Origin: an uncultured candidate division Zixibacteria bacterium
GTDB lineage: Bacteria; Zixibacteria; MSB-5A5; RBG-16-43-9
Direction of reading: 5' to 3'
DNA: 64,000 nucleotides
Assembly: GCA_963713865.1 (NCBI GenBank)
Contig: OY970208.1
Location: forward strand, 1,728,001 to 1,792,000
Positions 1 through 64,000 of this stretch are shown here, piece after piece (position 1 is the stretch's first letter; each line of letters starts with the position of its first letter). The position numbers and the translations under genes are program-made. Below the pieces are notes generated by a model. The model was not told the origin of the DNA and ran no database searches. It was given only the letters and a program-made list of their open reading frames with translations.

Positions 1-5
1 AGCAG

Positions 6-1391
6 ATGAAGATATGGTTTTCGAATGTGGATATTTCAAAAGAAGCCGTTTGCTACAGAGCTTTTAATAATCCACCCAGAGAAGAGATATGTTCCTATTG
101 CCCGACCTGTAAGACGTTAAATGACGGGCAAGTCCATGAATCGGTAACAGATATTCCGACTGGAGAAAGAATTGTCAACTATAGATTAATTTCATCTCCG
201 ATCAAAGATATGGATGGAAAAGTTATATCAGCCATAGAAATGGTGGAAGACATCACTGAAAGGAAAAAGCTTCAAGAACAGTTGATCCAAACAGAAAAAT
301 TAGCCGCAGTAGGAACCTTAGCTTACGGGATTGCCCACGAGTTCAACAATATCTTAGCTGGCATGCTGGCAAATGCGGAGTTGGGTCTGGTCACGGACGA
401 GCCCCGGCAGATCAAGGAGTGTTTTGAGATCATAGCGGATAATTCTCATCGAGCCGCAAGCATTACCAACAATCTTTTAGCCTTTGCCCGGCAGAAAGAG
501 GCGAGAAAAGAGTTAATCGATATAACCGAGCCTTTGAGAAGCGTTTTAGCAGTAACCCGGCGTGACTTAGAGAAGCTCAACATAGAGATCGAGGAGAAAG
601 TCAAACCTATCCCTAAGATTTACTGTGATGCCGGACAACTATCCGAGGTTTTCTTGAATATGGTCACCAATGCCCGGGATGCTATGCATCCTAAAGGAGG
701 AACTCTGACAATTCAGGTTGAACCGGACCAGGATAATATCCGGATCATCTTCAAAGATACTGGTTGTGGGATACCGGAGGAGATAAGGGGAAAAATCTTC
801 GAGCCTTTTGTAACCACCAAGGGAGTATTAGGTGGAAGTGAGGTTCCTGGAACAGGCTTAGGGCTTTTCCTCACCTACGGGATAATAAACGGTTATCAGG
901 GAAAGATTGAGGTGGAATCAAAAGTGGGTAAAGGAACACAGTTTATTATATCAATCCCTGTTTCCAAAAACCTGCCTCCCCAACCTGTTCAGGAAATTAA
1001 GAATGAACCTTTCGGGGAGATTGAGAGGAAATTGAAAATCCTGTTAGTGGATAATGAGGAAACGATAGTTTCCGGTTTAAAGAAGTTTTTAGAATCCAGG
1101 GGGCATCAGGTAACCTCCTCTTTACGAGGGAAAAAGGGGTTAAGACTTTTCAAAAAAGATAAGTTCGATTTAGTTTTATCTGACATTACCATGCCGGATA
1201 TGGATGGGATAGAGCTGATTAAAAAGATTAGAGAGCAGGATCAGGAGATCAAGATCATAGTGATAACCGGACATATAATGCAAGTAAAAGAGAATGAAGC
1301 CTGGAAAGCCGGGGCTGATGAATTTTTAATCAAGCCGTTTAAAAATGAAGTGCTGTGTTTGGCTATATCAAAATTGATGACGGAAATTTGA
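6..1391 (+). CDS. Hybrid sensor histidine kinase/response regulator (PAS-HisKA-HATPase-REC), probably 5'-truncated by the window edge
   Basis: H-box IAHEFNN, N-box NARDAM, G1 DTGCGI, F-box FEPFVTTK, G2 GTGLGL; C-terminal receiver (LSDITMPDMDG, KPF). Confidence 0.92.
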   Translation: MKIWFSNVDISKEAVCYRAFNNPPREEICSYCPTCKTLNDGQVHESVTDIPTGERIVNYRLISSPIKDMDGKVISAIEMVEDITERKKLQEQLIQTEKLAAVGTLAYGIAHEFNNILAGMLANAELGLVTDEPRQIKECFEIIADNSHRAASITNNLLAFARQKEARKELIDITEPLRSVLAVTRRDLEKLNIEIEEKVKPIPKIYCDAGQLSEVFLNMVTNARDAMHPKGGTLTIQVEPDQDNIRIIFKDTGCGIPEEIRGKIFEPFVTTKGVLGGSEVPGTGLGLFLTYGIINGYQGKIEVESKVGKGTQFIISIPVSKNLPPQPVQEIKNEPFGEIERKLKILLVDNEETIVSGLKKFLESRGHQVTSSLRGKKGLRLFKKDKFDLVLSDITMPDMDGIELIKKIREQDQEIKIIVITGHIMQVKENEAWKAGADEFLIKPFKNEVLCLAISKLMTEI

Positions 1392-1411
1392 GGTTTTGAT
1401 AAATAAAATTT

Positions 1412-1439
1412 GTAGAGACGCATTGCTATGCGTCTCTAC
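1412..1439. repeat. GTAG-type REP-like palindrome
   Basis: GTAGAGACGCAT-tgct-ATGCGTCTCTAC perfect inverted repeat; degenerate relative at 13451. Confidence 0.8.
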
Positions 1440-1443
1440 TTTC

Positions 1444-1503
1444 TGGAGTGTAAAGCCTCAAGGTCTTGTCCACAGGATCCTGGTGAAGACTTTAGCTTTA
1501 CCC
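1444..1503 (+). repeat. GGAG-type ~60 bp dispersed palindromic element
   Basis: TGGAGTGTAAAGCC...GGATCCTGGTGAAGACTTTAGCTTTACC; inverted copy at 19035-19094, shorter copy at 46392-46433. Confidence 0.75.
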
Positions 1504-1619
1504 TTTTGTGACCGTCAGGTTTCCTGACCCGATTCGACACAAGCGAACCAGATCGGTCCACCTCAGGCGAATGGCAAGCACAGGGAATAGAATTAATAAA
1601 TAAAATCTAATATATATTA

Positions 1620-1642
1620 ACACTGACTGATTTTGTCAGTGT
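1620..1642. promoter_or_regulatory. Palindromic operator-like site TGAC-N7-GTCA
   Basis: ACACTGAC-tgatttt-GTCAGTGT just upstream of a TTGACA hexamer in front of the sigma-54 activator gene; related sites at 3418, 4551, 5464. Confidence 0.6.
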
Positions 1643-1891
1643 ATTAAAAATATTTTTAAATATTAGTTGACAAAATAAGGGTAATACCCTATTTACATAA
1701 ATAGAAAATAATGGTTTAATAGATAATATTATTGTAACAACATGGAGTTACTTTCAGACAGGATGTCTAAAATATCTGTAGAAAATACAATCAAATATCA
1801 TCTCTTTTACATAAAAAACCCAAACAGATTATCATCCTCTAGGGTATAGTTATTCTATTTAGAGTGATTTCCATTTGGGAGAGGAAAATAT

Positions 1892-3235
1892 ATGGTTTCT
1901 GTCTTAATTGTTGAAGATGAAGATTCTCTGAGGAAAGCTTTATCTCAGCTACTGCTTAATAAAGGATATGAAGTTACTGAGGTAAGTGACGGGAATGAAG
2001 CTTTTTCCATCCTGGAAAAGAAAAATTTTGACCTGGTAATAACTGATCTCAGGATGAAAATAGTCTCCGGAGAAGAGGTTTTAAAAAAGGTAAAAGAAAT
2101 CTCACCTGCAACTGAGGTAATTATCATAACAGCTTATGGGACAATTCAATCAGCCGTTGCTGCTATGAAAGCAGGGGCTTTTGATTATATCACAAAACCC
2201 TTCAAGGTGGAAGAGATACTGAGCATTCTGGATAAAACCATTGAAAAGAAAAAGATTTTTGAAGGGATTAAGTTTGAAACAAAAGAAGGAGATTATTCTT
2301 TTACAGAAATAATATATGTTTCCAAAATAATGGATGATATAATCCAGCTTATCAAGAAGATAGCTCCCACAGATATAACGATTTTAATCGAGGGTGAATC
2401 CGGAACCGGCAAAGAGCTTTTAGCCCGGGTGATTCATAAAAATAGCTTGCGCAAAAATGAAGCTTTTGTAACAGTAAACAGCAATCTTCCTGAAACCCTT
2501 TTGGAAAGCGAGCTTTTTGGATATGTCAAAGGGGCATTCACCGGTGCTTTTTCCGATAAAAGAGGACTCTTTGAAATAGCTAATTCCGGGTCTGTATTTC
2601 TGGATGAGGTCTCTGATACCAGTCCTGCTCTGCAGACGAGGTTGTTAAGAGCTATTCAGGAAAAAGAGATCAGAAGAGTAGGAGGGGAAGAATTCATCAA
2701 AGTGGATGTCAGGTTAATAACAGCTTCTAATAGAAATCTATCGACTTTAGTTAAAGAAAGAAAATTCAGAGACGACTTATATTATCGAATAAATGTTATG
2801 CCTATCTATCTCCCTCCTTTAAGAGAGCGGACAGAAGATATAGTTCCCTTAGCCAAACATTTTATAAAAAAATATGCTGAGTCTTATCAGAAAGAGGTTG
2901 AGGAAATAGATGAGGAGTTGAAGGATGAGTTTCAGAATTACCACTGGCCTGGAAATATAAGGGAATTAGAACATACTATTGAACGGGGAGTTGCCCTGGC
3001 CACTTCTTCTATTCTGGATAAAACTTCCATACTCTTTCTTCCAGAAGACGAAAAACACTGGTTACCTGAGATTGAAAGCGAGACTCTCAATTCCCTCAAA
3101 AACAATGAAAAAGCTCAGATTATTAAAACTTTAAAAGAGAATAAGTGGAATTATTCCAAATCAGCTGAAGAGTTAGGGATAAGCCGAACAACACTCTGGA
3201 GAAGAATGAAGGAATATGGATTAAAAGAAGAATAA
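1892..3235 (+). CDS. Sigma-54-dependent response regulator (NtrC/AtoC family; REC-AAA+-Fis HTH)
   Basis: REC, GESGTGKE, ESELFG, GAFTGA, FLDEV, WPGNIREL, HTH LGISRTTLWRRMK. Confidence 0.95.
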   Translation: MVSVLIVEDEDSLRKALSQLLLNKGYEVTEVSDGNEAFSILEKKNFDLVITDLRMKIVSGEEVLKKVKEISPATEVIIITAYGTIQSAVAAMKAGAFDYITKPFKVEEILSILDKTIEKKKIFEGIKFETKEGDYSFTEIIYVSKIMDDIIQLIKKIAPTDITILIEGESGTGKELLARVIHKNSLRKNEAFVTVNSNLPETLLESELFGYVKGAFTGAFSDKRGLFEIANSGSVFLDEVSDTSPALQTRLLRAIQEKEIRRVGGEEFIKVDVRLITASNRNLSTLVKERKFRDDLYYRINVMPIYLPPLRERTEDIVPLAKHFIKKYAESYQKEVEEIDEELKDEFQNYHWPGNIRELEHTIERGVALATSSILDKTSILFLPEDEKHWLPEIESETLNSLKNNEKAQIIKTLKENKWNYSKSAEELGISRTTLWRRMKEYGLKEE

Positions 3236-3251
3236 TAATTGAACCAGTTGG

Positions 3252-3388
3252 TTTCAAATTGAAAGTCGGTATTTCAAAGTGAAACATTTAACAGTCCTAC
3301 ATCTAATATAGGCACTCCCGTAAGTTATTGTTAATCAATAAGTTATAATTTATCCTTCAAGATTATCTGGTTGGGCATTCTATTTGCT
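3252..3388 (+). promoter_or_regulatory. Sigma-54 promoter region: two enhancer-like palindromes, an IHF-like site and a -24/-12 element
   Basis: TTTCA-N3-TGAAA at 3252-3264 and 3272-3284; AATCAATAAGTTA (WATCAANNNNTTR) at 3333-3345; GGGCATT-ctat-TTGCT at 3373-3388. Confidence 0.7.
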
Positions 3389-3417
3389 TTAATAATTTCT
3401 AATATATTTTTTCCAAT

Positions 3418-3436
3418 ACTGACTGGTTCTGACACA
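3418..3436. promoter_or_regulatory. Operator-like motif TGAC-N7-GACA upstream of the WYL gene
   Basis: ACTGACTGGTTCTGACACA, similar to sites at 1620, 4551, 5464. Confidence 0.55.
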
Positions 3437-3492
3437 GGGCGTCTTAGATTTGAATTTGAGAGGAGTATTATATATAAGAGAAAGGACATCGG

Positions 3493-4527
3493 ATGTCCAA
3501 ATATGCTCGACTCCTACAGGTTTTAAATCTATTGAAAAGCAGACCTGGGATTTCAGCTAAGGATTTAGCACTGGATTGTCAGGTATCCAGAAGAACAATT
3601 TTCCGGGATATTCTCTCCCTCTGTTCCGCAGAAATACCAGTTTTTTACGACAAGGGTTATCGGCTCCTTCCAGGAACATTTCTACCTACTTTAAACTTCG
3701 ATCTGGATGAATATCTGACCCTGAAAAGTATCTTATCCGCAGATCTGTTCAAGAATAAAAACTTTCTGGGCAATACCATACTGAGTGTCCTCTCGAAGAT
3801 TGAAATAAATTTAAATTCTGATTTAAAAGAGAAATTGAAGGAGATCTGTATTCCTTTACACTTTTCATTCCAGACAAGCAACGGGGATAAGGACCGAGCT
3901 TTTATATTCAAGATTTTGAAAGAAGCCGTCCTGGAGAAAAGAAGCATTATTTTGAATTACGGAATTCGGGACTTATTCAAATCCGATTTCAAAGTTGATC
4001 CGGTCAGTTTGGCTCTCAAGCAACAGCGGTGGTATCTTGTAGGAAACTGCAGAAATTACAATGTTTATTTCCCTTTCAGTCTGGATTACATTAATAGAGT
4101 TACTTTAACCAATAGCAATTTTAGTCTGACAAAGGATTTTTCACTGAACGACTTTTTTGAGAAGAGCCTGGGTGTATGCCAAACAAAGTTAATCGAGGTG
4201 GAGCTGCAACTTCTCAAAGAGAATAAATATTTTTTAGATAATATTTCAAATCTGATTATAGATCTCTCAAAACATAAAGATGGCTCAATTTCGTGCAGAT
4301 TGAAAGTGAAAGGAGTAAATGAGCTTGCCAGATGGCTTTTAGGTTTTTCAGGCGAGGTGAAAGTGATAAGCCCGTCTGAACTGAAAGAAAGATTGCTCAA
4401 GCTTTTAGATAATCAAATGAGAATTTATCAGAAAAGAAACAAAGTGAGAAAATGGGTTCCGGTTTGTTCTTTTTATGAGAAGTACAAGTTGCTATGCAGT
4501 GATCTCTGCCTGGATCCGGTGTTTTAA
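3493..4527 (+). CDS. HTH-WYL-WCX transcriptional regulator (YafY/PafBC-like) with a Cys-rich C-terminal extension
   Basis: wHTH VSRRTIFRDI; WYL motif RWYLVG; WCX RWLLGFSGEVKVISPSELK; tail KWVPVC..C...CLDPVF. Confidence 0.92.
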   Translation: MSKYARLLQVLNLLKSRPGISAKDLALDCQVSRRTIFRDILSLCSAEIPVFYDKGYRLLPGTFLPTLNFDLDEYLTLKSILSADLFKNKNFLGNTILSVLSKIEINLNSDLKEKLKEICIPLHFSFQTSNGDKDRAFIFKILKEAVLEKRSIILNYGIRDLFKSDFKVDPVSLALKQQRWYLVGNCRNYNVYFPFSLDYINRVTLTNSNFSLTKDFSLNDFFEKSLGVCQTKLIEVELQLLKENKYFLDNISNLIIDLSKHKDGSISCRLKVKGVNELARWLLGFSGEVKVISPSELKERLLKLLDNQMRIYQKRNKVRKWVPVCSFYEKYKLLCSDLCLDPVF

Positions 4528-4550
4528 ATAGTTTAAAAATATTTTAAACT

Positions 4551-4569
4551 TATGACAGGTTCTGACATA
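4551..4569. promoter_or_regulatory. Operator-like imperfect palindrome, copy 1
   Basis: TATGACA-ggttc-TGACATA, one mismatch from the perfect palindrome TATGACA-N5-TGTCATA. Confidence 0.55.
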
Positions 4570-4614
4570 TTGAATTTCGATAAACTTAACAGGGAAATTA
4601 ATAGGGGGTACTGC

Positions 4615-5019
4615 ATGAAACAAAACCGCGATTTACTTCTACGGGTATTATCAGGCAAATTATTCTCCAAATCCGGATCCACCGGAGAGGACGAGAAAAG
4701 AGAAATTGCCATCAGGGCCATCCAGAAATTGATGGCCAGCATCTCTTATTATATAGTCGATCCTCTAACTGTGGTTCAAGCAAAAGCTGAGCTTTTAGAA
4801 GAATCTCTAAAAAAGAAAAAATTAAAAGGAGAGGAGATAGAAAGTTTCATATCTTTATGTAAAGAGCAGTTCCGCAAGATAAATCTGATTTTGAACGCCT
4901 TAAGTTCTCTTTCCGAGCTCAGGTATAGAAAATATCCCTTAGGCATAGAGATAATCGATATAGAAGATAAGATCAAAAAAGATCTGAGATCAAAACTGGT
5001 CTTGCGGAAAACAGATTAA
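4615..5019 (+). CDS. Stand-alone HisKA/DHp-like protein with Tyr at the phospho-His position, paralog 1
   Basis: ATG after AGGGGG RBS; LMASISYYIVDPLTVVQAKAELL resembles the H-box xSHxINNPLTVIxGxAELL; no catalytic ATPase domain. Confidence 0.75.
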   Translation: MKQNRDLLLRVLSGKLFSKSGSTGEDEKREIAIRAIQKLMASISYYIVDPLTVVQAKAELLEESLKKKKLKGEEIESFISLCKEQFRKINLILNALSSLSELRYRKYPLGIEIIDIEDKIKKDLRSKLVLRKTD

Positions 5020-5035
5020 TGCAGATGGAACTCAA

Positions 5036-5156
5036 CAGGAAGGAAAGAGGGTAAAGGGAGTTTATCCAGAAACCGGTCTTGTCCGGGGGGCTGGGACTGG
5101 TTTCATCCTTCCCCCAAGCTGGGCTCCTAAGGGGGGGAGCCCAGCTTTCCTCTTTT
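5036..5156 (+). ncRNA. Putative structured RNA (three hairpins closed by a terminal stem), copy 1
   Basis: GGGTAAA/TTTATCC, GAAACCGGTC/GACTGGTTTC, AAGCTGGGCTCC/GGAGCCCAGCTT, AAAGAGG/CCTCTTT; compensatory changes versus copy 2. Confidence 0.55.
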
Positions 5157-5160
5157 AACT

Positions 5161-5440
5161 CTTCTGCCTAAAGATTATTCTTTAGATAATTATTTTGAGA
5201 ATAGCTGAGGGGTATGTCAAGCCAAGTTGATTAAGGTAGAGTTGAAACTTCTAAAAGAGAATAGATATATTTTAGATAATCTTTCATCTCTGGTTGAAAA
5301 TACCTCAAAATCTAAAATGGGGTAATCAGCAGAGAATCTATCAGAAAGGAAGTAGAGTGAAAAAATGGGTTCCGGTTTGTCCGCTGTACGAGGAGTTCAG
5401 ATTGTTGTGTAATGATGCCTGCCTGGATCCGGTGTTTTAA
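5161..5440 (+). pseudogene. Remnant of a second WYL gene (3' part, in-frame TGA, internal deletion)
   Basis: Translates LLPKDYSLDNYFENS*GVCQAKLIKVELKLLKENRYILDNLSSLVE, matching WYL FSLTKDFSLNDFFEKSLGVCQTKLIEVELQLLKENKYFLDNISNLII; then NQQRIYQKGSRVKKWVPVCPLYEEFRLLCNDACLDPVF*. Confidence 0.85.
5357..5440 (+). CDS. Possible 27-aa Cys-rich peptide equivalent to the WYL C-terminal tail
   Basis: AAGGA 6 nt before GTG; MKKWVPVCPLYEEFRLLCNDACLDPVF; synonymous and conservative changes versus the WYL tail. Confidence 0.4.
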   Translation: MKKWVPVCPLYEEFRLLCNDACLDPVF

Positions 5441-5463
5441 ATAGTTTAAAAATATTTTAAACT

Positions 5464-5482
5464 TATGACAGGTTCTGACATA
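5464..5482. promoter_or_regulatory. Operator-like imperfect palindrome, copy 2
   Basis: Identical to 4551-4569. Confidence 0.55.
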
Positions 5483-5527
5483 TTGAATTTCGATAAACTT
5501 AACAGGGAAATTAATAGGGGGTACTGC

Positions 5528-5992
5528 ATGAAACAAAACCACGATTTACTTCTACGGGTATTATTAGGAAAATACTTCGAAGAAGAGAAAAAAGAAATCT
5601 CCATAGAAGTCATCGAGAAATTGATGACCACTATCTCTTATTATCTGGGAGACCCTTTAACCGTAATTCTGGGAAAAACCGAGCTGTTAGAAGAATCTCT
5701 AAAAAATAGAGATTTGCACAGGGAGGAAATAGCGGATTTCCTCTCTTTATGCAGAGATCAGCTCACCAGGATAAGCCTGGTCTTGAATACTTTACAATCT
5801 CTTAATGAGCTCAGATATAGAAACTATCCCCTGGGTATTGAGATGATCGATATAGAAGACAAAATCAAACTCGGTCAGGAGAAGAATCAGAACCCATCTG
5901 AAGTTGACCAGGATATTTTAGTTCGCAGTTCCGTTGGAGTTCCACGGAACAGGTTGAGGAAGACGGAACTCTACAGGAAGGAAAGAGGATAA
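5528..5992 (+). CDS. Stand-alone HisKA/DHp-like protein with Tyr at the phospho-His position, paralog 2
   Basis: LMTTISYYLGDPLTVILGKTELL ... LRYRNYPLGIEMIDIEDKIK; clear paralog of 4615-5019. Confidence 0.75.
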   Translation: MKQNHDLLLRVLLGKYFEEEKKEISIEVIEKLMTTISYYLGDPLTVILGKTELLEESLKNRDLHREEIADFLSLCRDQLTRISLVLNTLQSLNELRYRNYPLGIEMIDIEDKIKLGQEKNQNPSEVDQDILVRSSVGVPRNRLRKTELYRKERG

Positions 5993-6090
5993 AAGTAGTT
6001 ATCCCGAAGCCGGTCTTGTCCGGGGGGCTGGGACTGGTTTCATCCTTCCCCCAGGCTGGGCTCTTAGGGGGGAGCTCAGCCTTCCTCTTT
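5974..6090 (+). ncRNA. Putative structured RNA, copy 2
   Basis: GGATAA/TTATCC, GAAGCCGGTC/GACTGGTTTC, AGGCTGGGCTC/GAGCTCAGCCT, AAAGAGG/CCTCTTT. Confidence 0.55.
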
Positions 6091-6125
6091 AATTCGCTGA
6101 CCTGATCATAAAGAGGTTAAAAATT

Positions 6126-6317
6126 ATGAACTGCTGGGATTTTATTAAATGTCCTCAAGAGTACCGGGAGTATTGCCTGGCTTACCCGAACTACGGTAAA
6201 ATCTGCTGGAAAGCAACTTTGGTAAGTTGTAAAACCGGTAAAATTCTTGATTCCGGAAAGAAGCTGGAAGAGTGTTTGAGGTGTGAATTTTATAAATTCA
6301 GAAAACCAAACATATAA
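6126..6317 (+). CDS. Small Cys-rich 'two-CW'-type protein
   Basis: AGAGG RBS; NCWDFIKC...CLAY...ICW...C...CLRCEFY. Confidence 0.75.
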   Translation: MNCWDFIKCPQEYREYCLAYPNYGKICWKATLVSCKTGKILDSGKKLEECLRCEFYKFRKPNI

Positions 6318-6576
6318 ATAAAGCAAAGGGTTGAAGCAGAATAAATGAAGAAGTAAAGCTATAACTATCAGGTAGCAATGGGGTGGCACTATAAAATAAA
6401 AGTTTTTCTCCATAGAGGAAGAGGTTCTTCTTCGGGAGGGGTGGATCCCTTAAAATGAGCTACAGGATAATAAAATATCCTAAAGGTAGTTTAGAAAATA
6501 GAGCTACCTTTAAATTTTATTGCTAATGACTGATAGGCATAAAAAGTTAGGTTCCTACCATCTAAAGAGGGCTATT

Positions 6577-8700
6577 ATGAGATCAAAACATTATTTAGGT
6601 ATAGCTCTGTTGTCACTGTTAGTTTCAGGAGTAAATATTTTGTCAGCTCAAACCTCAGATGAACTTGACGATCTGATGAAGATGAGTTTGGAAGATCTCT
6701 TAAATGTTTCCGCCGTTTCTGGCGTTCGTCATGAACAGAGGATTATAGACTCCCCCAGATCGATCTCCGTTATTACCGCAGAAGAGATTAGAAAGAAAAA
6801 TTTTCGCAGCACCCCGGAAGCTTTGAACGAGCTGGTTGGTATTCTGATCCAGGAAACAAATTACGGAGGAGGATCGCCTATCATCCGGGGATTGATTGGA
6901 AATCAGATTTTAATCTTGATTGATGGGGTCAGATTAAATAATGCCATTTTCCGTCTTGGACCGAATCAATACCTAAATACCATCGATCTTAATCAAATTG
7001 AAAGGATCGAGATAGTGCGAGGACCCGGCTCAGTGCTTTATGGCAGCGATGCCTTAGGAGGTTTAATTAATATCATCACCAAGTCCAGAAAAGGCTATAG
7101 TAAAGATCTGGATATCGGCGCAAGATTTTATACTCGGTATGCCAGTGCGGATAAGGGGAAAATTGGACGTATTGACCTCAGCGGAAATATCAAGAAAATG
7201 GGTATTACGGGAGGATTTAGTTATAAAATATTTGGTGATCTGCGAGCCGGGGATGGAGTAGGGTTTCAACCCTTTACCAGTTATGATGAGTGGAATCTTG
7301 ATCTCAAAATGAATCTTGAATTATCAAAGCGACAGAATGTTTCAATCGGTTTGCAAAAGGTCGATCAATTAAATCTACCTCGAACAGATAAGCTGATATC
7401 GGGTTCAGACTTAAAACATGAATGGGATCCAGAAGGGAGGGATCTGCTCTATGCACAATATGAATTTGAAAAAATCAACTCTTTGGTTAACAAGCTTTAT
7501 GCTGGGTTCTCTTATCAAAATCAATTAGAGGATTTATATATAATTACCAGCTCTAAACCAAAGATCCAGCAAGAGCTTCACAATGAAGTCAAATCAGTTG
7601 GATTTACATTTCAACTAATTTCTGAACTGGGTAAACATCAGCTCTTAACTTATGGTGCTGAGTATTACGCGGATAATATTGAAAGTCATAGAGTAGATGT
7701 CGATATCACTACAGGTACACGCACCAACAAAAAAGGCACATTTGCTGATGGTTCAACTTACCGGTCCACCGCAGGATTTTTGCAGGATGAGATACGGTTG
7801 ATGAAATCTATATCCCTGATTATTGGGGTAAGATACAGTTGGTTTGATGCCCAGGCTACAGTTGATGATCCGCTAACCGGAGCTATCCAGGTCCATTCTA
7901 CTCCTACCGCCTTGACTACAAGTGCCAGAGCTTTGTATAAATTGACAGAGAATCTCGTTGTTACTTTTGGTGTTGGTCAGGGCTTCAGGGCTCCTAATAT
8001 CGACGACTTGTCAATTTTGGGGAGTTTCGGCAGTGGGTTCGAGGTCCCCAATCCAAATCTCGAACCGGAGCAGAACATAAATTATGAGATCGGTCTTAAG
8101 GCGCAGCATAGAAAATTTACCGGTTCCTTATATTATTTCCTCAGTAATTATAAAGACTTAATCGAGCGAGGTACCGGCACTTTTAACAACCTTCCATTTT
8201 TGGATAACAATGGCAACGGTATCCAGGATCCAGGAGAGCAGAGTGTTTTTCAAAGAAAGAACATAGTTAAAGCACGTATCCGGGGGGTTGAGGCAGAGGG
8301 ACAAATCCAGATTTTACCTGCATGGACTGTCCTGGGTAATCTTGCCTGGATTAAGGGCGATAATTTAGCTGATAATACACCACTTAGACGCATCCCGCCG
8401 ATCAAGGGGAAATTCAGCATAGAGTGGAGGTTGAAAAATAATTTATGGACGGAATACTACAATTTGTTTGCTACCAAACAGGATAGACTTGCACCAGGGG
8501 ACCTGCAAGACCCTCGTATCCCTGTGGGTGGCACACCTGGATTTTTAACCTTCAATATCCGAGGAGGGCTGGATCTCAACAGATTTGGCAATGTCACAAT
8601 TGGCTGGGAAAATATAACGGACAAAGCCTACAGACTACATGGTTCCGGTATTGATGGCCCCGGCATTAATCTTGTGGTTGGTTATGAGTTAACCTTTTAA
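6577..8700 (+). CDS. TonB-dependent receptor
   Basis: Signal peptide, plug (SISVITAEEI; IERIEIVRGPGSVLYGSDALGGLINIIT), NPNLEPE, C-terminal YELTF. Confidence 0.93.
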   Translation: MRSKHYLGIALLSLLVSGVNILSAQTSDELDDLMKMSLEDLLNVSAVSGVRHEQRIIDSPRSISVITAEEIRKKNFRSTPEALNELVGILIQETNYGGGSPIIRGLIGNQILILIDGVRLNNAIFRLGPNQYLNTIDLNQIERIEIVRGPGSVLYGSDALGGLINIITKSRKGYSKDLDIGARFYTRYASADKGKIGRIDLSGNIKKMGITGGFSYKIFGDLRAGDGVGFQPFTSYDEWNLDLKMNLELSKRQNVSIGLQKVDQLNLPRTDKLISGSDLKHEWDPEGRDLLYAQYEFEKINSLVNKLYAGFSYQNQLEDLYIITSSKPKIQQELHNEVKSVGFTFQLISELGKHQLLTYGAEYYADNIESHRVDVDITTGTRTNKKGTFADGSTYRSTAGFLQDEIRLMKSISLIIGVRYSWFDAQATVDDPLTGAIQVHSTPTALTTSARALYKLTENLVVTFGVGQGFRAPNIDDLSILGSFGSGFEVPNPNLEPEQNINYEIGLKAQHRKFTGSLYYFLSNYKDLIERGTGTFNNLPFLDNNGNGIQDPGEQSVFQRKNIVKARIRGVEAEGQIQILPAWTVLGNLAWIKGDNLADNTPLRRIPPIKGKFSIEWRLKNNLWTEYYNLFATKQDRLAPGDLQDPRIPVGGTPGFLTFNIRGGLDLNRFGNVTIGWENITDKAYRLHGSGIDGPGINLVVGYELTF

Positions 8701-8768
8701 AATAAAATTTTAGGGTAGTGTTTAACTGGAATGGTTAAATAGAGATATAAATTAATATCGCTGAATCC

Positions 8769-9356
8769 ATGAAGAAATTCGGAACTCCAATTTTTAGATT
8801 GGTTTTGACTATCATTTTGACATTCTCAGGGACAGCAAGGTTTCATGCTCAGGAAATGGTGGTTCCGATCAAATTACAGTTAGCCCTTTTTTTAAAAATA
8901 TTGCCTTTTGATTGGAACCTGAAAGATAGAGTTGGTAATGAAATTGTTTTCGCTATTTTCTATCAAAATAATTTTGGGATATCTTATAATGCAAAAGAGG
9001 GATTCTTAAAAGTGGTTAAGGAATCTTCCGTAAAAGAAATCGATGGTATTCCGCTTCGCTTTGTATCGATCGATATTGAAGAGACCGATCTCGCAGAAGC
9101 CATTACAAGAGATAATGTGGATATTCTTTATATAACCCCGCTTCGCGCAATGGAAATTGAAAAGATCACTAACCTGAGTCGAGCCCAAAAAATAACGACC
9201 TTAACTGGTGTACCTGATTATGTTGAGTCAGGGCTTGCCGTTGGAGTCGGTGTTAAAGGCGAAAAACCGCTGATCATCATAAATTTAAAAGCGGCAAAAG
9301 CTGAAGGCGCTGATTTCAGTTCGCAGTTATTGAAGTTAGCAAAAGTCATCGAGTGA
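8769..9356 (+). CDS. YfiR/HmsC-family periplasmic protein
   Basis: Signal peptide; C-terminal IIINLKAAKAEGADFSSQLLKLAKVI; located between the TonB receptor and a HAMP kinase. Confidence 0.85.
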   Translation: MKKFGTPIFRLVLTIILTFSGTARFHAQEMVVPIKLQLALFLKILPFDWNLKDRVGNEIVFAIFYQNNFGISYNAKEGFLKVVKESSVKEIDGIPLRFVSIDIEETDLAEAITRDNVDILYITPLRAMEIEKITNLSRAQKITTLTGVPDYVESGLAVGVGVKGEKPLIIINLKAAKAEGADFSSQLLKLAKVIE

Positions 9357-10861
9357 GAGCGAATATGAGGGTTTTAGATGTTTTATTAGGAAAAAGCTCT
9401 ATCAAAAATAAAATCACTGGTGCCATTGTCTTTGTAGTTTCCCTTATAGCCATTTTCATCATTTTCTATTTTCCTACCAGGTTAAAGAAAGAAGCTTTGC
9501 TTGGGCTGAATGCTAAAGCCCAGAGCTTGGCGATTATGTTGGCATATAATGTCAGCCCGGGGTTGGAGTTTGAGGATCTTCAATCGGTGAAAGAGTCGAT
9601 CGAGGGAGCTAAACAGAATAAAGACCTATCATATGTCTTGATATATGATTTTCGAGAGCAAATCTTCGCCTCTTACAACCTGGAGAAAGGTAACGAGGTA
9701 TCAAAAAAGAGAAAAGTAGAAAAGACAGAATCTTTCATGGCTTCAGGGATGCTCAATGTTTATGCTCCTGTCTTCTCCCGGGGAAAGAAAATTGGCTATT
9801 TAACTATGGGTCTATCCCTTTCTGATTTAAAAAGGGAATTGATTTACAATCAACGCATCACTTTCCTGGTGAGTTTTTTCATAATTATCTTCGGAATTTT
9901 AATTGCCACTTACTTAAGCAAAGTCCTTTCCAACCCTATACTCAAATTAACTCAGGCGGTTCGCAGGCTATCCTCAGGCTATACCGAAGTTAAAGTAGAG
10001 GTAGAAACCAAGGATGAGATAGGGGTCCTGGCTAAGGCTTTTAACCAGATGACGATTGACTTGAAGAAATCACGGGAACAATTAATCCAGCAGGAGAAGA
10101 TGGCATCAGTGGGGCAGCTTGCAGCTGGAGCGGCCCATGAGTTGAATAACCCCCTGGCAGGGATTTTGGGTTATTCACAGTTCGCTTTGGAGAAGATCAC
10201 AAAAAAAACTTTAAAAGATTTGAATGAGGATGATATCTGTGCCTATACCCAATACCTTAAAGATATCGAGCATCAATCTCAAAGGTGCAAGACCATAGTT
10301 CAAAATCTGCTTAAGTTTGCCCGATCCTCTACCAAGGTTCCATTTGAACCTCTGGATTTAAACTCGGTTTTGAAGGACACCTTAGTTTTTCTCAGTCATC
10401 AGATGGATATGAACAAGATAGAGCTAATTGTAAATTTAGCTGATTTACCTCCTGAGGTTATGGGGAATTCCAATCAGATTCAGCAGGTATTTACCAATGT
10501 CATCATGAATTCAATTCAGGCGATGCCTGAGGGTGGAAAGTTGGCCATATCGAGCTCAAAGAGGGAGAAAGAGGATAATTTGCCGGAGAGGGTGGAGATC
10601 GTTTTCACCGATACCGGCCATGGAATACCTGAAGGTAATCTAAACAAGATCTTTGAACCTTTCTTCACCACCAAGAAAGTGGGCGAAGGGACCGGCTTAG
10701 GTTTGCCGGTGAGCTATGGTATAATCAAAGAACATAAAGGTGAAATCTCAGTGGAAAGCCAGGTAGGGAAAGGAACTACGTTCATCCTTTGGATACCAGT
10801 TTTCTACATAGATAAAAGATGCGAAGATAAACAGGAAAAGAAAGTTTTAAAAAAGGTATAA
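9353..10861 (+). CDS. Membrane sensor histidine kinase (periplasmic domain-HAMP-HisKA-HATPase)
   Basis: Two TM segments, HAMP DEIGVLAKAFNQM, AHELNNPL, FEPFFTTK, GTGLGL. Confidence 0.93.
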   Translation: MRANMRVLDVLLGKSSIKNKITGAIVFVVSLIAIFIIFYFPTRLKKEALLGLNAKAQSLAIMLAYNVSPGLEFEDLQSVKESIEGAKQNKDLSYVLIYDFREQIFASYNLEKGNEVSKKRKVEKTESFMASGMLNVYAPVFSRGKKIGYLTMGLSLSDLKRELIYNQRITFLVSFFIIIFGILIATYLSKVLSNPILKLTQAVRRLSSGYTEVKVEVETKDEIGVLAKAFNQMTIDLKKSREQLIQQEKMASVGQLAAGAAHELNNPLAGILGYSQFALEKITKKTLKDLNEDDICAYTQYLKDIEHQSQRCKTIVQNLLKFARSSTKVPFEPLDLNSVLKDTLVFLSHQMDMNKIELIVNLADLPPEVMGNSNQIQQVFTNVIMNSIQAMPEGGKLAISSSKREKEDNLPERVEIVFTDTGHGIPEGNLNKIFEPFFTTKKVGEGTGLGLPVSYGIIKEHKGEISVESQVGKGTTFILWIPVFYIDKRCEDKQEKKVLKKV

Positions 10862-10881
10862 AAAACTGCTTGAGGTGAAAA

Positions 10882-11274
10882 ATGAACCAGGAAAATGGAA
10901 ATAGAAATATTTTGATCGTTGACGATGAGGAGATTATGAGAAATTTCTTAGGGGAGGTTTTCTCGGAGGAGGGTTATCAATTAGATTTTGCCTGTGATGG
11001 GGATGAGGCTATTGAGAAAATAAGAAAGGTAAATTACAGGGTAATTATAACTGATATCAGGATGCCTAAAGTAGAGGGTACTGAAGTCCTGAGGGTGGCT
11101 AAAGAGATTCTACCGCAGGCTGAGGTGATTGTCATAACCGGTTATGCCTCAGAAGATGTTGCCAGGGAATGTGAAAAACTGGGGGCTTTTGCCTACTTGA
11201 CCAAACCTTTCCAAATGACTCATATAAGAGAGTTGGTGAACAAAATTGTAACTGGGCAGGTTGGGTTAAAATGA
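10882..11274 (+). CDS. Single-domain response regulator
   Basis: IVDDE, TDIRMP, ITGY, KPF. Confidence 0.9.
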   Translation: MNQENGNRNILIVDDEEIMRNFLGEVFSEEGYQLDFACDGDEAIEKIRKVNYRVIITDIRMPKVEGTEVLRVAKEILPQAEVIVITGYASEDVARECEKLGAFAYLTKPFQMTHIRELVNKIVTGQVGLK

Positions 11275-11654
11275 GAATCTTAGTGGTGGACGACGAACAG
11301 ATTATCCGAAAGCTTTTATCTGAAGTCTTATTAGAGGATGAGCATCAGGTGAGTTGTGCTTTAAACGGGAAAGAAGCTGTGGAGAAAGTCAGGGAAGAAA
11401 AATACGATCTTATTTTTTCGGATGTTCATATGCCTGAGATGAATGGCTTGGAAGCAGTAAAAATAATTAAAATGATAGATAAAAAGGTTGTCATCGTGAT
11501 GATGGATAGTTTTCCGGATGTTATGAGTGAATTAGCTCAAGAGGAAGGTGCCATAACCTGTATCCATAAACCTTTTGAACTCCAGGAGATCAGAGATATC
11601 ATAAAAAAAATTGAAAACAAGGATATAAGAGGTGAGAAGATTGGAATCAGATGA
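11271..11654 (+). CDS. Single-domain response regulator
   Basis: VVDDE, SDVHMP, KPF. Confidence 0.88.
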   Translation: MRILVVDDEQIIRKLLSEVLLEDEHQVSCALNGKEAVEKVREEKYDLIFSDVHMPEMNGLEAVKIIKMIDKKVVIVMMDSFPDVMSELAQEEGAITCIHKPFELQEIRDIIKKIENKDIRGEKIGIR

Positions 11655-13314
11655 GATTAATCCAGTCAAAAAGATAAAAATTGCCGTGGTCGACGATGAG
11701 GAGATCATGCGTAGATTGGTCTCAGATGTCCTCAAAACCGAAGGATATGAGGTCGATTCCTTTGCTAATCCCAAAGAAATTTTGGAGAAGATAAAAGAAA
11801 AAAATTTCGACTTTGTACTTACTGATATTAAAATGCCGGACCTGGATGGGATTGAGTTGATCAAACAAATACACCAGATAAATCCGAATGTAGGTACAAT
11901 ATTTATGACCGGATATGCAGATTTAGCTTCATCCAAAGAGGCACTTAAAGAAGGGGCTTATGATTACCTGTTGAAACCATTCGACTTAAATGAGGTGAGA
12001 AAATCTGTGGCAAAGGCTATTGAGAAAAGGAATATATCTGAGGAGAAAGCCAAAGCCAGGGGGATAACACCTCTTCTGGACTTAAACCAGGAAATCTACA
12101 AAAGCGGGGATAAAGATAGCCTTCTAAAGCTAACCTTAAAATTTGCCTTGATGCAGACCGGAATCCAAAAAGGTTCTATCCTTTTATGGGATGAGGATAG
12201 CCAGAAAGTTAAAATATTTCTGACCACAGATTTCAATAAAGATCTCTCAGAAAAAATTGAGCTCGAAGTAGATTCAAAAATAGTTGAAAATTGGTTTGAG
12301 TTAAAAGATATGATAAAAATCTCCGAACTTGAAAAACATCCTATATTTTCTTCACTTTTTTCTTTTTATCCCGAGCTTTCGATCTGGAAAAAAATAATCG
12401 AAAAAGGTGAGACCATCTTTTCCATCGTCGCTGGCCGTGACAAAAAAGTATTTGAGCTTTTAAGCCTTAATTGCACAAAATATCCGGAGGAAATTGCTGA
12501 AAGCTCTTTAAAGCTTTTGTCCCTGATAACCAGTCAAACCGCTTTATCGATTGAGAACCTTCTTTTGCTGAAGGAGTCAAAAAAGTCCTTCAGCGAATTA
12601 GAGAGATTACAAGACCAAATCATTCAGCTCGACAGGATGGCGACCAAAGCCCTGCAATCCGCAGAGATAGGGCATGAACTAAATAACTATTTATCTATAG
12701 TAATGGGGAACCTCCAGAGGTTAACCCTTTCTCTGGATAAGGATGAACCAGAAAAGAGAAGAAAGATTCTGGATACGATAGACGAGTATCTCCAGAGGAT
12801 GGTTAAATTTGTTTCCGGATTAATGGATTTTGGATCTTTGAAGTCGGAAAAGAAGGAAGGTAACCTGAACCAATTGATACAGAAGACCTTAAGCTTCGTC
12901 CAATCTCAAAACAGATTTAAAAATATCTCAATTGAGACCAGATTAAACCAAAAGGTCCCTTTTCTATTTTTAGATGCTGACCAGATCCAGCAGCTCATAT
13001 ATAATTTATTGAACAATGCGGCTGATGCTATGGGAAAAAGAAAGGGGGAGGGAGGGGTCATCGCTATTGAGACATTTCTAGACAGAGATGAAAGCTTTGC
13101 AGAGTTAGCAGTGTCGGATACCGGGAAAGGAATGAGCGAGGAAGAACTGGGAAAAGTTTTTAAGACCCGTTTTACTACCAAGGAAACAGGGCATGGTTTC
13201 GGTCTCATCGCCTGCAAAAAGATAGTGGATAACCACCAGGGGGAAATCACGGTAAAAAGTCAGTATAATCAAGGAACAACATTTAGGATTAAACTACCTC
13301 TAAAAAACAAATAA
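11632..13314 (+). CDS. REC-GAF-like-histidine kinase hybrid
   Basis: N-terminal REC, GAF-like middle, IGHELNN, NAADAM, DTGKGM, GHGFGL. Confidence 0.9.
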   Translation: MRRLESDEINPVKKIKIAVVDDEEIMRRLVSDVLKTEGYEVDSFANPKEILEKIKEKNFDFVLTDIKMPDLDGIELIKQIHQINPNVGTIFMTGYADLASSKEALKEGAYDYLLKPFDLNEVRKSVAKAIEKRNISEEKAKARGITPLLDLNQEIYKSGDKDSLLKLTLKFALMQTGIQKGSILLWDEDSQKVKIFLTTDFNKDLSEKIELEVDSKIVENWFELKDMIKISELEKHPIFSSLFSFYPELSIWKKIIEKGETIFSIVAGRDKKVFELLSLNCTKYPEEIAESSLKLLSLITSQTALSIENLLLLKESKKSFSELERLQDQIIQLDRMATKALQSAEIGHELNNYLSIVMGNLQRLTLSLDKDEPEKRRKILDTIDEYLQRMVKFVSGLMDFGSLKSEKKEGNLNQLIQKTLSFVQSQNRFKNISIETRLNQKVPFLFLDADQIQQLIYNLLNNAADAMGKRKGEGGVIAIETFLDRDESFAELAVSDTGKGMSEEELGKVFKTRFTTKETGHGFGLIACKKIVDNHQGEITVKSQYNQGTTFRIKLPLKNK

Positions 13315-13593
13315 CATTGAATCCGGATAGGGGAAGTCCTCTCTCATATTAGCCGAACTATTTAAGCTTAACCAGGAAAGATAAAACAAAAACAATACCG
13401 CGTAAATAGAGCTAACCCTTACCCTTCTCTTTAATAGAAAAGGAAGGGAGGTAGAGAGGCATTGCAATATCTCTCTATGTTTTTCTGTAATATAAGATTC
13501 GATTAATTTACCCCTTAGGCCCTTAGATTCCTGTTGCATAGTTTAAAATATTAATTATATTAAAACTCGAAAAATGATTTTACGGAGGTTTAG

Positions 13594-14151
13594 ATGTTGT
13601 CCACCACTGATTTTCGCAAAGGACTGCGGATAAAATTTGAAGGGGAGCCTTATTATATAATCGATTTCCAGCATGCGCGCACAGCCCAGAGAAGAGCCTT
13701 CGTAAGAACTAAGTTGAAAAACATCAAGACCGGTGCAGTCTTAGAGAGGACCTTTTCAGCCGGAGAGACTTTTGAAGAGCCGGATTTTCAGGAAAAATGG
13801 ATGCAGTATCTTTATTTCTCTGGAGCTGAATTTAATTTTATGGATTCAAAGAGCTACGAGCAGATCGTTTTGAATGAAGAGCAGTTAGGTGATTACAGAT
13901 GGTATTTGAAAGAGAACGAGGTATATCAGATCCTGTTCTTCGAAGGAAAACCGGTGAGCCTGGATATTCCCACCTCAGTTATTTTACAGGTAACCACGAC
14001 TGAGCCAGCCATTAAAGGAGATTCAGTTACTAATATCACCAAAAATGCTACCCTGGAAACCGGGCTGGTAGTTAAAGTTCCAATGTTCATCAAGGAAGGT
14101 GATAAAGTAAAGGTAGATACTCGCACCGGAGAATATATAGAAAGGGCTTAA
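13594..14151 (+). CDS. efp: Elongation factor P
   Basis: VRTKLKNIKTG, MQYLY, ATLETG..VKVPMFI.EGDKVKVDTRTGEYIER; loop ARTAQRRA instead of KPGKG. Confidence 0.92.
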   Translation: MLSTTDFRKGLRIKFEGEPYYIIDFQHARTAQRRAFVRTKLKNIKTGAVLERTFSAGETFEEPDFQEKWMQYLYFSGAEFNFMDSKSYEQIVLNEEQLGDYRWYLKENEVYQILFFEGKPVSLDIPTSVILQVTTTEPAIKGDSVTNITKNATLETGLVVKVPMFIKEGDKVKVDTRTGEYIERA

Positions 14152-14194
14152 ATTCTAATTTAACCAGAAAATAAACTTAAATCGAAACATAGTC

Positions 14195-15049
14195 ATGGAT
14201 AAAAAAATATCTGGTTCTGGTGGAAAGGAATTTCATAAAGGTAATCTACCTCTAACTGATAGAAAAGGGAAGTATCCTCTTAAACCTGCCCCGCGTTCTT
14301 TCTCTCAAAGGGAACTTTTTAAAGAAGGGGACAAGGTTGTTTCAGCAGAACAGAGAATTGGAAAACAACGAGCAGAACCTAAAAAGAGTTCCGGCTGGAT
14401 CGGCACAGACGAGTCGGGTAAAGGCGATTATTTCGGACCTTTGGTGGTTGCGGGAGTTTATTTAGAGGATAACCTTCTACCTAAATTAAAGGAGCTGAAT
14501 GTTCGGGATAGTAAAAAAATATCGGATGGGGTTATAAAAGAGCTGGATTTCAAATTACGCAGTTTCTGCCGCTATTCGGTGGTGGTTATTGGACCGGGGA
14601 ATTATAATCTTTTATATGCCAAGATGAAAAATCTGAATCGTATTCTTGGCTGGGGGCACGCCAGGGTGATAGAGAATATACTGTTGCAGGTTGATGCACC
14701 AAAGGCAATTTCTGATCAGTTCGGGGATGAGCTTTATATAAAAAATGCGCTGATGAAATTGGGGAAAAAAATAAGACTTGAACAAAGGCCCGGGGCAGAA
14801 TCTGATTTGGCCGTAGCAGCAGCTTCGATTTTAGCCCGAGCTGAGTTTTTAAAAAGGCTGGAAGGGCTTTCACGAGACTGCGGAATGGTTTTGCCGAAAG
14901 GGGCATCTCCTCAGACCGAAGAAGCGGCAAAACAACTGGTTGAAAAGCTGGGTAAGGAAAATTTAGAGAAGTATGTGAAAATGCATTTTAAGAATACCAA
15001 CAAAGTGTTGCTCCCAGAAAAAAATCTACCTACGACAAGTCAGAGTTAA
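14195..15049 (+). CDS. rnhC: Ribonuclease HIII
   Basis: IGTDESGKGDYFGPLVVAG, VRDSK, DQF, VAAASILAR, LPKGAS, KMHFKNT. Confidence 0.88.
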   Translation: MDKKISGSGGKEFHKGNLPLTDRKGKYPLKPAPRSFSQRELFKEGDKVVSAEQRIGKQRAEPKKSSGWIGTDESGKGDYFGPLVVAGVYLEDNLLPKLKELNVRDSKKISDGVIKELDFKLRSFCRYSVVVIGPGNYNLLYAKMKNLNRILGWGHARVIENILLQVDAPKAISDQFGDELYIKNALMKLGKKIRLEQRPGAESDLAVAAASILARAEFLKRLEGLSRDCGMVLPKGASPQTEEAAKQLVEKLGKENLEKYVKMHFKNTNKVLLPEKNLPTTSQS

Positions 15050-15391
15050 AAAAATCAATTACCAAAAAGTAATTTTAAAATCTTTTTTAATTTTCCACAT
15101 TCAGTTTATGTGGTATCTGAAAAACTTAAAATACTTGATATAAATATTGGAAAGTAAAGCTTAAACTTTACTTTTTCATCTTAAGAAGATTGAAAAACAA
15201 AAGAAGTGATCTAAGTAAACCTATTCGAGAAACGGGTCCATAGGAAAGGTTTACACTCCAAAATACCTACAGAAACTACTTTCTGAGAGTTTTTAAAGTC
15301 ATTTTTTACTTTTCAGTTGACTAAAATCTTCAAATTGACTATATATTTTTAATTCCTGTTTTTGGATTATGACTTTAAAAGCGATGAATAT

Positions 15392-17074
15392 ATGAGAATA
15401 TCAGGTTTTAGAAAGGGATACAAAAACGTAAAAAGATACCGGCAGATTATTGCGGTTCTGTTAAGATACGGGTTTCAGGATATCCTGGCTCGGATGAAGA
15501 TCTCCACTTATCTGAGACTGGGGAAAAAGCTTATTGTCAGAAAGAAAGTTGAGGTGGAAAAGCTTACCTATGCCCAGAGGATAAGGATGGCTCTGGAAGA
15601 ATTAGGTCCAACCTTTGTAAAATTAGGGCAACAATTGTCCATGCGGCCATTTTTATTACCCCTCGAATTAATCGAGGAGCTTACCAGGTTGCAGGATGAG
15701 GTTGCTCCTTTTCCTTTTGAAAAAGTAAAAGTGATTGTGGAAAGAGAGCTCAAAGCTCCTTTGGAAAAGTACTTTTTCTATTTTGATCCGAATCCGATCG
15801 CTTCAGCCTCTTTAGCTCAGGTACATAAGGCGGTTACTCAAAGTGGAGATAAGGTAGTAGTAAAGGTCCAGCGTCCTGAAATAAAAAAGATTGTAGATTC
15901 AGATATGAACATTTTAAAAGATTTAGCTAATCTTTTAGATAGATATGTTCCGGAAAGCAGGCAGTATGACCCTAAGGGGATGGTTGAGGAGCTATCCAAA
16001 ACCTTCCGCCGGGAGATTGATTTCAAGAATGAAGGCAGAAATATCGATATCTTCGCAGAAAATTTCAAAGAGGATAAGACTGTCTTTGTGCCTGAAGTTT
16101 ACTGGGAGCTTTCCACCAATTTAGTTCTGACTATGGAATATATTGAAGGGATAAAAGTTTCCAACCTTAAGGAGATTGAAAGAAGAGGCTTGGACCGGAA
16201 GGTCATAGCCCGAAATGCCGGGAAAGCGGTATTTAAACAGATTTTTGTAGATGGCTTTTTTCATGCAGACCCTCATCCGGGTAATATTTTCGTCCTGGAA
16301 AATAACGTGATTGCTCCGGTCGATTTCGGGATGATGGGTAAGCTTTCTGAGTCTGCTATGGATGAGATGTCTGACCTTTTGATCGCTGTGGTGACCTGGG
16401 ATGCTAAGGCTGTGGTCAAGGTTTATGAAAAAGCAGGGATACTTGAAGGAGGGATTAATCTAAAAGCTTTAGAGGCTGATTTCAATGATTTTCTATACAG
16501 ATATCATAAAATTCCTTTATCACGTTTAGATATGAAATCTATAGTCAACGAGTTATTCTATATAATTCATAGATATAATATTCAGGTTCAATCGGAATTG
16601 ATGCTTTTAGGAAAAGCACTGGTGACTTATGAAGAGGTTGCCCGGATCTTAGACCCGGATTATAATTTCATAAACGAGGCCATACCTTATGTTAAAAAAT
16701 TAGCTAAAAGAAAATATAAACCTAAAGTTATTCTAAGAGATCTTTTAAGAGGTGTTCATGACCTGCGAGATTTCTTAGTTGGATTCCCCTTTGAATTAAG
16801 GAAGATTACCCAGAAGATAGGGAAGGGGGAGCTTTCTTTTACCCTACAACATAAAGGTTTGGAAAAACTTATCTTAGAGATAGATCGGGCTTCCAATCGA
16901 ATATCTTTTGCCTTGGTTGTGGCAGCAATTATTGTTGGTTCATCTCTGATTATGAGAATGGAAGTAGGTCCCTATTTATTTGGATACTCACTTTTAGGTA
17001 TAATGGGTTATGTCATGGCAGGACTTTTAGGTATCTGGCTGGTGATTGCAATCTTAAGGTCAGGGAGAATGTAA
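15392..17074 (+). CDS. ABC1/UbiB/AarF family kinase
   Basis: LGPTFVKLGQ, ASASLAQVH, VKVQRP, FFHADPHPGN, DFGM; C-terminal TM helices. Confidence 0.92.
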   Translation: MRISGFRKGYKNVKRYRQIIAVLLRYGFQDILARMKISTYLRLGKKLIVRKKVEVEKLTYAQRIRMALEELGPTFVKLGQQLSMRPFLLPLELIEELTRLQDEVAPFPFEKVKVIVERELKAPLEKYFFYFDPNPIASASLAQVHKAVTQSGDKVVVKVQRPEIKKIVDSDMNILKDLANLLDRYVPESRQYDPKGMVEELSKTFRREIDFKNEGRNIDIFAENFKEDKTVFVPEVYWELSTNLVLTMEYIEGIKVSNLKEIERRGLDRKVIARNAGKAVFKQIFVDGFFHADPHPGNIFVLENNVIAPVDFGMMGKLSESAMDEMSDLLIAVVTWDAKAVVKVYEKAGILEGGINLKALEADFNDFLYRYHKIPLSRLDMKSIVNELFYIIHRYNIQVQSELMLLGKALVTYEEVARILDPDYNFINEAIPYVKKLAKRKYKPKVILRDLLRGVHDLRDFLVGFPFELRKITQKIGKGELSFTLQHKGLEKLILEIDRASNRISFALVVAAIIVGSSLIMRMEVGPYLFGYSLLGIMGYVMAGLLGIWLVIAILRSGRM

Positions 17075-17296
17075 ATACAAGTTAAATGATTAATGATCGA
17101 TGACGAATGACAGATAAAATATAAACTACAAAACTCTATACATCCCACCCAACGTTATTCCTTAACAAAAATAATTAGTAAGTTATATTTAAAACAAAAA
17201 GGTGTTTTTGGATTCAAAATAATGAGTAGAGATAACATATTTAATAATAACAACATAAGACGATATGCTAAACTATAACTTCAAAAGGAGCAGTAG

Positions 17297-17617
17297 ATGA
17301 AAAAAGTGGTTTTGTGGTTATTTTTGTTCTTTCTTCCGGGGTTTTTATTAATAAGCGAAAATTCTTTTTGCCAAGATGATAATTATCTGGTTAATGTTGA
17401 ACTTAAAGCTAAAGGAGATCTGGATATTATTGGAATTTCTGCCTTTGACACCACCTATTTCAGAAAATACTGTCAGGCAGGTTTAGCGGCTTTAGCCACA
17501 TTGGCAATACCTTATTTTGACCTCAGAGGTGATGTTAATTTAGATATGAAGGTGAGTGTTTCAGATGTAGTTTACCTGATTAATTATCTTTTCAAAGGTG
17601 GTCCAGCACCCTGCTGA
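17297..17617 (+). CDS. Small secreted protein with a single dockerin-like repeat
   Basis: AAGGAG RBS, signal peptide, RGDVNLDMKVSVSDVVYLINYLFKGGPAPC. Confidence 0.8.
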   Translation: MKKVVLWLFLFFLPGFLLISENSFCQDDNYLVNVELKAKGDLDIIGISAFDTTYFRKYCQAGLAALATLAIPYFDLRGDVNLDMKVSVSDVVYLINYLFKGGPAPC

Positions 17618-17666
17618 AATTCAGTTTGTCCGCCTGAGGCAGATTGAAGTTTGGAGTTTGAAGAAG

Positions 17667-17696
17667 AAGGACAGCCATTGTGGTTGTCCTTTTTTT
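17667..17696 (+). terminator. Rho-independent terminator
   Basis: AAGGACAGCCA-ttg-TGGTTGTCCTT followed by a T tract. Confidence 0.75.
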
Positions 17697-17836
17697 ATCC
17701 AAACAGTGTGAAATTTGCAGTCAACCATGCCAGAAGGGTTGGTTGACAATCATTGTTAATTTGTAAAGCAGTCCGCCTTTGGCGAATATGCTTGTCCTAC
17801 TACAATCAAATCCTGGTAACAGTTGCACCTTTTTTC

Positions 17837-17899
17837 TTGACATTATGTCCGTATAGGATTATTATAAATGTGCTGGCACTTTAATACCGAGAGTGCTAA
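17837..17899 (+). promoter_or_regulatory. Sigma-70 promoter plus CIRCE operator of the hrcA operon
   Basis: TTGACA (17837)-N17-TATTAT; CTGGCACTT-N9-GAGTGCTAA at 17873-17899. Confidence 0.88.
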
Positions 17900-17941
17900 C
17901 GAGTAATTTATTTAATAATAAAGACTTAGCATAGTAAAATC

Positions 17942-18970
17942 ATGACCGGAGATTTAAGTTTAAGGGAAAAGAAAATCCTGAAGGCTTTGATTAATGAATA
18001 TATTTTAACTGCTCAGCCCGTAAGCTCAAAAGCAGTAGCGGAAAGGCATGGTCTGGGAGTTAGTTCTGCAACCGTAAGAAACTCAATGCACGATTTAGAG
18101 GAGAAAGGGCTTTTGAGACAACCTCATCCTTCTGCTGGAAGGATTCCAACCGATAAGGGTTACAGGATTTACGTTGATAACCTGGTCAAACCTGAAAAGC
18201 TGACTTTGCAGGAAAGAGAAAAGATCAGAAAGAACTTAGTGGAGGAACATACTGCAGTGGAGTATGTTTTAGAACAAGCCTCCAGGGTTTTAGGCAGAGT
18301 CTCGAATCTACTCGGAGTTACGATTGCACCTCATTTAGACACGGAGATTTTGACTCATATTGATTTATTATCGGTTGGAGAGAAAAAGCTTTTGATGGTT
18401 ATAGCAGTTAAATCAGGGATTGTGAAAAGTGTCCTTCTGGAGATTGATTCCGAGATAAAATCCAAGGCTTTACAGGAGACCGAAAGATTGCTAAATCAAA
18501 GGCTTTCCGGTTTGAGCCTAGGGGAGATTATGAATTCTGCAGAGAAGAGACTTAAAGATAGCTATACTGCCAATCTTCATTTAATCCAGCTTTTTCTGGA
18601 TTCAACGGATAACCTTTTGACCTTTCAGGAGGAGGAAAAGGTTTATCTGAGCGAATCGAATAATCTTTTAAATCAGCCGGAATTCAGGGGTAGGGAGAAC
18701 CTTTCCCGTTTTATACGGCTGATTGAGGATAAGAAATTCTGGCTGAAGATAATCAGTACTAAAGGAACAAAGGAAGGGATTAGCATCAGCATAGGCAGGG
18801 AGCTGGGTAAGGAAGAGATAGAAACCTGTAGTTTAATCTGTGCCGCTTATGGAAAAGGGAGTTTGAAAGGTAAATTAGGATTAATAGGTCCCACCAGGAT
18901 GAGATATGCAAAGTTAGTTTCCCTGGTGGATTATACTTCCAATATTTTAGGGGAGGTTCTCTCTGAATAA
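17942..18970 (+). CDS. hrcA: Heat-inducible transcription repressor HrcA
   Basis: SSATVRN.M.DLE..G...QPH.SAGRIPTDKGYR; IGPTRMRY; CIRCE upstream. Confidence 0.96.
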   Translation: MTGDLSLREKKILKALINEYILTAQPVSSKAVAERHGLGVSSATVRNSMHDLEEKGLLRQPHPSAGRIPTDKGYRIYVDNLVKPEKLTLQEREKIRKNLVEEHTAVEYVLEQASRVLGRVSNLLGVTIAPHLDTEILTHIDLLSVGEKKLLMVIAVKSGIVKSVLLEIDSEIKSKALQETERLLNQRLSGLSLGEIMNSAEKRLKDSYTANLHLIQLFLDSTDNLLTFQEEEKVYLSESNNLLNQPEFRGRENLSRFIRLIEDKKFWLKIISTKGTKEGISISIGRELGKEEIETCSLICAAYGKGSLKGKLGLIGPTRMRYAKLVSLVDYTSNILGEVLSE

Positions 18971-19034
18971 TTTTTTTAAGATTAAAGAAAAGTTTACTTG
19001 AGAATCTAGAGTGTAAACCTTTAGGTTTACCTTT

Positions 19035-19094
19035 GATAAAACTAAAGTCTTCACCAGGATCCCGGGAACAAGACCTTGACGGTTTTATACTCCA
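19035..19094 (-). repeat. GGAG-type ~60 bp element, inverted copy of 1444-1503
   Basis: Reverse complement reads TGGAGTATAAAACCGTCAAGGTCTTGTTCCCGGGATCCTGGTGAAGACTTTAGTTTTATC. Confidence 0.75.
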
Positions 19095-19139
19095 ATTTAT
19101 ATTCCAAGATAGTTGGGTTAATCAGAGGAAGGTGATTCT

Positions 19140-19799
19140 TTGACAGAAAAGAGTAAAAAAGAAAATAAGGAAAAGATTTCTTTGAATTCCTCAAGATTAG
19201 AAGGATCAGAAGAAGAGGAGAAAGAATTAGAAGAGAAAAGGGAGATGGAGCTGGAAAAATCCGAATCAGGGATTGAGGAAAAAAAGGAAGTCCAGGTAGA
19301 TGTTCTCAAGGAGCGATTGGAGAAATCTGAAAAGGAGTATAAGGAATTAGAGGACAGGCTTCTGAGACTGGCAGCTGAGTTTGATAATTATAAGAAAAGA
19401 ACTGCGAGGGAATTTCAGGCAATAATCAAAAATGCAAATGAAGAGTTAATTTCCCAATTAGTGGAGACCTTAGATAACTTCCAGAGAGCTTTAGACTCAG
19501 CCTCAAGGTCAAATTCGACTAAGAATTCCTCTGATTTCGATAGTTTTCATAAAGGGGTTGAGTTAATCTATCAGCATTTTATAGAAATTTTAAGGAAAGA
19601 AGGATTAAAGGAGATCAAGGCGGTTGGTGAGCCTTTTGACCCGCATTTCCACGAAGCGGTGATGCAGCAGGAGAGCGATGAGTTTCCTGAAGGGGTGGTT
19701 ATGGATGAAATAAGCAAGGGGTATATTTTAAATGATAAAGTCATCAAACATTCTAAGGTGATTGTGTCGAAAGGGAAATCTGATAAAAACAGTGGTTAG
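19140..19799 (+). CDS. grpE: Nucleotide exchange factor GrpE
   Basis: RLAAEFDNYKKR, FDPHFHEAV, KGY.LNDKVI. Confidence 0.95.
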   Translation: MTEKSKKENKEKISLNSSRLEGSEEEEKELEEKREMELEKSESGIEEKKEVQVDVLKERLEKSEKEYKELEDRLLRLAAEFDNYKKRTAREFQAIIKNANEELISQLVETLDNFQRALDSASRSNSTKNSSDFDSFHKGVELIYQHFIEILRKEGLKEIKAVGEPFDPHFHEAVMQQESDEFPEGVVMDEISKGYILNDKVIKHSKVIVSKGKSDKNSG

Positions 19800-19913
19800 T
19801 GGAGAGTGAACAGTGGTCCGTAACTGAGCACTTATCACTCACCATTCTTCACCGAAATTTGAGTACAGAGAAGTATTAGAAAGTGAATATAAAAATTTAG
19901 GAGGTTAGGAAAA

Positions 19914-21845
19914 ATGGCTAAAGTTATCGGAATAGATTTAGGGACAACTAATTCATGCGTGGCGGTGATGGAGGGGGGTGAGCCTAAGGTTATAGCAAAT
20001 GCTGAAGGGATGAGGACTACCCCTTCGGTGGTGGCTTTTACCAAAACCGGTGAAAGGTTAGTGGGGCAGATTGCTAAAAGGCAGGCAATAACTAATCCAG
20101 AGAATACCGTTTTCTCTATAAAAAGATTTATGGGGAGAAGACATTATGAAGTTATGGAAGAGGAGAAGATTGTTCCATATAAAATAGTGGAGGAGCCGAA
20201 TGGTGACGTGCGGGTTTTGATTCAGGGGAAAGAATATTCACCACCTGAAATCTCAGCTTATATTCTGCAGTCGATGAAAAAGACAGCTGAGGATTTTTTA
20301 GGAGAAAGAATTACCCAGGCAGTCATTACTGTGCCGGCCTATTTTAACGATTCTCAAAGACAAGCAACCAAGGATGCTGGAAGGATTGCTGGCTTAGAAG
20401 TCTTAAGGATTATAAACGAGCCTACAGCCGCATCCTTAGCTTATGGTTTGGAAAAGAAAAAGGATGAAAAGATTGCAGTATTTGATCTGGGTGGGGGAAC
20501 TTTTGATATTTCTATTTTAGAAATAGGAGAAGGTGTGTTTGAGGTTAGATCCACCAACGGTGATACCCATTTGGGCGGGGATGATTTTGACCAGAGGGTT
20601 ATGGACTGGATGGCGGATGAGTTTCAAAAAAACTACGGTATAGATTTGAGAAAAGACCGTATGGCTTTGCAGAGGCTTAAAGAAGCTGCAGAGAAGGCAA
20701 AATGCGAGCTTTCTACCACGCTGCAGACTAATATTAATCTCCCATTTATTACCGCAGATGCATCCGGTCCCAGGCACTTAGATTTAAACTTAACCAGGGC
20801 TAAGCTTGAGCAGTTAGTAGATGAGTTGCTTCAAAGGACAGTTGGTCCCTGCAAAAGAGCTTTAGAAGATGCCAAATTATCACCTGAGGATATTGATGAA
20901 GTGATTTTAGTGGGTGGACAGACCCGGATGCCTAAGGTTCAGGAAATAGTCAAAGAGCTTTTCAGAAAAGAGCCTCATAAGGGAGTTAATCCGGATGAGG
21001 TGGTAGCAGTGGGAGCGGCAATTCAAGCTGCGGTTTTAACCGGTGAAGTAAAAGACGTTCTCCTTTTAGACGTTACCCCTTTGTCCTTAGGTATTGAGAC
21101 CTTAGGTGGAGTAATGACCCGTTTAATAGAAAGGAACACCACTATCCCGACCAAAAAGAGTCAGATTTTCTCAACTGCGGCTGATAACCAGACCGCAGTC
21201 TCAATTCACGTTCTCCAGGGGGAAAGGGAGATGGCGATTGATAATCGGACCTTAGGAAGATTTGATTTAATCGGGTTACCTCCTGCACCCAGAGGCATTC
21301 CTCAAATCGAAGTAGCTTTCGATATAGATGCAAATGGAATAGTTCACGTTTCAGCTAAAGATTTGGGAACCGGGAAAGAACAATCTATCAAAATTCAAGT
21401 CTCTTCAGGAATTTCGGAGCAGGAGATCAAGAAGATGGTAAAAGATGCTGAGGCACACTCGGATGAGGACAAAAGAAAAAAAGGGTTAGTTGAATCCCGG
21501 AATAAGGCTGACCAGATAGTTTATACTACTGAAAAAACCTTAAAGGAATATGGAGATAAAATCTCAGCGGAGGAGAAAAAGAAGATCGAACAGGCAATAG
21601 AGAGGGTGAAATCGGTAATCAACAGCGATAATAAAGATGAAATAGATAGGGCAACAGAGGAGCTTCTGACTGCTTCGCATAAAATTGCTGAGGAGATGTA
21701 CAAAAAAACTACCAGCCAGCAGCAAACAGATAGACCTTCAGGTGAATCAGCTGAAGAGAAGAAGTCCGGGAACGGATCAGAGAAAAAAGAGGGAAAAGAT
21801 GGGGCTGTGGATGCGGATTACGAAGTGATGGATGATAAACAATAA
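19914..21845 (+). CDS. dnaK: Chaperone DnaK
   Basis: [25 protein letters not shown]. Confidence 0.98.
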
Positions 21846-21872
21846 AAATAATGAAGGATGATGCATAAAAAA

Positions 21873-22042
21873 GTAGCGTCCGGCTTTATGCCGGACGTTT
21901 TTATTTTCTCTATCATCTACATTTTAAGAGAGGAGAATGTAATGCTGGTAGAGGCGTATTACATGTATCTTGGTCTTTTTAGCGACCCTGAAAGGGATGC
22001 GCTACTAAAAAGAGTAGGGGCAGGTTTTAAACCTGCCCCTAC
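21873..22042. repeat. Cluster of GTAG-type REP-like palindromes
   Basis: GTAG-CGTCCGGC-tttat-GCCGGACG (21873); GTAGGGGCAGGTTT-t-AAACCTGCCCCTAC (22014-22042); degenerate copies between. Confidence 0.75.
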
Positions 22043-22066
22043 AAATTATTTCGACCTCACAAAAAA

Positions 22067-22534
22067 TCAGATAAGCCCGAATTCTTTTTGCAGAGCCTGG
22101 GTTGCCTGATCAAGCTGGTTTTTGGCTATCAAGCAGTGCAGGCAGGTCATTGAGGTGCAAACCGCCTGGATGTTAATCTTATGGGTAGCTAAAACCTCAA
22201 AAGCTCTGCCAGCTATTCCGGGAGTTTGTGAAAGCTGAGGGTGGGTAACAGTAACCAGAGCTACCTCAGGGTCTATGGCTAACTCCTGAGCTTTGATGTC
22301 TTCACTGATCTTTTTCAACTCGAACATAGCTGACTGTAAATCTTTTTTAGCCAGGACGAAAGTGATATTGACTTTACCCATAGTGCCGCAAGAGGCAGAA
22401 GTTATCAACTGCACATTCATTCCATGCGACCACAAACTGCCGAAAATCCTGGCAGCAATGCCCGGCAGGTCTGGAACTGAAACCAGAGTCACTTTGGAAA
22501 TATCCATCTGATTCAAAATTTGAAATTCGGACAT
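22067..22534 (-). CDS. Tandem ACT-domain protein (aspartokinase regulatory-subunit-like)
   Basis: VPDLPGIAARIF...MNVQLI and TPGIAGRAFEVLA..KINI repeats. Confidence 0.85.
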   Translation of the reverse strand: MSEFQILNQMDISKVTLVSVPDLPGIAARIFGSLWSHGMNVQLITSASCGTMGKVNITFVLAKKDLQSAMFELKKISEDIKAQELAIDPEVALVTVTHPQLSQTPGIAGRAFEVLATHKINIQAVCTSMTCLHCLIAKNQLDQATQALQKEFGLI

Positions 22535-22975
22535 AAGATAGTCTCCTGATATTTAAAACCGTAAGATCAATTTGTGTTAAAAAATATTTATTATCCCACC
22601 TTGAAGGCAAGGTGGGACTACCGAATCTTGTATAGTTAAATTTTCAAAGAAAACTTCGATTTGTTTCAAGATAATATAAAACCTTTTAAAGTCAAAGAAT
22701 TTATGTAGTTTTTAACTAAAAAGTTCAGAAAATATAAGTTGAATAAAGTAGTTTTAGTCAGATTTATCATTCGGAGTGCATCAGCTTGTTGAATTTGACA
22801 TTGAGGCCGATATTTCATAAAAAACGCAAGAACAGGCAATTTCACTCCACATTTATTAATCATTTATGCATAATAATTTTAAAAGGTTAAAGGTTGACAG
22901 TTGAAATATTAAGTATATATTAGAGATTTCAGAGACCGATAACGTAATATGATAAGGTTATAATCACAGGAATAT

Positions 22976-24136
22976 ATGGCTAAAAGAGATTATTATGAGA
23001 TCTTGGGTGTAGACAGGTCTGCCTCTGAAGAGGAGATTAAAAAAGCCTACCGGAGATTAGCCCTGCAGCATCATCCGGACAGGAACCCGGGTAATAAAGA
23101 GGCGGAGGAGAAATTCAAGGAGGCAACTGAGGCTTACGAGGTATTGAAGGACCCGGATAAAAGGGGCAAATACGACCAGTTTGGACATGTGGGAGTTGGC
23201 GCAAATACAGGTTATGAAGAGTCATATTATAGACCATTTAATCGAGATCATGCCATGAGAATTTTTGAAGAGTTCATCCGACAGTTCGGTCTTGATGATC
23301 TTGATATCTTCGAAGAAAGAAGAACTAGAAGAACCAAGCACGGCCCTGTTCAAGGAGAGGACATACAGATAAGACTAAAATTGAGTCTTGAAGAGATAGC
23401 TACAGGAGCAGAGAAAAAAATTAAACTAAAAAGGTTTGTCGGATGTTCTTCCTGTGGAGGAACTGGGGCTGAGAAAGGAACCTTTAATAGGACTTGCCCT
23501 AATTGTGATGGCACAGGAGAGGTAAGAAAAGTTTCCCGCTCTTTCTTAGGTCAATCGATTGTGGTTACTACCTGTAATCTGTGCGGGGGCTCAGGTGAAG
23601 TTATAGAAAAAGCCTGTTCCACCTGCGGTGGAGATGGAAGGGTAAAAGGGGAAAGCACTATAAATGTTAAGGTGCCAGCCGGCGTAGTTACCGGGAATTA
23701 CATACCCCTGCGGGGTGCTGGTAATTATGGTAAAAGAGGAGGTCCAGCCGGGGATGTTCTGGTTTTCATTGAGGAACAAGAGCATTCCCAGTTTATCCGG
23801 CACGAGGATGACTTAATTTATGAAGTGGCGATTAGCTTTCCTCAGGCTGCTTTGGGAACTGAAGTTGAGATACCTACTCTGGACGGCAGGGTAAATCTGA
23901 AAATACCATCCGGCACACAGTCAGGTAAGCCTTTCCGTTTAAGAGGTAAAGGGATTCCCCATCTTCATTCGTATGGCAGAGGTGACCAGATAGTCAGGGT
24001 TTTAGTCTGGGTACCAAATTCTCTTTCTTCGGAAGAAAAGAGATTATTAAAAGAACTGGCTGAAAAGTCCGGAATTAAACCTCCAAAAGGGGATAAGGAT
24101 TTCTTTGCGAGGTTAAGAAATACATTAGGATTCTAA
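22976..24136 (+). CDS. dnaJ: Chaperone DnaJ
   Basis: J domain with HPD; four CxxCxGxG repeats. Confidence 0.97.
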
Positions 24137-24279
24137 ATAGACGATTGGGTTTGTAGGGCAGTCTTTGACAACCAGACCTATCTTAACCACAAAAAGAGAG
24201 CAGCGGTGTATTAAGCCTGAGGATTAGGTAGAGTTTATAAAGGATAAGAGTAACAAGAATTTTGGATGTAAAAAAAAAG

Positions 24280-26208
24280 ATGAAGCTTAGAGAAATAATT
24301 ATTAAAAATTTTCGGTGTCTGGTAGATGTATTCGTTCCTATTACAGACACTACTATTTTAGTCGGTGAAAATAATTCAGGTAAGACGGCTCTGCTTGAAG
24401 CGTTGAAAGCAGCATTACCTGGGAGTACCGCGGGACGAGTGACACCGTTCGACGAGTATGATTACCATATGGTTAAAGCTATTGATTCTCCACAAACGAG
24501 TGAGGGTATTGTCATCGAATTGTGGTTTCGAGAGGACCAATCCGATGAGTGGCCGGCTTCTTTAGTTCAAGCTCTTAACGATATTATCCAAACAGATCCT
24601 GTAATGGATTTGGATTCTATCGGGTTAAGATTATCAAGCAAATATGATACAACAACCAAGGAAATTGTTTCCAAATGGGAATTTCTTGCCTTGAATGGTC
24701 AGACATTGGGAGGCAAAGGTGCAAACCCTAATAACTTGAGCAAATTCCTTCAGTATATCCGTTTGTTTTATTTATCTGCCCTCCGTAGTTCAGACCATGA
24801 TTTTTCTCCTAGCTCTCAGTTTTGGGGGCAGATACTTAAAAAGCTTAAGATTAGCGAAGAACAGGGGAAAATCCTTAATGAAGAACTGACAAAGCTTAAT
24901 GATGACTTGCTAGGAGCAGACCCAAGGCTTGAACAGGTAAGAGTTTCGTTAGAAAAAGTTCAAAAAATCATGGCGCTGGGAACGGGACAAAGCACTTCAA
25001 TCCGAGCGTTACCGCTTAAACCGTGGGATTTGATGGCGAGGTCGCAGGTGGTAATCAAGGCTTGCGGAACAGAGAACGAATTTCCACTTTCTCGCCATGG
25101 GCAGGGCATGCAGAGTTTAGCTGTTCTTTTTCTTTTCCAGGCTTATCTTGAGGTGCTTCTTAAACCAACGTTTGAGACGGATACGGAGGCTATTTTGGCT
25201 TTAGAGGAACCAGAGGCACATCTTCATCCGCAAGCGACTCGTGCGCTTGCCATTAACTTGGGCGAGGTTAAAAGTCAGAAGATTATATCAAGCCATTCAC
25301 CTTATTTCATCCAGGAAATTCCCTTTGAATACATTCGCTTGTTTCGTCGGAATGGGCCATCGTCCAAAGTTCTTTATGTTAAACGTTCCCTTACTGCTAA
25401 CATCCCAGAGAAAAAGGAGTTAATAGAGTTTTGTGATAAAAATGCTTCAAAGTTTCAGTATCATATTGGTAATGCTATCCTTTCTATCAGTGGTAGGATG
25501 GAAGAAGGGGAATACCGCGATTTGCTTAAGATTTATTCGGACCAGACTGAGGTTCATCCAGAAATCAAACGTCTTAAAAAAGAATCTCAACTGTATCTTA
25601 CTCATAGTGACCTTAAAGACCTTGATACTTACGCAAAGCGCATGCGTGGAGATGTGCTTTTCGCTCGTGGATGGCTCCTATGTGAAGGGCAATGTGATTA
25701 TTTATTGGTACGATATTTTGCAGAGTTATTGGGGAAACCGTTGGACCAGGAAGGAATTACCGTAGTCGATTTTCAGAATAATGGATCCCCGGGTGCTTTT
25801 GTGGCCTTGGCACGAACTTTTGAGATTCCGTGGATTATGGTTTGCGACAATGACGATGCCGGAAAAGAATTTGTTAATCAGGTCAAAAATCGTGGGCTGA
25901 CAGATGAAGAGATCAAAGAGTTTGTTCGACCACTGGAAGAAGGTTTTGATCTGGAACTGTTCCTAGTGAAAAAAGGTTTCATTCAGGAATACAGAAGCAT
26001 TCTTGCTAAGCGAAAGGTCAATTTAGCTAAGAAAGAGGGTGATCAAGGGTTTGAGGAGGAAATTGCCTCAGTGATTAGGAAAGATAAGACAGGATATGTT
26101 AATGCATTGATTGAAGAACTTCGGGCAACTAGTGCTGACAAAACGAGAGTTCCTCAGTTATTTGAAGTAGCTATTGAAGATATAATTAAAAAGGCGAGTA
26201 CGGAATGA
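24280..26208 (+). CDS. OLD-family ATP-dependent nuclease (ABC ATPase + TOPRIM), GajA-like
   Basis: GENNSGKT, HGQGMQS, LEEPEAHLHP, SSHSP; TOPRIM LCEGQCD and CDND. Confidence 0.88.
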   Translation: MKLREIIIKNFRCLVDVFVPITDTTILVGENNSGKTALLEALKAALPGSTAGRVTPFDEYDYHMVKAIDSPQTSEGIVIELWFREDQSDEWPASLVQALNDIIQTDPVMDLDSIGLRLSSKYDTTTKEIVSKWEFLALNGQTLGGKGANPNNLSKFLQYIRLFYLSALRSSDHDFSPSSQFWGQILKKLKISEEQGKILNEELTKLNDDLLGADPRLEQVRVSLEKVQKIMALGTGQSTSIRALPLKPWDLMARSQVVIKACGTENEFPLSRHGQGMQSLAVLFLFQAYLEVLLKPTFETDTEAILALEEPEAHLHPQATRALAINLGEVKSQKIISSHSPYFIQEIPFEYIRLFRRNGPSSKVLYVKRSLTANIPEKKELIEFCDKNASKFQYHIGNAILSISGRMEEGEYRDLLKIYSDQTEVHPEIKRLKKESQLYLTHSDLKDLDTYAKRMRGDVLFARGWLLCEGQCDYLLVRYFAELLGKPLDQEGITVVDFQNNGSPGAFVALARTFEIPWIMVCDNDDAGKEFVNQVKNRGLTDEEIKEFVRPLEEGFDLELFLVKKGFIQEYRSILAKRKVNLAKKEGDQGFEEEIASVIRKDKTGYVNALIEELRATSADKTRVPQLFEVAIEDIIKKASTE

Positions 26209-28148
26209 GGACTAAAGAGCTAATTTCAGCTTGGGAAGAGTTAAGCCCTATTCAGAAGGAAGCAGCCAAATGGGATAAGTCTCCTCTGTTAGTATTGGCG
26301 GGCCCAGGAGCAGGAAAAACAAGGGTTCTTACTTGTCGTATAGCGAACATTCTTGATTCTAGTTGTGACGAAAATTTCCGCGTCCTTGGCTTAACATTCA
26401 CTAACAAAGCAGCAGATGAGATGAGAAGTCGTGTAGCTAACTTTGTACCTGGCCAAGAAGGACGTCTTTTCTTGGGAACTTTTCATTCATTTTGTGCAGA
26501 TGTTTTACGTCAACACGGAACACATTTAAATATTAATCCTAATTTTCATATTTATTCACAGGATGTTGACTTGCAAGCCGTATTGAATGATGCAGTGGAA
26601 GAAGCTAAAAAGGAGTCCGATGTGGTCACTGATTCTGACAAGAAAACCTTGATAGTTATACAACGTCTAAAGTCTCGTCTTGTTTTGCCTGAGAACTGCC
26701 GTGAGATATTTATAGATAAAGAATTCGGTGAGCGGATGGCTATCGTTTATCCGGCCTACGAAGCGGAATTATCAAAGCGGAATGCTCTAGATTTCAATTC
26801 CTTAATTTTCAAAGCATACTTATTGTTTACAAAATTTCCTGCTTTTGCCAAACGTTATCGAGCGGTCTATCCCTATATTTGTATAGACGAGTTTCAAGAT
26901 ACGAATCATGCTCAATATAATTTCATTCGAGCTTTTACTGGAGACCAACACAAGAATCTATTTATAGTTGCTGACGATGATCAAATTATTTACCAATGGA
27001 ACGGGGCAAGTCACAAACGCATTGAGGAGTTTGTGAAGGATTATTCACCAAGTGTTATCCAGCTGCCTGTGAATTATAGATGTCCACCTGAAATTGTGTC
27101 GTTAGCTAATAATCTTATAAGCTACAACTTTTTGAGAACCATTAATAAAAAACCTCTTGTAGCATTTCGGCCTAGTCCAGGCGGAGACACTGTGCGTTTA
27201 ATTCCGGTTTTTCCCGACTTTGATGCTGAGACGTCTGGAATAGCCAAAGACATAAAAAGGCTTCATTCTGGTCATCTTGGTTCAGTCGTCGTATTAGCAA
27301 GAAGCCGTAAGCTACTTGTCGGTGCTGAACATGCACTTCATAACGAAGGATTGCCTGCTGTAATCTGTCAGCGAAAAGATGAATTTGAAAGCACTCCGTT
27401 CATATGGCTTCATTCCATACTACGTCTTGCTAATGATAGACAAAATCGTAGTTATTTGGAGGCTGTGTGTGGTACCTTTACGCAGCTTACCAATGTAGAG
27501 GTTGACCCCGACGATGTCATTACACAAGCTCGAGCGTCAAACCGAGACTATTTACAGTTTTGGATTAAACTTGTGCATCAAAAAACTTCAGATGCGTTGG
27601 TAGAGGAAATTATCAATCAAACATCAGGATTCTTGGGAGAAGGTAGAGATTTTAGAGGGTTTAGTAAATTAGCATTTGATTGGTTTAACAAACTGATACA
27701 AGCCAAACAACAAGCTAACAGCGACCCGACCATTGAGCTATTTACTCGTTATGAAGATGAGCGTTGTGTGTGGGAAGAGTTAACGAGAGAAATAACAGAA
27801 TCTTTAGGAGACGAAATAACTCTGGAAGCATTTCTGCAAGAACTCCAGATGCATTCGAAAGAACCATCTCCTCTACCAAACTCAGTAATTCTCATGACAA
27901 TTCACGGAGCCAAAGGCAAGGAATTTGATCACGTTTATTTGATTGGACTAGTGGACGATGAGTTACCATCATTTCAGAGTAAACAAAAGGGTGATAATAG
28001 TCCAGAGATGGAAGAAGAACGTCGTAACTGTTTTGTTGCAATTACTAGAACCATTGAAACTCTAACACTTAGTTATGCAGAAAAATATAGGGGTTGGTCT
28101 AAAATACCTTCCAGATTTCTCTTCGAGATGGGATTGCTTAATGATTAG
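26205..28148 (+). CDS. UvrD/Rep-family helicase, GajB-like partner
   Basis: AGPGAGKT, TFTNKAA, DEFQDT, NYRC, TIHGAKGKEFD, EERR..FVAITR; ATGA overlap with the OLD gene. Confidence 0.9.
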   Translation: MRTKELISAWEELSPIQKEAAKWDKSPLLVLAGPGAGKTRVLTCRIANILDSSCDENFRVLGLTFTNKAADEMRSRVANFVPGQEGRLFLGTFHSFCADVLRQHGTHLNINPNFHIYSQDVDLQAVLNDAVEEAKKESDVVTDSDKKTLIVIQRLKSRLVLPENCREIFIDKEFGERMAIVYPAYEAELSKRNALDFNSLIFKAYLLFTKFPAFAKRYRAVYPYICIDEFQDTNHAQYNFIRAFTGDQHKNLFIVADDDQIIYQWNGASHKRIEEFVKDYSPSVIQLPVNYRCPPEIVSLANNLISYNFLRTINKKPLVAFRPSPGGDTVRLIPVFPDFDAETSGIAKDIKRLHSGHLGSVVVLARSRKLLVGAEHALHNEGLPAVICQRKDEFESTPFIWLHSILRLANDRQNRSYLEAVCGTFTQLTNVEVDPDDVITQARASNRDYLQFWIKLVHQKTSDALVEEIINQTSGFLGEGRDFRGFSKLAFDWFNKLIQAKQQANSDPTIELFTRYEDERCVWEELTREITESLGDEITLEAFLQELQMHSKEPSPLPNSVILMTIHGAKGKEFDHVYLIGLVDDELPSFQSKQKGDNSPEMEEERRNCFVAITRTIETLTLSYAEKYRGWSKIPSRFLFEMGLLND

Positions 28149-28394
28149 AGCTATCAGGAGAATGATAATAACAGAGAATAAAACACTTAAAGAGTTATAC
28201 TTTTCATATAGAAGATATATTAAAGCGAATTTGAGAATATTCTGAAGAAGTAGCTACTATTACAGAAATAGATTATCGAAATTAGAGCAAGGAAGAGCTG
28301 ATAAGGCATGATAGTTGAGCATTAATGCTTGATCTTTGGGAAAAATTAATATCCTAAAACTTTTAGGCGGGGCTCCCAGCCCCGCAAAATATTA

Positions 28395-29696
28395 ATGAAC
28401 AAAAAATTCCACATAATCACCTTCGGCTGCCAGATGAATGTTTATGATTCTGAGGTGCTGAAGGGTATCCTCTCACAGAATGGTTATTCTATCACGGATA
28501 GACCCGAAGAAGCAGAATTGATTATTGTAAATACCTGCTCGGTCAGGGAGCATGCTGAGGTCAGGGCGATTGGCAGATTAAATGAGCTTTCCAGATATAA
28601 ACTGGAAAATCCGGATGTGAAATTGGCAGTGATCGGGTGTATGGCTCAGAGGTTAGGGGAAAGATTTTTAAAGGAAGTCCCGGCATTAGATTTTATCCTG
28701 GGGACTGAGGAACTTTTCAAGCTCCCGGATTATCTGGAGAAGAAAAATGAGAAACCTTTGATAGCTTTGTCCTTTTCTGAATTGAAGGAGATTAACTCCT
28801 CTCCCTTGAGAAAGAACAAATTCTCCGCTTTTGTGGCGATCTCCAGGGGATGTGAGAATTTCTGCTCCTATTGTATCGTGCCCTATGTGCGCGGACCGGA
28901 GAAAAACAGGAAAATCTCCGAGATTTTAAAAGAGGTTCGATGTCTGGCTGAATCAGGATGTAAAGAGGTAAACCTTATCGGGCAAAATGTAAACTCCTAT
29001 AAAGACGATGGCTTTGATTTCGCTGATTTGCTGAGAGAAGTAAATGAAACTGATATTCAGAGGATTAGATTTATGACCTCTCATCCGAAGGATTTATCGC
29101 CAAAATTAATTGAAGCTATGTCAAATTTAGAAAAGGTGTGTGAGCATCTTCATCTGCCTTTGCAGTCCGGCTCAGATAGGATTTTAGAAAAGATGAACCG
29201 AAAATACAGCTTAGAGGATTATCTGTGTCTGGTGGATTCCGTGAAAAATAAAGTAGCAGACCTGAGCCTGACTACTGATTTGATCGTTGGTTTTCCAGGT
29301 GAAAAAGAGGAGGATTTTCAAAAAACCCTGGAGATGGTCGAAAAGATAGAATTCGATTCTGCTTTTATGTTTAAATATTCTTCACGTGAAGGGACTAAAG
29401 CTTTCTTTTTAGAGGATGATGTTCCAAAAGAAGTAAAGTTAGAAAGGCTCCAAACTTTGATAGATATACAGAAGAATATCTCACACAAGAAAAATCAAAA
29501 ATTAATTGACACAACTGAAGAAATTCTGATTGATGGAAAAAGCAAAAGGGATAAGTTAAAATGGAAAGGGAAGGGGAGAAGTAATAAGACGGTGATTATT
29601 CCTGAAAAGGTAAATCAAAATCTTTTAGGGGAGATTGTGAAGGTTAGAATTACAGGTGCGGATAGTTTTACACTTTTCGGGGAGGTAGAGAAATAA
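28395..29696 (+). CDS. miaB: tRNA-2-methylthio-N6-dimethylallyladenosine synthase
   Basis: TFGCQMNVYDS, NTCSVRE, CENFCSYC, FMTSHP, TRAM domain. Confidence 0.95.
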   Translation: MNKKFHIITFGCQMNVYDSEVLKGILSQNGYSITDRPEEAELIIVNTCSVREHAEVRAIGRLNELSRYKLENPDVKLAVIGCMAQRLGERFLKEVPALDFILGTEELFKLPDYLEKKNEKPLIALSFSELKEINSSPLRKNKFSAFVAISRGCENFCSYCIVPYVRGPEKNRKISEILKEVRCLAESGCKEVNLIGQNVNSYKDDGFDFADLLREVNETDIQRIRFMTSHPKDLSPKLIEAMSNLEKVCEHLHLPLQSGSDRILEKMNRKYSLEDYLCLVDSVKNKVADLSLTTDLIVGFPGEKEEDFQKTLEMVEKIEFDSAFMFKYSSREGTKAFFLEDDVPKEVKLERLQTLIDIQKNISHKKNQKLIDTTEEILIDGKSKRDKLKWKGKGRSNKTVIIPEKVNQNLLGEIVKVRITGADSFTLFGEVEK

Positions 29697-29699
29697 TTT

Positions 29700-29876
29700 G
29701 GAGTGCAAAACTTTAGTTTTGCCAGAAGAAGGTCGTAACGCCCAACCTTAGTGTCTGCGTTACGAAAAAGTGGAAGGCTGAAGCCTTCCTCTACAAAAAA
29801 GAAAACGTCAGGGATAAACCCTAACGCTACGAAAACTATAAGGACAGAATCCACCTAAGGCGGATTCTGTCCCTAC
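29700..29876. repeat. Cluster of REP-like palindromes between convergent genes
   Basis: GGAGTGCAAAAC..GTTTTGC; GGAAGGCT-ga-AGCCTTCC-TCTAC; GGACAGAATCC..GGATTCTGTCC-CTAC. Confidence 0.7.
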
Positions 29877-29886
29877 AACTCAAAAT

Positions 29887-30471
29887 TTAATATTCCTCGC
29901 ACTTTATCTGATAATAACTTCTGGCGTGGTCACAGGAGGGACACTTTTCCGGTGGCTCTGTCCCGAAGGAGACATATCCGCATTCACGACACACCCAGTA
30001 AACTTTCTCTGACTTTTTGAAAACTGTTCCAGCTTCTATTTTCTTCAAGAGTTTTCTATATCTTTCCTCGTGATGCTCTTCTGCTTTGGAAATCGATCTT
30101 AATCTTCTGGCAATTTCCGGTAAACCTTCTTTCTGGGCAGCCTCGGCGAATTCTGGATACATCACGGTATTTTCGTAATGCTCTCCATCGATGGCGGCTT
30201 TGAGGTTCTCTGCAGTGGTGCTAAAAACGGTAGGGGTAGAAGCTTCAACTTTTATCTCCTCCAGATTTTCACTGCTTTTGCTTTTCAATTCTTGGATCAG
30301 CCTGAAAAGCCATTTGGCGTGCTCTTTCTCGTTATCAGCAGTAGTAAGGAAAATATCAGCAATCTGCTCATATCCTTCCTGCTTGGCGATCTTAGCATAA
30401 AAAGTGTATCTGTTCCTTGCCTGGCTCTCACCAATGAATGCTTTGGCTAAATTTTCAATCGTTTTTATCAA
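29887..30471 (-). CDS. rbr: Rubrerythrin
   Basis: AFIGESQARNRY, EKEHA, EEHHE; C-terminal CRECGY...CPSC. Confidence 0.95.
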   Translation of the reverse strand: MIKTIENLAKAFIGESQARNRYTFYAKIAKQEGYEQIADIFLTTADNEKEHAKWLFRLIQELKSKSSENLEEIKVEASTPTVFSTTAENLKAAIDGEHYENTVMYPEFAEAAQKEGLPEIARRLRSISKAEEHHEERYRKLLKKIEAGTVFKKSEKVYWVCRECGYVSFGTEPPEKCPSCDHARSYYQIKCEEY

Positions 30472-30596
30472 AATTATTACCTCCTGTTTTTAATTTTTAC
30501 AAATCAGACCTTTTTAGGTTTACGATAATGGAATTAGAATAATTTGAGAATGAAACTCATACTGTCCGGTTAAAGAAGCTTATTTCCAATTCAACA

Positions 30597-31517
30597 TTAT
30601 TTATTCAGGAGAACACTCAGGTTGCGGGGAAGAACATCTAAATATTCGTCTATATAAGACTTTTTTATCTTCTGCTGAGTTGCCTCGGGGAGTTGATCCA
30701 GGGGAACACCTTTGAGCAGAAGCATAGTCTCGTCTTCAGAGAATTCTGCCCCCGGTTCGATCCATTGGATTACATCTGCATTTTCCGGGCAGATACTCTG
30801 GCACTGCATACATCCGACCGGGCAATGGTGCCAGGAGGGGTCAATCCAATCAGGGAAAGGTATGTTTACAGGTTTCTCGTTATGGAACGTTATGCAGTGT
30901 TCTGCGTTGAGAAGGAAACGCTCGGATAAAATCGCACCAGTAGGACAGTTATTCAGGCAAGCAGAGCAATCTTCGCAGGTCTCCAGCATCTGTGCCTCCT
31001 GCCAGTTGTCTTCATAACATGGAAGGTCAGAATAAAAAGCCATCAACCGATGAAAACTTCCCATTCCAGTTACATAACAGATGTTGTTTTTCCCGTAAAA
31101 ACCTAACCCGCTACGTGCTGCTAAAAGTTTTAAAGGAAGTGCGGAGCGAGCCACCTGATTGCCTTGTGGAACCAGGATTTTTGATAGAAGAGCTTCAACT
31201 TCTTTATTCGGATAGGTTGAATAAGTTGGAGGGACAATGAGAGATTTGGTTTCTCCTCTCCAGTCGAAAATATGCTGAATCTGAGGTTGAGGTGCTGAGA
31301 CAACAATTATAGATTTAGCTTTCAAAAAATCTGGAGGAGGATTGAAGACAAACGAGGTAAGACGTTCCTGATAGAATTCTTCATTAAATTGACCCTCCCG
31401 GTAGCGGCCTTCAATTTCCTCCTGTAAGTCACGAAGGTGCTGGATTGATACGATTCGACCCTTATAGCCCTTTTCTTCTAACCTCAAGAATAGTTCTTCA
31501 GTTGTTTTATCTGTCAT
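30597..31517 (-). CDS. Epoxyqueuosine reductase (QueG)-like 4Fe-4S protein
   Basis: KLLAARSGLGFYGKNN, CEDCSACLNNCP, GCMQCQSICP. Confidence 0.75.
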   Translation of the reverse strand: MTDKTTEELFLRLEEKGYKGRIVSIQHLRDLQEEIEGRYREGQFNEEFYQERLTSFVFNPPPDFLKAKSIIVVSAPQPQIQHIFDWRGETKSLIVPPTYSTYPNKEVEALLSKILVPQGNQVARSALPLKLLAARSGLGFYGKNNICYVTGMGSFHRLMAFYSDLPCYEDNWQEAQMLETCEDCSACLNNCPTGAILSERFLLNAEHCITFHNEKPVNIPFPDWIDPSWHHCPVGCMQCQSICPENADVIQWIEPGAEFSEDETMLLLKGVPLDQLPEATQQKIKKSYIDEYLDVLPRNLSVLLNK

Positions 31518-31743
31518 CGCACCGTAAAAAGATCATAGAGTTTCCTTCTTATTTTACGGATTGAACTTATTGAAGTTTAAATAATCGTAATCTTTATGCA
31601 CTCAATAGGCAAGCCTTTTATTTTCTTTTCTTAAGTTATAAATGTTTTTAAGTAGTTGATTTGTTTTTTGGATATCAACAAATTCCTTGATTTAAAAATA
31701 TCAATATATATATTCTAACCTTGAAGAAATTTTGAGAAGGAAT

Positions 31744-32922
31744 ATGAGAAAATATAAAGAGAAGAAAAAAGTTGTTATCTTAGGCTCGACCGGTTCAATC
31801 GGGAAAAGTGCCCTGCAGGTTATTAAGGATTGCAGGGATAGATTTGAGGTTTTTGGACTGTCGGCACACAAGAATTTCGAGCTGATTAGATGCCAGATAA
31901 AGGAATATAAGCCTAAAGTAGTGGTATTGACTGAAGAAGATACCTACGAAAAAGTTAAAAAGGAGTTTCCCGATAATAAGATTAAGATATACTTTAGTGC
32001 CGATGGCATTAATAAGATGGTATCTTTCCCAGAAGCGGATTTGGTTATAAATGCCATAGTGGGTTCAGCTGGGCTTCTACCCAGTCTTGCTACTCTTCAA
32101 GCTGGAAAGACGTTAGCTCTGGCGAATAAGGAATCTTTAGTTATGGCGGGTGAACTTCTTACCGATCTGGCAAAAAAGAAAAGACTTGAAATTCTTCCGG
32201 TGGATAGTGAGCATTCCGCTATAAAGCAATGCCTGCAGTCCGGGAAGAAAAGCGAGGTTAAAAAATTGATTTTAACTGCTTCTGGTGGCCCGCTCTATTT
32301 AAGCAAAAAGAAAGATTTCTCTAAAATTACCATAAAACAAGCCCTTTCCCATCCCACCTGGGAGATGGGTAAAAAGATCACCATAGATTCAGCTACCTTG
32401 ATGAATAAAGGATTAGAGATAATCGAAGCTCACTGGCTCTTTAAAATACCAGCATCTCAGATAAAAGTTATCATCCATCCCCAATCGGTGATTCACTCTA
32501 TGGTAGAATTCGTGGACGGCTCAATCATAGCGCAGATGAGTAACCCGGATATGAAAATGCCATTGCAATATGCTTTGCTATATCCTGAAAGGATAAAAAC
32601 AAATAACAGTTTTTTAGATCTTACCAGAGTAAAAAATCTTACCTTTTTAGAACCAGATTTAAGAAGGTTTCCCGGACTCAAGCTCTGTTATTTTGCCCTG
32701 GAATTAGGAGGGACTGCTCCTTGTGTTCTCAATGCATCAAATGAAGTTGCAGTTGAATCTTTTTTGAATAAGAAACTCTCATTTGATAAAATCCCTTTTC
32801 TGGTAAGGAAAGTTCTATCAAATCATAAGGTAAAGCAGAATCCGAGCTTAAAAGAGATATTGGAGGCTGACAGGTGGGCAAGAAAGGAAAGCTTGAATTT
32901 TATTCAGAGGAAAATCAGATGA
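31744..32922 (+). CDS. dxr: 1-deoxy-D-xylulose-5-phosphate reductoisomerase
   Basis: LGSTGSIG, LANKESL, PVDSEHSA, HPTWEMGKKITIDSATLMNKGLE. Confidence 0.97.
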   Translation: MRKYKEKKKVVILGSTGSIGKSALQVIKDCRDRFEVFGLSAHKNFELIRCQIKEYKPKVVVLTEEDTYEKVKKEFPDNKIKIYFSADGINKMVSFPEADLVINAIVGSAGLLPSLATLQAGKTLALANKESLVMAGELLTDLAKKKRLEILPVDSEHSAIKQCLQSGKKSEVKKLILTASGGPLYLSKKKDFSKITIKQALSHPTWEMGKKITIDSATLMNKGLEIIEAHWLFKIPASQIKVIIHPQSVIHSMVEFVDGSIIAQMSNPDMKMPLQYALLYPERIKTNNSFLDLTRVKNLTFLEPDLRRFPGLKLCYFALELGGTAPCVLNASNEVAVESFLNKKLSFDKIPFLVRKVLSNHKVKQNPSLKEILEADRWARKESLNFIQRKIR

Positions 32923-33971
32923 TAAATATCATATCCTTCATAGTGGTATTAGGGATTTTAGTTTTCGTGCATGAATTAGGACATTTCTTGGTAGCTAAAA
33001 GGATGGGGATCAAGGTAGAAAGGTTTTCTTTAGGCTTTCCACCCAAGATGATAGGCAAGAAGGTAGGTGATACAGAATATTGTATCTCCTGGATACCCTT
33101 AGGCGGTTATGTGAAAATGGCTGGAGAAAATCCAGAAGAGGAAAAGGAGAGATGGGAGTCCTATGAATTTATGGGTAAACCACCCTGGCAGAGAGGTTTG
33201 ATTATTTTTGCCGGTCCGCTTATGAATTTTCTTTTAGCAATATTTGTTTTCTGGGGTGTGGTCTTTTTTAGTGGAAAAGAGATAGTGTATTATGATAAGA
33301 CCACCATAGGATTAGTGGGTAAAGATTCACCAGCAGAAAAGGCTGGGCTTAAAAGCGGAGACCAGATCCTTTCAGTTAATGGGGTAGAGGTTAAAAATTT
33401 CATGGATATGGCGGAGATAATCTATAAAGAAGTGGAAAAACCGGTGGTTTTGAAATGGAAAAGAGGAAATGAAATTCTTGAAGCTCAAGTTACTACATTT
33501 AAAGAAAAAGTTGAGGACGAGGATGGTAAACCTAAGGAGGTAGGGAAGATAGGGGTAAGCCCTACGTATATCATTATTCGCCTGAATATTTTTCAGTCAT
33601 TATTAGAAGGGATCGGGACGACTATTTTTATTACTGTCGAGTCAGTTAAATTCGTAGTCGGGCTTTTCACTGGTGCGGCTTCTTTGAAAATGGTCGGAGG
33701 TCCAATCTTTATTGCCCGCACAGCCGGAGAAACTGCCAAATTAGGACTGGCAAGTTTTTTCTCTTTTATAGCTTTACTCTCGGTTAATCTATCGATCATA
33801 AATATCCTTCCCATACCAGTCCTGGATGGAGGTCATATCCTCTTCTTAGGTATGGAGAAAATAAGAAGGAAACCTCTTTCTCTTAAACAAAGAGCTATTG
33901 TTCAGCAGATCGGACTAGCCTTTCTATTAGCTCTGATTATATATGTGAGCTATAATGATATATTAAGATAG
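32919..33971 (+). CDS. rseP: RIP metalloprotease RseP
   Basis: HELGH, PDZ, NILPIPVLDGG; follows dxr. Confidence 0.95.
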   Translation: MINIISFIVVLGILVFVHELGHFLVAKRMGIKVERFSLGFPPKMIGKKVGDTEYCISWIPLGGYVKMAGENPEEEKERWESYEFMGKPPWQRGLIIFAGPLMNFLLAIFVFWGVVFFSGKEIVYYDKTTIGLVGKDSPAEKAGLKSGDQILSVNGVEVKNFMDMAEIIYKEVEKPVVLKWKRGNEILEAQVTTFKEKVEDEDGKPKEVGKIGVSPTYIIIRLNIFQSLLEGIGTTIFITVESVKFVVGLFTGAASLKMVGGPIFIARTAGETAKLGLASFFSFIALLSVNLSIINILPIPVLDGGHILFLGMEKIRRKPLSLKQRAIVQQIGLAFLLALIIYVSYNDILR

Positions 33972-34038
33972 AGAAGTCTCATTTTTTTATCGAAAATACT
34001 TGACATATAAGATAGAAATAATATCTTTTCCAACTGAA

Positions 34039-34056
34039 ATGTGAAATTATTCACAT
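34039..34056. promoter_or_regulatory. Rex-box-like palindrome
   Basis: ATGTGAA-atta-TTCACAT versus Rex consensus TTGTGAA-N4-TTCACAA, between a TTGACA promoter and the cytochrome gene. Confidence 0.6.
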
Positions 34057-34075
34057 AAATAAGTTCTTAAGGGAG

Positions 34076-36022
34076 ATGTTATTGAAAAACGTGGGAACAA
34101 TTTTTCTTTCAGTATTAATACTTTTACTCTTATCGATCTTTTCCTGGGGAAAAGAGGTCGAGTGTCTTTCCTGCCATGGGGAAAAAGATTTAATAAAGAC
34201 AGATGAGTCCGGGAAAGAGGTTTCATTATATGTTGACTCCTCTGAAATTAAAAATTCAATTCACAAAGATTTGATCTGCACTGACTGCCATTCAGGAGTT
34301 AAGGATGAATTTCATTCAGTCAAACCGGAGAAGGTTCAATGCGGTAATTGTCATGAAGCAACTCTTCTGGAATATAAAGAAAGTTTTCATGGCAGAAAAT
34401 ATCTTCAAGGGATAAAAGATGCGCCCTGGTGTCAGGATTGTCACGGTTCTCATAATATAAGGGGAAAAGAGGACCCAAGCTCTCTCACTTATCGTCTGAA
34501 TATTCCTCAAATGTGCGGTAAATGTCATGCTGATACCGGTATGGCAAAAAAATATAATTTTCGAATTAAAAACCCATATAAACTTTATACTGAAAGCATC
34601 CATGGAAAAGCAGTTAGAGAAAAAGGATTAATCAATTCAGCAGTTTGCAACGACTGCCATGGAAGTCATTCTCTTAAAGAAGCTACTGATACTACTTCTT
34701 CAATCTATCGTTATAATGTTCCAGCCACCTGTAGCAAATGTCATTCTGACGATTATAAAATCTTCAAGGAGTCAATACATGGTCAAGCTGTCCTTGCCAA
34801 TAATCCGGAGGCTCCAGTATGCACAGATTGCCATAGTGAACATTCAATTCAACCTTCCTGGGTAAAAACCTCTTCGGTATATCCTGCCAATATCTCAAAA
34901 ACCACCTGTCCCTGGTGTCATTCCGCAGAGGTTATTACGGACAGATACGGCTTGGTTACTCGCAAGATAACTAAATATTTAGATAGCTACCATGGTGTGG
35001 ATAGTCGTGCCGGAAGAAATGAGGTGGCAAACTGTGCCAGCTGTCATGGTTATCACGACATAAGATCTTCTACGGATCCTAAATCCTCCATTAATCCAGC
35101 TAATCTCCCTAAAACCTGTGGAAAATGTCATCCTAATGCAGGAGAGAATTTCGCTAAAGGGAAAATCCATTTAGCGGTATCTCCAAAAAGCGAGAAGGGT
35201 GTATACGTAGTCGGCAGGATTTATGCGGTATTGATAATACTTATTATCGGGGGAATGGTTTTACATAATGCGCTGATAATCTTCAAAAGGGTCAGGGAAA
35301 AATACAAAGAGGCAAAAGAGGGAACGGTAATCCGCTTCAATCAGGGTGAGATCGTTCAGCATCTTTTACTTTTTATATCATTTACTACTTTAGCCCTGAG
35401 TGGGTTTGCCTTGAAGTTCCCGGATGCCTGGTGGGCTAAATGGATGCTGAGATCTGAAACCGGGGCACATTTCAGAAGCGATGTCCACCGCATAGCAGCA
35501 GTGGTCTTTATTCTGGTTTCTCTGTATCATATCTATTATCTTATTTCCAGCAAAAGGGGAAGAGCTCAACTCAGAGCTTTATTTCCCACACCCAATGACC
35601 TTTCCCTGTTAATTCAGAACATAAACTATCAGCTGGGCTTGGTCAAGGAAAGACCTAAATTCGACCGATACGCTTATATGGAAAAAGCTGAGTACTGGGC
35701 ATTGATCTGGGGAACTATAGTTATGGTTATAACCGGGTTCCCGATGTGGTTTGAGAATTTCTTTTTAAAATATATGACTACCTGGCTTTTGAATGTTTTT
35801 AGAGCGATTCATCTCTACGAAGCGATTTTAGCTACTACGGCTATTGTAGTCTGGCATATGTTCTTTATGATCTTTGAGCCGGAGAGCTATCCGGTTAACT
35901 TTGGTATGATTTTTGGCAGGATAACTGAAAAAGAATTGGAAGAAAAACATCCGGCTGAATATGATAGGTTAAAAGCTAAAGAAAAATCTGATTCAGAGAC
36001 AGAAGATGATTCTAAAAATTAA
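34076..36022 (+). CDS. Multiheme cytochrome c (11 CxxCH) fused to an FdnI-like cytochrome b domain
   Basis: Signal peptide, 11 CxxCH motifs; C-terminal TM helices with QH, HR, EKAEYWAL, AIHLYEAIL, VWH. Confidence 0.9.
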   Translation: MLLKNVGTIFLSVLILLLLSIFSWGKEVECLSCHGEKDLIKTDESGKEVSLYVDSSEIKNSIHKDLICTDCHSGVKDEFHSVKPEKVQCGNCHEATLLEYKESFHGRKYLQGIKDAPWCQDCHGSHNIRGKEDPSSLTYRLNIPQMCGKCHADTGMAKKYNFRIKNPYKLYTESIHGKAVREKGLINSAVCNDCHGSHSLKEATDTTSSIYRYNVPATCSKCHSDDYKIFKESIHGQAVLANNPEAPVCTDCHSEHSIQPSWVKTSSVYPANISKTTCPWCHSAEVITDRYGLVTRKITKYLDSYHGVDSRAGRNEVANCASCHGYHDIRSSTDPKSSINPANLPKTCGKCHPNAGENFAKGKIHLAVSPKSEKGVYVVGRIYAVLIILIIGGMVLHNALIIFKRVREKYKEAKEGTVIRFNQGEIVQHLLLFISFTTLALSGFALKFPDAWWAKWMLRSETGAHFRSDVHRIAAVVFILVSLYHIYYLISSKRGRAQLRALFPTPNDLSLLIQNINYQLGLVKERPKFDRYAYMEKAEYWALIWGTIVMVITGFPMWFENFFLKYMTTWLLNVFRAIHLYEAILATTAIVVWHMFFMIFEPESYPVNFGMIFGRITEKELEEKHPAEYDRLKAKEKSDSETEDDSKN

Positions 36023-36290
36023 AAAGCTCATAAGATGTTTCTATTTAATGCGATCTTATTTCTTCTAACACCTTTAAAAATCGAAAATTTAGGCATGGAT
36101 ATTCTAATTCTGATTTAAAGAAAGTGCTATCAGCAAGGCAGATTGTCTACCAGAAAATACATATTTTATTCGACAGAGAAAATCCCAAGAGGTGAGAAAA
36201 GGTAGAGTTTAACGAATAAAAATATCTTGAAACGGAATCGATGGGGAATCGTATAATCTATAAAGAGACAAATATATTCGGGAGGAAAGG

Positions 36291-37013
36291 ATGAGACCAG
36301 TATCACAAAAAGAAAAGCCCAAAAAGAAGAAATCGATCTTGAGGGAATATATTGAGTCTTTTGGCATAGCCTTGATCTTAGCCCTGATGATCAAAACCTC
36401 AGTGGTGGAGGCTTATAAAATTCCTTCTGGCTCGATGGAAGATACTCTTTTAATTGGGGATTTTTTATTAGCTAACAAGTTCATCTATGGCTCCAGGCTT
36501 CCTATACCCTTTACTAACATTCATCTACCAGCCCTGAGAGAACCTAAGGCCGGTGATATCGTGATCTTTAAATATCCTCAGGACCAGAGGGTAAATTATA
36601 TTAAAAGATGTGTAGCGTTAGCTGGGGATGAAATATTGATCAAGGACAAGGTTCTATATGTAAATGGGAAAGAATTCATTAACCCGCCTACATCCAAATT
36701 CACAGATAGGGGTATTCTACCTACAGGAATAGGTAATAGAGACAATTTTGGTCCTTATGTTGTTCCTAAAGGTTATATTTTTATGATGGGAGACAATCGG
36801 GATAACAGCTACGACAGTAGGTTCTGGGGACCACTGGATCGGAAGCTGGTATTGGGCAAAGCTATGATTATTCACTACTCCTGGGAACCGGACCAGAATG
36901 CTCCTGCAGTTAGCCGGGACGATCTTCTTTCCATTCCCAAGAATATAGCCTATAATATTATCCATTTCCCTCAACGGGTAAGATGGAACCGGATCGGGCA
37001 TCTAATTAAATAG
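36291..37013 (+). CDS. lepB: Signal peptidase I
   Basis: IPSGSMEDTL, YIKRC, MMGDNRDNSYDSRFWG. Confidence 0.95.
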   Translation: MRPVSQKEKPKKKKSILREYIESFGIALILALMIKTSVVEAYKIPSGSMEDTLLIGDFLLANKFIYGSRLPIPFTNIHLPALREPKAGDIVIFKYPQDQRVNYIKRCVALAGDEILIKDKVLYVNGKEFINPPTSKFTDRGILPTGIGNRDNFGPYVVPKGYIFMMGDNRDNSYDSRFWGPLDRKLVLGKAMIIHYSWEPDQNAPAVSRDDLLSIPKNIAYNIIHFPQRVRWNRIGHLIK

Positions 37014-37137
37014 AAATCACTATTAAGTAGTAGCAACAGTTACGGGCAGGAGTATAACTCCTGCCCGAACATTTTGAAAGATTCAGGAGACACCAGATCA
37101 GGAGCACCAAGCGACTGACCTGCGAAGCTGGGCAAAT

Positions 37138-37167
37138 AAAAAAGCCCTCAGATTCTGAGGGCTTTTT
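37138..37167. terminator. Bidirectional rho-independent terminator
   Basis: AAAAAAGCCCTCAGA-t-TCTGAGGGCTTTTT between convergent genes. Confidence 0.85.
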
Positions 37168-37190
37168 AAATTTTACCTGTTGGTAGAATC

Positions 37191-40121
37191 TCAACCTAAT
37201 GGAGGTGGTCCTCCTCTGAACAAGTAGTTGATTAAATAAATTGTATCCTCTATGTTCACTACATTATCACAATTGACATCACCTGAAAAATATTGTCGGG
37301 GCAGTGCTCCTCCTTTAAAGAGATACTTTATCAAGTAAACCACATCAGAAACGGAGACTTTGTCATCATTGTTAAAATCCCCATTCAGCATATCTCCGAT
37401 AACTATATGTCCCTGAATAAAGTGAGGTTTTATTTCCAGAGAGTTTTCATCCACGAAAACCAGATGATTTCCCGGGGGAACCATACAGGTGTCAATCTCC
37501 ACAGTTTGCAATGGAGCATCTTCATTAAGGCTAAAGTACAGATTAGCCAAAAGTCCGTTACTTGGTAGGATAAGCGGCTCTACCAAAGCCACAATTCCAA
37601 TCAAGATCGTTTTATCGATGGGATTAATGTTTTTGACCTTTAACTCTATGTATTCTGCACGAGAACCGGCAAATGAAACCGAGTCACAGACCAGATCTGA
37701 GCTGTTATATTTCAAGGGGACATCAATTGCTGCTACGGGTTCACTATTGTAAAAGTAAACCGGAACCACAACCTGAGTGCCTGGCTGACCAGCTACTGTA
37801 GCTACCCTCACCGTATCCTCGCTTGAAGGGGTTGAAGGGGTTATGGCTAAAATCACCAGTATACTTTCCGGTGAATTGGTGGCTTCCGGGCAAGAGACAA
37901 CTATGTAGTCATAATAAGTATTCACTCCTAATCCGTTTATATCGACACTCAACCGAACATCAGATGGAGCTGTACCCTGATAAGCGCTCAAGCCGAGCCA
38001 GGAAGCCTGCTTGCTGGCAGTCCAGTTAAGCATACTTCCGCCGGAATTGCTTATAGTAAGCTTCTGGGAATTGGGATTATTTCCACCTGCAACTGCGCTG
38101 AAGCCGAATCTTTTTGAACTCAAGGCAATGGTCGGGACATTCGATTTAACTCTCAAAGTCACGGGAACGATTTTTGGACTGTTCCAGGCTCCTTCAGCCT
38201 GAATGCTGATGGTGGTAAAATAAGCACCAACCTTCAGTCCAGTGATGTCCACTGATAAAGTGGTCTGAGAAGGCGCCGTGCCTGAAATCGAGCTCAGAGT
38301 CAACCACCCAGCATCCTCCACTGCTGTCCAGTTCAACTCACCAACCCCGCTATTAGTTATCGAGAGATCCTGAGTTGGTGGATTCCCGTCTCCGATTTCC
38401 GCTGTGAAATCGAAATAAGCAGGGGAGGCAGAGATTATCGGAACAGTATCCGGGGGGTTACCTGTTAGCCTTAACTGATAGATATGGTCGGTGATGATAT
38501 CTGATACCCATAGGTATTGACCATCCCACTCTAACTCTGTGGCATTACTCCCAGGACCAGGAAATGCCCATAAAAGCTCACCCTGGCGGGTTAGCTTGTA
38601 AATCATACCATTAGAGCAATCGCAGATGAAGAAGTTCTCACCATCCCAGGTCAATCCATCCAGCAGGTTTACCGGGAAAGTTAGCTCTATGGTTTCCACC
38701 ACGTTCCAGTCAGAATCAAACCTGACTAAACTCCTTTTTGACGAACTTGCCGGACGGTCACAAGCCCAGATGCTCGTTCCGTCCCAGGCTAAGCCGGTTA
38801 CCTGTTCCAGCGGAGTCTGAATGGTCTGGACCAATTGACCACTTGTGGTCAGCTTGTAAATCCGGGCTTCGAACAGTGCGGCTAAATAAAGATACTGCCC
38901 ATCCCAGGTCATACCACTGACTATACCTCCATTCCACTCGAACTGGGAAAGGATGTTCCCCTGAGTATCCATATGATAGATAGTATTATGACCATCATAG
39001 GTACATGAGGTAGTCCAGAGATAGGTTCCATCCCAGGTTATGCCCCAGGTACCAGGATTACCTGGTGCTTGAAAATAAGTGACTATTTCATAAAACTGGG
39101 ATTTGTTCACATCCACAGATAAGTTGACAGGGACACTTATCGGATCTATGCCTGGATCAGAGGGGATGAAGTTAATCTGACCCCCATAGTATCCTGGAGA
39201 AAGACCGGTTATATCCACAGAGACTTCCACGTCAGTGGGTGTGGTGCCTGAGGTCGGAACTGCACTTATCCAGCTCTGAGAAGTGGACAAGGTCCAATCC
39301 AGGGGATTGCCTGTGCTTTTTATAGTAATGTATTTGCTTCCTGGGTTTTGCCCGCCAAAAAATGCCATAAAATTGAGACTGCCTGGAGTAACATACAGTC
39401 TATTAGTGTCTGGAAGCTGATTTAAATCTACCTGGTAGATATAATCCGTTCTGATATCTGCTACCCAGAGGTATTGACCATCCCACTCCAGCTCGGTAGC
39501 ATTGCTCCCGGGTCCAGGAAATGCCCATAAAAGCTCACCCTGGCGGGTTAGCTTGTAAATCATACCATTAGAGCAATCGCAGATGAAGAAGTTCTCACCA
39601 TCCCAGGTCAATCCATCCAGCAGGTTTACCGGGAAAGTTAGCTCTATGGTTTCCACCACGTTCCAGTCAGAATCAAACCTGACTAAACTCCTTTTTGACG
39701 AACTTGCCGGACGGTCACAAGCCCAGATGCTCGTTCCGTCCCAGGCTAAGCCGGTTACCTGTTCCAGCGGAGTCTGAATGGTCTGGACCAATTGACCACT
39801 TGTGGTCAGCTTGTAAATCCGGGCTTCGAATAGTGCTGCTAAATAAAGATACTGCCCATCCCAGGTCATACCACTGACTATACCTCCATTCCACTCGAAC
39901 TGGGAAAGGATGTTCCCCTGGGTATCCATATGATAGATAGTATTACGACCTTCATATGCACATGAGGTAGTCCAGAGATAGGTTCCATCCCAGGTTATGC
40001 CCCAAGTGCCGTAAGTGCCTGGTGCTTGAAATCGGGTGATTACCTTTTGCGCAAAAGCCATCGAGCTCCCCCAAAGCAATAACAAAGATAGAGCCACTAA
40101 GAAGACTATGACTCTTTTCAT
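37191..40121 (-). CDS. Secreted modular protein: two duplicated beta-propeller-like domains (G.TWDG..LW repeats), BACON/Ig-like domains, cohesin-like domain, dockerin
   Basis: Signal peptide; WDG repeats; LxWT...WLx.S..SGTxP repeats; DTVRV...VVVPVYFYN...PLKY cohesin-like segment; two GDxNxD dockerin repeats. Confidence 0.85.
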   Translation of the reverse strand: MKRVIVFLVALSLLLLWGSSMAFAQKVITRFQAPGTYGTWGITWDGTYLWTTSCAYEGRNTIYHMDTQGNILSQFEWNGGIVSGMTWDGQYLYLAALFEARIYKLTTSGQLVQTIQTPLEQVTGLAWDGTSIWACDRPASSSKRSLVRFDSDWNVVETIELTFPVNLLDGLTWDGENFFICDCSNGMIYKLTRQGELLWAFPGPGSNATELEWDGQYLWVADIRTDYIYQVDLNQLPDTNRLYVTPGSLNFMAFFGGQNPGSKYITIKSTGNPLDWTLSTSQSWISAVPTSGTTPTDVEVSVDITGLSPGYYGGQINFIPSDPGIDPISVPVNLSVDVNKSQFYEIVTYFQAPGNPGTWGITWDGTYLWTTSCTYDGHNTIYHMDTQGNILSQFEWNGGIVSGMTWDGQYLYLAALFEARIYKLTTSGQLVQTIQTPLEQVTGLAWDGTSIWACDRPASSSKRSLVRFDSDWNVVETIELTFPVNLLDGLTWDGENFFICDCSNGMIYKLTRQGELLWAFPGPGSNATELEWDGQYLWVSDIITDHIYQLRLTGNPPDTVPIISASPAYFDFTAEIGDGNPPTQDLSITNSGVGELNWTAVEDAGWLTLSSISGTAPSQTTLSVDITGLKVGAYFTTISIQAEGAWNSPKIVPVTLRVKSNVPTIALSSKRFGFSAVAGGNNPNSQKLTISNSGGSMLNWTASKQASWLGLSAYQGTAPSDVRLSVDINGLGVNTYYDYIVVSCPEATNSPESILVILAITPSTPSSEDTVRVATVAGQPGTQVVVPVYFYNSEPVAAIDVPLKYNSSDLVCDSVSFAGSRAEYIELKVKNINPIDKTILIGIVALVEPLILPSNGLLANLYFSLNEDAPLQTVEIDTCMVPPGNHLVFVDENSLEIKPHFIQGHIVIGDMLNGDFNNDDKVSVSDVVYLIKYLFKGGALPRQYFSGDVNCDNVVNIEDTIYLINYLFRGGPPPLG
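38500..40031. repeat. Intragenic ~570 bp near-identical direct duplication (about 38500-39074 and 39457-40031, offset 957)
   Basis: Nucleotide identity read directly; the same spurious ORF appears at 38626 and 39583. Confidence 0.92.
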
Positions 40122-40664
40122 GTAAACCTCCCGTTTAAAGGTTTAAATAAGCAGACTTAATTCTGATTAAAATTCTGCTTAAAATTGACTATGATTGGAT
40201 TGTATTCTTAACGTAGTTTCTCCTTATGAAATTAATATAATTCTTAACTAACAATTGTCAAGAAAAAATTAAATCTTTTTTATACTTTTCAGGTGTATTG
40301 TTTCCAGATATACTGTCAGCATAATCCTCTAAGAGATAAGTGGTTAGGTTAGAGATTCTGAAGTGAAGAACAACTTTCTTTTAATCCACTTATAAATTCT
40401 ATTCGTGATCCGTTTTAAAGAAAATATTTCTTTAATAACTGAACTATTGAATATAATTTTTTACATTGACTCAACTCAGCCTAGAGTTATGATGTTCCTA
40501 CCCGACAAAATCCACTGATACCCGCTGATGGAACCCTTCATTGGAGATTATGTGATTGTGGCAATGCATAAATATCATATCAAAGAATATCTATTGAGGA
40601 GTAAAATAGTCCTAATTAAAAGCTTGACAATGGGTAAGATATTTACTATTATCTCAGTAATTAT

Positions 40665-41303
40665 ATGATTTCCTTAGAGGTTAAAAATTTAGCTAAAAAT
40701 TTTGGCTATAGAAAAGTTTTCGAGGGGATTAATTTTTCAATTAAAAGTGGAAAATCTTTGGTGATTGTGGGGAAGAACGGTTCTGGCAAAACTACGCTTT
40801 TGAAGATCCTGGCAGGTCTATTAAAGCCCTCTAAGGGTGAAGTGATTATTAGTCTGAATGGTCAAATTAGAAAGAAGGAAGATAAGAGGAAACTATTAGG
40901 TTTTGTGGCTCCTGATTTATTTCTATATGATGAACTTACCGCTTTGGAGAACTTAGAATTTTTGGTTCAGATTCAGGGTTTGGGATTTAATAAATCAGAA
41001 TTAAACAAAAAATTAGAAGAGATGGGTTTAAGAGGGAGAGGAGATGATCTGGTATCATCTTATTCTTCCGGGATGAAACAGAGGTTGAAATATGTTTTTG
41101 CTTTGTTAAATAAACCCCAGATTTTGCTTTTGGATGAGCCAGGGAGCAATTTAGACGAACCGGGTCTTTTATTGCTGAATAAAATTATCGAGGAACAAAA
41201 GAAAAGGGGAATACTAGTCTTAGCCACCAATGACCAGAGGGAGACAAAATATGGGGATGAAATCCTCAACCTGGACCAGCAGAGTTTCGGCGTTATTCCT
41301 TAA
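40665..41303 (+). CDS. ccmA: Heme exporter ATP-binding protein
   Basis: GKNGSGKT, YSSGMKQR, LLDEP; first gene of the ccm cluster. Confidence 0.88.
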   Translation: MISLEVKNLAKNFGYRKVFEGINFSIKSGKSLVIVGKNGSGKTTLLKILAGLLKPSKGEVIISLNGQIRKKEDKRKLLGFVAPDLFLYDELTALENLEFLVQIQGLGFNKSELNKKLEEMGLRGRGDDLVSSYSSGMKQRLKYVFALLNKPQILLLDEPGSNLDEPGLLLLNKIIEEQKKRGILVLATNDQRETKYGDEILNLDQQSFGVIP

Positions 41304-41934
41304 GGATTTCAAATCTGAACTGCGAACGCGCTATAGCCTGAACGCTTTGATAATGTTTGCAGTGGTTACTCTTACTGCGATCAGCTTCTCTATCGGTATG
41401 TTCTCTTTAAGCTCTAAAGTAAAAGCTTCTCTTTTCTGGATAGTTATTTTTTTCTCGGCTATGTCTGGGTTAGCCCAGGTTTTTATAAAAGAAGAAGAAT
41501 CAAAAACCTCCAATCTTTTGAAATTGGTGGCTTCGGCTGAGACGATCTTCGCTGGAAAGTTACTTTACAATTTGATTCTTCTGTTCTTTTTAGAGTTAAT
41601 TGTTGTACCCTTGTTTATAATTATGTTAGGGTTTTCGATTTTGAGTTATTGGTTATTTTTCAGCGTATTAATCTTAGGCAGTTTGGGTCTGGTTTGTGCG
41701 ACGACTATCATCGCTGCCATTGTTGCTAAAGCCAGCGTAAAGGGAGCATTATTTGCAGTTCTTTCTTTCCCAATTCTTCTGCCACTGCTGGTTACTCTGA
41801 TCAACGTTACGAATTTAGCTTCTGAGGGGGCTTCGTTTTCACGAGGGTTAAACGATCTGCAAATACTTTTTTCTTATGCTGTAGTGATGTTTGTTGCTTC
41901 ATTTTTACTTTTTGATTTCGTATGGGAGGAATGA
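41251..41934 (+). CDS. ccmB: Heme exporter permease
   Basis: KDFKSELR, LFAVLSFPILLP, six TM helices. Confidence 0.88.
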   Translation: MGMKSSTWTSRVSALFLKDFKSELRTRYSLNALIMFAVVTLTAISFSIGMFSLSSKVKASLFWIVIFFSAMSGLAQVFIKEEESKTSNLLKLVASAETIFAGKLLYNLILLFFLELIVVPLFIIMLGFSILSYWLFFSVLILGSLGLVCATTIIAAIVAKASVKGALFAVLSFPILLPLLVTLINVTNLASEGASFSRGLNDLQILFSYAVVMFVASFLLFDFVWEE

Positions 41935-41991
41935 AGAAGCAGGTAGCAAGTAGCTGGTAGTAAACAGGGAAAGAAAAAGGGAATAATAAAA

Positions 41992-42639
41992 ATGTGGTGG
42001 AAAATATTAACTGGGTTACTGATTAGTATAGTAGTGGTTACCATATTTTTAATGCCGCCTCCACAGAAAGAGTTAGGCGAGGTCTCCAGGATATTTTTCT
42101 TTCACGTGCCAGTTGCCTGGGTAACGGTCTTGGCTTTTTTATTTGCGATGATTAATAGCATCCTATATCTTTCAAAAAAAGACCCGGTTTATGATACTCA
42201 GGCAGCAGTAGCTTCACAGCTTGGATTTTTGTTCGCTATCTTAGCCACAGTCTCAGGTGCAATTTTCGCTAAATCTGCCTGGGGCTCATACTGGAACTGG
42301 GACCCGAGGGAAACCTCCGTTTTCATTCTCCTTTTAATTTACGGAGCGTATCTTGCCTTGCGTTCCGCCATAGACTCAGAAGATCGAAGAGCAAATCTTT
42401 CTGCGGTTTATTCTATTTTAGCTTTTATCACGGTACCTTTTCTGGTCTTCGTGGTTCCGAGGGTATTTCAGTCTCTACATCCGGTAGATTCAGTAATAAG
42501 CTCTCAAATAAAAATCCAGATGCCATTTCCCGTTCTTTCCGTATTCTTATGCTCGCTTTTGGGATTTAGCTTGCTTTTTATCTGGATATATAAACTTGAA
42601 GTAAAGATAATTCTATTGGATAAAAAGAAACATTCGTAG
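41992..42639 (+). CDS. ccmC: Heme chaperone-loading protein CcmC
   Basis: FFHVPVAW, WGSYWNWDPRET, SLHP. Confidence 0.92.
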   Translation: MWWKILTGLLISIVVVTIFLMPPPQKELGEVSRIFFFHVPVAWVTVLAFLFAMINSILYLSKKDPVYDTQAAVASQLGFLFAILATVSGAIFAKSAWGSYWNWDPRETSVFILLLIYGAYLALRSAIDSEDRRANLSAVYSILAFITVPFLVFVVPRVFQSLHPVDSVISSQIKIQMPFPVLSVFLCSLLGFSLLFIWIYKLEVKIILLDKKKHS

Positions 42640-42661
42640 TTTGAAAAAAGGAGGTTTAGGG

Positions 42662-42769
42662 ATGTCTGCAAATTTCGGAGTGATGATTGTAGTATTAATT
42701 ATCTGGTTTGGTATATTCGCGTATTTATTAAGGCTGGATAAAAAGGTAAAAGAGCTAGAGAGAAAATGA
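42662..42769 (+). CDS. ccmD: CcmD-like small membrane protein (35 aa; absent from the ORF track)
   Basis: AGGAGG RBS; MSANFGVMIVVLIIWFGIFAYLLRLDKKVKELERK; ATGA overlap with ccmE. Confidence 0.82.
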   Translation: MSANFGVMIVVLIIWFGIFAYLLRLDKKVKELERK

Positions 42770-43131
42770 AGTTGAAATATGTTATAGGCATAGGTATAAT
42801 TTTAATTTTTGTAGTTTTCGGAGCATTGTCTTTCAGAAAAAATCTAACCCCTTATGTAGGGTTTAAAGAGGCTAAAAGCTCTAATAACTCAGTTCAGATT
42901 ATTGGTGAAGTGCTCCCAGAGGAAACTAAGTATGATCTTGAAAACCAGAAATTTCATTTCTCCTTAAAGGATTCAAAAGGGGAGAAGATGAATATAGTTT
43001 TCAACGGGGTTAAGCCGGCTAATTTTGAGCAGGCTACAAGTGTTGTGGTAATAGGTAAATATCAGGAAGGAGTTTTTCTGGCAGATCAGGTCCTGGTTAA
43101 ATGCCCGTCCAAATATCAGGGGGTAAAATAG
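42766..43131 (+). CDS. ccmE: Heme chaperone CcmE (CxxxY variant)
   Basis: N-terminal TM; KPANFE; LVKCPSKY. Confidence 0.92.
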   Translation: MKLKYVIGIGIILIFVVFGALSFRKNLTPYVGFKEAKSSNNSVQIIGEVLPEETKYDLENQKFHFSLKDSKGEKMNIVFNGVKPANFEQATSVVVIGKYQEGVFLADQVLVKCPSKYQGVK

Positions 43132-45306
43132 ATGGCTTCAGGTGATCTTTTTCTGCTGTTTTGTCTTTTAGGAGCTATTTTCTCAGCCATTCTTTTTTTA
43201 TGGAGCGCAAAAGGGGATAAGAAAATATTATCCTGGGCCAAAATAGTATATTATCTGACATTTCTTTTTTCTCTCTTAGCCACTTTAGACCTTTTCTATC
43301 TTTTCCTGACTCATAATTTTCAGACCTCTTACGTGTTCGGATACAGCTCAACCGATTTACCTTTCTTCTATCTTATATCTTCTTTCTGGGCGGGTCAGGA
43401 AGGCACGTTTCTCTTGTGGCTTTTCATCGGGCTTTTGCTGGGACTTTTCCTGATTAAGAAAAAAGGGGATGGACTGCAGGGTTATGTTATATTTATTTAT
43501 CTTTTAGTTCAGATATTTTTACTGGTGCTGCTTTTGAAGAAAAGCCCTTTCGAACTTCTGCCTGACATTCCTCCGGAAGGAAAAGGGCTTAATCCTCTTT
43601 TGAAAGACCCCTGGATGGTTTCGCATCCCCCTCTGGTTTTCATCGGTTATGCTGGTTTAGCCATTCCGTTTGCTTATGCTTTAGCGGCTTTGATAAAGAA
43701 TAAATATGATACCTGGGTAAAGTCTTCTTTACCCTGGGTAGGGTTTTCCGCCCTGACTTTAGGTTCAGGAATTTTCGTTGGCGGATTCTGGGCTTATAAA
43801 GTCCTGGGCTGGGGAGGTTACTGGGGCTGGGATCCGGTAGAGAATGCTTCTTTGATTCCCTGGATAACGACTGTGGCTTTGTTACATGGTTTCGTCTTGG
43901 AGAGGAATAAAAATAGTCTGAAAAGAACAAATCTTTTTCTGGCTATAGCTTCTTTTCTTTTAGTTATGTACGGGACGTTTCTCACCCGGAGCGGGGTTTT
44001 AGCTGATTTCTCGGTTCATTCCTTTGCGGATTTGGGACTTAATCAATACCTTGTTTTCTTTATGCTTTTATTTTCAGCTTTTTCCCTGGGGCTTCTGGCC
44101 TTTCGTTCTTCAAATCTACGAAGCGCAGAGTCTGGTAAATCGATCTTATCCCAGGAGTTCGCAGTTCTTTTAGGGATTATCTTTTTGTCTTTTTCTGCAG
44201 TTTTAATCTTAATAGGGACTTCTGCTCCACTCCTGACAGGTTTGTCAGGTAAAGCCTCAAACGTTACTGTACCTTATTATATCAGGACAAATCTGCCAAT
44301 TGCCATTATCTTAGGATTACTTTTAAGCCTGTCTACTTTTTTGTCCTGGAAAGAGGTATCTGTCAAGGAACTTGGTAAAAAGATTACCCTGCCTTTAATA
44401 ATAGTTATAATCCTTTCGATAAATGCCTTGGCTTTTGGAGTCAGGAGTCTATCCTATTTCCTTTTTATTTTCTTTTCCATTTTTGTTCTGGTTTCAAATC
44501 TCATAATTTTCTTCAAAAGATTAAAAGGGAAACTGCTCAATACTGCGGGATATTTGACCCATATCGGCATCGGGCTGATGTTCATTGGAATCCTCACTTC
44601 ATCCGGCTATTCGAAGTCTGTAAAACTGAATCTGCTTAAAGGAGAAACTAAAGAAGCTTTCGGTTATCAGCTTACCTTTCAGGGTGAAGAAAATTCTTCA
44701 AGTAAGAATGAAAATATACTTTTGGTGCAGGTGAAAAAGGGTAAAGAGAGCTTTACAGCTAAGCCCGGACTCTACTGGAGCGAATACAATCAGGGGATGA
44801 TGAGAAAACCACATATAAAAAGAGGGATGATAGAAGATTATTATTTTGCTCCGATGGAATACAAAAAAGAGGCATTAAATTTCTCCGAGCCGTTCAATCT
44901 ATCTAAAGGGGAGGAAAAAGAGGTCGAGGGTTACAAAATCAAGTTCCTGAATTTCGATATGACCTCACATGAACAGGGGGGAGAGGTAAGAGTAGGTGCT
45001 ATTCTGGAAATCAGCTATCAGAATCAGAAGGGAACTGTTACCCCGGCGATTGTATTCGGAGAACAGAATAAAATGATCCAGATTGAAGCTGGATTGCCGG
45101 GTGGTAACCTGATATTTTTGGAAAGAGTGATGGCTGATCAGAAAATGGTGACTTTAAGTATAGGTAAGAAGGGGGAAGAAAACAGGGGAGAGGTCCTCCT
45201 GTTGGAAGTAAGCAAGAAACCTTTGATTAATCTTCTGTGGCTGGGTTTGGTTGTGATTATGCTTGGTCTTTTCATGATGACCTGGAGAAGAAGTAAAGAA
45301 ATGTAG
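43132..45306 (+). CDS. ccmF: Cytochrome c heme lyase CcmF
   Basis: WAGQEG, GLNPLL, HPP, WGGYWGWDPVENAS, TRSG..SVHSF. Confidence 0.95.
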   Translation: MASGDLFLLFCLLGAIFSAILFLWSAKGDKKILSWAKIVYYLTFLFSLLATLDLFYLFLTHNFQTSYVFGYSSTDLPFFYLISSFWAGQEGTFLLWLFIGLLLGLFLIKKKGDGLQGYVIFIYLLVQIFLLVLLLKKSPFELLPDIPPEGKGLNPLLKDPWMVSHPPLVFIGYAGLAIPFAYALAALIKNKYDTWVKSSLPWVGFSALTLGSGIFVGGFWAYKVLGWGGYWGWDPVENASLIPWITTVALLHGFVLERNKNSLKRTNLFLAIASFLLVMYGTFLTRSGVLADFSVHSFADLGLNQYLVFFMLLFSAFSLGLLAFRSSNLRSAESGKSILSQEFAVLLGIIFLSFSAVLILIGTSAPLLTGLSGKASNVTVPYYIRTNLPIAIILGLLLSLSTFLSWKEVSVKELGKKITLPLIIVIILSINALAFGVRSLSYFLFIFFSIFVLVSNLIIFFKRLKGKLLNTAGYLTHIGIGLMFIGILTSSGYSKSVKLNLLKGETKEAFGYQLTFQGEENSSSKNENILLVQVKKGKESFTAKPGLYWSEYNQGMMRKPHIKRGMIEDYYFAPMEYKKEALNFSEPFNLSKGEEKEVEGYKIKFLNFDMTSHEQGGEVRVGAILEISYQNQKGTVTPAIVFGEQNKMIQIEAGLPGGNLIFLERVMADQKMVTLSIGKKGEENRGEVLLLEVSKKPLINLLWLGLVVIMLGLFMMTWRRSKEM

Positions 45307-45318
45307 TAGTGGGTTTTT

Positions 45319-45880
45319 CGTAGTGCGACCCTTTTAGGGTCGCTGTAGTTGTAATGGTCCGCCTGGGGTGGATCAGCCTTCCATCGTTTTTCGTAGTGCG
45401 ACTCCTTTCAAGGACTGTTGAAAAAATGGAATTAGTAGAGTGTCATTCTGAATCCCCGTAGGGGATGAAGAATCTCTGTATTACTTAATAAGATTCTTCG
45501 GTCGTCCCCGTAAGGGACTCCCTCAGAATGACAAAGCTCGTAGTGCGACCCTGCTTGTCCCGTCGCAGGCGGGATCAGGGTCGCAAGAATGGTAGGACAG
45601 GACAGTGTCCTGTCCCTACATACATTATAGGTATCCCCACCTTGCCCTCAAGGTGGGGTAATATTATATGTTCGTAATTCGTCATTAATTATTATATTAA
45701 CGCAATGTACTCCTTTCATCTGTCATTCTGAGTCCCCGTAGGGGACGAAGAATCTTCATATTAATCTTAGAGATTCTTCGAGGGTGGCACCCTCAAACTT
45801 GTTTGAGGGTGAGTCTGGAAGTTTCTGCAAATGCCTTTAATAGCATCCCCAAAACAATTTTGGGGATGGCACGCCACCTT
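45319..45880. repeat. Dense cluster of palindromic elements from several families
   Basis: GTAGTGCGACCC..GGGTCGC x3; TGTCATTCTGA..GAAGAATCT..AGATTCTTC..TCAGAATGACA (45441-45533, partial copy 45721-45780); GTAGGACAGGAC..GTCCTGTCCCTAC; CCCACCTTG..CAAGGTGGG. Confidence 0.8.
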
Positions 45881-45983
45881 GCCCTACTTTTTCTTTGTTA
45901 TCCAACGTTCTTCATCCGTTATATTTTTAGCGTATATTTTGTTTGACATCTAAGCTGGTTGATTTTATATTGGCTTTAAATTT

Positions 45984-46057
45984 GCGCCTATAGCTCAACT
46001 GGATAGAGCATCGGACTTCGGATCCGAGGGTTGAGGGTTCAAATCCCCCTAGGCGCG
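45984..46057 (+). tRNA. tRNA-Arg (anticodon TCG)
   Basis: Acceptor GCGCCTA/TAGGCGC; anticodon arm TCGGA-CTTCGGA-TCCGA; GGTTCAAAT; CCA not encoded. Confidence 0.93.
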
Positions 46058-46062
46058 GTGGG

Positions 46063-46260
46063 AAGTGATTAGTGAGAGAGTGATTAGTGATTAGGTGATA
46101 GTAAATAGATAGCAGGTCATAGGTGATAGGTTGTAGGTCAAAGGTTATAGATAGGAGGGAAGGGCACTAACCACTATGAACTATGAACCATTAACCAATA
46201 AGTGAAAGAGTAATTAGCTTTTTCTTTTGACTTTAGCCTATAGACTTTAGACTTAAGACT
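46063..46260. repeat. Degenerate 7-8 nt tandem repeats and their complements
   Basis: GTGATTA/GTGATAG/GTCATAG/GTTGTAG/GTTATAG run, then CTATGAA x2 and CTTTAGC/CTATAGA/CTTTAGA runs. Confidence 0.65.
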
Positions 46261-46268
46261 GTGTTTCC

Positions 46269-46343
<75 letters not shown>

Positions 46344-46511
46344 CTTTCAATTAAAGGCTAAAGGCAAGAGGCAATAGTCTAAAAGCAAATTTGGAGTGTA
46401 AAGTCTTTAGATCCTGGTGACTTTAGCTTTACCTTAGTAGTAGGTCAGGAGCTTTATGCTCCTTACGTAATCTGAAAACCATATAAACATAAATTAAGAG
46501 CACTTCCACCG

Positions 46512-47213
46512 ATGTACTGGAAGCGATACCAAGAGGAAACCGCTAGCTTTTTTCGAAGCCTTGGCTGCGATGTAGAAGTTGACGCAACAGTGAAAGGAGC
46601 TCGCGCGAAGCACAAGGTTGATGTATTAGTCCGGTTCAGACGGTTTGGATTAGAAACAAAATGGGTAGTCGAGTGCAAGCTTTGGCAGACATCTGTACCC
46701 AAGGAAAAAGTGCTGGCGTTGAAATCAACCATCGAGGATGTGGGAGCGGACCGTGGTATTTTGGTATCATCGGCAGGTTTTCAGAGTGGCGCGGTCCGTG
46801 CCGCTACAAGCACCAATATCTCACTAACCAGTCTGGATGAACTCAAAGAGACTGCGGAAGAAGAGCTAGTGTCATCTGTCCTCCACACTCTTGAAACAAG
46901 AGTAATTGAGCTGAAGTACGCTCTATCAGACCTCTACAGCATAGAACAGACAACTTCTCACTTTTGGATATCCATGCCCCTTATTGGGGTGGATAGTGGT
47001 GCTGTGTACCGTGCTATTGGTGCTCTTTCCTTCCTTGAGTTTGGATTTGACCGAGCACGACTCCGGAAACCTCCGTACCCAATCAAGTTCGGTGAACCTG
47101 GCCAAGGGCAGTTCCTTGCTATGACGCTAGAGGAATTCGTCGAGGGCGCTGCTCAAGTCATCTGTGAGGCGCAAACCACGCTGAATTCACAGCACCCGGG
47201 GAAATTCTCATAA
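46512..47213 (+). CDS. Mrr-like PD-(D/E)xK restriction endonuclease domain protein
   Basis: HKVDV...WVVECK.W, DVGADRGILVS..GFQSGA. Confidence 0.85.
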   Translation: MYWKRYQEETASFFRSLGCDVEVDATVKGARAKHKVDVLVRFRRFGLETKWVVECKLWQTSVPKEKVLALKSTIEDVGADRGILVSSAGFQSGAVRAATSTNISLTSLDELKETAEEELVSSVLHTLETRVIELKYALSDLYSIEQTTSHFWISMPLIGVDSGAVYRAIGALSFLEFGFDRARLRKPPYPIKFGEPGQGQFLAMTLEEFVEGAAQVICEAQTTLNSQHPGKFS

Positions 47214-47224
47214 TATGAGTCTTC

Positions 47225-47282
47225 GCCTAACTCATCATTTCAGCGGACTCGATGCACTTGCTGCTGATTTTGAACGTTGTGC
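47225..47282 (+). mobile_element. attC-like integron cassette recombination site
   Basis: GCCTAAC...TTCAGCGGAC...GCTGATTTTGAAC-GTTGTGC, 58 bp, 11 bp after the nuclease stop. Confidence 0.6.
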
Positions 47283-47309
47283 TGTAAATATATTCTGTGC
47301 GGAGATGTT

Positions 47310-47615
47310 ATGTTAAATGAGAAGTCTATTAAGATCGGAAACGCTTTTCATAAGTATGCCGATTCTGGAGATAAATCCCATATTGAGAATTTCACTTTAG
47401 AAGAAATAGAGAATGCAATCATACAGTATGGGTTAGACAAAGGTTCCCCATTTTACATTGCAATGGAACGACGAATTAACGAATTAAAAGCAATTGAAAG
47501 CCAACGACAATTGAAACAAGAAAAATGGAAAGATAGGTTATATGGGTTCGTATTTGGTCTTCTGATTGGGTTAATTCTATATTTAATCAAATATTTATTA
47601 GAGAAAGGGAAATAA
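47310..47615 (+). CDS. Hypothetical protein with a C-terminal TM helix
   Basis: GGAG RBS; directly after the attC-like site; YGFVFGLLIGLILYLI. Confidence 0.65.
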   Translation: MLNEKSIKIGNAFHKYADSGDKSHIENFTLEEIENAIIQYGLDKGSPFYIAMERRINELKAIESQRQLKQEKWKDRLYGFVFGLLIGLILYLIKYLLEKGK

Positions 47616-47628
47616 AAGTATTAGTAGC

Positions 47629-47811
47629 TTAGAAGCTACGTGCTCCTGAAACTATCATTAAGATTTTAAACTTACACCCTACACTTCTCTTAAAAAGAGA
47701 GGGGGATTAAGGGGATGAGTTTAGAAGGTTGTCAGCCACCCTGAGTTTGTGCTTCGACAGACTCAGCACCCTGAGGTAATCGAAGGGTCGAAGGGTGGGT
47801 ATGGTTGACCT
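47629..47811 (+). repeat. ~185 bp composite direct repeat, left copy
   Basis: TTAGAAGCTACGTGCTCCTGAAACTATCAT ... CCACCCTGAGTTTGTGCTTCGACAGACTCAG ... GGTTGACCT; matches 50334-50518. Confidence 0.9.
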
Positions 47812-47995
47812 GCAAGCTGGAGACATACCCGTTGCCTTTCATAAACAAATTAAATTTTTCACAATTTAATATACACTATAATCAAGCATAATCACCTTGA
47901 CATCAAGGTTGAGCTGTGTAATATTATATAAAGAGCAAAAACCGATTCAGAGGGGGATTTATGACAGAAAGCTTAAAAAGATCAAGGGAGGATGT

Positions 47996-50167
47996 ATGAA
48001 AAATAAGACTATGATTAGTATACTCCTATTCATTGGTATTAGTCTCATTGCAGGTGAGGTTTTCTCTGAGACAAATCACCCGAACAAAGCTTATGACCTG
48101 CTCAAAAATCTTGAGACAGGATACGAACAGTTTGAGGAAATCGAGATTGGGGACAAAATAGTATATTTTTATCAAAGGGTGGTGGGCAATGCGATCGTGG
48201 AGAAAGATTTTATAGTTTACTACTTTAACAAAGATACTCAGGAACTCATAGCCAAAAATAGTCACTGGCGGGAAGACATTCCGGAAAATTTACCTGAGAT
48301 GATGGTGACGAAAGAACAAGCAGAAGCTGTGGTTGGCGGGGAGGTTCAATACTCTAAGCTATACTATATATCCCCGGAATCAGATGTTTTTCCAATCAAG
48401 CCAGCACCCCGAAATCCCTGCTGGGTCGTGAGAAGCATAGATAATGGTAACTTGACCGAGACAGTCGTTGATGCTGTGGATGGTAAAATATGGGGTAATG
48501 CTATTCCGCCACCCTACACCGGATTCTCGATGACAGGACCTTGGTATTTTGACCTCTGTAGCGGTTTTTGGGAGTCCTGGTATGAAAATGCTGCCGAGTG
48601 GTTCGATAGAATGGGATATTCCACAGAATCTACAGTATGGCCAACAGAGGAAAAGATTAAAAGCCATATTCAATCTAGTGAAACTGCAATGTTTTATGAG
48701 ATTGCTCACAGCGAGGGGAGAAGTGACCAATTTAAGAGCGGCTGCGTAGATGGAACCGATCCAGAATACACTTATGCCAGCGAGATCAAGACCTGGATTG
48801 CCGATTATCAAAAAATGCCGTTCGCTTTCCTGGCAAGCTGTTACGCGCTGTGCGACACAGGTGAGGGCACCTTATCACATGAGTTCAGGAAGGGCTCCAC
48901 TGAAAAAACGGTTACGCTGGGTTACTGTAATATGAGCGAGGAACAATGTGCTGATTGCTGGACATATTCTCTGTCCTGGCAAGATACGCTGTTCTTCTAC
49001 CTGAGTCAAGGCTGGACAGTGAAACAGGCATTTGATAAAGCTAATTTAGCATACCCTGCTTGCGCAATTCCGAATTGCATGCGATTCGCTGGAGATGTAA
49101 ATTTTGCGGTTATCCCTACAGTAGCGAGGGAACCGGTTGAATGCGGAGATACAATAACTCAAGACAAGACATTACACAATGACCTTTTAGATTGTGTGAG
49201 TCACGGCTTGATAATCAATGCTGACAGTATAACCATTGATTGTGATGGTCACCTGATCCAGGGAGACGAAGCTGGTATCGATTATGGAATTTATCTGAAC
49301 CACAGAGAGGGTATCACCATCAAGAACTGCAAGGTGCAAGGATTTGAGATAGGAATTAATCTGGATTCCAGTTGCAACAACAATCTGGAGAGAAATACCC
49401 TAAGGGATAACAGCTATGGAGTATATCTTGGCAATTCGCAGAATAATACCTTCCGGAACAATAAATTTATAGATAATGTGGTAAACGCCTATGAAGATTC
49501 TATCTCTAATAATAATGACTGGAATCCAAATAATAGCGGCAACTTCTGGTCTGACTGCTATTATAATCCTGGCTACCCGGATTATTATGAGATTTCCGGA
49601 CCAGGTGATGGGGTGGACCACTACCCCGATTGCCCAAATACTCCTCCCGGGCTATTTTCTCTCCTTTCACCTTCCGACAGCAGTTTAATCTTTTGTTTTC
49701 CCTTCTATCCCATGCCATACGTTCCCTGTGAGGTAACTTTTGACTGGGAAGATGCCGTAGACCCTGACCCATGGGATGATACCATAAGATATGATTTATA
49801 TATTAGCACTTCTTCAGTTTTCTCTCCCGATTCAACGACCATATATAATAGTCTTCTTAACAGCCAATATACTGATACCCTTGCCCTGGGAAGTTTTTTC
49901 TGGACAGTAAGGGCTTATGACAATCGTTCTGAAACATGGGCTAAAGATACGTTGAGCTTTTGCTTTTTTGAAATAGGTGATGCAAACTGCAATAACTCTT
50001 TATCGGTTTCTGATGTGGTCTACATAATAAACTATCTCTTCAAAAGCGGTCTTCCTCCTTGTGGTATGCAAGCGGCAGATGTTACTTGCGATGGTCGGGT
50101 AACTGTAAGCGACGTGATCTATTTGATTAATTATCTTTTCAAAGGTGGCCCACCGAATGGGTGTTGA
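47996..50167 (+). CDS. Secreted modular protein: PepSY-like region, possible clan-CD peptidase-like domain, NosD-like beta-helix, Ig-like domain, dockerin
   Basis: GGAGG RBS, signal peptide; VVDAVDGKI; FYEIAHS and FLASC; YGIYL/GINL repeats; two GD/ADxxCD dockerin repeats. Confidence 0.8.
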   Translation: MKNKTMISILLFIGISLIAGEVFSETNHPNKAYDLLKNLETGYEQFEEIEIGDKIVYFYQRVVGNAIVEKDFIVYYFNKDTQELIAKNSHWREDIPENLPEMMVTKEQAEAVVGGEVQYSKLYYISPESDVFPIKPAPRNPCWVVRSIDNGNLTETVVDAVDGKIWGNAIPPPYTGFSMTGPWYFDLCSGFWESWYENAAEWFDRMGYSTESTVWPTEEKIKSHIQSSETAMFYEIAHSEGRSDQFKSGCVDGTDPEYTYASEIKTWIADYQKMPFAFLASCYALCDTGEGTLSHEFRKGSTEKTVTLGYCNMSEEQCADCWTYSLSWQDTLFFYLSQGWTVKQAFDKANLAYPACAIPNCMRFAGDVNFAVIPTVAREPVECGDTITQDKTLHNDLLDCVSHGLIINADSITIDCDGHLIQGDEAGIDYGIYLNHREGITIKNCKVQGFEIGINLDSSCNNNLERNTLRDNSYGVYLGNSQNNTFRNNKFIDNVVNAYEDSISNNNDWNPNNSGNFWSDCYYNPGYPDYYEISGPGDGVDHYPDCPNTPPGLFSLLSPSDSSLIFCFPFYPMPYVPCEVTFDWEDAVDPDPWDDTIRYDLYISTSSVFSPDSTTIYNSLLNSQYTDTLALGSFFWTVRAYDNRSETWAKDTLSFCFFEIGDANCNNSLSVSDVVYIINYLFKSGLPPCGMQAADVTCDGRVTVSDVIYLINYLFKGGPPNGC

Positions 50168-50333
50168 GAGCACCCAGAAGCGATGAAAAGAGGCTGAATA
50201 TTCTCGCTTGGTGCCATCAGAAAAGTTCTGAACTCGTCCATCTGGGGACGCTTTGATTAATCAGGCAAAAAGCAATAGTCAAAAGGCTTGCAAAACTGGA
50301 GTGTAAAGATTTATCTTTACCATAGATAATATA

Positions 50334-50518
50334 TTAGAAGCTACGTGCTCCTGAAACTATCATAAAGGTTTTGAACTCACCCCTGTGTCCCCTCTCTTAA
50401 AAAGAGAGGGAGAATAAGGGGGTGAGTTTAGAATGCTGTCAACCACCCTGAGTTTGTGCTTCGACAGACTCAGCACCCTGAGGTAATCGAAGGGTCGAAG
50501 GGTGGGTATGGTTGACCT
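50334..50518 (+). repeat. ~185 bp composite direct repeat, right copy
   Basis: Matches 47629-47811; 5' 30 nt and 3' ~75 nt identical. Confidence 0.9.
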
Positions 50519-50554
50519 ACGACTCAAATAAATCAGCCATTTAAGGAGATTCTT

Positions 50555-51307
50555 ATGCACACCACAGGAAACACTATCTTAATTACCGGAGGAGCAACCG
50601 GCATTGGATTTGCTCTGGCAGAAGCTTTTCTCCTAAAAGGAAACGAAGTTCTCATTTGCGGTAGACGGGAAGATAAGCTGGTTGAAGCTAAAAACAAATT
50701 GCCTAAACTCCATACCAGAAGATGTGACCTTGCTGAGACAGAAGATCGAAAGCGTTTATTGGATTGGGCGGTCACGAATTTCAGGAGCCTGAACATCCTG
50801 ATCAACAATGCAGGTATTCAAAGGGAGATCGATTTCGAAAAGGGAACAGCTGATTTGCTAAGCGGGGAAAACGAAATCGAAATAAACCTGCAGGCTCCGG
50901 TTCATCTTTCTGCATTATTTATTCCTCATTTAATGAAACAGAAAGAAGCAGCCATTGTGAACATCTCCTCCGGACTTGGTTTCGTTCCCCTGGCGATTAT
51001 GCCGGTGTATTGTGCTACAAAAGCAGCAATACATTCTTTCAGCTTATCATTGAGACACCAGCTCAGGGATACATCCATAAAAGTATTCGAAATTATCCCT
51101 CCTACAACGGACACAGAGCTTGACAGGGGAGCACGGGATAAAAGAGGCCAGGCAGATCGGGGAATAAAGCCTGAAGTAGTTGCGGAAGCAGCTATCGAAG
51201 CAATAGACAAGGATAACTATGAGACTGCAGTTGGTCAGGCACAATTCTTACGCGATAGTTCGAGAAAAGAGCCAGAACGGGTGTTTCAGATCATAAATGC
51301 GAGATAG
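50555..51307 (+). CDS. Short-chain dehydrogenase (DltE-like)
   Basis: TGGATGIG, NNAG, SSGL, YCATK. Confidence 0.92.
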   Translation: MHTTGNTILITGGATGIGFALAEAFLLKGNEVLICGRREDKLVEAKNKLPKLHTRRCDLAETEDRKRLLDWAVTNFRSLNILINNAGIQREIDFEKGTADLLSGENEIEINLQAPVHLSALFIPHLMKQKEAAIVNISSGLGFVPLAIMPVYCATKAAIHSFSLSLRHQLRDTSIKVFEIIPPTTDTELDRGARDKRGQADRGIKPEVVAEAAIEAIDKDNYETAVGQAQFLRDSSRKEPERVFQIINAR

Positions 51308-51460
51308 TCAATCGTAGTTTCTGGCACTATTAAGGTTTGAACTCACCCCCATACCCTTCTCTTTAAAAGAGAGGGGGATTAAGGGGGTGAGTTTATCAGC
51401 GGTAGGTCAGGCGTTCAGGGCACTCGACCTGCGAGGCTTAATCATCAGGAAAGGATAAAT

Positions 51461-51739
51461 ATGAACATGATGCACGTTAACGGCAAGAACAAAGGGCATA
51501 TCGTCCTCTATACGCTGAGCACTTGCGGGTGGTGCAAGAAGACCAAACGTCTTCTCAACGAGATGGGGGTCGAATATTATTATCACGATGTCGACCTTCT
51601 GGAAGGCAAGAGTAAAGAAAAAACGCTGGAGGAGATAAGCCGCTGGAATCCCGCGTGTACTTTCCCCACCCTGGTGATTAACGATAAATGCATCGTTGGC
51701 TACCAGGAACAGGAGATCAAGGAGACGATTGGATTATGA
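51461..51739 (+). CDS. Glutaredoxin-family protein
   Basis: CGWC, TFP, IVGY. Confidence 0.88.
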
Positions 51740-52248
51740 ATGATAAAATAGAAGTTACCGAAGAAGAAGTAGAAAAGCTATACAAAAGGCTGAATCGGGA
51801 AGCCGAGACATCCGGGTACCATCTCAATACGGATGCGGAACATATCAGGGAGCTTGTCAGGGGTTTGCTCGTAAACGAGAAAAGGTATGGATACTGGTCC
51901 TGTCCATGCAGGCTGGCGTCAGGAAGCAAAGAGGGAGACCTCGATATAATCTGCCCTTGCGATTATAGGGACCAGGACCTGAATGAGTACGGCACCTGCT
52001 ATTGTGCCCTTTACGTCTCACAGGCAGTTTTAAAAGGGGAGAAAAAGTTAGGGCCAATACCTGAAAGGCGTCCATTCTTAGATGAAAGGAAGAAAGCCCG
52101 TTTCAAGCCTAAGGTGGTAAACATCCCTTCCCTTGCCCTGCCGGTGTGGAGATGTAAGGTCTGCGGCTATTTATGTGCCAGAGAGGAGCCGCCAGAGGTA
52201 TGCCCTGTATGCAAGGCAAAAAAAGAACGTTTTGAGCAGTTCATGTAA
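51736..52248 (+). CDS. Ferredoxin-thioredoxin reductase catalytic domain fused to a rubredoxin-like domain
   Basis: [20 protein letters not shown]...CPVC. Confidence 0.9.
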
Positions 52249-52370
52249 GTAATAGGTCAGGAGCTTTGAGCTCCCAGCCTATTCATTTGGCAGGTGTACA
52301 TAGAGTAACTGCTCGATGAGGATAATCTGTCAGTGTATTTAAGTATAGCCTTTTCCAGGAGGTGATTGAC

Positions 52371-52697
52371 ATGGCTTTCAAGGCAGTGTTTCTTGCTCAC
52401 GTTCCTGATGCGGACCCGGAGAAACATAGGTGCGTGATTGAAACCGGCATGTATAAGCTCTTCTCTGTTCTGGTGAAAAACCATAACCAGGCAATAGAGA
52501 TCTGCAAGCAACTGGTCAAAGAGGAAGGTATTCACTCAATCATCCTTTGTCCCGGAAACACACACAAAGATATTGCAGAGATATCAAAAGCAGTAGGCAG
52601 AGACGTCTCCGTCTCGGTGGCAAGAGGAGACAGTCCGAGCATGAGGACTGCTCAGAAAATAATGGAGAGGGAAGGATGGTTTTCAGGACGACCGTAA
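52371..52697 (+). CDS. Small conserved protein (DUF6506-like)
   Basis: AGGAGG RBS; PDADPEKHR, EGIHSIILCPG. Confidence 0.7.
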   Translation: MAFKAVFLAHVPDADPEKHRCVIETGMYKLFSVLVKNHNQAIEICKQLVKEEGIHSIILCPGNTHKDIAEISKAVGRDVSVSVARGDSPSMRTAQKIMEREGWFSGRP

Positions 52698-52775
52698 GAA
52701 TAATGGGTCATGAGCCTGAGATTCTGACACTATTCGTTTGTTATGTGCGCAAGGCACCCGAATTACGAGTCTATA

Positions 52776-53786
52776 ATGGGAAGCGAAAATATGTTTGCCA
52801 TTGAAGTGCAAGGGCTTGTTAAGATTTACGATACCATACTAAGGGCTCTGGATGGGGTCGATTTATCCGTCAAGACCGGCGATGTCTTCGCGCTGTTAGG
52901 TCCCAATGGAGCTGGCAAAACCACGCTTATCCGAATCCTGACCACCCAGCTTAGACCCTCGGCGGGCAAGGCGTCTATTTTTGGACTGGATGTTGTGAAG
53001 CGGGATGCTGAGATCCGAAAAGTAATGAGCTACGTGCCCCAGGAGATGAGCGTGTGGACGGATATCAGCGGTTTTGAGAATCTGCTGATCTATTCCAAGA
53101 TTTATGGCCTACCTTCCGGCCAGAGGAAGAAAGTGGTCCAAGAGGCTCTGGAAAGCATGGGCTTAAATGAAGTGGCGAACTTACTGGTCCGAACCTATTC
53201 CGGGGGCATGATCCGCAGGCTCGAGGTCGCCTGTGCGCTGTTGATCAAGCCCAAAATGATGTTTTTAGACGAGCCGACCATCGGCCTGGACCCCGCAGCC
53301 CGGAAAGCCGTGTGGGAGAAGATCCTGTCCTTCAAGAATGAGATCGGGACTACTGTGTTTTTCAATACCCATTACATGGACGAGGCAGATCTTTACTCCG
53401 ACGGGATCGCAATCATCGACCGGGGCAAAATCGTAACCTCCGGTACCGCTGCCGAGCTTAAGGGTTCTATCCGCCGGGATGTGATCCATATCAGTGCAGG
53501 GGAGGGGAGCCTGGGGGAGGGGATTATAAGTAAAATTCGGGGTTTGGGCTTTGTCAACGACGTGATGGTCAATAGCTCTGAACTTACAATCATGGTCGGA
53601 GATGCCGAGACAGCGCTGCCTGGTATCCTCGAAGCTTTGCGAATCGATAACGTCGTCGTGAAAAAGATATCGGCCACGAAACCGACTTTGGACGACGTGT
53701 TTTTAAAATATGCCGGAACTACATTTTTACCCATTGCTGGTACCAGCGATGTCAGGCAGGTCCGGCGCAGGATAAAGAGAGGATGA
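52776..53786 (+). CDS. ABC-2 exporter ATP-binding protein (DrrA-like)
   Basis: GPNGAGKTT, YSGGM, LDEPT, THYMDEA, PTLDDVF. Confidence 0.92.
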   Translation: MGSENMFAIEVQGLVKIYDTILRALDGVDLSVKTGDVFALLGPNGAGKTTLIRILTTQLRPSAGKASIFGLDVVKRDAEIRKVMSYVPQEMSVWTDISGFENLLIYSKIYGLPSGQRKKVVQEALESMGLNEVANLLVRTYSGGMIRRLEVACALLIKPKMMFLDEPTIGLDPAARKAVWEKILSFKNEIGTTVFFNTHYMDEADLYSDGIAIIDRGKIVTSGTAAELKGSIRRDVIHISAGEGSLGEGIISKIRGLGFVNDVMVNSSELTIMVGDAETALPGILEALRIDNVVVKKISATKPTLDDVFLKYAGTTFLPIAGTSDVRQVRRRIKRG

Positions 53787-53790
53787 GCAT

Positions 53791-54561
53791 ATGATGATCA
53801 AGGATTCGATTAGAGAAATGTTTGCGATGATGGAGCTTGAGCTCCGCAGGATCAGGCACGACCGGACAGAGATTTACACCCGGGCCATTCAGCCGATCCT
53901 CTGGCTGGTGGTCTACGGGACGATTATGAGCAGCGTTCGGGCTATTCCGACCAGCGGGATACCGTACTTGGATTACATCACCCCGGGTGTGCTGCTACAG
54001 TCGACAGTCTTCGTCTCGGTCTTCTACGGCTTGACGATCGTATGGGAAAGGGAAACGGGTATTCTGAAGAAGTTGCTTACGGCGCCCGTCCCAAGGTATG
54101 CTACGGTAATCGGTAAGTGCATCGCTTCGGGAGTCCGGGCTGTTTTTCAAGCTCTGATCATCGTACCGGTGGCGATGCTGATCGGAGTGAGATTCGTCCT
54201 CAATCCATTGTACCTTTTTACGGCACTACTTCTCCTGTTTTTGATTTCGGGTGGGTTTGCTGCCATCTCCATCCTGGTAGCGTCTTTCATGAAGACCCGG
54301 GAGCGGTTTATGGGAATCGGCCAGGCCCTGATCATGCCCCTGTTCTTCAGCAGCAGCGCGTTGTACCCGGTCAAAATGATGCCACCGCTTTTGCAAACCA
54401 TCGCTATCCTCAACCCCTTGACGTATGCTGTGGATGCGGTGAGGGGCCTGTCGATCACCGGAGACGTAAGCCATCTCCTCAGGGACAGCGCTGCCCTGGT
54501 TATATTCGATGTTGTTATGTTCATCGTCGCTTCGATCAGCTTCAGGAAAATCATCGAATGA
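53791..54561 (+). CDS. ABC-2 exporter permease (DrrB-like)
   Basis: QPILWL, YLDYITPG, WERETG, NPLTYAVDA. Confidence 0.9.
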   Translation: MMIKDSIREMFAMMELELRRIRHDRTEIYTRAIQPILWLVVYGTIMSSVRAIPTSGIPYLDYITPGVLLQSTVFVSVFYGLTIVWERETGILKKLLTAPVPRYATVIGKCIASGVRAVFQALIIVPVAMLIGVRFVLNPLYLFTALLLLFLISGGFAAISILVASFMKTRERFMGIGQALIMPLFFSSSALYPVKMMPPLLQTIAILNPLTYAVDAVRGLSITGDVSHLLRDSAALVIFDVVMFIVASISFRKIIE

Positions 54562-54664
54562 GAGCAGTAGATAAGGATTCCATACCCCTTCAACTATTCA
54601 TTTATGAGGTGCGTAACACCATTAATCTACGAGGCTGGTCAGTAACAGGAAGCGGTTAACAACG

Positions 54665-55330
54665 ATGGAAAATGTGCTTGTTTCATGGAGCGGTGGAAAG
54701 GACGGTGCTTTTGCACTCTATGAAATTCTTGAGGGTCAAAAGTACCGAATCGCTGCTCTGCTCACAACCGTGACCGAAGATTATGACCGCATCAGTATGC
54801 ACGGTGTCCAGCGCATTTTGCTCGAACGACAAGTTGATTCTTTGGGTTTTCCCCTTGAAGAAGTGTTCATTTCAAAGAATGCGTCTAACGAAGAGTATGA
54901 ATCGAAAATGGTGCGGGTGCTTACGCGCTATAAGGAAGCAGGAGTTACTTCAGTTGTTTTTGGAGACATCTTCCTGGAAGACTTAAGAGAATATCGGGAA
55001 AGTAACCTTGCAAAGATAGGGATGAAAGGTATCTTTCCCTTATGGAAAAAAGACACTCGGGAATTAGCCCATTCTCTCATACTACTAGGCTTCAAAGCAG
55101 TTACCACTTGCGTTGACACCAATGCTCTGGACAGGGGATTTGTTGGTAAAGTGATTGATGAGCAATTTTTGTCTGAACTGCCTGTGATGGTTGACCCGTG
55201 CGGCGAAAATGGCGAGTATCACTCTTTTGTCTACGATGGACCGATTTTCAAAAAGAGAATATCCTATACGCCTGGGGGAATTGTCTTAAGGGAAAACCGC
55301 TTTTGCTATTGTGATTTGATCCCGGAATAG
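54665..55330 (+). CDS. Dph6/MJ0570-related PP-loop ATPase
   Basis: SWSGGKD, FGDIFL, DPCGENGEYHSFV. Confidence 0.88.
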   Translation: MENVLVSWSGGKDGAFALYEILEGQKYRIAALLTTVTEDYDRISMHGVQRILLERQVDSLGFPLEEVFISKNASNEEYESKMVRVLTRYKEAGVTSVVFGDIFLEDLREYRESNLAKIGMKGIFPLWKKDTRELAHSLILLGFKAVTTCVDTNALDRGFVGKVIDEQFLSELPVMVDPCGENGEYHSFVYDGPIFKKRISYTPGGIVLRENRFCYCDLIPE

Positions 55331-55418
55331 GGAGCAGTAGCAGGGGTATTATAGGATAGATATAAACAGTGTCAGCCCCAGGGAAAAAGAACTCGTATAA
55401 GTTGATATAAGAGAATTT

Positions 55419-56624
55419 GTGATCAAACCGTATCCTCTATCGACTGAGAAAACAGACGTTATCATCATTGGAGCTGGCGCGTCAGGGCTAATGTGCTCAA
55501 TCGAAGCTGGCAAGCGTCACCGTAAGGTGCTCGTTTTTGATCATGCAAAAAAGCCGGGGCAAAAAATTTTGATGTCCGGCGGCGGGCGCTGCAATTTTAC
55601 GAATTACCATATAAATGCCGACAACTATATTTCCCATAATCTACATTTCTGCAAGTCAGCACTCAGCCGCTACACTCAATGGGATTTTTTGACATTGGTG
55701 CAGAAGCATCATATCGCCTTTAGTGAGAAAGCCCATGGACAACTCTTCTGTGATGGCAGCTCCCGTGACATTCTGAACATGCTGTTATCCGAGTGCGAAC
55801 AGGCGGGGGTCTCTTTTCAGGTAAATTCGAAAATTGAAAAGATCGAACGGCTGGGTGAGCATCATTTCAAAGTATACAGCAGTCGGGGCAATTATACCTG
55901 CCAGTCGTTGGTCGTTGCTACGGGTGGACTATCCATGCCGGCGATAGGCGCAAGTCCTTTGGGGTATGAAATTGCCGAGCTGTTTCATATCAAGGTGTGG
56001 CCGCTACGTGCCGGTTTAGTTCCCTTCACTCTTCATCCGAAGGATAAAGAAAAACTATCAACCTTATCTGGTATTGCGGTTGATGCCGTGGTCAGTAATA
56101 AACGGCAAAGTTTTTATGATAACATCTTGTTTACGCACCGGGGTTTGAGCGGTTCTGCCATCCTGCAAATGTCATCATATTGGCAACCCAGCGAGGAGCT
56201 TACCATAAATCTGTTACCAGAGATTGATCTGGTCAATGTACTGAAAGAACAGCAGCAACAGCACCCGCAGCGGAAGGTGAAATCAGTGTTGGCGGAATAT
56301 TTACCTAAACGTCTTGTGGCGATAATGATAATGAGTGATCTTGCAGAAAGCCCATTACGGAAAATCTCTCATCACCAATTTAAGGAAATTTCAGCGCAGT
56401 TCCAGCAATGGACCATCAAACCAGGCGGCACCGAGGGTTACCGAACCGCGGAGGTGACTTTGGGGGGAGTAGATTGTAATGCGATTTCATCCAAAACCAT
56501 GGAAACTCATCCGGTGGCAGGGCTGTTTTTTACTGGTGAAGTACTGGATGTGAGTGGTTGGCTGGGTGGTTATAATCTCCAATGGGCATGGTCATCGGGC
56601 TGGTGTGCTGGACAGTATGTTTAG
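55419..56624 (+). CDS. HI0933/YhiN-family flavoprotein
   Basis: GAGASG, KILMSGGGRCNFTN, TLGGV, GGYNLQWAWSSG. Confidence 0.92.
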   Translation: MIKPYPLSTEKTDVIIIGAGASGLMCSIEAGKRHRKVLVFDHAKKPGQKILMSGGGRCNFTNYHINADNYISHNLHFCKSALSRYTQWDFLTLVQKHHIAFSEKAHGQLFCDGSSRDILNMLLSECEQAGVSFQVNSKIEKIERLGEHHFKVYSSRGNYTCQSLVVATGGLSMPAIGASPLGYEIAELFHIKVWPLRAGLVPFTLHPKDKEKLSTLSGIAVDAVVSNKRQSFYDNILFTHRGLSGSAILQMSSYWQPSEELTINLLPEIDLVNVLKEQQQQHPQRKVKSVLAEYLPKRLVAIMIMSDLAESPLRKISHHQFKEISAQFQQWTIKPGGTEGYRTAEVTLGGVDCNAISSKTMETHPVAGLFFTGEVLDVSGWLGGYNLQWAWSSGWCAGQYV

Positions 56625-56672
56625 CGCATTAGGGTAAATACGTTGTTTCTTATCTTCATGGAGGATTAAAAG

Positions 56673-57311
56673 ATGGTAAAGAGCAATCTAAATATCGCAC
56701 GTATTTTCTGTATCGGTCGGAATTATGTTAATCACGTTCAGGAGATGAAAAATATTATACCGACCAAACCGGTTATTTTTATCAAACCAGCATCATGTCT
56801 TGTCGGACCAGGTGAAAAAATTCATTTCCCCAAACATGGAACCCAGCTTCACCACGAGGTTGAGATAGTGGTGCAAGTCGGTAGCGAGGGAAGGGTAGTG
56901 AGGGAAGAAGAGGCGCTTTCCTTTATCTGTTCTATTACCGTTGGTCTGGATTTGACCCTTCGGGATATTCAAGAAGACCTGAAGAAAAAGGGCTTACCGT
57001 GGGAAATTGCCAAGGCTTTTGAACAAAGCGCTCCCATAGGTAATTTCGTCCCGTATGATCAGTCAGTTGACTTGAAAAATATCTTATTTGGATGCAAGGT
57101 CAACGGAATAGAGAGACAGAGAGGAAATACCGGTGAGATGATATTCAGCATCGGGAAACTTTTGGTAGAATTGAGTAAGATCTGGATGCTTCACCCTGGA
57201 GACTTGATATATACGGGCACTCCCTCAGGAGTCGGTCCGCTCAAGATAGGGGATTCGATTGAAATTGAAAGTGACCTAACTGGATCATTCTCGTGGAGCA
57301 TTATTGAGTGA
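56673..57311 (+). CDS. Fumarylacetoacetate hydrolase family protein
   Basis: CIGRNY..H, FIKP, HHEVE, DLTLRD, TGTPSGVG. Confidence 0.92.
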   Translation: MVKSNLNIARIFCIGRNYVNHVQEMKNIIPTKPVIFIKPASCLVGPGEKIHFPKHGTQLHHEVEIVVQVGSEGRVVREEEALSFICSITVGLDLTLRDIQEDLKKKGLPWEIAKAFEQSAPIGNFVPYDQSVDLKNILFGCKVNGIERQRGNTGEMIFSIGKLLVELSKIWMLHPGDLIYTGTPSGVGPLKIGDSIEIESDLTGSFSWSIIE

Positions 57312-57404
57312 GATAGAATTAGTAGAAAGTAGACAGTAGGACAGGTGGGTAGGGTACCTGACCTACTTATTCGACAACCAGATAATCAATAGATAACTAA
57401 AATA

Positions 57405-57869
57405 ATGAAGAACATGTCAAATGATATTACGATTAATCCGGCAACAGAAGCTGACTTACCATCAATCAAACCATTACTCCTGGAATTGATGGATGCAATG
57501 GACAACACCGAAGGTTTTGACGTAGAACAATCATTGGAGAACTGCCGTACCCTGATCAAAGATCATGCTCATTATATGCTTTTGGCAAAAGATAAGGATA
57601 AGGTAGCAGGATTGGTAAACTTCACGACGAGAAAAACGATAATGCATTCAGGTCCATCAGGACTTATAGATGAGTTGATTGTTTCCAGAAGTCATCGAGG
57701 TCTGGGAATTGGAAAACAACTGATCTTAGCTGCTATCCAAAAATGTCGAGAGCTTGACTGTTGTGAAGTCGAAGTCAGCACAGAAAAAAGCAATACAAAG
57801 GCAAGAGAGTTCTACCAGAGATGTGGTTTTGAAGAGGATGCGGTCTTGCTGGAAATAGATTTAAAGTAG
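57405..57869 (+). CDS. GNAT acetyltransferase
   Basis: V...HRGLGIG..L, N..A.EFYQRCGF. Confidence 0.88.
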   Translation: MKNMSNDITINPATEADLPSIKPLLLELMDAMDNTEGFDVEQSLENCRTLIKDHAHYMLLAKDKDKVAGLVNFTTRKTIMHSGPSGLIDELIVSRSHRGLGIGKQLILAAIQKCRELDCCEVEVSTEKSNTKAREFYQRCGFEEDAVLLEIDLK

Positions 57870-57964
57870 TAGTAGATCAGGAATCCCATTTCCTGAAACT
57901 AATTATTTGTCAGGTGCACTGGGCACCTGACCTACAGGGCTGAAATTGCTTGACTGAGAGAAAC

Positions 57965-58446
57965 ATGAAAGAAAAAAAGGAGAGCATCCATTTGGTGATG
58001 CTGGACAGTTGATATTGCTTGGGCTGTTTCTAATTATCTGGGTGGCGGATTCGTTTATCCTGCGAAAATCAACGTTTCTGTCGAATTACTTGCCGCCTTA
58101 TGTTCGTTTAGTCGTTTTGGGCATTACACTTATTATAGCTGTGTTTCTTTTCAGGTCAGGTCATGTTGTCGTCAGTCAAGAGCAAAGGCCAAACAGGGTA
58201 GTAGTAAACGGAGCGTTTAGGTACGTAAGACACCCTTTGTACTTAGCCAGCATATTAGTTTACCTCGGACTGGCCGTCTCTACTGCTTCACTTTTCTCTT
58301 TTATGTTACTTGTTGGGATATGGATTTTCCACAATTACATTGCAAGCTATGAAGAGAAACTGCTGGAGGCAAAGTTTGGAGAGGAATACCGGAGGTATAA
58401 AAAGCGAACAGGGAAATGGATGCCAAGAATCGGCAGAGTGCGTTAA
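57965..58446 (+). pseudogene. Isoprenylcysteine carboxyl methyltransferase/PEMT-family membrane protein with an apparent 1-nt frameshift in an A tract near the start
   Basis: YVRHPLY, YEEKLL..KFGEEY..Y; ATG 57965 is out of frame by one base across A7 (57972-57978). Confidence 0.65.
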
Positions 58447-58486
58447 GTAGTAGACCCGTAATCCTGTGCTCCTGACAATATTCCTT

Positions 58487-59269
58487 ATGAAAAACCTGAG
58501 AACATACGGAAAAACGCCCTTTAACGTCGCTGTGATTCACGGTGGTCCAGGTGCAGCTGGTGAGATGGCTCCAGTAGCGCGTGAACTCGCATCCAGCCGG
58601 GGTATTTTGGAACCGCTTCAAACTGCAGTATCGCTCGAAGGACAAGTCGAAGAGTTAAAAACTGTTCTGGAAAAGAAGGGGGACCTTCCCATTATATTGA
58701 TCGGCTTTTCCTGGGGAGCTTGGCTCAGTTTTATATTTGCTGCTAATTATCCTGCATTCGTAAATAAACTGATACTCATCGGAAGCGGTCCCTATGAAGA
58801 AAAATATGCTGCAAAAATTTTAGAGACCAGGTTGAACCGCCTCAGTGAGGAGGATAGAACAGAGGTCAAATCTATCCTTGAAGTTTTAGACAATCCTGAA
58901 GCTGAGGACAAAGGTAAGGCATTTGCGCGGTTCGGAGCATTATTCTCAGAAGCCGATACGTATGATCCAATAATGTCCGAATCTGTAGTAATTGATTGCC
59001 GGGTTGATATTTTTCAAAGCGTGTGGAAGGATGCCGGGGAACTGAGAAGGAGCGGGAAGCTTCTGGAACTTGGGAAACATATCAAATGTCCGGTGGTTGC
59101 GATCCACGGCGACTACGATCCCCACCCGGCTGAAGGAGTCCAAAAGCCCTTGTCTGTCATTCTAAAGAACTTCCGATTTATCCTGCTTACAAACTGTGGG
59201 CACAAACCCTGGATTGAACGGAAAGCGAGGGGAGAGTTTTTTCGAATCCTCGAAGAGGAATTGCATTAA
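58487..59269 (+). CDS. Alpha/beta hydrolase
   Basis: HGGPG, GFSWG, HGDYD, CGH.PW. Confidence 0.9.
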   Translation: MKNLRTYGKTPFNVAVIHGGPGAAGEMAPVARELASSRGILEPLQTAVSLEGQVEELKTVLEKKGDLPIILIGFSWGAWLSFIFAANYPAFVNKLILIGSGPYEEKYAAKILETRLNRLSEEDRTEVKSILEVLDNPEAEDKGKAFARFGALFSEADTYDPIMSESVVIDCRVDIFQSVWKDAGELRRSGKLLELGKHIKCPVVAIHGDYDPHPAEGVQKPLSVILKNFRFILLTNCGHKPWIERKARGEFFRILEEELH

Positions 59270-59463
59270 TGAATGCGCGGGGCACTGTGAGGACGGAATC
59301 AAGTTTCGCAGATCAACAAGGGTAATTCAGGAATTACCCCTGCTCTATTCTGCTATAATCTATCTTTTATATGCATCCCCTAAAACAATTTTCCTTGACA
59401 GTTTTGAAATATAAGATTATTTAAGAAGTGAAGACAATTAATAGTTATCCTCATAGATTGAAA

Positions 59464-61959
59464 ATGGATTACAAAGAAAGAAAATCAGTTATCTTTTTCC
59501 TAGTGATATCTATTTTATCTCTGTTAATAGGCGTGTGGGGGACTGTCAGATTAAGCAAACGCCCAGGGATAAATGCTGATTTTGAGGTCTCAGATAGCCA
59601 TCTCCAGGTTAGCCGGCTTATCTCTGGCAGCCCGGCTGATAGGGCTGGGCTTAGCACTGGCGACCTTCTTCTGGAAGTGGATAAAAATCCTGTCCAGAGC
59701 AGTAGCGACTTGAACTTTTACATAGATCAGAAAAAAGCAGGTGATTTTGTTGATTTAACTTTACAGAGAAATGGAGAAAAATTCAATGCATCGGTACAAT
59801 TAGAGAAAAAAGAAGGTGGTTTATTCATATTAGTTCATTTTTTAATCGGTCTTTTCCTGTGGCTGGTTGGAGTCTTCGTATTTCTGAAAAAACCCAAAAG
59901 CCAGGTTACCAAGATTTTCTTAACCTCCTCTTTATCTTTTTCGCTGGCAATATTCATCTCCTGGGAGGGTTTTCCATTTGGTCCAAAAATCCTGGGTTTC
60001 ATTCTGCCTTCTATCCAGATATTTGCATATACCCTTATTCCAGCCCTTTTTTTCCATTTTTCTTTGATTTTCCCAAGAGAAGAAGAGATCTCGACCCAGA
60101 AGAAACCTTTGATCTATTCGGTATATCTTCCCAGCCTGGTCCTCATACTTTTAATGGAACTATTTTACTGGAGATCGATTTCAGCAAACTCCCTGTCGAT
60201 ATTCCAGGTATATAAAACGTTTTTTATGTATTCTCGAATATATCTGGTGGTCTATGTTCTTTTCGGTCTTATAGTTTTATACCAGACTTATATTAAGTTA
60301 GAGTTCTTAGAAGACAAAAGGAAAATCAAATGGATTTTCTGGGGGATATTGGTAGGGACTTTCCCTTTTTTCTTTTTATATATCCTGCCAGACGTTTTCC
60401 TTGATAAGATTTTTATCCCTGAGGTAATCTATCTTCTGTTTATGCTGGTTATCCCGATCTCCTTTGCCTTTTCCATCCTCAAATACCAGACTATGGATAT
60501 TGATGTAGTGGTCAACCGCAGTCTGGTTTATTCTCTCTTAACTGGGCTTATCGTGGGTATATATCTTTTAATAGTTGGACTTTTAGGTGAGATACTACAA
60601 AGATCCACTGGATATCAGGGAAGCTTTTTCCCCATTTTAGCCACCCTAGTTGCAGCTTTGCTCTTTACCCCGGCTAAAAACAGGATAAAAGTTCTGGTAG
60701 ATAAAACCTTTTACCGGGTAAGATATGATTACCGGAAATCAATCCAGAAATTCACCCGTCAGGTAAATCTTGCTTTCACTCATAAAGAGTTGTTAGAACT
60801 GCTTTTAAAAAAGATCGATCTTCTGCTGGCTGTCAACCGTATATTGATATTTCTTAAAAAAAGCGAAGCAGAGGAATTCGAAATAGCAAATTCGTTAGGT
60901 TTTTCTGAAGAGGAAATAGGAGAAATTGAGAGGGAGAAGAATGTCTTCCTGGCAGACTTATTTAAAACCAAAATAAACCAGGGGGTTAAAGGTTCTACCG
61001 CTTTCCGGGAGATTAAAGTTTTGCCTGAAAATCAGTTCCTGAAGAAATATGAAATTAAATTATCCTTTCCCTTATTAGCCAAAGAAGAGTTGTCCGGTTT
61101 GCTGTTAATCGGCAAGAAAAAATCGGAAATCAGGTATTCGGTGGAGGATGTGGAGCTTATCTCCTTGATGGTCCAGGCGGCGGCTCAGTCTCTTCAAAAT
61201 ATAGAAATGAGGGAGAGGATAATAGCTGAGCAATTAGAGAAAGAAAAGTTAGAGGAGTTAAATAAACTGAAGACCAAATTCATCTCCAATGTTTCTCATG
61301 ATCTCAGAACGCCTCTGACTGCCATTCGATTTTCAGTAGATAATATGCTGCAGGGGGTATGTGGAAATATTACCGAGGAAAGCAGGAGATGTTTGTCGAT
61401 GATCAGGGAAAGTACCTTATATTTTTCGAGAATGATAGAGAACCTTTTGACTCTGTCGATGAGCGAATTGGGGGGAATAGCCTTGAATAGAGAAAAGCTC
61501 GATTTGTCCCAGGTGTTGGACAAAGCATGCAATATGGTTAAATTACTGGCAGAACAGAAAGGTATCAGTTTGGTCAAAGAGGAACTTGAAAATATTTCTG
61601 TTTATGCAGACCAGCATTGTTTATTACAGATTCTTCTGAATTTGATGGATAATGCTATAAAATTCACCGAAACCAGAGGTAAGGTTTGCATTTCAGCGAA
61701 AAGAATAGAAGGGGAAAAACTGGTAGAGATCTCGGTTGCGGATAACGGAATGGGAATATCTCCTGAAAATCTGGAGAAGATCTTCGAGAGGTTCCATAAA
61801 ATTACACCGGCTGGAACAGTTGGAGAGAAAGGTTTGGGTATCGGGCTGGATATTGTGAGGAATTTAGTTCATCTTCAAGGAGGAGAGATAAAAGTGGAAA
61901 GTCCCGTCTCCGGAACAGGCAAAGGGGCTAAATTCAGTTTTACCTTACCGCAGAGTTAA
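59464..61959 (+). CDS. Sensor histidine kinase with a periplasmic PDZ domain, multi-TM region and GAF-like domain
   Basis: GSPADRAGL..GD PDZ; about 8-9 TM helices; VSHDLRTPL, NAIKF, DNGMGI, GLGIGL. Confidence 0.9.
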   Translation: MDYKERKSVIFFLVISILSLLIGVWGTVRLSKRPGINADFEVSDSHLQVSRLISGSPADRAGLSTGDLLLEVDKNPVQSSSDLNFYIDQKKAGDFVDLTLQRNGEKFNASVQLEKKEGGLFILVHFLIGLFLWLVGVFVFLKKPKSQVTKIFLTSSLSFSLAIFISWEGFPFGPKILGFILPSIQIFAYTLIPALFFHFSLIFPREEEISTQKKPLIYSVYLPSLVLILLMELFYWRSISANSLSIFQVYKTFFMYSRIYLVVYVLFGLIVLYQTYIKLEFLEDKRKIKWIFWGILVGTFPFFFLYILPDVFLDKIFIPEVIYLLFMLVIPISFAFSILKYQTMDIDVVVNRSLVYSLLTGLIVGIYLLIVGLLGEILQRSTGYQGSFFPILATLVAALLFTPAKNRIKVLVDKTFYRVRYDYRKSIQKFTRQVNLAFTHKELLELLLKKIDLLLAVNRILIFLKKSEAEEFEIANSLGFSEEEIGEIEREKNVFLADLFKTKINQGVKGSTAFREIKVLPENQFLKKYEIKLSFPLLAKEELSGLLLIGKKKSEIRYSVEDVELISLMVQAAAQSLQNIEMRERIIAEQLEKEKLEELNKLKTKFISNVSHDLRTPLTAIRFSVDNMLQGVCGNITEESRRCLSMIRESTLYFSRMIENLLTLSMSELGGIALNREKLDLSQVLDKACNMVKLLAEQKGISLVKEELENISVYADQHCLLQILLNLMDNAIKFTETRGKVCISAKRIEGEKLVEISVADNGMGISPENLEKIFERFHKITPAGTVGEKGLGIGLDIVRNLVHLQGGEIKVESPVSGTGKGAKFSFTLPQS

Positions 61960-61979
61960 GGGAAAAGAAAGGTAAATTT

Positions 61980-63344
61980 ATGTCACAGGAGAAGATCTTG
62001 ATTGTAGATGATGACCCTCAGATCAGGAGTCTATTAGCTGAAAGGTTGAGGTTTCATCAATATCGGGTTTTTACCGCAGAGGATGGAGAAGAAGGACTGA
62101 ATATATTCAGGAAGGAAGGGGTGGATCTGGTGCTGTTGGATTTAATGATGCCGAAGTTAGACGGAATAGAGACCTTGCACCGAATGAAAAAAGAAGAGCC
62201 GGAAGTCCTGGTGATAATGCTGACCGCTTTTGGCACAATTGAGAAAGCGGTAGAGGCCATGAGAAAAGGGGCTTTTGATTTTATACCCAAACCCTGCGAG
62301 CCGGAACATATTCTAATGACAGTTGAGAAAGCTCTGGAAAGAAAAAATCTTTTTCAGGAAAGAGAGTATTTAAAAAAGGAGATAGATAGCCAGTATGATA
62401 TCGTTTGGGGAGAAAGCGCAGAGATGAAAAAGATCAAAGAGCTTATCCTGAAAGTAGCCAGTACCAAATCCACGATTTTGATCCAGGGAGAAAGCGGTAC
62501 CGGGAAACAGGTATTAGCCCGGGCAATTCATAATCTCAGCAATAGAAAAGACAAGCCCTTTGTCTATGTTAACTGTGTGGCTTTATCTGAACAGCTTTTG
62601 GAGAGTGACCTTTTCGGACATGAGAAAGGAGCATTTACCGGTGCTTATCAGAGGAAAAAGGGGAGATTGGAAACTGCCCATACCGGGACCGTTTTCCTGG
62701 ATGAGATCGGTGACATAACTCCAGTGATTCAGACCAAATTTTTACATTTCCTGGAATCAGGCGAGTTCGAAAGGGTGGGGGGAACTCAGACTCAGAAAGT
62801 GGATGTCAGGATCATTGCGGCTACTAATCGCGATCTATCCAGAGCATTAGAGGAGAAAAAGTTCAGAGAGGACCTTTTTTTCCGGCTAAACGTGATTTCC
62901 ATAACCATCCCTCCACTGCGCACTAGAAAAGAAGATATACCCGTTTTAGCCAATTATTTTTTACAAAAATTAAACCAAGAGATGAAAAAGAGAATAGTAT
63001 CCATAGACCCTCAAGCTTTAGAACTGTTTTTAACCTATAACTGGCCTGGAAATATAAGAGAACTGCAGAATATCCTGGAAAGAGCCGTAGTGTTAGCCCC
63101 AGGGAATGCAATCACCTCCGATCTGGTCTTGTCTCAGGTAACCTCGAAAAAGAAAGAGGAGATTTCAGCCGGTGTGCCATTAGAGGAAGCTTTAAAGAAG
63201 TTCAAAAAAGAGTTTATCTCCCAGACGTTAACTTTGACTAAAAACAATCAATCTCAGGCTGCCAAGCTATTGGATATTCAAAGGACTTATCTGAATAGGT
63301 TAATTAAAGAGCTTGAAATTGAACCGGGTTCTTCCGAGTCTTAA
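61980..63344 (+). CDS. Sigma-54-dependent response regulator
   Basis: REC, GESGTGKQ, GAFTGA, WPGNIREL, Fis-type HTH. Confidence 0.95.
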   Translation: MSQEKILIVDDDPQIRSLLAERLRFHQYRVFTAEDGEEGLNIFRKEGVDLVLLDLMMPKLDGIETLHRMKKEEPEVLVIMLTAFGTIEKAVEAMRKGAFDFIPKPCEPEHILMTVEKALERKNLFQEREYLKKEIDSQYDIVWGESAEMKKIKELILKVASTKSTILIQGESGTGKQVLARAIHNLSNRKDKPFVYVNCVALSEQLLESDLFGHEKGAFTGAYQRKKGRLETAHTGTVFLDEIGDITPVIQTKFLHFLESGEFERVGGTQTQKVDVRIIAATNRDLSRALEEKKFREDLFFRLNVISITIPPLRTRKEDIPVLANYFLQKLNQEMKKRIVSIDPQALELFLTYNWPGNIRELQNILERAVVLAPGNAITSDLVLSQVTSKKKEEISAGVPLEEALKKFKKEFISQTLTLTKNNQSQAAKLLDIQRTYLNRLIKELEIEPGSSES

Positions 63345-63645
63345 AAGTTTGTCTGCGTTGATTATATAACTTAATAATATCTCGAACATTTGACGGTGAG
63401 TTTAGAGTCGTATTCAATGCGTCTCTATATCTTCGTCATTTCTATTATTCGTTTATTGGCAAGGCAAGGTTCAGCCTTGCTTTTTACTGTTATATATTAT
63501 TTTACATATCAGTATATTTTTCTATAACAATTTTAATCTCACAAATATTCTCTATTTGATAAAATACTTTATCCAGCAATACCATCTCATTGTATAGTAA
63601 ACACTTAGCACTCTCCAAAATTATTCATTCTTTCTATCTTCTCAC

Positions 63646-63661
63646 TGGCATATCTATTGCA
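63646..63661 (+). promoter_or_regulatory. Sigma-54 -24/-12 promoter
   Basis: TGGCATA-tcta-TTGCA with canonical spacing. Confidence 0.8.
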
Positions 63662-63698
63662 TTTCATCATAAACGAAAACTTTTAAAGGAGAGAGAAG

Positions 63699-64000
63699 AT
63701 GAAAAAGTTAAAGGTTCTTTTAGTAGGGTTGGGATTCGGTTCAGTCCTAATAGCTGGTAGTATTGAAAATTCTCTAGCTGAGACCAAAACCAAGTTTACG
63801 GCTTCAGATACGATATCGGCTAATACTGAGCAAATGGTCTACCAACAACAGCAAAACAGTCAGGAGATGAAACATAAAAAGAAATTCTCGTTCACGCCAA
63901 GGCCGTTATTGGAGTGCAAATCATTTCTGATAACTGAATTTGGATTTTCCTTTGGCTTAGACAAGCCGTCGGACAAAACAAATCTCCGACTTTTGACCTG
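63699..64000 (+). CDS. Secreted/envelope protein, truncated by the window end
   Basis: AAGGAG RBS; MKKLKVLLVGLGFGSVLIAG signal-like N-terminus; open to the end of the window. Confidence 0.7.
   Translation, partial: MKKLKVLLVGLGFGSVLIAGSIENSLAETKTKFTASDTISANTEQMVYQQQQNSQEMKHKKKFSFTPRPLLECKSFLITEFGFSFGLDKPSDKTNLRLLT

Follow-up and report, generated by a model that had tools for sequence, protein, structure and literature searches.

WYL-domain transcription regulators are known mainly from the control of DNA-damage and phage-defence genes, and the locus described here, in which one of them sits inside a sigma-54 and two-component circuit, raises the question of what such a circuit consists of, whether its parts belong together, and how they might work. 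The locus lies in a 64,000-nucleotide stretch (the window) of a 2.72-Mb contig from the Zixibacteria genome of an uncultured sediment bacterium. Its elements, all on the plus strand, follow one another in the order: the gene of an NtrC-type activator (EBP), two inverted-repeat sites, a predicted sigma-54 promoter, a putative operator, the WYL regulator gene, a second putative operator, a gene (sm) for a small, predicted DHp protein lacking the acceptor histidine, and a structured RNA with its terminator. Judged by sequence comparison, it forms a regulatory cassette, conserved within one order of Zixibacteria and positioned upstream of efp. The initial annotation had called this architecture undescribed, and a literature search indeed found no account of a WYL/sigma-54/two-component cassette and no prior description of the combination of a sigma-54 activator, a WYL regulator, a His-less kinase stub and a conserved folded RNA; a search for Zixibacteria together with sigma-54 found no paper.

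Conservation of the cassette

The initial annotation had joined the activator, the sigma-54 promoter, the WYL gene, a shared motif, the His-less DHp gene and a hairpin element into one unit, and these prove to be conserved together. The unit and its WYL–sm pair recur in 7 of the 9 genomes of the family f1, in 3/3 metagenome loci (a metagenome scan for cassette relatives returned only these three) and in two genomes of a second family, f4 (G011 and G013). Nucleotide identity in the locus alignment is 0.90-0.97 for the RNA, as against 0.75 for EBP, 0.74 for WYL, 0.69 for sm and 0.67 for a gene next downstream (6126..6317) encoding a small, Cys-rich, two-CW-like protein. That protein scores 33.6 bits against NF045718 (31.8 bits in a genome-wide search), for which the cut-off is 35, and is a frequent rather than constant member of the cassette, being found in 8 of the 11 loci with readable downstream sequence; a literature search for the two-CW domain found no paper. 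The block of TonB receptor, YfiR-like and kinase genes that had been drawn into the circuit is present downstream but does not belong to the conserved unit: it is an insert in 2/7 cassette genomes, G000 and G001 being the only ones in which it separates the cassette from efp.

The small gene, the motif before it and the hairpin behind it occur twice at this locus. About 4125-5160 has been copied to 5163-6090, and the copy begins with a dead remnant of the WYL gene's 3' part (5163..5440), left by the duplication and interrupted by internal stops; the same WYL remnant is present in G006. The two sm/hairpin copies are thus one old tandem duplication and not independent. It is true, as had been noted, that the same multi-hairpin element follows each small gene, but this is the outcome of one duplication and not an independent recurrence.

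The sigma-54 activator and its predicted promoter

The call of an NtrC-type activator stands: the protein encoded at 1892..3235 consists of a receiver domain (Response_reg, 9.5e-31), an AAA+ domain with the GAFTGA motif (Sigma54_activat, 8.6e-64), an AAA lid and HTH_8 (1.3e-13), and GAFTGA as well as the receiver residues D9, D52 (the acceptor), T80 and K102 are invariant among 8 orthologues. Upstream of its gene, alignment reveals a second conserved non-coding block (1740..1773, ACATGGAG...AGACNGGATGTCTAAAAT) with a mean identity of 0.87.

Two TTTCA-N3-TGAAA inverted repeats (3252..3264 and 3272..3284), 20 nt apart, are candidate EBP sites (UAS); they are kept in 7/7 f1 genomes, and TGTTTCA occurs twice in G013. 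About 100 nt downstream of them is the candidate sigma-54 promoter pointing into the WYL gene, GGGCAT-N5-TTGC at 3373..3388 (-24 GG/-12 GC), which has one mismatch to the search pattern TGGCAY-N5-TTGCW. The pattern has 5 matches in the window against 3.3 expected, so that a match alone is not unusual. The GG/GC site, which the initial annotation had also called a promoter, is kept in 7/7 relatives, in the form TGGCAT-N5-TTGC in 6/7 f1 genomes and G013, and the genome contains rpoN (188 bits). Further sigma-54 promoters were sought by eye before sm and within the RNA and rejected, there being no -12 GC. The REC-AAA+(GAFTGA)-HTH_8 architecture, the paired upstream sites and the GG-N10-GC promoter are all as in other EBPs of the NtrC family, from which the cassette differs in having, as predicted target, the gene of a WYL regulator; a literature search found no report of such a pairing.

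The WYL regulator

The gene at 3493..4527, already recognized as a WYL gene in the initial annotation, encodes an HTH_11-WYL-WCX transcription regulator, with all three Pfam matches above their cut-offs (HTH_11, 2.4e-8; WYL, 1.7e-11; WCX, 2.7e-10). Domain composition places it in the HTH-WYL-WCX class of DriD, PafBC, BrxR and CapW; its best match in the PDB is PafC (E 6.5e-4). Membership of this class, together with a match to the WYL models of PADLOC (E 2.7e-28), could mean that the cassette works as a DNA-damage or anti-phage switch of the kind those regulators operate, with the WYL protein sensing ssDNA. We consider this quite improbable, since none of the genomes examined has repair, nuclease, restriction or abortive-infection genes within the cassette or next to it, the neighbours being signalling genes and efp, and since WYL ligands are not limited to ssDNA, one WYL regulator being described as a sensor of c-di-GMP (PMC11880434). 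The sensing of nucleic acids, DNA damage or phage that had been suggested for this protein is accordingly an analogy only. The cassette protein has the domain order of DriD, the Caulobacter HTH-WYL-WCX activator, yet a close sequence relation between the two is not detectable; DriD targets repair and division genes, whereas the gene of the cassette protein is under a predicted sigma-54 promoter and EBP, and its putative target is a signalling protein.

A shared operator-like motif

A 15-nt motif, TGAC-N7-G(T/A)CA, stands before the EBP, WYL and sm genes. The first putative operator, O1, is a palindrome, CACTGAC-N7-GTCAGTG, at 1621..1641, with its core TGACTGATTTTGTCA occupying 1624-1638. It precedes the EBP start by about 250 nt; it is kept in 5/5 f1 genomes in which that region is available and in 3/3 metagenome loci, and was not found ahead of the EBP gene of G013. 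O2 (TGACTGGTTCTGACA, 3420..3434) lies 59 nt before the WYL start, within the predicted sigma-54 transcript at about +20 to +35, and is present in 7/7 f1 genomes, 3/3 metagenome loci and G013, where a fully palindromic version occupies the same place. O3a (TGACAGGTTCTGACA, 4553..4567) lies 48 nt before the start of the first sm copy and is followed by a conserved TTTCGATAA box (identity 0.87); O3b (5466..5480) is its duplicate, and O3 is kept in 9/9 copies, in G011 and G013 and in 3/3 metagenome loci. In f1, O2 and O3 end in GACA and are imperfect palindromes. A shared motif upstream of the activator, the WYL gene and the small genes, as proposed earlier, is therefore present, but because O3a and O3b were duplicated together there are three independent sites and not four. 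All 4 occurrences of the 15-mer TGACWGRTTYTGWCA in the 2.72-Mb genome are at the cassette locus, a count that is circular in that the pattern was derived from those very sites; the looser CTGAC-N7-G[AT]CA is not enriched genome-wide (21 sites vs 14-18 in simulations).

DriD is reported to bind ACGAC-N7-GTCGT as a dimer, the fuller operator being ATACGAC-N7-GTCGTAT with an AT-rich centre, and to have such an operator also in the promoter of driD itself (PMC10853764). The cassette motif has the GAC-N7-GTC geometry in common with this operator, and CTGAC-N7-GTCAG-type sites stand before the WYL gene and its neighbours as the DriD site stands in its own promoter (PMC10853764). A third family, f17, carries TGACAG..TG[AT]CA at 4/4 loci 45-90 nt after a WYL gene and before a short WYL paralogue, with neither sm nor EBP within the ~1.5 kb of flank scanned. 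From the DriD-like geometry and the motif travelling with WYL genes in f17, we regard TGAC-N7-G(T/A)CA as most likely the WYL operator.

The motif might instead be bound by EBP through its HTH_8 domain, or by an unlinked regulator, the WYL gene then being a mere target of the cascade: EBP is encoded in every cassette of f1 and in that of G013, it binds inverted repeats as a dimer, and O1 lies upstream of its gene. This is unlikely, given that O2 is found past the -12 element, where an enhancer would be out of place; that other repeats, TTTCA-N3-TGAAA, are found at the usual enhancer distance; and that in f17 the motif follows WYL genes with no EBP in the flank scanned, apart from its sharing the geometry of the DriD site (PMC10853764).

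A predicted DHp protein without the acceptor histidine

Both small HisKA-like genes noted earlier are real and have Tyr in place of the acceptor His, but their starts, put at 4552 and 5465, had to be corrected to the ATG codons at 4615 and 5528, each of which follows a conserved ribosome site, GGGGG; those at 4552 and 5465 fall inside the motif. The first copy, sm1 (4615..5019; 134 aa), is of a paralogue type with a SKSGSTG insert, and sm2 (5528..5992; 154 aa) is of the common orthologue type. Against Pfam HisKA the two score 18.3 and 21.5 bits, under the cut-off of 26.9, which homologues in the family f2 exceed (28.6-36.6 bits); in a PDB profile search the sm family profile matches the DHp of HK853 (E 1.5e-5) with Tyr aligned on His. 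The acceptor position is Tyr in 28 and Phe in 9 of 37 close relatives, and His in none (0). There is no HATPase_c match; past the second DHp helix the protein continues for about 25 residues. An AF2 monomer, a poor model (pLDDT 58 overall, ~59-86 per ten-residue block), has helices at 26-59 and 65-94. More distant relatives retain His in 65/78 representatives, and DHp is the C-terminal end in 67/78. The closest paralogue in the same genome is a neighbouring HDOD-DHp protein (28% identity, E 5e-9). The His-bearing homologues of f2 adjoin CHASE8 kinases and stand without an adjacent WYL gene, so the DHp protein does not need WYL.

It is hardly credible that sm is without function, the decaying relic of a histidine kinase gene that was truncated. 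The loss of the His and of the ATPase domain, the sub-threshold HisKA scores and the position of one copy beside a dead gene fragment would fit such decay; against it are open frames in 36 database clusters, with 30 invariant and 27 nearly invariant columns, two paralogue types that are each conserved, a conserved ribosome site and putative operator, and a wider clade in which the protein regularly ends with DHp.

A literature search for stand-alone DHp/HisKA proteins found almost nothing. In DivL of Caulobacter a Tyr (Tyr550) likewise replaces the phospho-acceptor His of a HisKA-type DHp, and the protein, described as lacking both kinase and phosphatase activity, works by binding a phosphorylated receiver protein, DivK~P (PMC4211667). 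DivL has PAS and CA domains and is associated with the membrane and the pole, whereas sm is DHp only, and its acceptor position may also be Phe; with PAS and CA absent, sm is not a DivL-type member and could at most be DivL-like in its working. Histidine phosphotransferases of the Spo0B/ChpT type are based on a DHp, have no kinase activity and dock receiver domains, and retain a CA-like domain; the sm proteins of f1 and f4 have no CA-like domain and, being without His, no means of carrying phosphate. A Spo0B/ChpT-like mode of action is possible for the His-bearing f2 homologues and for the REC-DHp and HDOD-DHp relatives. In the RetS-GacS pair, one kinase-family protein blocks another by DHp-DHp pairing, RetS being a full hybrid kinase; the putative likeness of sm would lie in DHp pairing, for example with the neighbouring HDOD-DHp protein. 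Predicted complexes of an sm dimer with the EBP receiver domain scored 0.15, 0.33 and 0.33, and one control 0.20, values that weigh neither for nor against docking.

A conserved folded RNA

Each sm copy is followed by a predicted structured RNA of ~130 nt, the most conserved stretch of the locus. A search for sequencing runs containing the locus listed no RNA run. Copy a (5023..5153) comprises a three-way junction and a terminator hairpin (5116-5147); copy b (5961..6088), whose 5' end overlaps the last codons of sm2, has its terminator hairpin at 6053-6082. A terminator scan was positive for both, with 13 pairs each and tails TCCTCTTTTA and TCCTCTTTAA, the T tracts being interrupted by C. A covariance model of the RNA matches only directly after sm, in 7/34 genomes of the order, with none outside f1. 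With an alignment fitted to that model and sequences that are all close kin, 98.9% of 473 pair cells are paired, vs 45-63% with the partner slid, and covariation is thin (2 pairs changed on both sides). One hairpin, P3, survives in f4, where its 3' arm is conserved and the changes in its 5' arm preserve pairing; the P3-arm pattern has 8 matches outside f1 and f4 among 285 genomes of the phylum, none near sm or WYL and none with a matching hairpin. The RNA is constrained at the nucleotide level.

Several other identities were considered and rejected: a dispersed repeat or MITE (there are only two, local copies in the genome), the encoding of a small peptide (the reverse-strand frame, opened by ATG and 14 codons long in G000, is cut to 8 in G007), and a switch of the terminator/antiterminator kind, formed by the P3 3' arm together with the terminator (f4 does not conserve it). 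A same-sense, 30-nt, 90% match to the hairpin element inside murJ was judged to be chance.

A possible, though doubtful, account is that the element is only a strong intrinsic terminator and mRNA-stabilising 3' structure that shields efp or the two-CW gene from transcription driven by sigma-54. The 13-bp GC-rich stem with a T-rich tail in both copies would be explained by it, as would the constant position at the 3' end of sm and the result of an Rfam scan (window positions 1-9000, both strands, E up to 1), which gave 0 matches. As a rule, however, the best-conserved 130 nt of a locus are not a terminator, the identity across genera is above that of the AAA+ core of EBP, and neither the upstream three-way junction nor the P3 hairpin that survives in f4 is needed for termination. 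The conservation of the RNA suggests a further role, perhaps as a stable RNA derived from the 3' end or as a protein-binding site.

Proposed working of the cassette

We hold as the best explanation, with a probability of about 55%, that the locus is a conserved sigma-54/WYL/His-less DHp/RNA cassette working in the following manner. A kinase would phosphorylate EBP at D52, and EBP, bound at the TTTCA-N3-TGAAA sites, would open the sigma-54 promoter to yield a WYL-sm-RNA transcript. The WYL protein, as a DriD-like dimer, would bind the GAC-N7-GTC operators, where O2, in the leader of its own gene, may serve self-repression, O3, before sm, would cover the -35 of a possible internal promoter, and O1, upstream of the EBP gene, may provide feedback; occupancy of the operators would be set by a ligand of the WYL domain. 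The sm protein would form a DHp four-helix dimer that is not phosphorylatable and that docks receiver domains or pairs with a related, His-bearing DHp such as that of the HDOD-DHp neighbour, and by either route it may damp or re-route phosphotransfer in the manner of a DivL-like or RetS-like pseudo-kinase. The RNA would end the transcript. Like the rest of this scheme, the feedback between WYL and EBP and the action of sm as a DHp decoy, both proposed in the initial annotation, are inferred.

A bolder version, which we consider a long shot, makes the ~130-nt RNA itself the cognate effector of the WYL domain, an RNA-sensing WYL factor thereby gating a two-component pathway via a His-less DHp. 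It fits because the hairpin core is found only where WYL and a His-less sm adjoin (f1 and f4), and the G-rich 3' arm of the hairpin is constrained in sequence beyond the needs of pairing. If true, the WYL regulator would read the level of the 3' RNA of its own operon, as an RNA-sensing transcription factor wired into a phosphorelay.

Implications

The likely WYL operator is directly testable, and the parts of the cassette, all of them small, are open to in vitro work despite the lack of a culture. The RNA may represent a new family of structured RNAs and is more tightly constrained than the neighbouring proteins. The clade of DHp-terminal proteins to which sm belongs, with stand-alone, REC-DHp and HDOD-DHp forms, has attracted little notice; sm itself would be about the smallest conceivable pseudo-kinase, and would offer a clean case for how DHp decoys or adaptors shape phosphotransfer.

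Gene content and conservation of the cassette

The genome that carries the window (G000) is a single 2.72-Mb contig, 94% complete, in which a profile search finds rpoN. The names under which close homologues are listed in databases assign it to the candidate phylum Zixibacteria. On the forward strand of the window, the 3' end of a hybrid kinase gene, whose multi-PAS product has 1724 aa, extends to 1391 (ORF and domain calls) and is followed by the gene for a sigma-54-dependent activator (EBP, 1892–3235; REC, AAA+ and HTH_8 by domain profiles), the gene for an HTH_11-WYL-WCX regulator (WYL, 3493–4527; domain profiles), and two small HisKA-like genes (sm1 and sm2), each with a GC-rich multi-hairpin element after it. 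The EBP retains its GAFTGA motif and the receiver residues D9, D52, T80 and K102. The same strand of 1–6317 also encodes a 63-aa Cys-rich protein, whose match to the NCBIfam two-CW profile (33.6 bits) falls just below the cut-off of 35; further downstream lie genes for a TonB-dependent receptor, a YfiR-like protein, a CHASE8 kinase, two single receivers and a REC-GAF kinase, and efp. The small genes had initially been drawn from ATG codons at 4552 and 5465, which fall within a conserved DNA motif; their starts are here taken as 4615 and 5528, from whose Met the homologues align in the family alignment and 6–7 nt upstream of which a conserved AGGGGG is found.

The family of the window (f1) comprises its genome and eight relatives. 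The grouping of WYL, sm and hairpin element holds in seven of these nine genomes and on three of three metagenome contigs, the latter with the full cassette; the EBP gene is seen in six of the seven, the 2.6-kb contig of G004 stopping before its position. Genome G005 (90% complete) is without the cassette, and its flanking HDOD gene directly adjoins efp; G008 (74% complete) gave no match to the cassette. In another Zixibacteria family, f4, G013 has the order EBP, WYL, sm, efp, and in G011 WYL-sm borders the end of a contig, both with a single hairpin (P3) of the element. Of the 11 loci with a readable downstream region, 8 contain the two-CW gene, and G004, L056 and G013 lack it. The initial annotation had noted that the block sits directly upstream of a TonB receptor-YfiR-multikinase cascade. 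Only G000 and G001 have that cascade between cassette and efp, whereas efp comes directly after the two-CW gene in G002, G003, G006 and G007; the cascade is therefore an insertion outside the conserved unit.

Several further observations concern the neighbourhood. Elsewhere in the class, loci of one other family (L068, L069 and L078; genomes G080, G046 and G036) have a WYL orthologue (31–34% identity) immediately 5' of efp and in the same orientation, so that the WYL-efp adjacency seems to predate the insertion of sm. The second WYL-family gene of G000 (C1:1553922-1554897, L083) reads as an ORF of 172 aa followed by a separate, stop-containing stretch, and may be split or decaying. GC-rich hairpin-forming insertions of 150–300 nt occur between RNA element and two-CW gene in L028 and L029 and after the RNA element in L015 (genomes G006, G007 and G004), and are missing there in G000 and G001; similar hairpins lie at 1440–1600 of the window, and all of these are possibly a small mobile repeat family.

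A tandem duplication

A repeat search found that the segment at about 4125–5160 recurs at 5163–6090 with 74–93% identity, the second copy including the final third of WYL, which is interrupted there by stop codons. Thus, although both small genes do carry the motif and the same hairpin, as first described, the second set arose with the first by one tandem duplication and is not independent. The same layout, dead WYL fragment included, occurs in G006, which belongs to a different genus, and sm1, marked by an SKSGSTG insert, represents a paralogue type of its own, to which 10 of 37 aligned family members belong; the duplication is therefore old or has spread between lineages. DNA identity between G000 and G006 is 86% over the duplicated segment versus 73% over the EBP and WYL genes, a difference indicative of lateral exchange, gene conversion or very strong constraint. 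The 86% applies to window 4782–5886 against L029:1-1105, covering the sm1 3' part, RNA, dead WYL fragment and sm2 5' part across the two genera; the sm1 proteins in this comparison are 92–94% identical.

The predicted sigma-54 promoter

An alignment of the gap between EBP and WYL reveals three features common to all seven f1 genomes: two inverted repeats TTTCA-N3-TGAAA, 20 nt apart (3252–3264 and 3272–3284); about 100 nt 3' of them, a -24/-12 element (3373–3388) that reads GGGCAT-N5-TTGC in the window and TGGCAT-N5-TTGC in the six others; and, about 30 nt beyond, a 15-nt motif (O2). In G013 the counterparts are two copies of TGTTTCA, TTGGCAT-N5-TTGCA and a version of the motif that is palindromic. 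As sigma-54-like matches number 5 in the 64 kb against 3.3 expected, a single match is unremarkable alone, and conservation and context are what count for the predicted promoter. The promoter architecture that the initial annotation saw between the two genes is, at the level of sequence elements, borne out by 7/7 f1 genomes and G013, together with the presence of rpoN. A separate conserved non-coding block, ACATGGAG...AGAC-N5-GTCTAAAAT, is located at 1740–1773, about 120 nt upstream of the EBP start, with 0.87 identity across five genomes and a small inverted repeat of its own.

Predicted operators of the WYL regulator

The pattern TGACWGRTTYTGWCA occurs four times in the genome, always on the + strand and within the cassette locus, and not at all in three Markov-simulated genomes; as it was written from its own four sites, this count is circular, and a loose pattern is not enriched in the genome (21 matches versus 14–18 in simulations). 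The real evidence is comparative. The TGAC-N7-G(T/A)CA motif described upstream of the EBP, WYL and small genes is kept across relatives at all three predicted operators: O1, upstream of the EBP gene and a true palindrome (CTGAC-N7-GTCAG), is found in 5/5 genomes and 3/3 metagenome loci; O2, before WYL, is found in 7/7 genomes (one half-site mismatch in G004), 3/3 metagenome loci and G013; and O3, before sm, in 9/9 f1 copies (one mismatch in G001), G011, G013 and 3/3 metagenome loci. Since G011 and G013 have palindromic GTCA versions, the GACA form of f1 counts as a variant and not as a second motif.

DriD, a solved HTH-WYL-WCX regulator, is reported to bind ATACGAC-N7-GTCGTAT with an AT-rich centre, in a geometry identical to that of the cassette motif, and such a site is reported in the promoter of 68 of 69 DriD homologues (PMC10853764). 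We scanned 18 further WYL loci of the phylum, with about 1.5 kb of flank each. Four, all from family f17 (L065, L067, L070 and L076), have TGACAG..TG[AT]CA 45–90 nt after the WYL gene and before a short WYL paralogue of about 210–230 aa, with neither sm nor EBP in that flank; the other 14 have nothing comparable. The motif therefore travels with WYL. The f17 tandem is similar to PafB/PafC, with the cassette's predicted operator. Binding of the motif by the EBP instead of the WYL protein is hard to reconcile with an O2 that lies 3' of the -12 element, and with enhancer-like repeats that are distinct from the motif. A conserved TTTCGATAA box follows O3 by 11 nt, and sm homologues of family f2 have a CCGATAA box in common; if the TTTCGATAA box were a -10 element, O3 would cover the -35 region, which we offer as a lead only. 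Elsewhere, TGACTATTTTTGTCA at G000:C1:2601130 (L082 position 3130) equals O1 at 13/15 positions, within a stretch of about 960 nt lacking ORFs of at least 70 aa between two convergent genes.

The small HisKA-like proteins

When the sm family profile is aligned to the DHp domain of HK853, the acceptor His is matched by the first Tyr of S-Y-Y. Among 37 close members, as first noted for the window, this position is never His (28 have Tyr and 9 have Phe), and all 37 carry Tyr immediately after it; because Phe cannot be phosphorylated, sm function is independent of phosphate there. The protein ends about 25 residues past the second helix and thus lacks an ATP-binding domain. The f2 homologues (26–38% identity) retain S-H-Y-L-N-T-P-L-T and exceed the Pfam HisKA cut-off.

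A search of 1.84 billion representatives returned only 78 proteins at E 0.001, with His at the acceptor position in 65, Tyr in 5, Phe in 2, Asp in 3, Glu in 1 and the position uncovered in 2. Of the 78, 67 terminate with the DHp, and HATPase_c was present in only 2 of 42 scanned with Pfam, the others being stand-alone, REC-DHp, HDOD-DHp, PAS-DHp or HAMP-DHp. From these counts, sm derives from a clade of ATPase-less, mostly His-bearing DHp proteins, plausibly phosphotransfer proteins, and the distribution of residues places the loss of His in the WYL-linked lineages. The DHp-terminal clade (P0037-P0114; L025:6760-8022; L040:13909-14730) includes REC-DHp proteins of about 222–250 aa and HDOD-DHp proteins of about 420–433 aa, mostly with an unusual S-H-Y-(I/L)-N-N H-box, and may represent unrecognised phosphotransfer proteins. 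The nearest paralogue of sm in its own genome is the HDOD-DHp protein (28% identity, E 5e-9), whose gene directly flanks the cassette in G003, G006, G007 and L054. The His-bearing f2 homologues often adjoin CHASE8 hybrid kinases (G012, G014, G019, G032), and in G029 a TonB receptor and YfiR lie between homologue and kinase; this DHp family may thus have a looser, recurrent association with CHASE8 hybrid kinases. DivL provides a precedent, reported as having a Tyr-for-His DHp that only binds a phospho-receiver (PMC4211667), and by analogy sm may work likewise; DivL has PAS and CA domains, however, and sm, having neither, is outside the DivL family.

The RNA element

Both copies of the roughly 130-nt element after the small genes are predicted to fold alike, with a three-way junction first and then a terminator hairpin of 13 bp (-65.0 and -63.6 kcal/mol; z -3.0 and -2.3). 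Of the order's 34 genomes, a covariance model based on nine copies matches seven, namely G000 and six relatives from f1, always directly after sm; it also matches 3/3 metagenome loci. When five genomes are aligned over the 3.7-kb locus, conservation peaks in the element, where 40-nt windows reach 0.90–0.97 identity, against means of 0.75 for EBP, 0.74 for WYL, 0.69 for sm and 0.67 for two-CW. Pairing is kept in 98.9% of 473 cells versus 45–63% with slid partners, in an alignment fitted to the model, and only two pairs have changes on both sides; the structure is compatible with these data, not proven by covariation. In f4, P3, the long hairpin, is alone recognisable: its 5' arm is altered with pairing largely kept (G-C to A-U, G-U to A-U, U-G to C-G; one A-C mismatch in G013), and its G-rich 3' arm GGGGGGCUGGG(G)ACUGGUUU is nearly unchanged, which suggests that the 3' arm has a sequence-specific role beyond pairing.

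The element has no match in Rfam and no copies elsewhere in the genome, which makes it a candidate for a new family. Inside the 3' end of a murJ-like gene (L003:1501-1531; G000:C1:2384497-2384527), 30 nt match part of it at 90% in the same sense, a resemblance that was judged to be chance. The genome encodes csrA (G000:C1:1966597-1966755; 86.7 bits) and several GGA motifs occur in the element, including one within the hairpin loop AAGGAG; CsrA binding is possible.

Discussion

Each part of the cassette belongs to a known kind. Their combination was not found in the literature that our searches covered. We give the overall model a probability of roughly 0.55, with the doubt mostly on the binding partner of sm and the role of the RNA, and what we say of mechanism beyond the anatomy is what we infer. 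On balance, and at somewhat better than even odds, the cassette would combine a WYL regulator placed under an EBP and sigma-54 with DriD-like predicted operators, through which it would govern a DHp-only protein without the acceptor His and an RNA under strong constraint.

Follow-up and report, generated by a model that had tools for sequence, protein, structure and literature searches.

The closest described counterparts of the element reported here are intrinsic terminators, the 3′-UTR-derived small RNAs of enterobacteria (CpxQ, SroC, and DapZ), the CsrB/RsmZ-type RNAs that titrate CsrA, and the orphan motifs of Rfam, which likewise are lineage-restricted, conserved, and gene-associated folds. 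We compared these with an element that occurs twice in a 64,000-nucleotide stretch of contig OY970208.1 from an uncultured candidate division Zixibacteria bacterium (hereinafter the window). With intrinsic terminators it shares a GC-rich stem (hairpin 3) and a T-rich tail located just after a gene; however, ahead of this hairpin lie about 90 nt of conserved structured RNA that start within the ORF, its loop and flanks keep their sequence across genera, and the U-tract is broken by a C in many copies. Like the 3′-UTR-derived small RNAs, it shares the putative terminator of its parent mRNA and is more conserved than the coding region; it differs from them in forming a predicted three-way junction over the stop codon, in belonging to an uncultivated lineage with no Hfq found in this genome, and in being known from sequence alone. 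Its likeness to CsrB/RsmZ consists of several GGA motifs, including one in a hairpin loop, a terminal terminator-like hairpin, and the presence of csrA in the genome, but the motifs are clustered in about 27 nt, they are absent from the equivalent strand of a diverged homologue (G011), and the element is not a free-standing gene. Unlike the orphan motifs, it has no match in Rfam 15 at the gathering score or with a convincing E-value: only two tRNAs in the whole window reach the gathering score, the best match between positions 4400 and 6500 at E-values up to 10 scores 18.1 bits (cut-off 48), and the best match of the G011 homologue scores 16.6 bits (cut-off 39). The element is a new and narrowly distributed RNA motif, in keeping with a preliminary description that had called it a candidate novel one. 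Our literature search, supplementary files aside, returned no account of structured RNAs of Zixibacteria and no mention of the term 'two-CW domain', the domain that a downstream neighbor of the element resembles.

A duplicated cassette and its conserved 3′ ends

Covariance-model matches delimit the two copies (Table 1), which are about 90% identical and contain the same three hairpins, each of which folds in both copies, as the preliminary description of a duplicated multi-hairpin element had proposed. That description placed the duplication at about 120 nt; the pair of elements is real, but the repeat is far longer, a cassette at 4500–5156 recurring at 5413–6090 (166 nt at 96% identity, 291 nt at 75%, then the element). 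The cassette comprises, in order, the tail of a WYL gene, a promoter region, a small gene for a DHp-like protein that lacks the histidine, and the element; a remnant of the WYL gene following element A shows the content of the duplicated unit. The 5′ part of the cassette is 96–100% identical between the tandem copies, which suggests gene conversion. A repeat search gave three blocks, of 74 nt (93% identity, 5062–5135/5999–6072), 53 nt (83%), and 24 nt (92%), and a 28-nt core is identical in both copies (0 matches in 100 shuffles). There are only two full copies in the 2,723,046-base genome because the whole gene cassette was duplicated in tandem and not because the motif spread; the copies are the 3′ ends of a duplicated cassette and not free-standing repeats. 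With two full copies here, and with those in other genomes also lying behind the same gene, the element does not resemble a dispersed repeat of the REP or MITE type, and its separation from genome-wide repeat families in the preliminary description holds across the 2.72 Mb. The next-best genomic match, at 2.38 Mb, is a 30-nt piece within a 527-aa ORF and was rejected as a third copy.

Table 1. Positions of the element copies, their structural parts, and neighboring genes in the window.
Feature	Position	Strand	Basis
WYL-family regulator gene (HTH_11–WYL–WCX), directly 5′ of cassette	3493..4527	+	Pfam WYL 1.7e-11, WCX 2.7e-10, HTH_11 2.4e-8
DHp-like small gene copy A, 134 aa from ATG after AGGGGG ribosome-binding site	4615..5019	+	Sub-threshold HisKA match
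Element copy A, all non-coding	5027..5159	+	Covariance-model match, 138.3 bits
Copy A, P1	5038-5044 with 5106-5112		
Copy A, hairpin 1	5049-5067		
Copy A, hairpin 2	5069-5104		
Copy A, hairpin 3	5116-5147		
Copy A, T-rich tail	5148-5157		
WYL-gene C-terminal remnant, residues 212-264 and 307-344	5164..5437	+	tblastn, 62% and 68% identity; coordinates converted from L055
DHp-like small gene copy B, 154 aa	5528..5992	+	ORF and structure alignment
Element copy B	5965..6094	+	Covariance-model match, 151.8 bits
Copy B, P1	5976-5982 with 6043-6049		
Copy B, hairpin 1	5987-6004		
Copy B, hairpin 2	6006-6041		
Copy B, hairpin 3	6053-6082		
Copy B, T-rich tail	6083-6092		
Small gene, Cys-rich and two-CW domain-like, starting 32 nt past element B	6126..6317	+	NCBIfam NF045718, 33.6 bits (cut-off 35)

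The element was recovered from the window, the genomes of six relatives, and 15 metagenome contigs, that is, from one bacterial family and metagenome contigs; these yielded 26 full copies and one cut by a contig end, representing 22 distinct sequences in all. The related contigs are mostly labeled Candidatus Zixiibacteriota. An upstream ORF ends no more than 37 nt from the element start in 21 of the 22 distinct copies, the remaining one being cut by the contig end. No other stretch of the locus is as well conserved as the element: its pairwise identity is 0.86–0.92, as against 0.64–0.83 for coding DNA, 0.23–0.53 just upstream of it, and at most 0.2 downstream, right after the tail. Across three genera its conservation exceeds that of every coding stretch of the locus, even with loops and linkers included. 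A covariance-model search of 34 genomes of the order gave no match above 20 bits outside the family, and re-alignment of the six best weak matches (G011 apart) mostly recovered the terminator-like hairpin 3 segment, without the junction with hairpin 2. A search of 285 genomes of the phylum for the hairpin 2 motif found it in 10, in one case as a chance terminator-like site; in a contig scan with a loose pattern, 76 of the 80 matches listed were chance matches.

Fold and coding strand

Comparison of the copies predicts a three-way junction, in which a stem P1 (GGAAGGA/UCCUUCC) closes hairpin 1 and the long, G-rich hairpin 2; a short linker, hairpin 3 (a GC-rich stem of 12–13 bp with a loop of 4–6 nt), and a U-rich tail follow. 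In the family alignment this structure is paired in 98.7% of cells, as against 42–64% for slid controls, and P1, hairpin 2, and hairpin 3 are each paired in 100%; the covariance-model search of relatives that had been suggested thus finds the element conserved. The fold energy of single sequences is ordinary (z=–1.82 and –1.74, with 10 and 9 of 200 shuffles as good), and copy A on the minus strand has z=–2.63. Wobble cells comprise 143 G.U and 3 A.C, with G.U in at least one sequence at 15 of the 43 pairs; the structure is therefore one of plus-strand RNA, as had been proposed from a handful of differences between the copies. Those differences are confirmed: at one pair of hairpin 3, copy A has A-U where copy B has G-C, GGGTAA to GGATAA converts G.U to A-U with pairing kept, and GAAACC to GAAGCC and GAGCCC to GAGCTC are changes to G.U.

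Covariation in homologues, another expectation of the preliminary description, appears in a diverged syntenic sequence but scarcely within the family, where both sides change at 1 of 43 pairs. With G011 added, both sides change at 10 of 43 pairs (4 of 7 in P1 and 3 of 6 in hairpin 1; shuffles 1.5 ± 1.1, slid controls 0–4), this strong covariation depending on a single diverged sequence, aligned by fitting to the model. G011 is one of two diverged syntenic versions of the element found in a second family. Folded alone it gives the same junction (z=–5.76, 0 of 200 shuffles as good), with P1 and hairpin 1 covarying; the other version, G013, retains hairpin 2 together with a closing helix. GGA motifs are present in the equivalent strand of G013 and absent from that of G011. 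In a neighboring family the homologous gene is followed by a plain terminator hairpin, and the likeness of hairpin 2 to that hairpin suggests that part of the structure may be inherited terminator material. The two element-carrying families share three traits, all of them missing from the neighboring family: the phospho-accepting histidine has been lost, the WYL gene lies adjacent, and the junction has been gained.

Three other pairings were considered and rejected. For the closing stem AAAGAGG/CCTCTTT of the preliminary description, 87.8% of cells are paired (slid controls 70–77%), with 18 of 147 cells unpaired; it has no both-side changes, its 3′ half is the variable T-rich tail, and P1 around hairpins 1 and 2 is better supported. 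The pseudoknot suggested there, in which the G-rich loops would pair with the C-rich linker, shows no covariation, and in one genus the linker C-run is replaced by CUUGAC while the G-runs are kept, a change that extends P1 (to 9 bp) instead of forming a pseudoknot. Where this C-run is lost, the GGGGG ribosome-binding site is retained. Duplexes between the element and its gene's own 5′ UTR are at best weaker than those of shuffled elements at 6 of 6 loci (z from +0.56 to +1.88).

The gene, its stop codon, and the terminator-like hairpin

The copy B protein can be aligned with the DHp helices of a histidine kinase of solved structure and has a tyrosine in place of the phospho-accepting histidine. 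Its last nine codons and its TAA stop codon (5990–5992) lie within element B, whereas the TAA of copy A precedes element A by 10 nt. Among the 22 distinct copies, the stop codon is a TAA in hairpin 1 in 11, a TGA 16–19 nt into the element in three, and a TAA 10 nt before it in five (hereinafter A-type, the others with overlap being B-type). In most copies, then, the last nine ORF codons are the 5′ strand of P1; the GGA motifs of the 5′ side noted in the preliminary description are present, but in most copies they are these codons. Among the last nine codons the third position never varies in 8, compared with 34 of the 124 other codons of the ORF (Fisher p=4e-4). In B-type copies, protein-coding constraint could explain some of the conservation of the first 28 nt; A-type copies retain the same 28 nt, although they are non-coding there. 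Translation of the element beyond the stop codon is unsupported, 1- and 2-nt indels separating the copies.

Hairpin 3 was called terminator-like in both copies, and the region contains seven such sites against 2.4 ± 1.8 in shuffles. Its tail is T-rich on the coding strand in 21 of 21 full distinct copies, interrupted by C or A and otherwise variable. Judged by stem and tail, hairpin 3 looks like an intrinsic terminator. The statement that the element is more elaborate than a terminator accordingly fits the junction ahead but not the element as a whole, because hairpin 3 with its T-rich tail is itself terminator-like. In thermodynamic folding, blocking the first 28 or 43 nt left hairpin 3 intact in 7 of 7 sequences, giving no sign of a switch between terminator and anti-terminator; translation-dependent anti-termination was rejected, as hairpin 3 persists in every blocked fold.

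Possible roles of the element

We consider it about an even bet that the element is a 3′-terminal RNA domain of the transcript of the small His-less DHp-like gene, with recognition by a putative partner as its probable function. Almost every nucleotide is fixed, in loops and single strands as well as in stems, which argues that the folded domain is probably recognized by a specific partner. Under this proposal, hairpin 3 with its tail would end transcription, and the junction just upstream would be melted by each terminating ribosome and would then refold. The folded domain would be bound by a specific putative partner, most likely a protein, which would determine what becomes of the mRNA, or of a stable piece of about 130 nt cleaved from its 3′ end; the domain may thereby tune the output of a modulator gene inside a two-component signaling cluster.

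Four alternatives were weighed against this. A trans-acting or sponge RNA, in which the released fragment of about 130 nt would titrate a regulator (the candidates being CsrA, via the clustered GGA motifs, the adjacent WYL regulator, via its nucleic-acid-sensing domain, both also named in the preliminary description, or the DHp-like protein), appears unlikely, if worth keeping in mind. It would account for the four to six invariant GGA motifs in the window's family, the hairpin 1 loop carrying AAGGAG, in a genome that encodes CsrA (86.7 bits), and near-complete sequence fixation fits a recognized RNA; yet these motifs are mostly coding and partly paired, two being locked in P1, and G011 lacks them. 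In 8 of 9 genomes the element-bearing loci have the WYL gene immediately upstream (in the ninth the contig is truncated), the gene is absent from the flanks of 16 of 16 loci of the neighboring family, and WYL domains are reported as sensors of ssDNA, ssRNA, or c-di-GMP; however, the co-occurrence may stem from a single evolutionary event, and metagenome contig L213 keeps gene and element without an adjacent WYL gene. The lack of a detected Hfq and of any conserved promoter or processing signal in the poorly conserved sequence upstream also count against it. Somewhat less probable, in our estimate, is that the element is a pair of terminator hairpins with coding constraint only, conserved through recent common ancestry and gene conversion between tandem copies. 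The terminator-like character of hairpin 3, the resemblance of hairpin 2 to the neighboring family's terminator, the coding status of the 5′ 28 nt in most copies, the near-identity of the cassette 5′ parts, and the minimal within-family covariation are all in line with it. Against it stand conservation above that of all coding stretches, loops included, which collapses right after the tail, third codon positions frozen solely where ORF and element overlap, retention of the same 28 nt uncoded in A-type copies, and the fact that G011 and G013 re-form P1 and hairpin 1 from other sequences.

We regard as improbable an attenuator or riboswitch for the downstream two-CW gene and a TonB-dependent receptor, with the junction sensing a signal or the terminating ribosome. 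The arrangement invites it, since the two-CW gene starts 32 nt past element B, a structured domain precedes a terminator-like hairpin, the stop codon within the structure couples it to translation, and, as read from the sequence, GGGGGGAG in hairpin 3 is a possible pairing partner for the freed 3′ strand of P1 plus the linker (CUUCCCCC). But hairpin 3 persists in the blocked folds, the junction strands are short (0–4 nt) and not conserved between the two families, the linker C-run is lost in one genus, and copy A precedes a gene remnant and the next cassette; moreover, the two-CW gene, which in the window's family lies 32 to about 190 nt past the element, is at the far end of this range in another genus, and none was found behind the element in the second family. 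Finally, inverted repeats at the end of a duplicated cassette might point to a DNA-level element, such as a protein-binding dyad, a recombination site (e.g., an integron attC), or a mobile repeat. The G.U excess over A.C is not expected from the symmetry of DNA, there are only two copies per genome in the same gene context throughout, and three separate hairpins without conserved terminal core sites take the place of one long imperfect palindrome; we therefore hold this to be very improbable.

A further reading, which we rate as a long shot, is that the junction RNA serves as a nucleic-acid signal or bound partner of a protein from the same locus, the candidates being the WYL regulator and the His-less DHp four-helix protein; if true, an RNA-based feedback loop would be closed within the two-component signaling cluster. 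If functional, the element would be a structured RNA not catalogued before, found in a lineage of uncultivated bacteria, in which a gene has its stop codon built into a conserved, predicted three-way junction, and it would possibly link RNA structure to a signaling cluster with a WYL regulator and a kinase-domain decoy. Its narrow distribution limits wider importance for now; nevertheless, at about 130 nt and with natural variants it is a compact target for probing, reporter, and binding work. From one metatranscriptome run (7% of sampled words), two 151-nt contigs map to the 3400–6700 interval, both at 5556–5832 within gene B.

A duplicated cassette in a signalling cluster

The element, a structured RNA segment of ~130 nt, lies in a two-component signalling cluster ordered hybrid kinase, sigma-54 response regulator, WYL regulator, two small genes, two-CW-like Cys-rich gene, TonB-dependent receptor, YfiR-like gene, CHASE8 kinase, two receivers and another hybrid kinase. 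The preliminary description had proposed two copies of it here, and repeat searches with shuffled controls recovered both well above chance: blocks of 74 nt (93%), 53 nt (83%) and 24 nt (92%) link ~5010-5155 with 5948-6090, and the copies have in common an exact 28-nt core (0 in 100 shuffles). The repeat runs past the element (4500-4665 versus 5413-5578, 96%; 4687-4977 versus 5579-5869, 75%), and the repeated unit is therefore the entire cassette: a small ORF with its conserved upstream region, preceded by the last part of the WYL gene and followed by the element. Tandem pairs were found again in several metagenome contigs and in another genus, with the same WYL remnant separating the copies; the cassette duplication is therefore old.

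Features of the duplicated cassette and its flanks (window positions)
Feature	Position	Remarks
WYL regulator gene	3493..4527 (+)	adjoins cassette on its upstream side
AT-rich palindrome AGTTTAAAAATATTTTAAACT	4528-4553, 5441-5466	across WYL stop codon, upstream of each small-gene copy
Small ORF P0001	4615..5019 (+)	likeliest start ATG 4615; AGGGGG ribosome-binding site upstream
Element copy A	5027-5159 (+)	
WYL C-terminal remnant, decayed	5164-5437	between the cassettes; residues 212-264 and 307-344, 62% and 68% protein identity
Small ORF P0002	5528..5992 (+)	likeliest start ATG 5528; AGGGGG ribosome-binding site upstream
Element copy B	5965-6094 (+)	
Cys-rich ORF, 63 aa	6126-6317	NCBIfam 'two-CW domain', 33.6 bits, just below cut-off 35
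12-bp AT-rich hairpin with T-rich stretch	6481-6512	terminator-like; just ahead of TonB-dependent receptor ORF (start 6520)

The ribosome-binding site of the small gene is kept in relatives. Its products give only sub-threshold matches to the HisKA domain, align to the DHp (dimerisation) helices of a solved kinase with Tyr at the position of the phospho-accepting His, and are without an ATPase domain; as stand-alone dimerisation domains they may be kinase decoys. In most loci of the two element-bearing families this position is Tyr (ISYY) or Asn (INYY), and in G013, a genome of the second family, the protein reads ISFHL, with His shifted one residue on. The palindrome is followed by a conserved motif, TGACAGGTTCTGACATA ... 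TTTCGATAA, kept across genera; together these could be a putative operator and promoter of the small gene. The Cys-rich ORF is kept downstream of the element in the window's family, and no mention of the 'two-CW domain' turned up in the literature searched.

Fold and constraint of the element

In the fold derived from RNAalifold and a covariance model, a stem, P1 (GGAAGGA/UCCUUCC), closes hairpin 1 (GGAUAA/UUAUCC, loop AAGGAG) and hairpin 2 (GAAGCCGGUC.../...GACUGGUUUC, whose G-rich top is conserved), and a short linker leads to hairpin 3 (GGCUGGGCUC/GAGCCCAGCC). Across the 22 distinct sequences among 27 pooled matches, pairing is kept in 98.7% of cells versus 42-64% for slid partners, reaching 100% in P1, hairpin 2 and hairpin 3. 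Only one pair in this set, at the base of hairpin 3, is changed on both sides; the remaining substitutions in the stems are wobbles. In one genus, replacement of the linker CCCCA by CUUGAC extends P1 to 9 bp. The paired columns contain 143 G.U versus 3 A.C cells, which places the structure on the plus-strand RNA, as had been suggested, and counts against a dyad acting at the DNA level.

By sequence, hairpin 3 qualifies as an intrinsic terminator, and it is terminator-like in both window copies. The tail behind it is T-rich yet variable across copies (TTCCTCTTT, TTTCTCTTT, TTTTTTTATTTT, TTATTATTATT, TAACTATTT), which fits a U-tract rather than a specific pairing partner; with such a tail the closing stem AAAGAGG/CCTCTTT of the preliminary description is left without support, its pairing being no better than composition permits.

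An alignment of six single-copy loci, drawn from three genera and from metagenomes and spanning the WYL gene through the two-CW gene, gave a mean pairwise identity of 0.86-0.92 in the element versus 0.64-0.83 for coding DNA, 0.23-0.53 for the small gene's variable C-terminal part and <=0.2 directly after the element. Most copies have the ORF entering the element by 25 nt, with the C-terminus ...EL(Y/C)RKERG-TAA. The stop is a TAA within the 5' arm of hairpin 1 in 11 of the 22 distinct copies, a TGA 16-19 nt into the element in three, a TAA 10 nt ahead of it in five (A-type copies), and irregular or cut in three. Third positions are invariant in 8/9 of the last codons, inside the element, versus 34/124 elsewhere in the ORF (p = 4e-4), and the A-type copies retain identical nucleotides in that 5' part despite its being non-coding there.

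Distribution and diverged copies

BLAST detected the element in seven of the nine family genomes, one of the seven being the window's own, and in none of 52 genomes from outside the family. Nine copies were used to build a covariance model, which scores them at 135.6-153.1 bits and gave no further match >20 bits in 34 genomes of the order. Scanning metagenomes with a hairpin 2 pattern yielded 15 contigs with 17 additional full copies and one cut copy; among the matches listed, related element-bearing contigs are labelled Candidatus Zixiibacteriota (two), Terriglobales (one) and Ignavibacteria MAG (one).

The decisive evidence comes from a syntenic copy in another family (genome G011), which sits immediately 3' of the homologous gene, has a WYL gene upstream and matches the model at 17.8 bits. 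Folded alone, it forms the identical junction from different sequence (P1, UUCUUAGGG/CCCUAAGAG; hairpin 1, AGGGGG/UCCCCU, its loop containing the stop TGA; hairpin 2 top, GGGGGGCU, as in the window family), with z = -5.76 and 0/200 shuffles folding equally well. Once it is added, 10 of 43 pairs are changed on both sides (P1 4/7, hairpin 1 3/6) versus 1.5 +/- 1.1 in shuffles and 0-4 in slid controls, with the cautions that this alignment was fitted to the model and that one sequence supplies the signal. In the G013 copy, hairpin 2 and a closing helix of the GGGAG/CUCCC type are retained; the fold is less clear-cut (z = -1.67). In both second-family copies a further hairpin, its loop rich in C, precedes a clean terminator. 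This further hairpin (locus L062, ~1300-1375 (-); locus L107, ~6985-7040 (+)) has the loop UCCCC or UCCUC, complementary to the G-run atop hairpin 2, and a kissing contact between the two is possible.

Possible role and origin

We regard the element as a lineage-restricted, gene-associated structured RNA motif of narrow range. Neither the window copies nor the G011 copy match any Rfam 15 family, in keeping with the novelty first proposed, and no account of structured RNAs of this lineage emerged from literature searches. It is not a dispersed repeat: the genome, a single contig of 2,723,046 bases, has only two full copies, and a 30-nt partial match elsewhere falls within a 527-aa ORF. As an attenuator it failed the tests run for that role; a folding test found no thermodynamic anti-terminator. 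Pairing between the element and the 5' UTR was not above shuffle level. We favour a 3'-terminal mRNA domain, in which hairpin 3 would terminate the transcript, each terminating ribosome would open the junction, and the junction would act as a recognised platform controlling the mRNA or a fragment arising from its 3' part. The closest functional likeness is to 3'-UTR RNA domains that share their gene's terminator. Because loops and single strands are nearly fully fixed, a specific partner is favoured over a mere stability hairpin. The genome encodes csrA; the window's family has fixed GGA motifs, which are missing in G011; a search of the genome for Hfq found none. WYL domains have been reported as sensors of ssDNA, ssRNA or c-di-GMP, which makes the neighbouring WYL regulator a candidate partner and no more.

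In a neighbouring family the homologous protein retains His (ISHYL), a WYL gene lies within 1.5 kb of its gene in 0/16 loci, and nothing but a hairpin and T-run comes after the gene. The arms of this hairpin often read GCCAGYC...GGCTGGYTTTT and resemble hairpin 2, which may therefore be a former terminator now embedded as one arm inside a larger domain. His loss, WYL adjacency and the junction co-occur, and may reflect a single evolutionary event. On a metagenome contig (L213, 1651-3674) the small gene and element stand right behind a 419-aa kinase-like ORF, with neither a sigma-54 regulator nor a WYL gene between. Several neighbouring-family genomes also have in common a ~35-nt block, AAAGTTAAAGCA...CCCTGAA...GCCGAT, with a short dyad GCACC...GGTGC, ~130-200 nt 3' of the small gene (loci L070, L072, L074, L075, L076 and L078).
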